DNA of 64,000 nt, taken from assembly GCA_964016885.1 (NCBI GenBank), contig OZ024756.1, forward strand, positions 1,178,001 through 1,242,000, read 5' to 3'. A program made the position numbers and the translations under genes. Below, piece by piece: positions 1 to 64,000 of this stretch. Positions within the stretch are counted from its first letter, which is position 1. Every line of letters begins with the position of its first letter. Source of the DNA: Eledone cirrhosa (taxonomy: Eukaryota). The notes under the pieces were generated by a model that saw nothing but the letters and a program-made list of their open reading frames with translations, had not been told where the DNA came from and ran no database searches.

Positions 1-197
1 AATTAGTATGGTATAGACAAGTACATATGTTGTTTAGGTGTATAATATTGTCAATACTCTGATATGCCCAGTTCCTTGTTTGGTTGTTAATTCACTGAGG
101 AACTGGAGTCATATGACAAGGAACTGGGCATATCAGAGTATTGACAATATTATACACCTAAACAACATATGTACTTGTCTATACCATACTAATTCAA

Positions 198-252
198 ACT
201 GCCTGATGAGGTCACAGCCAAAGATGGCTGTCACTGAAATATATATAGCAGT
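198..252 (+). ncRNA. Minimal type I hammerhead ribozyme
   Basis: ACUGC-CUGAUGA-stem II-GAAA-UAUAUA-UA-GCAGU. Confidence 0.85.
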
Positions 253-389
253 AATAAACGAAGCTAAATTTTAATCATTTGACTTTTATTGAACTTTATT
301 TTACACTACTCCGTTGTAACCAAACCAACCTGCGCACTTCGTCGAGTGCTCCAGCCTGCATACTGAGGTGTTGGTATACAACATAAACT

Positions 390-445
<56 letters not shown>

Positions 446-893
446 GAAAGTTAGAGTTAATAACTCTTACTGAAACCCCGCAATCAATAAGTTCCAAGTA
501 TAAATACTGAGAATTATAATAATATATATGTAGTAAGAAACACAGTAAATCGTGTGTCCAATATTACGAGGGTTGAAAAACCACATTTGTTTGAAATATT
601 TAACCATGAAGCAGACAGAATGATAAAATAAAATAAAATTATATTATACAATAATATAATGCTCAGTATTTATACTTGGAGCTTATTGATTACAGGGTTT
701 CAGTAAGAGTTATTAACTCTAACTTTCATTTATATTTCGGCTCCCTCATGAAGTGAGCTTATTAAGTTGCGTGTGTTGGACTGTTGTTTCTAACCAATAC
801 ACTCATACCACTTTTCACTTACGGCACACGAGGTGATAAATTCATCTTTCTGTGTGAACGTTGGTACTAGGTGTTTGTCGCATTTAATCAGAT

Positions 894-973
894 TCTCTCG
901 CTGATGATGCCCAGGGTTATCTGTTACAAACACACTCAGGGCGAAACAGATTATCCCTAATCTGTTCGAGAGA
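894..973 (+). ncRNA. Type I hammerhead with full stem III
   Basis: UCUCUCG/CGAGAGA stem I; CUGAUGA; GCCC/GGGC; GAAA; CAGAUUA/UAAUCUG; GUU site. Confidence 0.9.
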
Positions 974-1130
974 TGTAATTGTTATTGAGGCGGTTTGTAT
1001 AATATAATTTTATTTTATTTCATCATTCTGTCTGCTTCATGGTTAAATATCTCAAACATATGTGGTTTTTCAACCCTCGTAATATTGGACACACGATTTA
1101 CTGTGTTTCTTACTATATATATATTATTAT

Positions 1131-1230
<100 letters not shown>

Positions 1231-1656
1231 GAAGACACTTTATTTCACGTTGCTCCTTCTAACTGGAGTTGCGATCGATAGACAGTATTAGCAATTGGAA
1301 GGACCAGCGTAAACACATTTTTTCCTCGATCCGATTTGACGAAAGTCAATCGACTGTCGATATATATATATATTCCTGTCCTCCTGTCTTCCCCCGGTTG
1401 CAACGTTTTTTGAAATATCCACTTCTGCGTTTACAGATTGACTTTTTTAGTTTCAGAAGATCCCGTTAAGGGTGAAAGCAGCGATTCTTTGCTTAAACTT
1501 TAATCTGTTATTTTAATAAATATATATATATATATATATCGACAGTCGATTGACCTTCGTCTAACTTGACCGCTGCCACGTCACGATTCTTAGCCATTTT
1601 TGAATGTATTCTTGGCGCGATCACTTTGGAAAATTAATTGTCTAAATTTGAGCTAA

Positions 1657-1730
1657 CTCCTGAAGAGTCCGGTGCTCTAGATTTCCAATGTTATCGGATA
1701 TCTTAAAATGCGGACGAAACCATGGTAGAG
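1657..1730 (+). ncRNA. Minimal hammerhead
   Basis: CUC-CUGAAGA-GUCCG..CGGAC-GAAA-CCAUGG-UA-GAG. Confidence 0.85.
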
Positions 1731-2009
1731 GTAACTAAATATGTTCTAGTTTATTTTACACCTAATTCTGTTTAGTTGACTGTATATCTGGTCGATTTAT
1801 GCACGCTGTCGAAATATTCGATAAATACTCCGTCGCAACCGCCACGAAGGGCTGCTTTCGGTTATTTGTCGGAGATTTCTTCATAGGAGCTTTTATTCTT
1901 ATAGCATGGTCTAATTGATTTTTTTATATGGTTAATTATGCTAATTGGGAGAGGAAACGGTATATATTTTATCTGGTGATTCTATAGACATGTTTTATGA
2001 TATATATAT

Positions 2010-3868
2010 ATAAAGAATCAAAAAGAACAGAAAGATGCAGTAAAAGAGATTTATTCGGTTCTAACGTACGTTTCAATAGACATCAATTTGCCTAGATCTC
2101 GCTGCATCTATAATATTATATAGTTAGTAGAGCATTCGACATCCAATGCACAATCGATTCCATATCATCAGAGATTATGTTTACCGTACCAGAATGTTCA
2201 GGTTTTTATAGGAATTCATGTGTAGTTGAAGTTGAGAAGAAGGAGCATGTGACAAAGACAAGAGAGATAGGGGGGGGGGGGGGGGGTCATGGTTGTTGAG
2301 GTAAAACAGAGGGGAGGATAAAATACGATAATGAAGTCTAGATATGGACTAGTCCAACTGTGTGTGTGCTAGGGAGATAGTAGACGTTGATAGGTTTATG
2401 ATCTATGATAGATGGAGGCAGGGGAGATTAGGCCGAGTGACTTGTAAAGTATGTAGGAGGAGATGTTGAATAGGGAAGATGTGGTCAATAGAAGGCATAG
2501 CAATAATCCATGGGGACAGATAGAGGAGGTAGAAGGAAGATAGAGGAAAGCAGAAGTCCCAGGATCAAATCAAGCCAGGTTTGTATTTCGAGAACGTAGC
2601 CTTGAGTCTGTGATTGCAATACAGAGTCCTTTCCGTTTTGTTGTTGAGAAGAGTATAATTCGATTTTAGTATATAAAATAGCTCCATATTGCATAATCGG
2701 CAGTAAGGCTGGCCTGCACGATATGCGGAAGCACTAGAGAGTTTTGTCCATTTCAAAGTGTATTGCAGGTTACTTTCGCGCAACTGCCAAATTGTATTGG
2801 CTAAGGTAGTTACGGAACGGTATTTGATGTTCTTCATCGAACTACGGTGTTGGTACCAACGAGATTTAAAAGTAGTAGAAGTACAGCCGATATAGTGCCA
2901 TCTCCGGTTATCCGATTCAACGGTGCATTGATACACCATATTGGATTCCATGCATTTGTTATTCAGAGGGCAACGATCAGGTAGGTTGCAGTTGCACTTA
3001 TCAGCTCTTGTAGTATTATTATCTTGTACAGGTTACGTTAGGTTTATATGTGTGTCTGCTGCAGGAGGGTTTACATTCAGTGGTTGAGAGTTTGAGGAAG
3101 TGTTAATGTAGTTGGGGTGCTTCGTGTGGATGTGCTGATTAATCGTTTGGAGTTAAGTTTTTTAATAATTAGATCGAGATTGGGTGCTGTAGAATATGAA
3201 AGCTTAATGGACCTTAGATTTAGTATTTTAGCGTATCGATGTGCAGGAAGAAAATGTGTTTTGATTAAATTGAAGAAAAGTGAAGAAATTTTAGATGTTG
3301 AGGCATTGTATATTGGGTTGTACCAAAGGTAGCTACGATTCCGCTTTCTAGCTAGGTTGGGTTGTGTGCTTCTATTTCGACTATGCCTGTGCGGAAAGTG
3401 TATGTTGTGTATCGTAACTATATTATTGTTTATGCTAGTGCGTTGTGAGCCCTTATTTCTATATTGGTGTGCTGGATCTATGTACTCTATTTTGTCTTGG
3501 TATCCAGCCACCTTAAGCGCGTTGTTATAGTAGTAAGCGTGCTCACTAAAGACCTGGGGGTAGATGACAGGCGTGATATTCTAAGGGAGATGGCCCGAGG
3601 GATAGACCGTATAACCGAGGGTGGATGATTAGATTTATGGTCAACATACATACTATTTTCATTAGATTTATGGAATGGGCGGAATTCCCCCGTCTCTAGA
3701 TTAAATGTTACATCCAAGAAATTTGTTTCAGTTAGGTTGTACTCAAAAGTAATGCTAAAACCAAGACTGTTTAAAAATTCGCTAACTTGCTTCGGTAATC
3801 TTTCTATTTTCTGGTTGTTTAGGTGTTTAGCTAAAAGGAGCGCATCGTCGCGGTAGATTCCACCCCCC

Positions 3869-3871
<3 letters not shown>
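2010..3871 (-). mobile_element. 5'-truncated, frameshifted Penelope-like element (RT C-terminus + GIY-YIG), Hydra-clade-like, with 3' hammerhead
   Basis: GGIYRDDA at 3841-3864; FLDVTFNL; SNHP; WYNP; CNCNLPDRCPL (CxCx5C); VY..YIGCT..FKSR..H in ORF 2565-2951. (TA)n on both flanks. Confidence 0.9.
2060..2174 (-). ncRNA. Hammerhead with long loop II in the PLE 3' end
   Basis: UCU-CUGAUGA-(U)AUGGA..UCUAU(U)-GAAA-CGUACG-UU-AGA. Confidence 0.7.
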
Positions 3872-3921
<50 letters not shown>

Positions 3922-4122
3922 TGTAAAACCCTTATCGAGTACTCTCTGGATGTTGGGCTTTGTATTTATCATTACTCTCTCTATATATATATATATGTAG
4001 GAGGTGAGTTTTATTGTAGCACAATAAAGCAATGCAAATATCGGATAAGTAGCACTCTACAGTTTGTAGGACTGGAGTATAAATAATATAAGATAAAAAG
4101 ATGGTTAAAAGAGTTCCAAGTA

Positions 4123-4188
4123 TTTTATTATACGCATTTCAAAAACAAATATCATCATGGGATGATATCTGCGTTCTCATCAGATTTT
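4123..4188 (-). ncRNA. Minimal hammerhead (family D)
   Basis: CUGAUGA..GAAA-UGCGUA-UA; stem I clipped by the arm junction. Confidence 0.7.
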
Positions 4189-4244
4189 GATCTTATATTA
4201 TATATATATATATACCTCGGTAGAAAACCACTTTCAATGGAATA

Positions 4245-4275
<31 letters not shown>

Positions 4276-4316
4276 TATAAATATTAATAAAATAGATGTT
4301 CTTTTGATCAATTACA

Positions 4317-4367
4317 TTTTATTATACATATTTCGGATGTACAACAGTACGTCCTCATCAGACAAAA
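4317..4367 (-). ncRNA. Minimal hammerhead (family E)
   Basis: UUUUGU-CUGAUGA-GGACGUAC..GUACAUCC-GAAA-UAUGUA-UA-AUAAAA. Confidence 0.85.
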
Positions 4368-4373
4368 TATAAT

Positions 4374-4559
4374 TGTTTCTACTTTAGGCACAAGGCCAGC
4401 AATTACCCAGTGCATTACTGGTACTTTATTTTATCGACCCCATAAGGATGAAAGGCAAAGTCAACCTCGGCGGGATTTGAACTCAGATCGTAAAGGGACG
4501 TAACTATGCTGGAAAGCATGGCGTCCGACCCTCCACCGATACTGCCAATCCACCGCCCT
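4374..4559 (-). mobile_element. tRNA-derived SINE (Meta-domain-like centre) with 19-bp TSD
   Basis: A/B boxes (TGGCAGTATCGG, GAGTTCAAATCC); core GCCTTTCATCC..GGGTCGATAAA..AGTACCAG; TSD TCATCAGACAAAATATAAT at 4355 and 4560. Confidence 0.9.
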
Positions 4560-4756
4560 TCATCAGACAAAATATAATGATACATGACATACCCTGAGAT
4601 GTTAAATGGTTAAGATTTAATCAAGGTAGTCTATCTATTTTATTAATATTTATATTCTAATATTAATAACTCCGGAAAATTAATTTTTCGTAGAGTGCTT
4701 CCAATCTACTGTAAAACTCATTCTTTGATATACTCATTGAATTTTGTTTAACTCTT

Positions 4757-4812
<56 letters not shown>

Positions 4813-5303
4813 CCATTGAAAGTGGTTTTCTACGGAGGTATATACCAATGTTGATTGATGTTGATGAAGTCGAAAGTCTGTTTACATTTCTATCGTTTTC
4901 TTTTGCGGTTGATTTTGGAGGGAATTTGGTGTCTGATATTACAAGAGTTGCAATAACAGTTGCTATCATTTTTCGGGAAACTAAATATGGCTGTTATCGT
5001 AGTTATTTTGATGTGAAGTGGTTTTAGTGAATATCATACCAATAATTCTTTAACTACATCATAGAATCCGTGAGAAGGAATTTCACCAGCTTCCTGATAG
5101 TAGAAGAATATATATCTTGATTTAAATGTAAAGATCAAGTGGAGTGGATATAATAGTTCGGTTGCCTTCGATGAGTTAACAGCACGGTTGGTGTTGCTTC
5201 TGTTAACACTATCAAATATGATCTTAAAAGAAACACTACACGAAATAAAATGTATTTTATATAATCTCGTCAGATTAAGGGAAGGTCAATAAGTAAAAGT
5301 GCC

Positions 5304-5351
<48 letters not shown>

Positions 5352-5367
5352 TCTGTCTCTCTCTCTC

Positions 5368-5398
<31 letters not shown>

Positions 5399-5403
5399 TT
5401 ATA

Positions 5404-5475
<72 letters not shown>

Positions 5476-5488
5476 CATACATATATAC

Positions 5489-5544
<56 letters not shown>

Positions 5545-5545
5545 C

Positions 5546-5616
<71 letters not shown>

Positions 5617-5680
5617 AATTTACAGATTAAAGTTCAAGCAAAGAATCGCTGCTTTCAATCTTAACGGGTAGTCTTCACAA

Positions 5681-5720
<40 letters not shown>

Positions 5721-5731
5721 TATTCCGTTTA

Positions 5732-5870
<139 letters not shown>

Positions 5871-5881
5871 TATTCCGTTTA

Positions 5882-6054
<173 letters not shown>

Positions 6055-6145
6055 TGTTATATTTGGGGAGGGTCATATTTGCGTAATATTGCCAGAATTA
6101 ATAACAGAACACACTCACTGTTTGGTTGGTTTTCGCTTCTCGCTG

Positions 6146-6176
<31 letters not shown>

Positions 6177-6484
6177 CATACATATATATATATATATGTA
6201 AGCTATCGCCGTATTTTGACTAAAGAAATTAAAGAAATTATTTAGCCTGATAGTGGGGTTAAGAACCCTCGGAGAAATGGAAAAAGATGAGTATTGACGT
6301 ACTTGTATTCGACTCCCATGTACGTCAATACTCATCTTTTTCCATTTCTCCGAGGGTTCTTAACCCCACTATCAGGCTAAATAATTTCTTTAATTTCTTT
6401 AGTCAAAATACGGCGATAGCTTACATTTCCAATAATTTCAAACCCACTCGCTGTTTCGAAAATATTCTTACTATATATGTGTAA

Positions 6485-6530
<46 letters not shown>

Positions 6531-6639
6531 AATTACGCAGAAGCGTCACCAATAAAACTAAGAAAAACAGAAAATATTTACTATGTAATGAACATGATTT
6601 AATAAGTACTACTACAGCCGTCGGGGTACTGACTCTTTT

Positions 6640-6700
<61 letters not shown>

Positions 6701-7427
6701 TATTGGTATATTTGGGGAGGGTCATATTGTTATAATATTGCCACAACTATTAAAACACACTCACTGTTTGGTCTGGATTGGTTTTCGCTTCTGTATCTTT
6801 TATATCTCCATAGTTAATTTATCTGGCAATCAATGTTTATCATTGATTAACCAACGATTAAAAATACAGATATAAATATATAGTCGATAAAAGTTCTTTT
6901 GTCACACATCTGTGACATCATCAGTGGTACTATTATGTTTTCTCCCATTGTATTGTAATGTCTACGCCATTTTTATTTAATCCATTTATTTATTCTTGCC
7001 TCTTTCTCTGTTTGCGTATGCGTTTGCGTGTGTGTTTTCTATTTGGTGTGTGTGTTCGAGTTTAAGTCTCTGTGTGTTTGTATTCTATCTTTGGTCAGTA
7101 GTGTGTGTTTATGTGTGTTTGTTGTTATTGTACTTGTGTTTATTTATTTATTTATTTATTTATTTAGGTTAGTATATATATATATATACACAGACACAGG
7201 CACACAGACACACATACATACAGACACACAGACACACACACACACACATACACACACACACATACACACACACACATACACACACACATACACACACATA
7301 TATATAATATATATGCGACTGGTGCTTTGAGAAAACAACACCATACTTCAGCACTGAGCATATGAAAGAAATCGAAAAACAGGTAAATATTATTCCATTA
7401 TGTTTTTCTGTTTTTGTTCAAATTCTA

Positions 7428-7486
7428 GCTGTCTGATGAGGTCATAGCTGTTACATAATGGTTATCACTGAAATATATATTACAGC
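7428..7486 (+). ncRNA. Minimal hammerhead related to 198-252
   Basis: GCUGU-CUGAUGA..GAAA-UAUAUA-UU-ACAGC; stem I differs from the 198 copy but still pairs. Confidence 0.85.
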
Positions 7487-7599
7487 GACTATGAATAAAC
7501 GAAGTTAATTTTAACCTGTTGACTTACATGCTAACGATGTGTTAAACAGTTTTGATCAAGAAATCTTTCCCTCAGTTATTCCATTATTCAGGGCGACTG

Positions 7600-8110
7600 T
7601 GTTCTCTCGAGCTTTTACAGAATGTGGGGGACGAAAATCCAAAGCAAACAGCACAAGAATTGGTAAAAGTGTTCAATACATGTCACAGGGCTATTGTAAA
7701 ACACCTTCTCGAACTGGTAAAGGGATCTTATCATGGTCAGTCGGGGCCACCTAATCTGACTCCTTCTCAACTTGATTAAAGAGTTGTTGTTTGCTCTTCA
7801 GTACAGACTTGTTTAATGACCCCTTTCTGGGAGGAAAAGTGAATATTAAAGAAAACGACACTGGTTATCACTCAATTAAAAAGGGGAAACCATACCCAAG
7901 CCAAGACTACACCCAGAAAAACTATGTCTGGTGGGATATGAAGGGTGTTGTCTATTATGAAGTGTTGAACTCAGGTGAGACAATTAATACTAGTAAGTAT
8001 TGTCACCAACTGGAATCACTACATTAAAATTTGCAGGAAAAGCAAGCATCATTGGCAAATCGTAAAAGAGTGTTGCTGTGTTGCTCCTACACGACACTAC
8101 ATGACCATTT
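7600..8110 (+). pseudogene. mariner-type transposase relic
   Basis: NPKQTAQELVKVFN..HL (HTH) and VWWDMKGVVYYEVLNSGETIN..KYCHQL, broken by stops and frameshifts. Confidence 0.8.
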
Positions 8111-8802
8111 ATTGCCTGAATATTGAAGTTTTACCCTCCTTATTCACATGAACTTTCTCGAGAAATGACTGATATGTCATCAAAAGTACACTGTAGAGAA
8201 ATGTTCTGCTGAGAGAAATACTTTTGGAAGCATTAAAATAAATAATAAAAAAATAACATGAAAGAACAAACAAAAGAAAAAAAAAACAAACAAACAAACC
8301 AAAAAAAATAAAAGCAGAAAGGAAAGAAAACAAAAATAAAATTTCTTGTTCATTTCTTGTAAACACCTGCTTTATAAAACATAAGTGGTAGAAGTGTCTG
8401 AAAAAAGAACATCAGTTTTTAGACACTTCTATAGTTACACGAAATATAACAAATATAAACAACTTTACTTTTAATTCTTCTTCTTTTCCAAAAATTTCCA
8501 AAATTATTCTCAGGTTTTGAAAGCTCGAAAAAATACATGAAAAATAGAAACACGAAAGAAAAAATATTCGTTCGTGAAAAGAAACAAAATCCTTGCAACT
8601 CGCTAAAATATGTTATTTTTTCCCTCCTCTCTTCTCCTACAAAAACATTTGAGTGATTATCATTTAAAATGATGTGTAGTACATATATATGCAATAGACG
8701 GGACAGTTTATGCTATAATATGTGCTCTTAACTCTTAAGATTTTCGTAGAGGCGCCGTCATTACCATTACAAACGGCATTTAAACCCAGTGAAACACCCA
8801 AT

Positions 8803-12319
<3,517 letters not shown>

Positions 12320-13080
12320 ATACATATAATAAACACATACACCTTAAAATTTCTCCAACGTAGTGCAAGCTGTTTTGTCGGTAATCAGAACATTTAAACA
12401 GAACTTGAAACCAATTATCACAAACTGACTAAAATAAATAAATATATCTAAATGTATTGAAGTCGTCAAACAGTTGAAATTTGAAATTCAAAACAGATGC
12501 AATTCTATTTTAAACAGTTTATCGTAGATTTCTTCCTGTGGCAAAGCGGCCATTTTTGTTGCTAAGTAGAAAGTACTTAACAGCCGATCCACTTGGTTTT
12601 CGTTGTTATTGTTGTTGTTGTTATTGTTGTCGTCGTTGTTGTTGTTGTTCAACACCAGGACAGGCAACGTGTGGCACATCTATTAGCAAAAAAGCGTTCC
12701 AGCAATGATCATCCCATCTTTTCGATTATCAAGGAAAAGACTGGGTAGTCTATATATTATGAAAAAGTTGGCTGTTGTTTCCTCTGTTATGATGGTGCTT
12801 TGATTGATTGAGTGAGAGAGAGGGAGATATAGATAGATCGATATATTTCTTTATTTACCATAAAGGCATAAAAAGAAGGGACAAATACAAAGGGGGAGTT
12901 TACATACAATCGAGTAAAAAGGGTATAACATGAAAATAATCGAAAATAACCTCAAAAGGGAGGGGACGTGATGGGGGTTGCACACACCCCCGAAAAAGTG
13001 TGCAATCCTTTGCCCGGGGGGCACATGGAGAAGGTGCTCCCCTCTCCTTTACTTCTTTACCTACAGGTAAACCAGAGGAG

Positions 13081-13111
<31 letters not shown>

Positions 13112-13238
13112 AAAATAGATAGATAGATAGAGATATATATATATATATATAAATAGATAGAGAGAAAGAGAAAAAGATAGAGCGATAGAGAGATAGAGAG
13201 AGAGATAAATATATATATATAGAGAGAGAAAGAGAGAG

Positions 13239-13282
<44 letters not shown>

Positions 13283-13286
13283 TGGG

Positions 13287-13333
<47 letters not shown>

Positions 13334-13789
13334 AATAAGATAGCTAGATAGAGAGAGAGAGATAGATAGAGAGAGAGAGAGATAGCGAGAGAGAGAGAGA
13401 GAGATTTGGCAGACAAAGTCAGCAACAGGATACCCGGGGGTAGACACCAAGCAAGGTGAATGGATAACATCCGTGAGATTGTTTAGTCTGGCTTTGGAAT
13501 CCAGCCTGATGAATTGGAGACGGTTGCTTCTGATGGGCCCTTCTCGAAGACATCTCTGCGGACTCTGTCCCAGGAAGAAGTAGGCAAATAAGAAGGAGAT
13601 GATTTGGTTCTTATTTCTAGCATGTCAAACGATGTTATAAGAAGCTTACACGTTGATTTCACTTCACTTAACTGTTGTTGTTTAGCTTCAAGATAGCCCT
13701 CCGGGTTTGGAGCAGATTTATGATAAGAGGCATTCCAATCACGACCATCAAGTATATTTATGGTTTCTTAGTCTTTTGTCTTGAAAGCC

Positions 13790-15395
13790 CTCAAGATCCA
13801 GTCAGCAAGTCGTCTGCACATTGTCGCCATTTTCATGATGTGTGAATAAAACGATTCATCGTCGCTCATTTCTATACCCAGGTCTCGTCTCGATTTCGAC
13901 ACTAGGATTTCGATACCTCCTGGTCCAGTGTAGCTTTGTTGTACTGTCCTTATGTTAGCAGGTTAACATCATAAGGCTTAACATTTTCCAGCATTAAATT
14001 GTAGGTTGTTGTCCTCAGCCCATTTGTATATGACATCCAGATCTTGTTGCAAAAGAGGTAGCCAGGTTCTTGATTGCCTGTGCTACCTTTGTGTCACAGC
14101 ATAGCTAGAGAGGGATGTTGTATGTACTACAGAGGGCATGTCCGAAAGACCCACCAAAAACAGTTGTGGACACAAACCGTGCCCTGGGGCACCCCGCTGG
14201 TTAGTGATGTTTCCTTTGAGAGAGCTCCGTTGACTGCAACAGTCTAGCTTCCGTATTTTAAGAGGTCATGCAGCCACGCACTTACTTTTCCAGTTATGCC
14301 GAATCTATGTAGTTTGTGACATATCATTCCATGTAGACCTCATCGAATGCCTTCGCAAAGTGAAGATATATCACGTCCACGTGTGAGTTGTCCAGCAGTC
14401 TTTTCAGTACCCAATCATAGTGTTGTAAAAGCTGTGTAAGGCAGCTGCTTCCCGGGCGAAAGCCACCTTGAATGTTAGTTAGGCGGTCATTTTTCCTCGG
14501 GGAATGTGATCAGTTTCTTTCTAATGATTTATTCTATGACCTTTATGTATAGGGCATATTATGCCTTCTTTTAGCTCTCTGGGTAGTTTACTGCTTGTCA
14601 GAGACCTTTTGAAGAAGATTTTCAGTGGTCTTGCTAAGGCACGCTTGCATGTTTTTTAGGAGGATTGCTCGGAATCCATCAGGTCCAGCAGCTGAGTTTG
14701 CTTTCATTTCTTCTACGGCTGATATCACATCTTCCTCCGTTATGTCTATGTGGCTGATGGTCGCCATTTCTTTGCGGAGTGTTGTGGCACCAAAGAATTT
14801 CCCTGGCTTTGTTATTTGCATGTGCCTCAATGGGGTGTGAACACACGTTTGTACTGTTCATTCAGTATTTCACTTATCCCCCGAGGATTCGCGCTCAATG
14901 AGCCACTTTTATGGAAGAGTGACCCAATCCTGCAGTGTACCGAGGCAGTTTCTTTTGCAAATTTAAAGAAAAGCCTTAGGCTTTGTTTTAATATTTTCTA
15001 TGGACCAAGCTTTTGTTTCTGCCCTCTCCTTCTCATGGGACGTTTGCGTGCAGTTTCAATTTCAAGTAGTGCCTGTTTTAAATAAGGTTCCTTCTTGTTC
15101 TTCTGTTGTGCATTTAACAGGTTTGAGATCTTTGTTCATCGTCTCATAAGAATTTTCCTGTCTTTGGGAATAACATTTTTATATCTGTCGGTCTCTTTTT
15201 CCAGGACAAACCTACGACGTATGGTCTGTATTGTTGTCATGATGTGTCGAAAATGTGTGTTGGTGTCTTGTGTGGAGATGTTGTCGCTCCAGTTTTGCTT
15301 CAGGATCTCTTCCTGGATCCTTTTCCTGTTAGCCTTGTGATAATTTAGACTCGATAGATTCCCGTTGCTTCCTGTACCATTGGATATTTAGACCA
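13790..15395 (-). mobile_element. CR1/L2-type LINE ORF2 (RT) relic
   Basis: AAGPDGF, SCLTQLL, VDVIYLHFAKAFD (14341-14380), SGVPQG (about 14181-14198); many frameshifts. Confidence 0.85.
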
Positions 15396-15404
15396 AATTT
15401 GTTC

Positions 15405-16640
15405 TCCGTACCCTATTCCCAATTCCCATGGTTTCCTGCTTCATCCAGCGTGGATATCCCCCCACCCTGATCCAAGCTGCTCTCACCCGCGCCCGTGAAT
15501 CACACCATACCACAGCCCTCTCACCTCACCCGCGTTCCTTCCCCTCTCACCTACCATCCCATCACCCTACCACTCCGGCGACATATCCTCCGTTTCTTCC
15601 GCATCCTCTCTTCTGACCCAGCCACTTCTCGCTTTTTTCCAAATCCACCCACTACTGCTTTTAAGCGCGCCCGTAACCTCCGCGGCCTTCTGGTGTCCCC
15701 CACGGCTCCACCCGGCTCTCATCCTTGTTCCCGTTCCCACTGCAACACTTGTCCCTTCATTTTCACCCTCACCACTCTTACAGGCCCTAACGGGTCTTTC
15801 CGTATCCGCCACTCCTTCACCTGCACATCCAGCCATGTTGTCTATGTCCTCCGGTGTTCCCTTTGCGGGTCTTTATACATCGGACAAACGGGACGTCGTA
15901 TAGCGGACCGTTTTGCTGAGCATTTGATGGACATACGACTCGGTTTGGATACTCCTGTCGCCCGTCATTTCTATTCTCCTGGTCATTCTTCCCTACATGC
16001 TTCAGTCCTGGGTGATCACAGGCCTCGCGCTCCAGAACTGAACAAAGTCTGATTCACCGCCTTGGGTCCTAATCACCTCTTGGACTCAACTCACATCCCC
16101 AATTTCTTTAATACCCCGTCGATTACCACACGCGCTTGTACATTCACCCCTAGATTCCTATTGCTCTCTCTTGATCATTAGCAGCTTCTCTTACAACTAA
16201 TACAGGCCGACTATATATGCTCACTCCACTTTTCCCTTCACTGCTCTGTATACACACACACACGCCCTTATATTATCATACTTTTGCTCATAGCTTCGTA
16301 CTTACATGCACACACACTCTTTTACTTACGCATACACACACATTTCTTCTTAGCTTCGTACGGACGTATAATAACACACACACACACACGCACACAAACA
16401 CATACATACACACACACACATATGCTTACGCACGTGCACAAGTATAGTTCTTTTTACAAAACGTTTTTTTTTCAATTTTAGGTAGACGCGCTCCATCATC
16501 CACTTTTCTAAAAAAAAGTGGATGATGGAGCGTGAAACGTTAAGACCCTCTTCCTGCTATATCAAGCGTTAACCTAATATATCCCTTCCATATACTGTAC
16601 CGATTGTGTTGTTATTTCTGTTTACCTTTTACACACACAT
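15405..16640 (+). mobile_element. PLE 3' fragment of Neptune type (thumb/linker + GIY-YIG) with pLTR remnant
   Basis: RGYP, LTYHP, FKRARNLR, PCSRSHCNTC, FTCTSSHVVY.LRC..C..LYIGQTGR...RF.EH. The 3' end (16520-16640) matches the hammerhead-bearing repeats at 18140, 37000 and 45700. Confidence 0.85.
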
Positions 16641-16671
16641 ACACACATACACACACACATATATATATATA

Positions 16672-17195
16672 CTAGCTAAACTACCCGTCCTTGGACGGTT
16701 CATGTAGCTTTCGATGTAGCTCATTAAACTAAACAAAGTAAATTTGAATACATAGAAGAAAAACGTACTTTATGTAAACATGAAAACCTTAGGCACTATT
16801 CCAGCGATATTGTTATTATCTTTGTTTCAAGTAGTATAAATTGCTGGTTGTGAAATATACGAAATGATATTGTTATTATCTTTGTTTCAAGTAGAAAGAG
16901 TAAATTAAAATCCGACTGAGGCTAATTACGAAAGATAACTCTTGATTAGGAAACATAACTCTTGTGTTACTTAATCACGAAAATCCACACAAATAAAGAA
17001 AACTTTTGTAATGTCTCCAAAGGCCCCAATATCGATTTTTGAAAGCCTTTGTAGATCATCTACAGTTGTTGTGCAAGGAGAAGCTCTGTAAAAGATTTCA
17101 AAGAAATCGCATGAATGGTTTAGAATATATGAGCCCTCATTAAAAAAGCTCGACACACATATACACAGACATTTTCAGATTTATATATATACAGA
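16672..17195 (-). mobile_element. Non-autonomous Helitron, apparently complete
   Basis: Minus strand begins A|TC and ends with hairpin CCGTCC-AA-GGACGG followed by CTAG|T. Confidence 0.75.
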
Positions 17196-17347
17196 TATGT
17201 ATATATAGTAATGGGTTAACCGAAAAGTGATGTGTGGACCACAATAAAAGGAAGCAGTCAACGACCTGTATAAATGGTGTCAGCTGGAGCATTTATATAT
17301 CAATAAAAGAACTGAGGCCTTATTCAGTTTATTCAGGTTTATTTAAA

Positions 17348-17407
17348 TCCGTTATACATATTTCACTGAGGACTATCAGCTACGACAGCCTGAGCTCTTC
17401 AGGCGGA
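17348..17407 (-). ncRNA. Minimal hammerhead
   Basis: UCCGC-CUGAAGA..GAAA-UAUGUA-UA-ACGGA. Confidence 0.75.
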
Positions 17408-17557
17408 AAAAACCTATAAAACAATGAAAGTTCATAAAAACAATAAAGTTTGGTGAAATCCAATCATTTCATGGAGAAAGGTTTTCCTTTCTCAATACAG
17501 AGAGTCGGCCGGACGTATGTTGTTGGTTCTTTGACGACCCCCCCCCCTATATATATG

Positions 17558-17920
17558 TCTAAGACGGGTAAAATCCCCGAGATCCATGGAGGAGTTCTCT
17601 CCAGTGGTCTCTGTCCCACATCATTGCCGCCATGTCCTGCGTCTCCAACAGACCAGTGTCTGCCCTTAGGGCATCAACATATGTTAATCTCGGTATTCCT
17701 CCTCCAGTGTATCTATGCAAGGGCTCCCACAGGAGCACTGAATGCAGTGTCAACTCTGAATGTCGGTGAGCATGTCCAGCCAACCTCAGTCTCCTCTGTG
17801 TCACTTTTGAGCTGACTTTTGGGAGGCTCCCTGTACAGCTCTGAGCTTTTCATCCTCAGTGTATACTGATTAATGTTCAGACCCATCCTCAGCATTCTCG
17901 TGTAGCACCCATCCACCATC
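17558..17920 (-). mobile_element. RTE-type LINE 3' fragment
   Basis: VDGCYTRMLRM; RRLRLAGHAHRH; VLLWEP; PRLTYVDAL. Confidence 0.8.
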
Positions 17921-17922
17921 TG

Positions 17923-18015
<93 letters not shown>

Positions 18016-18139
18016 TTTAGAACAAAATCCAAGTCGGCTGACTGAAAATGGACGTATGCTTTTTTCTCTCCCTTTATTTCTCCCAGTTCCTTCCTCTCAT
18101 CACTCTTTACTTTCTATTTATCTTCTATTTCTAACTCTA

Positions 18140-18175
18140 TCTTCTGATGAAGGACTAGTGTCCGAAACGTCAAGA
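18140..18175 (+). ncRNA. Ultra-minimal hammerhead (Neptune-type pLTR); decayed copies at 36998, 45700 and 16520, related one at 52618
   Basis: UCUU-CUGAUGA-A-GGAC-UAGU-GUCC-GAAA-CG-UC-AAGA. Confidence 0.85.
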
Positions 18176-18278
18176 CTATCTTCCTGCTATTTCAAGCGAT
18201 AAACTAATATATTTCTTCCATATACTGTGTTGTTTGCTTTGTTATTTCTGTTTACCTTTTACACACAGACACACACAC

Positions 18279-18309
<31 letters not shown>

Positions 18310-18313
<4 letters not shown>

Positions 18314-18768
18314 AAAGTTTTATTTAAAATTGTTGGGTTACAACAAGTAAATATTTTATAACTGATATAAAGCACTCGACAAGTTTGGGAGTAGATATAC
18401 GATATTAAACAAATGGAAACTATATTTATAAAACCATATTTATTTCATTATACATATTTCGGGGATACCATATTAAAAATATGGCATGCCTTCTTCAGAT
18501 AAAATACAATATATAAACAGTTTTATAAATAATTTTGACGTACCATAAATATTGAGCAACCGTTATGTATGAAGCTGGTTTGGTAGAAACCAGCTTCCTA
18601 CATAACGGTTGCTCAATATTTATGGTACGTCAAAATTATTTATAAAACTGTTTATATATTGTATTTTATCTGAAGAAGGCATGCCATATTTTTAATATGG
18701 TATCCCCGAAATATGTATAATGAAATAAATATGGTTTTATAAATATAGTTTCCATTTGTTTAATATCG

Positions 18769-18772
<4 letters not shown>
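18310..18772. mobile_element. Two-armed PLE-type insertion with hammerheads at 18443-18504 (-) and 18664-18725 (+)
   Basis: ~185-bp arms, 5-nt spacer, tail on the left; CUGAAGA..GAAA-UAUGUA-UA. Confidence 0.85.
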
Positions 18773-18801
<29 letters not shown>

Positions 18802-19179
18802 TTTGCCTTATGCATACATGTATATATGTACGCATGTATATATATATGCATGCATTTACGTGTGTATATATGTATGTGTATGTGCTTACGCAAGTGTGTA
18901 AAAAAGACAGAATTGGGGAATTGCTTTAAAATGTTTTGTGTTTTGTGTTCAATCCCCATGGGTGAGATCTTGTTTTTGTATTCATCTGTTTTGTTAAATT
19001 AAGTACCAGTAATATATGTTGAACTGACGTTCACTCAACAGAATACACATTGGGAGGGAAATCTAAGTAATACAAATAGATATTATGTAAGCACGCACAC
19101 ACATATGTATATTCACACACATACATGCATGTATGCATGTATATATATAAATACACACGCACACACATATATATATATA

Positions 19180-19299
<120 letters not shown>

Positions 19300-19567
19300 T
19301 GAAATGATTACAAAGGAGAATATACCGTTAAAACATGTTTATATAAAAAAAGCACCTACGTACGTTTCGCCCGAAAAGGGCTTCTCAAGGGCATAGAAAA
19401 CTAAAAAATGTTCAGTACGTGACCCGGGAGGGGTTTTAAGGTTAAAATTACATTAAAGTTTATTCTTCGTTCAACCCTGTAGGTACAAGTATTGAGCACA
19501 TATGCACAAGCTATTGGCAACTAACTATATCTATCGCTTATCTCTTCTTCTCTCTCTCGATACTTAA

Positions 19568-19980
<413 letters not shown>

Positions 19981-19993
19981 ATATATATATATA

Positions 19994-22033
19994 CTAGCAG
20001 AAGTACCCGGCGTTGCCTGGGTGTAAGTCGACCTTTGGTCTGTTAGAATGTGTGAAAGTTACTTCCCGCGCATCACAGGTTCAAAACTTCGAAGTTCAAT
20101 GGAAAAAATAGGTTAGTAGACACAGGTGTGTAATTTCTTAATTGTAGTTACACAGTGTATCGTTGAAATTGTTCTCTGCACGACTGACGGAAGTCAAAAT
20201 CGCTTGATATTGAATGTTCAGTTAATTTAAAGCAGGGTGAAAATGTCGATTACTTTCAGGGTTTTTTTTTTTTTACAATTTTTGCGCTCACATGTGGAGA
20301 AGAAGAATTAAAAGGGCCTTTATGACGTTCCTGTAAAAAGTTTTCCCATGTGTAACTTTGCCTTGTTTTTTTGCGCAAAGTCGAGCCCCGCTTCAGTTTT
20401 ATTGATTTTTTACATCAATGCGTGATCTCTGAAGTAGATTTGAGTAGCTAAAAACCTGTCCCGGTAAATTTGCTATACGTGAAAAAAAGTTGATCAAAAT
20501 TGTATCTAGGGTTATTGCCCTTTGCCACAGCCTCAAGCCTCGTCTGACGGGATGTTGGTGATTCCTCCGTTAGCACTTGTTGGCGATGAAGGCGAACATC
20601 AGCAAGCCTTGTCGTACATGATGTTGGTGACTCAACCAGTCGGGAAAGACGTCTATCAGCGAGTCGAGATTCGCGCTCAGCAGGTGTTTCCTAGAGAAAA
20701 TTAATTAATTCTACTGGTTAGCTAAGCCAATGGCAGTGTCAATAGTAAATGAGAAAAGTCTAACATGAACAAAAGGGAATCAAGGTAAGACAATAAATTT
20801 AATATAACTACGATTAGAATGTTGTAGTTGCTTAAAAGTGGTGACAGTTAGGATAAACGCAGTACTTGCTAACATTAAGGAAGAATATTGCATAAAGGAT
20901 TAATCAATTGTGAATGAACTCATACCTGAGAAGGCCTAATTCGTTGTCTCAAAGCAATAGCTGTACCTTTTTTGGAGGTAAGTCTTGAACTTTTCCGTGT
21001 GGGCATAACGACGTGTAACGAAGCTGCTAGGTTAGAGAGAGGTGATTAAATACAGAGAGAGATGACAGCAGATTCGTTAGCATGGTTACTAGTGAATGGG
21101 AAGGTTTGGAAATATGATTACAATAACTTACCGAATTTTCCCGTCTATAAATTGCAGTTAAAATAATTAAATTTAATAAAAAAACAGCTCTGCGCTTTAT
21201 ACTCCGGTGAGCCTTATGTATAAATAATACAATGGTAATCAATCACGGCTCTAACAGAAGTAATAGATCTAGACTAAAAGTAAAGAAGATAGCATTTTCT
21301 GGTTGGCCTTACACGCCGTTGTGCGGACCTGATTTTAAATGATACGCCTTATATCCTGGTGAGCCTTATAGAGCGGAAAATATCTATTGGAAAAGAATAC
21401 GAATTCATGACCAAGGTGTGACAAAATAGGCGTCTATACAGTACCTGAAACAAACTTGTCCCAAACCCTAGGATTTTTCTCGTTAAGTATCCATCCAAAA
21501 GGAACCGTTTTTTAGTTACAAAAAATAACCAAAGTGTATAGTAGCTATATTTCTGACATATCATGCCAAAAAGAACAATATATTCAAAAAATGTTGTAAA
21601 GTACATTCAATCTCTCTTTTTGACCGATATCTTAATAAGCAAGTTATCGATTTTTTATTGGCTGTCAGTGTCTATCTGCATGCAGGTGTGCACGTGTGCG
21701 CAATTAATTGCAAATACGCTCATAACATTTAGTCGTAAGCAGAACAAAAAATGCCATTAGAGGTGGGCTAATAATGAAGACACAAACCCTGGTGAACTTA
21801 CGTTTAAACACCCGAAAAGTTACTCACTTCCTGTGCAAAAGACTGTATTATAAATTAAGTAATTTTTTAGAATCTTTTGTTTAAAAAAGGAAAACATTGG
21901 TACGACGTAACTTTTTTTACTTGTATTGTATGTGTACAACACAACTTGGTCAACGTATTATTTAGTAATTTTTTTAAACAAAACCAAAAGCAGTGTTGGT
22001 ATTAGATTCACGCTTGAGAGTGGGAGGGGGGAT
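19994..22033 (-). mobile_element. Helitron-like element (3' end clear, 5' boundary uncertain)
   Basis: Minus-strand imperfect hairpin CCCAGGC-AAC-GCCGGG, then CTAG|T at 19994. Confidence 0.5.
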
Positions 22034-22199
22034 ACATATATATATATATATATTTAAAAGTTAAACAAGGTTCAATGAATACATCAAAGAATGAGTTTTA
22101 CAATAGATTGGAAGCACTCAACAGTAGAAAAAGGTTTTCCAGTGATATTAATATTAATTCAAAATATTAACAAAATAGATATTCTTGTGATCAAGTATA

Positions 22200-22262
22200 T
22201 TTTATTATACATATTTCAGAGGTACTGAGTTAAGTTCAACGGTACGTCCTCATCAGATAAAA
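22200..22262 (-). ncRNA. Hammerhead in the left arm of the 22-26 kb PLE
   Basis: UUUUAU-CUGAUGA-GGACGUAC..GUACCUCU-GAAA-UAUGUA-UA-AUAAAA. Confidence 0.85.
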
Positions 22263-25200
22263 TAAGATGAAGAATGACATACCCTGACATAGTAGACGGT
22301 TAAGATTCAGTCATGGTAGTGATTAACATATGACAAAACTCAATATTTATACCCTAATATTGAGAACATGAGAAAAATATATAATACAAACAATAGAGAG
22401 AGAGTGCGTGTAATACAGCTTAAAAAATATATGGCATCAATATAACAGTTAAAAATAAATTTTTTTAAAACTACTGAAGAAAGAGGAAAGAAAGGAAAGC
22501 ATTGAGGAAGAAACAGCTGATGTGATAATATATTTAGTAGGTGCCTCGAAAGACAAATGAGAGATGATTAAAGAGAGGGAGAGACAAAGGGGAGTAATTT
22601 ATGTTCAAGTTTATATACAATTATCCATATATGGAATATATATCTAAAACCTATTTGGTTGACCGTTAATATTCAAAATCTTTAATTTAAGTTATTTCAG
22701 AGTAATGAGTAATATTTTACGTTTTAAAAGTTAATAGGTAACTATATTAATATTATATTATACTATCAAGTTTAATTTCTAAAATTCAAATTTTATGAAA
22801 ACAAATTTAAAGGACTTACGGTACACGAGAAAGAAAATATATAATGCTTTTATACCCTCACGAAGATAATCTTTACCAAAATTATTTATAATATTGACAA
22901 CAGTTTATATAATATCATTTATAAAATAATTATAGTTATAATTATTAAAGAATTTATGATTAAACAGTTTGAATACCTAAAGGATCAACCGGCCTTATAA
23001 CTAAACTTAAAGAAGTCTGAATTTTTAATTATATATATGTGTTAATCAAAAAATACACAAGGGATTACTAAAATACACAAGGGATAACTAAAATACACAA
23101 GGGATAACTAAACTTAAAGAAGTCTGAATTTTTAATTATATATATATATGTGTTAATCAAAAAATACACAAGGGATTTTCATCTTAAATATGATAAATAG
23201 AAAACTGCCGGAGATTACCTGTGGTTTATATAGGGACGATATTTTATTTACGGTTGTTAAACACAACAATACAGAACTAAACAGGGTAAAGAAAAATATA
23301 ATTGAATTCTTTAAAAATTACGACCTTAAACTAGAGGTAGAAAGTGGTACCAAAATAGTTAATTTCCTTGACGTTACCCTTAACTTAAACTCTGGTTTTT
23401 ATTTCCCTTTGCCCAATGAAAACTTAAATTACGTTAGTTATTACTCTAATCACCCTAAATCCGTGAAAAACGCGATTGTAAATAGTGTACAGAAATGCAT
23501 AACTAGAATATCTGCCAATAAATCAATATTTGATGAAAAGGCAGGATATTACAATGATGCGCTAAGAAAGGCAGGTTATAAAAATAATATAGAATATATA
23601 GACAATAATAATCCGAGTCTTAATCCTGATAAAAATAATGGCATATATAAACGAAATTCTAAAAATTCTAATAATTATAATTCAAACACCTATACTGTGA
23701 GTAGATCGGGATAAGAACCAGAACTAAATCAGTTATATGGTCTGCCCCCCCCCCGTTTCTGTAGCAGTAAGAACATCAATAGCTAATCTATTTTTTAAAG
23801 CTTTAGATAGTTCCTTCCCTAGTCAACATAAATACCACTCCATATTTAATAAACACACAATTAAACTTTCTTATTCTACAACTCTCAATATGGCCCAAAA
23901 CATCGCTAAACTAAATAGTATAATTCTAAACCAAAATCAACATAATGCTATTAATAATAGTGTTAATATTAATAATAATAAATCGAAATGTAATTGTAGA
24001 AATAAATCAGATTGCCCTCTGCAAAATAATTGTCTGGATAGAAATCTGGTGTATAAATGCACCGCAAAAACAAATAACAACACATACAACTACATAAGGG
24101 CAACTTCTTCGACATTTAAATCGAGATTTGCGAATCACAAATGCTCATTTTCGAATTTTAACAGGAAGTCTTCGACTTCTTTATCACAACTTATATGGTC
24201 ATTAAAAGACAAAAATTTAAAATACTCGATCTTTTGGACGAAGCTTTGTAATAGTAAAATATATACGAACTCGTCTATATCAACTAACTGCAACCACTGC
24301 ACAAAGGAGACCATATTAATAATTACTAATTATGAAAACTTAATTAACAAAAAAAGTGTATTATTCTCAAACTGCCTCCATAAAGCTTTGTCTACATTCC
24401 ACGCCTCGCAAAAAGTCAGGAAAGAACACTAAACAATCAGGCCTTAATATTTGACGTCTCTTATCAACTGTTGGGCCTAAAAAAGTCATAACGGTTTATA
24501 ACACTTTAATAATGCTTTATCTTCTAATCATTTATGATAGAATTAATGTTAGAATGAAGGATCCTCTTTAGATATATGAACATATTATTTGGTAACTTGT
24601 TTACTTGATAAATATGCACACCTTAGGATTATTTAGATATTTATAATTTTGATTCGGATCTTTATGTATCTGTCTCTGTTTTAAATATATAATTTGGATT
24701 TTTAACTTGTAAATTTACCGATTATAATTGAACTGTAGATCATTCATGCGTTTGCATTTTTTACTCATTCTGAGTATGTTTTGGGGACTCAGAAAGTTAG
24801 ATTTGCATTTATTTATTTTTTATATATATTTAGGTATAGATATAACAAACCATAATAGTCGACAAATATTGGTCTCTCTCTCCACTGAACTGGAGGTAAA
24901 ACTACAATTATAGCTTTACTAATAATGATTATAATTATTTATTTATTAAATGTATACCGTTTCACTAATACCTATAATAATATCTCTATATAGCTGTACA
25001 AATATGTTTATCTAGTGTAATAACATACTCGTAGTTACATTTATAAATAATTTAGATACTCAAATGACTCTATATTGTTATAAGTGTTTGATATTCCCTG
25101 GAAGTTCGAATTTATATAATGATTTTTACTTAATTTAATATAATTTAATTTAATTTAATTTATTTTAATTAAATTTAGATTACCTTCGGCTTTTTCAAAT

Positions 25201-26400
25201 ATGTAGCCTCTCTTTCTATCACATTCGCTAAAATATTTTAGACGTATCTTTTGTCTACTATATATTTAAACCCTATTACATTTTATAATTAAACTTTAAT
25301 ATTACATTTTATAATATATTTTTAATATTGGGCATTTTTAAGTTTCGCAAACATTTCATTATTTTTATTTTTTATTTTTATAATTATTTTTATATTTATT
25401 TTGTATCTAGCCCCGATCAGTAGGACTCATGAAGTTTTGACTTATATATTTATAGTATATATCAACTAAATGAAAATAATTCATATAAAACATAAATTTT
25501 TTTTTTAACAATATAATTTATTTGCAGTAACTTATTTACTATATTGTATTATTGTATTTTGTTATATTATATATATTTGAAAGGTATCACCTTAAGTCTA
25601 TAGACATTATAATCCTTGTGTATTTTTTGATTAACACATATATATAATAAACAATTCAGACTTCTTTAAGTTTAGTTATAAGGCCGGTTGATCCTTTAGG
25701 TATTCAAACTGTTTAATCATAAATTCTTTAATAATTATAACTATAATTATTTCATAAATTATATTATATAAACTGTTGTCAATATTATAAATAATTTTGG
25801 TAAAGATTATCTTCGTGAGGGTATAAAAGCATTATATATTTTCTTTCTCGTGTTCCGTAAATCCTTTAAATTTGTTTTCATAAAATTTGAATTTTAGAAA
25901 TTAAACTTGATAGTATACTATAATATTAATACAGTTACCTATTAACTTTTAAAACCTAAAATATAATTCATTACTCTGAAATAATTTAAATTAAATATTT
26001 TGAATATTAACGGCCAACCAAATAAGTTTTAGATATATATTGCATATATGGATAATTGTATATAAACTTGAACATAAATTACTCCCCTTTGTCTCTCTCT
26101 CTCTTTAATCATTTCTCATTTGTTTTTCGAGGCAACTACTAAATATATGATCACATCAGCTGTTTCTTCCTCTATGCTTTCCTTTATTTCCTCTTTCTTT
26201 AGTAGTTTTTAAAAAAATTATTTTTAACTGTTATATTGATGCCATATATTTTTTAAGCTGTATTACACGCACTCTCTATTGTTTGTATTATATATTTTTC
26301 TCATGTTCTCAATATTAGGGTTTAAATATTGGGTTTTGTCATATGTTAATCACTACCACGACTGAATCTTCTATGTTAGGGTATGTCATGCATCATCTTA

Positions 26401-26462
26401 TTTTATCTGATGAGGACGTACTGTTGAACTTAACTTAGTACCTCTGAAATATGTATAATAAC
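26401..26462 (+). ncRNA. Hammerhead in the right arm, sense to the PLE ORF
   Basis: Same motif as 22200-22262. Confidence 0.85.
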
Positions 26463-26508
26463 ATATACTTGATCACAAGAATATCTATTTTGTAAATATT
26501 TTGAATTA

Positions 26509-26542
<34 letters not shown>

Positions 26543-27003
26543 ATATATATACAAAGAAAGTGTGGTAAGGAACTAGGTGGACCATAACGCACCAGAGTAC
26601 TTGATACTTAGGGTAATAGGAAAAGAGTCAGGACCCCGACGGCTGAGCTCCAGCTGTTTCGACAGCTAGATCCGCACGCTGTTTGGATCTAGCCTTCCAA
26701 ACGGTCGGAGCTTAGTCGTCGGGGCCCTGACTCTTTTCCTATTTAATTATGTCTCATATAAAATAATACAACTGGCTATCCTGAAAATACGTATAGTTAG
26801 CACCCCAAACGTATAATTGGGATTATACTAAGGTATATCCTAATGTTTGTTGAGTGAGACGGAAGCCGGTCGGAGTATTGCTTAAAGCTTTCTCTGTTAA
26901 TGTATTAAATATGTATATATATATATATATTTGCGTTGCGTTTCGCTTTTTCTACCAGCCGAAATGCGATTCTCGTATATATATATATATGTATATATAT
27001 ATG

Positions 27004-27167
<164 letters not shown>

Positions 27168-27179
27168 AATATGTATATA

Positions 27180-27291
<112 letters not shown>

Positions 27292-27455
27292 CATGGTGGC
27301 TGCCAACTCGTTTTCGAGTACGGCCACTACTTTATATCCATGTAGGAGAACTACCGATGCGCTGAACGAGTGATATATACATATATATACATACATACAT
27401 ACATAAATACATACATACATACATATATACATACATACATATATATATACATACA

Positions 27456-27487
<32 letters not shown>

Positions 27488-27620
27488 AACTGATTTAGGA
27501 TCTCTGGCAAACAATCTATTTAGCACTTGTTGTTTATGTGCTGTTGACTTATATTTCAGTCTTTCTGTTGTAGCTGTGAGTTGTTGTTTCAACTGGTGTA
27601 ATACATACATATATATGTAT

Positions 27621-27945
27621 GTACCTCATGGGTGGATTGTTAAGGCTTTACAGTTAGCTAAAGTCCCACAACCATTGGTAGCTGCTGTTGAACGCCTGAC
27701 CAAGAACTGGTACACCAGTTGATCCTTAGAGGTGAGAAGGAGCAGGTTAAGACTGATAAGATACATTACCAGAAGGGCATCTTTCAGGGTGATAGCTTGT
27801 CAGTGCTACTGTTCGTTCTCTCACTGAATCCACTATCTTACCTACTCAGGAAACAAGGTGGACAAAGAAGTGGGCCCAGAAGTATCTCCCATCTTTTCTT
27901 TGTTGATGACCTAAAGTTGTATGGGCCAAATATCAATGACATACA
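27621..27945 (+). mobile_element. R4/Dong-like LINE RT fragment; a second piece lies on the minus strand at 27490-27600
   Basis: GIFQGDSLSVLLFVLSLNPLS..ISHLFFVDDLKLY; flanked by (TACA)n/(TATG)n. Confidence 0.75.
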
Positions 27946-27946
27946 T

Positions 27947-27988
<42 letters not shown>

Positions 27989-28057
27989 GTATGAATGTAT
28001 ATATATGTAAGTATGTATATATATGTATGTATGTATGTATATATGTATGCTCGTATA

Positions 28058-28666
28058 TGTCAGGTCACCAGTTGGTGCTACTGGTAACATGTATCCCAGT
28101 ACAACCTGTCTCATGGTCGGGTAGTTGGCGACTAAACTGGCAACCCCACCAAGGTTTCTTGGTGAGGAGGGTGACTTTGGACATCCTGCAGGACTAAAAA
28201 CAAAACCTGTCAAAGGGCAAAGGAGCTCTTAAGAGTCAATGGCCATCCAAAATCACTGGGAGAGATGACCCCTTAGCCTTTGTCAAGGCAGAATTCTAGG
28301 AGAAGGAAAACTCTGATATAACACCTGCAACCCTGATGGTATCCAATGATGTTGACTTGTTCTTCTTTTTGGTAAATATCATCTTGGTTAAGAGAGTGGG
28401 ACTGGCTTTGTGCAGTGCCTTTGCTCACTATAAAAGCTTCACGGCACAGGCATTGCTTTATATCTGGAGATCTCTCTGCACTTGTCCTCACATGGTACCA
28501 TGGGCCCAGCACTATGTGTCAATAATTGTCACAAGTGTAGTGTTTGTACCAGAGTTTTCAAGTCGCTGGCTGGACTAAAAAGTCACACTCGTTCAGCGCT
28601 TCGGTAGGGGTTCTCCTACATGGATATAAAGTAGTGGCCGTACTCGAAAACGAGTTGGCAGCCACC
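28058..28666 (+). mobile_element. Internally deleted RTE-derived element with target-site duplication
   Basis: ATGCTCGTATAT on both sides; RTE-like 5' motif GGAGAAGGAAAACTCTGA; C2H2-like 3' end CSVCTRVFKSLAGLKSH. Confidence 0.6.
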
Positions 28667-29237
28667 ATGCTCGTATATATGTATGCTCTCTAAATCTGGG
28701 TACATCATTCATTTAAAATCACATAAAAAGCCAACCGTATGCAGCTCTATCTAATGCTAGGGGAGACAACATGCGTGGTGTCAAAATCATTGGCTGGTCT
28801 TAAAAGACATATGAGGGTATGTCAGGATGACATCTCACAATGTGATGATTTCTCCCGAATGAAACAGTTCTAGTACTGTAGAAGCCTTTTCTATATTAAA
28901 TATTTATACTCTGCTTTGTATTGAGTACCTCAATTACTATGGTTACCCCCGATTGATCCCGGGATAAACTTATTTTATATATATATATATAAATATACAC
29001 ACGCACACAGACACACAAACACTCACACACACACAAACATATATGTATATATATGTATGTATATATTTGTATGTATATATGTTTGCATATGTATGTATAT
29101 GTATGTATATATATATGTATGTATATGTATGTATGTGTATGTATATGTAAGTATGTATCTATATGTATCTATATGTATGTATATGTATGTATATATATAT
29201 ATATACATATATAGATAAGTATATATATGTATATATA

Positions 29238-29276
<39 letters not shown>

Positions 29277-29277
29277 T

Positions 29278-29468
29278 AATTGTTTCTACTTTTTGGCACA
29301 AGGCCATCAAATACCCAGTACATTACTGGTACTTTATTTTATCGACATCGTAAGGATGAAAGGCAAAGTTAACCTCGGCGGGATTTGAACTCAGAATGGC
29401 AAGGGCCGTAACTCTATGCGTCAAAGCATGGCGTCCGACCCTCTACCGATACTGCCAATCCACGCCCT
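29278..29468 (-). mobile_element. SINE, same family as 4374
   Basis: Full-length match. Confidence 0.9.
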
Positions 29469-29607
29469 TATAATATATATACATATAATAATATTATATG
29501 TATGTATATTATAACGGTAAAGAACGTATTCTGTGCTCTGCGCGAGCATCGAGTGTTCAACCGGCACACCTCCTACGGACGCATTTATCTTGCAACGTTA
29601 AAATTAC

Positions 29608-29743
<136 letters not shown>

Positions 29744-30002
29744 AGAATATTTTCGAAACAGCGAGTGGGTTTTGAAATTATTAGAAATGTAAGCTATCGC
29801 CGTATGATGACTAAAGAAATTAAAGAAATTATTTAGCCTGATAGTGGGGTTAAGAACCCTCGGAAAAATGGAAAAAGATGAGTATTGACGTACATGTACG
29901 TCAATACTCATATTTTCCCATTTCTCCGAGGGTTCTTAACCCTACTATCAAAACCCACTCGCTGTTTCGAAAATATTCGTACTTGATATATATATATATG
30001 GG

Positions 30003-30641
<639 letters not shown>

Positions 30642-31184
30642 GAGATAAGAGGAGCAAGTGAGATTCAAACAATTTTTTAAAATAAATAAAAAAATATAAT
30701 TTAAATATTCACCTATTCCTTTTGCTTTTACCGACGGTTTCACCTCACAAAAGATTGGAAATCCGAGGGACTTCCAATGGAAATGTTCGGTTTTTTCAGA
30801 AAGCATTTTCCCTACATAGGACGAAAGTCCCACGAACGGCAAAATATATTGCATTCTGCCAGCTAGCTTGATCTACACATGAATTAGCCCTTAGTGTAAG
30901 CGGAAGAAAACATAGAAGTGTTGTCTATCACACCACTAAAAATAGCAGCTAGGTAAAACAACGGATTTTTTCTCTACACATAGGAGCATATATAAAAAGG
31001 AGATCAATATATATATAACGAAGGAAGTGTGGTAAGGAACCAGATGGACCATAACGCACCAGAGTACTCAATACTCAAGTTAGTAGAGTGGGTAATATGA
31101 AAATGTTTAACCCTGACGGCAGAGCTCAAGCCGGCTTGATCTCTGCCGTCGGGGTTAAACATTTTCATATATATATATATATAT

Positions 31185-31680
31185 ATGTACATCCTCCGAC
31201 CCTCTAGAATTGTTGGATATGTACCTAAATCAGAAACCATTATTGAGTTCAAATCTCGCCGAGGTGAACTTTGCCTTTCATCCTTACGGGGTCGATAAAA
31301 TAAAGTACCAGTAATGTACTGGGTAATTGCTGGCCTTGTGCCAAACGTAGAAACAATTATTACAATTACAAAGGTGGTGTCTTGGCAGTATCGGTAGAGG
31401 GTCGAACGCCATGTTTTACAGCAAAGAGTTACGGTCCTTTATGGTCTGAGTTCAAATCCCGCCGAGGTTAACTTTGCCTTTCATCCTTATGGGGTCGATA
31501 AAATAAAGTACCAGTAATACACTGGTATAATTGCTGGCCTTGTGCCAAAAGTAGAAACAATTACAATAAAATGAAATACAATAAAATAAAATACCAGTAA
31601 CATACTGAGGTCGATTTAATCAACTTTCCCCTCCCCCGAAAATTGCTGGCCTTGTGCCTTAAACATAAACCATTATTACA
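31185..31680 (+). mobile_element. Tandem cluster of SINE copies (full copy 31373-31562 plus two partial copies)
   Basis: Repeated SINE core and 3' end. Confidence 0.85.
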
Positions 31681-31946
31681 ATCATAATAAGAGAAGGGAA
31701 ACATGGCAAGAGGATGAATGAGTAGGGAAACATGGAGGAAGGGAGAAACAGAGGAGGGGAGGGGAAAGGAGCGGGAGATGGGGGAAGGAGGGGGAAGGAG
31801 GGAAGATATGAAGACAGAAATCAGGGGAGAAGTGAGATAATTTATATGTAACAAATGTTAATTTAGATATCAGTCTAATCAGTGTTATCATCTTGGTTGG
31901 AATGTTTAACTACTGATAATGGTTTCCCCCCTTAATAGCCCCCCCT

Positions 31947-31980
<34 letters not shown>

Positions 31981-32069
31981 CACACACACACACACAGAAT
32001 TGTATACACTTACACATGCTCCCTTATAGTTATATAGTTATACACATATATGCATACAAACAAATATAT

Positions 32070-32720
32070 ATACATACATGCATGTATACAAACATTTATA
32101 CATACCTACATACATACATACATACATACATATATGTATACAAACATTTATACATACGTACATACATACATATATGTATACAAACATTTCTACATACGTA
32201 CATACATACATATATGTATACAAACATTTATACATACGCACATACATACATACATACATATATGTATACAAACATTTATACATACGTACATACATACATA
32301 CATACTTATATGTATACAAACATTTATACATACGTACATACATACATACATATATGTATACAAACATTTATACATAGGTACATACATAGATACATACATA
32401 TATGTATACACACATTTATACATAGGTACATACATATATGTAATTAAACATTTATACATACGTACATACATACATATATGTATACAAACATTTATACATA
32501 CGTACATACGTACATACATATATGTATACAAACATTTATACATAGGTACATACATACATACATACATATATGTATACACACATTTATACATAGGTACATA
32601 CATACATACATATATGTATACACACATTTATACATACGTACATACATAGATAGATATATGTATGCAAACATCGATACATACATACATGCATACATATATA
32701 CATGCATACAAACATTTATA
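32070..32720. repeat. Microsatellite-derived minisatellite (TATGTATACAAACATTTATACATACGTACATAC..., variable unit)
   Basis: Direct reading. Confidence 0.9.
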
Positions 32721-32736
32721 TATATATACATATGTG

Positions 32737-63998: not shown

Positions 63999-64000
63999 AA

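Follow-up and report, generated by a model that had tools for sequence, protein, structure and literature searches.

The Hydra clade comprises C-terminal EN+ PLEs such as Hydra-1_Obim and Penelope-13_HM, as set out in the consulted sections of Craig et al. 2021 (PMC8557442), where PLE RNA recognition and the one-tailed inverted copies are called an open question. In Penelope, the transcript begins in the upstream pLTR (PMC2377424). According to the consulted parts of PMC11167929, the sole reconstituted PLE is a Poseidon; the protein of Poseidon PAc of Anolis uses two internal RT starts, which delimit the tail, to extend both strands, and is predicted to form a dimer. The focal locus reported here is a defective member of a known clade. 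With moderate confidence, it is read as a decayed, 5'-truncated Hydra-clade PLE, the arms of which likely derive from one insertion with two RT starts likely set by paired predicted hairpins.

The focal insertion (22053..26512 of the window, i.e., of the whole 64,000-nucleotide stretch analysed) consists of a 1.12-kb minus arm with tail and hammerhead motif, joined 5'-to-5' to a 3.34-kb plus arm (Table 1). It lies within (TA)n, which adjoins both outer ends and makes a target-site duplication unreadable. The head-to-head arrangement of a tailed minus arm and a tail-less plus arm, claimed by the sequence-only reading, was borne out by an inverted match: positions 22145-23067 are the reverse complement of 25610-26518, with 94.4 % identity over 923 bp (909 aligned columns, 38 mismatches). 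From there, the minus arm extends to ~23177 via a pair of 20-bp repeats and a 74-bp segment that duplicates 22997-23066. The tail-less plus arm contains the C-terminal half of an RT, a CxCx5C linker, a decayed GIY-YIG domain, a 2-kb UTR and a hammerhead motif; because of this UTR, the truncated plus arm alone exceeds the <3 kb that is usual for the Hydra clade but does not define it. In 41 related loci the 3' UTR spans 80-530 nt (median 145). Public reads of a related species (organism A, sharing at most 29 % of words) served as a stand-in for a genome-wide search. In these reads, the focal 3' UTR sequence is repetitive along its length, and loose ends before 23172/23175 run on into RT motif B of the Hydra type. 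Seven of the 14 sites differing from organism A are common to both arms, as a single template might leave them, but may equally be species differences.

Table 1 Features of the focal insertion and of the short E copies in the window
Feature	Positions	Strand	Remarks
Tail, ~92 nt, minus arm only	22053..22144	-	homologous tails elsewhere in window
Bulged hairpin motif	22113..22148	-	3' half GTTGAGTGCT intact, 5' half mutated
Type I hammerhead motif	22196..22266	-	core from 22256, palindrome-like stem III
Predicted pLTR promoter	22316..22351	-	TATAAATA at 22351; Inr-like TCACT with A at 22320 (+31)
Inverted arm body, last 0.9 kb of 3' UTR	22145..23067	-	94.4 %, 923 bp
Head-to-head junction	23068..23177	.	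20-bp repeats x2, 74-bp duplication, 5-6 nt microhomology GGGATT (23172-23177)
5'-truncated RT: end of motif B, YRDD, FLD, thumb	23172..23711	+	stop at 23712
Thumb end, CxCx5C linker, GIY-YIG endonuclease	23728..24432	+	LVY..YIR, R/H/E/N, CxxC, CxH; no CCHH
AT-rich 3' UTR, ~2.0 kb up to hammerhead	24433..26396	+	
Type I hammerhead motif	26397..26467	+	core 26407, stem I weakened
Tail-less (short) 3' end	26468..26512	+	enters (TA)n ~5 nt before hairpin position
Short E insertion	4267..4760	.	tail-less minus arm (190-bp repeat inside), tailed plus arm
Short E palindrome	34326..34771	.	tailed minus, tail-less plus arm
Short E insertion	38800..38937	-	one tail-less arm
Short E insertion	46410..46650	.	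tail-less minus, tail-only plus arm
Short E palindrome	54095..54450	.	tailed minus, tail-less plus arm

The focal reading frames are colinear with intact homologues of 670-760 aa, in which RT and C-terminal GIY-YIG domain share one ORF. The focal copy is frameshifted: it has a stop and a frame change near 23712-23750 and 6 bp fewer than other copies at 23410, and the region of RWK, DKT and a divergent motif B, present in the homologues, is deleted. Pfam RVT_1 matched the RT piece (23172-23711) with an E of 0.0025, short of the curated cut-off, and no Pfam match was obtained for the second piece (23728-24432). The linker reads CNCRNKSDC (23989-24015) and fits the Hydra-clade CxCX5C. The endonuclease reads LVY..YIR, where other copies have G at 24097; in CNHC..KE..N..CLH, CxxC and CxH flank the conserved E and N, the GIY-YIG motif is without an internal cysteine pair, and the CCHH motif defining Neptune, Nematis and Penelope-Poseidon, joined by CX2-5CxxC in the first two, is absent. 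With an AlphaFold model of the second piece (pLDDT 85), the top Foldseek matches were the GIY-YIG nucleases T4 EndoII, Hpy188I and I-TevI, at a best E of 0.045 and with none at <=0.001. The sole match in a PDB sequence search was a retron RT (E 0.016), and no relatives encoded on viral contigs were found.

An RT phylogeny, proposed earlier as a check, placed the focal copy at 100/100 with 22 Hydra-like rows as opposed to three Neptune-like and one short Poseidon-like, the references being homologues typed by motif, with published Hydra, Nematis and Naiad sequences left out and the bootstrap not fully converged. BLASTP yielded E values of 1e-19 to 1e-37 against Hydra-like RTs versus 0.16-1.4 against Neptune-like RTs; this weak similarity and the missing CCHH argue against a Neptune, Nematis or Penelope-Poseidon PLE, and the C-terminal endonuclease and the presence of the hammerhead motif against a Naiad/Chlamys PLE. 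The Hydra-clade identity suggested by the sequence-only reading agrees with the linker, CxxC/CxH, lack of CCHH, hammerhead motif and (TA)n; membership is supported by each feature testable in the surviving part and by the tree.

The hammerhead descriptor detected 27 motifs in the window versus 0.03 per shuffle (30 shuffles). In the focal copy, a canonical motif with its stems resides near the 3' end as in the Hydra clade, and a ribozyme is predicted. Rfam detected no hammerhead in 22000-26600 and neither a hammerhead nor any other relevant family in four related loci; in the whole-window scan, the best 150 of 382 matches were microsatellite- or palindrome-driven look-alikes. The minimum-energy fold of the minus-strand hammerhead was no better than those of shuffles (z -0.27), and the structures proposed for single hammerheads and tails were not evident from minimum-energy folds alone. 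Two joints in organism A (25586>26423 and 25586>22241) were set aside because a 27-nt stretch at 25560-25586 (-) resembles the 3' half of the hammerhead and would produce them in alignment; this resemblance is itself marginal (1/100 shuffles, 14 tests).

Tails homologous to that of the focal copy (80-88 %) are located at 4665-4760, 34326-34418, 46569-46650 and 54095-54187, and we infer that the tail represents the beginning of the 5' UTR of the unit that follows. It holds a predicted, covarying bulged hairpin (RCTC..GAGYRCT). Model R1 gave no match to the focal hairpin; other copies in organism A show the ACTC form at 22143/22145. In full-length Hydra-type loci the hairpin was identified, usually twice, no more than 200 nt before the ORF (30 out of 34), and among 34 loci continuing for >=85 nt beyond the hammerhead, 24 carry it (null 0.018). 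Pairing was observed in 90.6 % of cells compared to 79.3 % in shuffled and 23-57 % in slid controls, and covariation amounted to 0.300 versus 0.111, values to be read with four outer pairs chosen by the search pattern and with related sequences inflating shuffle tests. A hairpin model built without window sequence retrieved eight out of 13 window tails at E<=1.8 (four at E<=0.02) plus five further sites; its single match within 93 kb surrounding Neptune/Poseidon-like elements fell in a separate stub flanked by TA. A match of GTNGAGTGCT at 33010, lacking hairpin and TA context, was treated as chance. No description of the hairpin was found in the searched portions of the literature, Repbase and Dfam entries being outside this scope.

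Insertion ends lie close to the hairpins. Ten out of 22 match ends fall 0-5 nt before a hairpin (four at hairpin 1, six at hairpin 2); at these genomic 3' ends, short ends lie just before hairpin 1 and tailed ends just before hairpin 2. The remaining 12 ends are located away from hairpins; nine of them we read as cross-family matches in the hammerhead region and three as diverged alignments. By eye, a tailed arm was found paired with a tail-less arm in all 16 readable palindromes of the window, covering four families, which would have a chance of 0.5^16 if insertions were independent. An apparent pair of two tailed arms (L019) was rejected as a counter-example, since it represents two different families lying tail to tail.

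Fold-back self-priming of the inverted arm, possibly on an antisense template, has been proposed for Adineta Penelopes (PMC3846280) and would accommodate the near-perfect hairpin centres at 34596, 18586, 19790 and 49010; symmetric centres would also result from both cDNAs running to one common 5' end of the RNA. In the focal copy, the tailed arm is shorter than the tail-less arm, so that neither arm can have arisen from the other by fold-back. The tail-less arm likewise reaches further 5' than the tailed one at 46410, 39469 and 60303; with the longer arm tail-less and the tail on the other arm, fold-back of a single cDNA is impossible, rendering this origin very improbable. In the preferred scenario of one insertion with two RT starts, a dimeric RT-endonuclease would bind the two hairpins and nick both strands of the (TA)n target. 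Each hairpin would then set the start of one cDNA immediately on its 5' side, with the two cDNAs primed on opposite strands of the target, extending toward each other and joining via microhomology with templated repeats. If transcription begins shortly before the hammerhead (see below), long copies like the focal one would require read-through RNA across a tandem, primed by the hairpins of the downstream unit.

The five short E copies, all residing in (TA)n, share 73-88 % identity with the focal copy, and the relationship previously noticed for the copies at 4270, 34326, 38803, 46410 and 54095 could be confirmed over the hammerhead region and flanks (73-87 %). In the hammerhead region, E copies are 77-86 % identical to the focal copy, compared to 94-96 % between the arms of one insertion, and they fall into subfamilies 75-89 % apart. 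Their earlier interpretation as heavily truncated products of the focal machinery holds in part. The link to this machinery is supported by organism A, where head-to-head joints of the focal family involve arms of many lengths and the depth of 3' ends exceeds that of the ORF ~20-100 times. Two points call for amendment: heavy truncation would imply random 5' ends, whereas these cluster in most short E insertions, and the focal copy is broken and the E copies belong to sister subfamilies, such that it represents a relative of their source and not the source itself. The short E copies do not fit a MITE, which would have fixed terminal inverted repeats from a DNA transposon, given their asymmetric ends (one tail), varying centres and retroelement 3'-end sequence, nor, as far as the window shows, a non-LTR retrozyme, all five window copies being head-to-head or single without a head-to-tail tandem. 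A substantial fraction of the window's small palindromes are Hydra-clade stubs lacking any ORF, which annotation might mistake for MITEs, SINEs or miRNA hairpins and for which the bulged hairpin provides a diagnostic.

Alternatively, short elements may derive from separate non-autonomous masters (SINE- or retrozyme-like) or from palindromes transcribed and retrotransposed as a whole, mobilised in trans. The distance between E subfamilies and the description of non-LTR retrozymes as non-autonomous PLE derivatives (10.64898/2026.07.22.740005) agree with such masters, as does the recurrence of joints 22550>25519 (depth 245-366) and 22316>26372 (92-105) far above the other joints of organism A (5-19). 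The two recurrent joints, 5-30 times deeper than the others, suggest that some palindromes are amplified as units, but they have sides of 23-30 nt only and may lie inside another repeat. Moreover, centres differ within one subfamily (4270 vs 46410; 34326 vs 54095), short arms are without the upstream TATA and second hairpin, and no head-to-tail tandem of the short unit was detected in the window. Such sources, separate masters or whole palindromes, are regarded as improbable.

Several observations point to a fixed 5' end. In four out of five short E insertions, the longer arm ends within ~10 nt of the predicted start at 22320, organism A has joints at 22316 and 22320, and its depth drops 17-fold beyond 22331 between adjacent 150-nt bins. 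Families G and H also have 5' ends common to independent insertions. A TATA box 31 nt upstream of an Inr-like site occurs in only two such combinations in the 917-nt arm; the plus-arm equivalent of the promoter TATA is mutated. Among 39 related loci, a strict TATA upstream of the hammerhead was detected in 12 and TATA plus Inr in four, three of which belong to one family. Low-processivity truncation of full-length RNA, with 5' clustering caused by RT pausing at an RNA structure ~65 nt upstream of the hammerhead, would agree with this rarity, with arm lengths that grade into one another in organism A (joints 22125>23823, 22119>24029, 22456>26221, 22550>25519) and with several window arms being shorter than the fixed end (those of family J vary in length). 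Conversely, the depth step across adjacent bins, a canonical TATA placed exactly 31 nt before the Inr-like site at the 5' cluster, and the common ends in families G and H make truncation unlikely. With less assurance than for the two RT starts, we suggest transcription from a putative TATA/Inr promoter ~64 nt upstream of the hammerhead. The hairpins would thereby be placed at the 5' end of ordinary mRNA and would therefore prime copying of the short leader only, possibly giving rise to the numerous mini-palindromes that lack a promoter and end at a fixed 5' site.

More tentatively, a clade-wide RNA code is conceivable, in which each of two bulged 5'-UTR hairpins docks one protomer of a dimeric RT-endonuclease and fixes one RT start. 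Every insertion would then employ two primers and, with the hairpins at the 5' end of each mRNA, the element would yield mainly promoter-less palindromes of its leader. If true, one rule would account for the tail of PLEs, for their inverted head-to-head copies and for the abundance of hammerhead stubs. With a short covarying hairpin that occurs twice, and from whose position both ends of an insertion can be predicted, RNA recognition becomes open to a direct mutational test.

Compared to the Hydra clade as presented in the consulted sections of PMC8557442, the focal locus shares CxCx5C, C-terminal CxxC and CxH, lack of CCHH, a canonical hammerhead motif and (TA)n. Penelope-13_HM likewise has a 5'-truncated inverted copy at its own 5' end, and GAGCACT is present, by eye, in published Hydra consensus ends. 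In contrast, the focal 3' UTR of ~2.0 kb implies a full element of >4 kb versus <3 kb (PMC8557442), and the tail of ~92 nt exceeds the 30-40 bp quoted for PLE tails; paired hairpins, the rule for insertion ends and the pairing of tailed with short arms receive no mention in these sections. Non-LTR retrozymes are similarly short and non-coding type I hammerhead relatives of PLE pLTRs, but form head-to-tail tandems rather than head-to-head pairs with varying centres (10.64898/2026.07.22.740005).

Penelope elements of Adineta vaga (PMC3846280) and Drosophila virilis (PMC2377424) resemble the focal type in an inverted pLTR of which one arm bears the tail, in solo pLTRs and palindromic centres, and in pLTRs that carry a TATA/Inr-like motif or a promoter. 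In these papers, solo pLTRs are ascribed to recombination or deletion and inversions to self-priming; the present data speak rather for two primers and, less strongly, for the mRNA leader being copied. Poseidon PAc, according to the consulted parts of PMC11167929, belongs to another clade, its starts are located in an AC-rich stem-loop inside the ORF start, whereas the proposed focal-type starts lie just 5' of two repeated 5'-UTR hairpins, and its mechanism was shown in vitro, whereas that of the focal type is deduced from genomes. Common to both are an AT-rich target and, for the focal type as part of the proposed mechanism, cutting and extension of both target strands, two starts that delimit the tail and a predicted dimer.

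The focal copy, which the sequence-only reading had described as a head-to-head fusion with one tail, indeed has this architecture: its inverted arms are 94.4 % identical (38 of 909 aligned columns differ), and only the minus arm carries the 92-nt tail. The 5′ end of the minus arm consists of two 20-bp repeats and a 74-bp duplication, followed by the plus arm; slippage during end joining is the apparent source of the junction repeats. The plus arm codes for the C-terminal half of the reverse transcriptase (RT), runs through a stop and frame change near 23712–23750, and continues into linker and endonuclease. Public reads of a related organism (organism A; ≤29 % of words common; three runs of one sample plus one RAD run) stood in for the host genome. 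Loose ends in these reads continue past the focal junction into RT motif B, which marks the focal copy as a true 5′ truncation. It is also broken, since besides the stop and frame change it lacks 6 bp at 23410 relative to the other copies in organism A and has YIR instead of YIG (the other copies have G at 24097). The untranslated region (UTR) is unusual: up to the hammerhead it measures ~2.0 kb, versus 80–530 nt in related loci (41 out of 80, those with a hammerhead match). In organism A this UTR is repeated along its length, and one contig, at a depth of 38, spans the stop codon. In total, the hammerhead descriptor gave 27 matches in the window versus 0.03 per shuffle.

Features of the window related to the focal Penelope-like element (PLE) and its surroundings
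Feature	Position	Strand	Remarks
Focal unit	22053-26512		(TA)n runs on both sides
Inverted arms	22145-23067; 25610-26518		second as reverse complement
Arm junction	23172-23177		5-6 nt string common to both arms
Tail		-	92 nt beyond shared arm sequence, minus arm only
Type I hammerhead motif	22256	-	descriptor search
Type I hammerhead motif	26407	+	descriptor search
Look-alike of E hammerhead 3′ half	25560-25586	-	27 nt, antisense inside long UTR; marginal significance; could be relic of older captured inverted arm
Second, distant Hydra-type coding copy	2010-3870	-	38% RT identity to focal copy; 5′-truncated at YRDD, G-run at 5′ junction, frameshifted, CNCx5C, ~390-nt UTR; hammerhead-like motif at ~2179 with long stem II; single tail-less arm
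Family E stubs	4270, 34326, 38803, 46410, 54095		palindromic, except 38803 (one arm)
Family F stubs	18310-18776, 35364-35727		palindromic
Family G stubs	3994-4200, 19685-19981, 39469-39595, 58635-59050, 60303-60487		palindromic
Family H stubs	1-391, 48690-49153		palindromic
Family J stubs	26546-26743, 31007-31170, 36474-36570, 42211-42330, 61193-61330		palindromic, hairpin ACTC..GAGTACT
Canonical hairpin	48502-48544	+	GCTC..GAGCACT, top model match, ~75 nt before TA run
Neptune-like PLE endonuclease fragment	15471-16049	+	CxxC linker and CCHH
Minimal hammerhead-like motifs	18144, 37002, 45852, 46123		may belong to Neptune-like elements
Dispersed 190-bp repeat, abundant	4370-4560, 29276-29469, 31244-31563, 40009-40160, 41018-41240, 56830-57007		
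Further long palindromes	53043-53861, 29986-30569, 37745-38018, 61529-62176		arms 84-97% identical; hammerhead-like cores at 30364 and 37903/37860
Tandem arrays	54745-56401, 49342-50155		units of 55 bp and 75 bp; descriptor gave no complete hammerhead
Open frame	62742-63998	-	419 codons, poly-alanine run and TFSIDSII string

Craig et al. 2021 (PMC8557442) assign to the Hydra clade elements that insert into (TA)n, bear canonical hammerheads and encode a CxCX5C linker and a C-terminal endonuclease lacking CCHH, together with the motifs CxxC and CxH; all of these were found in the focal copy. The proposed affiliation with this clade was also borne out by a tree of the RT C-terminal half and thumb (27 rows), which groups the focal copy with 22 Hydra-like rows versus four canonical (Neptune/Poseidon-like) rows (100/100), although its bootstrap is not fully settled, its Poseidon-like row is short, and Nematis, Naiad and published Hydra sequences are not among its rows. 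The sister of the focal copy comprises an Argonauta protein and P0029 (95/91). Among cluster representatives, the endonuclease piece has 5382 relatives (E ≤ 0.001). Full-length homologues, including a protein of Argonauta hians, retain the RWK and DKT motifs lost from the focal copy. The host is likely an octopod.

The string GTNGAGTGCT is common to the tails of four sequence-distinct families in the window (14 matches vs 0.07 expected), 13 of the 14 matches being located 47–62 nt before a (TA)n run. At the equivalent place, metagenome loci with Hydra-type relatives (the best 80 of 414) display a bulged hairpin, GCTC-stem-loop-stem-T[TCA]-GAGCACT. It is present in 24 of the 34 loci with enough sequence past the hammerhead (null 0.018); six of the other ten run into (TA)n earlier and four show neither. 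Two loci (L044 and L070) harbour variants recognized by eye. The outer pair is A-U in the window and G-C in the metagenome loci, and variation of the inner stem is compensated between loci: position 1 pairs in 31/33 (null 24.7, 0/5000 shuffles), position 2 in 25/33 (null 14.7, 0/5000 shuffles) and position 3 in 19/33 (218/5000 shuffles). Overall, 90.6 % of cells are paired versus 79.3 % when shuffled and 23–57 % when slid (71 of 76 pattern hits, five having been dropped by eye as likely chance, with no formal rule); in these tests the outer stem is fixed by the search pattern and relatedness of the sequences inflates the scores.

A covariance model built from non-window sequences matched eight of the 13 window tails, four of them at E ≤ 0.02, gave no match at the focal tail, whose 5′ half is mutated, and exposed family J (four matches) and the site at 48502. 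Across 93 kb from 14 of the 15 loci that surround canonical PLEs, the model matched once, inside a separate TA-flanked stub. Fifteen loci (L081–L095) of one GTDB 'bacterium' MAG contain PLE sequence of the animal Neptune, Poseidon and Hydra types, for which contamination of the MAG by host DNA is the likely source. In 30 of 34 full-length loci the hairpin occurs ≤200 nt upstream of the ORF, usually twice (spacing 34–56 nt), and for this reason the tail is regarded as the first part of the 5′ UTR of the unit that follows. The inner 15 nt of the second hairpin are identical between L019:436-464 and family G (window 58688–58718, minus strand), which derive from different data sets.

Against a two-hairpin reference, 10 of 22 match ends fall 0–5 nt before a hairpin (four at the first, six at the second); nine others, at −35 to −47, are cross-family matches of the hammerhead region, and three are diverged alignments. 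Since the bases immediately upstream of the hairpins are TA-rich, pairing with nicked (TA)n is possible. Two-armed insertions with both ends visible, as read by eye, always combine one tailed and one short (tail-less) end: 5/5 in family E including the focal copy, 2/2 in F, 5/5 in G (the second arm measuring 17 bp in two cases) and 4/4 in J. This count leaves aside 38803 and the second coding copy, which have one arm each, 36474, whose second arm is unreadable, 1–391 at the window edge, the interrupted 48690, and 48502. In the focal copy the tailed arm is the shorter of the two, which rules out that a single cDNA folded back. The rule of two hairpins specifying two ends is well supported.

In four of five short E insertions, the longer arm stops no more than ~10 nt away from the counterpart of position 22320. 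There, the minus arm contains TCACT, an Inr-like motif, and exactly 31 nt upstream of it a canonical TATAAATA; such combinations occur twice in 917 nt of arm. Independent insertions also have common 5′ ends in families G (at 58879 and 60315) and H (at ~113 and ~49010), and none is common to the family J insertions of the window. A strict TATA box ≤110 nt upstream of the hammerhead was detected in 12 of 39 related loci (null 5.8, 4/1000 shuffles), in seven of these 12 at −37 to −42; TATA plus Inr was found in only four of the 39. Published work reports a transcript start inside the upstream pLTR of D. virilis Penelope (PMC2377424) and TATA and TCACT motifs in A. vaga pLTRs (PMC3846280).

The short palindromes had been read as heavily truncated products of the focal machinery. 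This holds in so far as the focal family produces palindromes of all sizes, as deduced from varied head-to-head joints in organism A (among 15 of 59 joints and 12 of 48 in-between rows: 22125>23823, 22119>24029, 22456>26221, 22550>25519, 22316>26372, 22320>26378, 22201>26373). For the five E copies themselves it needs amending: in four of them the 5′ ends cluster, and the copies represent sister subfamilies, given 77–86 % identity to the focal copy in the hammerhead region versus 94–96 % between arms of one insertion. Some palindromes may instead have been amplified as whole units, for which two deep joints in organism A speak. Summed depth in run X1 of organism A, which is not a copy number, amounts to 245,000 at 22181–22331, drops to 14,600 in the adjoining bin and is 2,300–10,700 over the ORF.

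Families F, G and H share the tail hairpin with E and little else; most have hammerheads, and no coding copy of them was found within the window. One family J stub adjoins the focal element on the right in the same (TA)n run. A small element bounded by 32-bp inverted ends (4214–4250, 4810–4841), possibly a MITE or another stub, harbours the 4270 insertion at its (TA)n centre. The hammerhead of this insertion is interrupted by the 190-bp repeat (18-bp duplication), which may resemble an octopus SINE-like repeat. The TFSIDSII string is presumably eh1-like, and the frame containing it is probably a host transcription-factor exon.

For one Poseidon element, Frangieh et al. 2024 (PMC11167929) showed cutting and extension of both target strands and two internal RT start sites that delimit the tail; its protein is predicted to dimerize. 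In the focal family, each hairpin would dock one protomer and fix one RT start, and two cDNAs would be primed on opposite (TA)n strands and joined through microhomology. Transcription from the upstream pLTR, if this is where it starts, would place both hairpins close to the 5′ end of each mRNA; priming there would copy only ~170–270 nt, back to the start site, and such leader copying would yield mini-palindromes without TATA box. Long copies would need read-through tandem RNA. This leader model is weaker than the two-hairpin rule.

Literature searches found no account of the paired hairpin, its tie to both ends or the leader origin of stubs, no Rfam entry was found for the paired hairpin, and the accessible portion of PMC13282606 mentions neither hammerheads nor Hydra. 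Head-to-head PLE insertions with a single tail are already known. The family belongs to a known clade and has a cis-element and an end rule that are apparently undescribed; the two-start, two-strand scheme of Poseidon is applied to it by inference.
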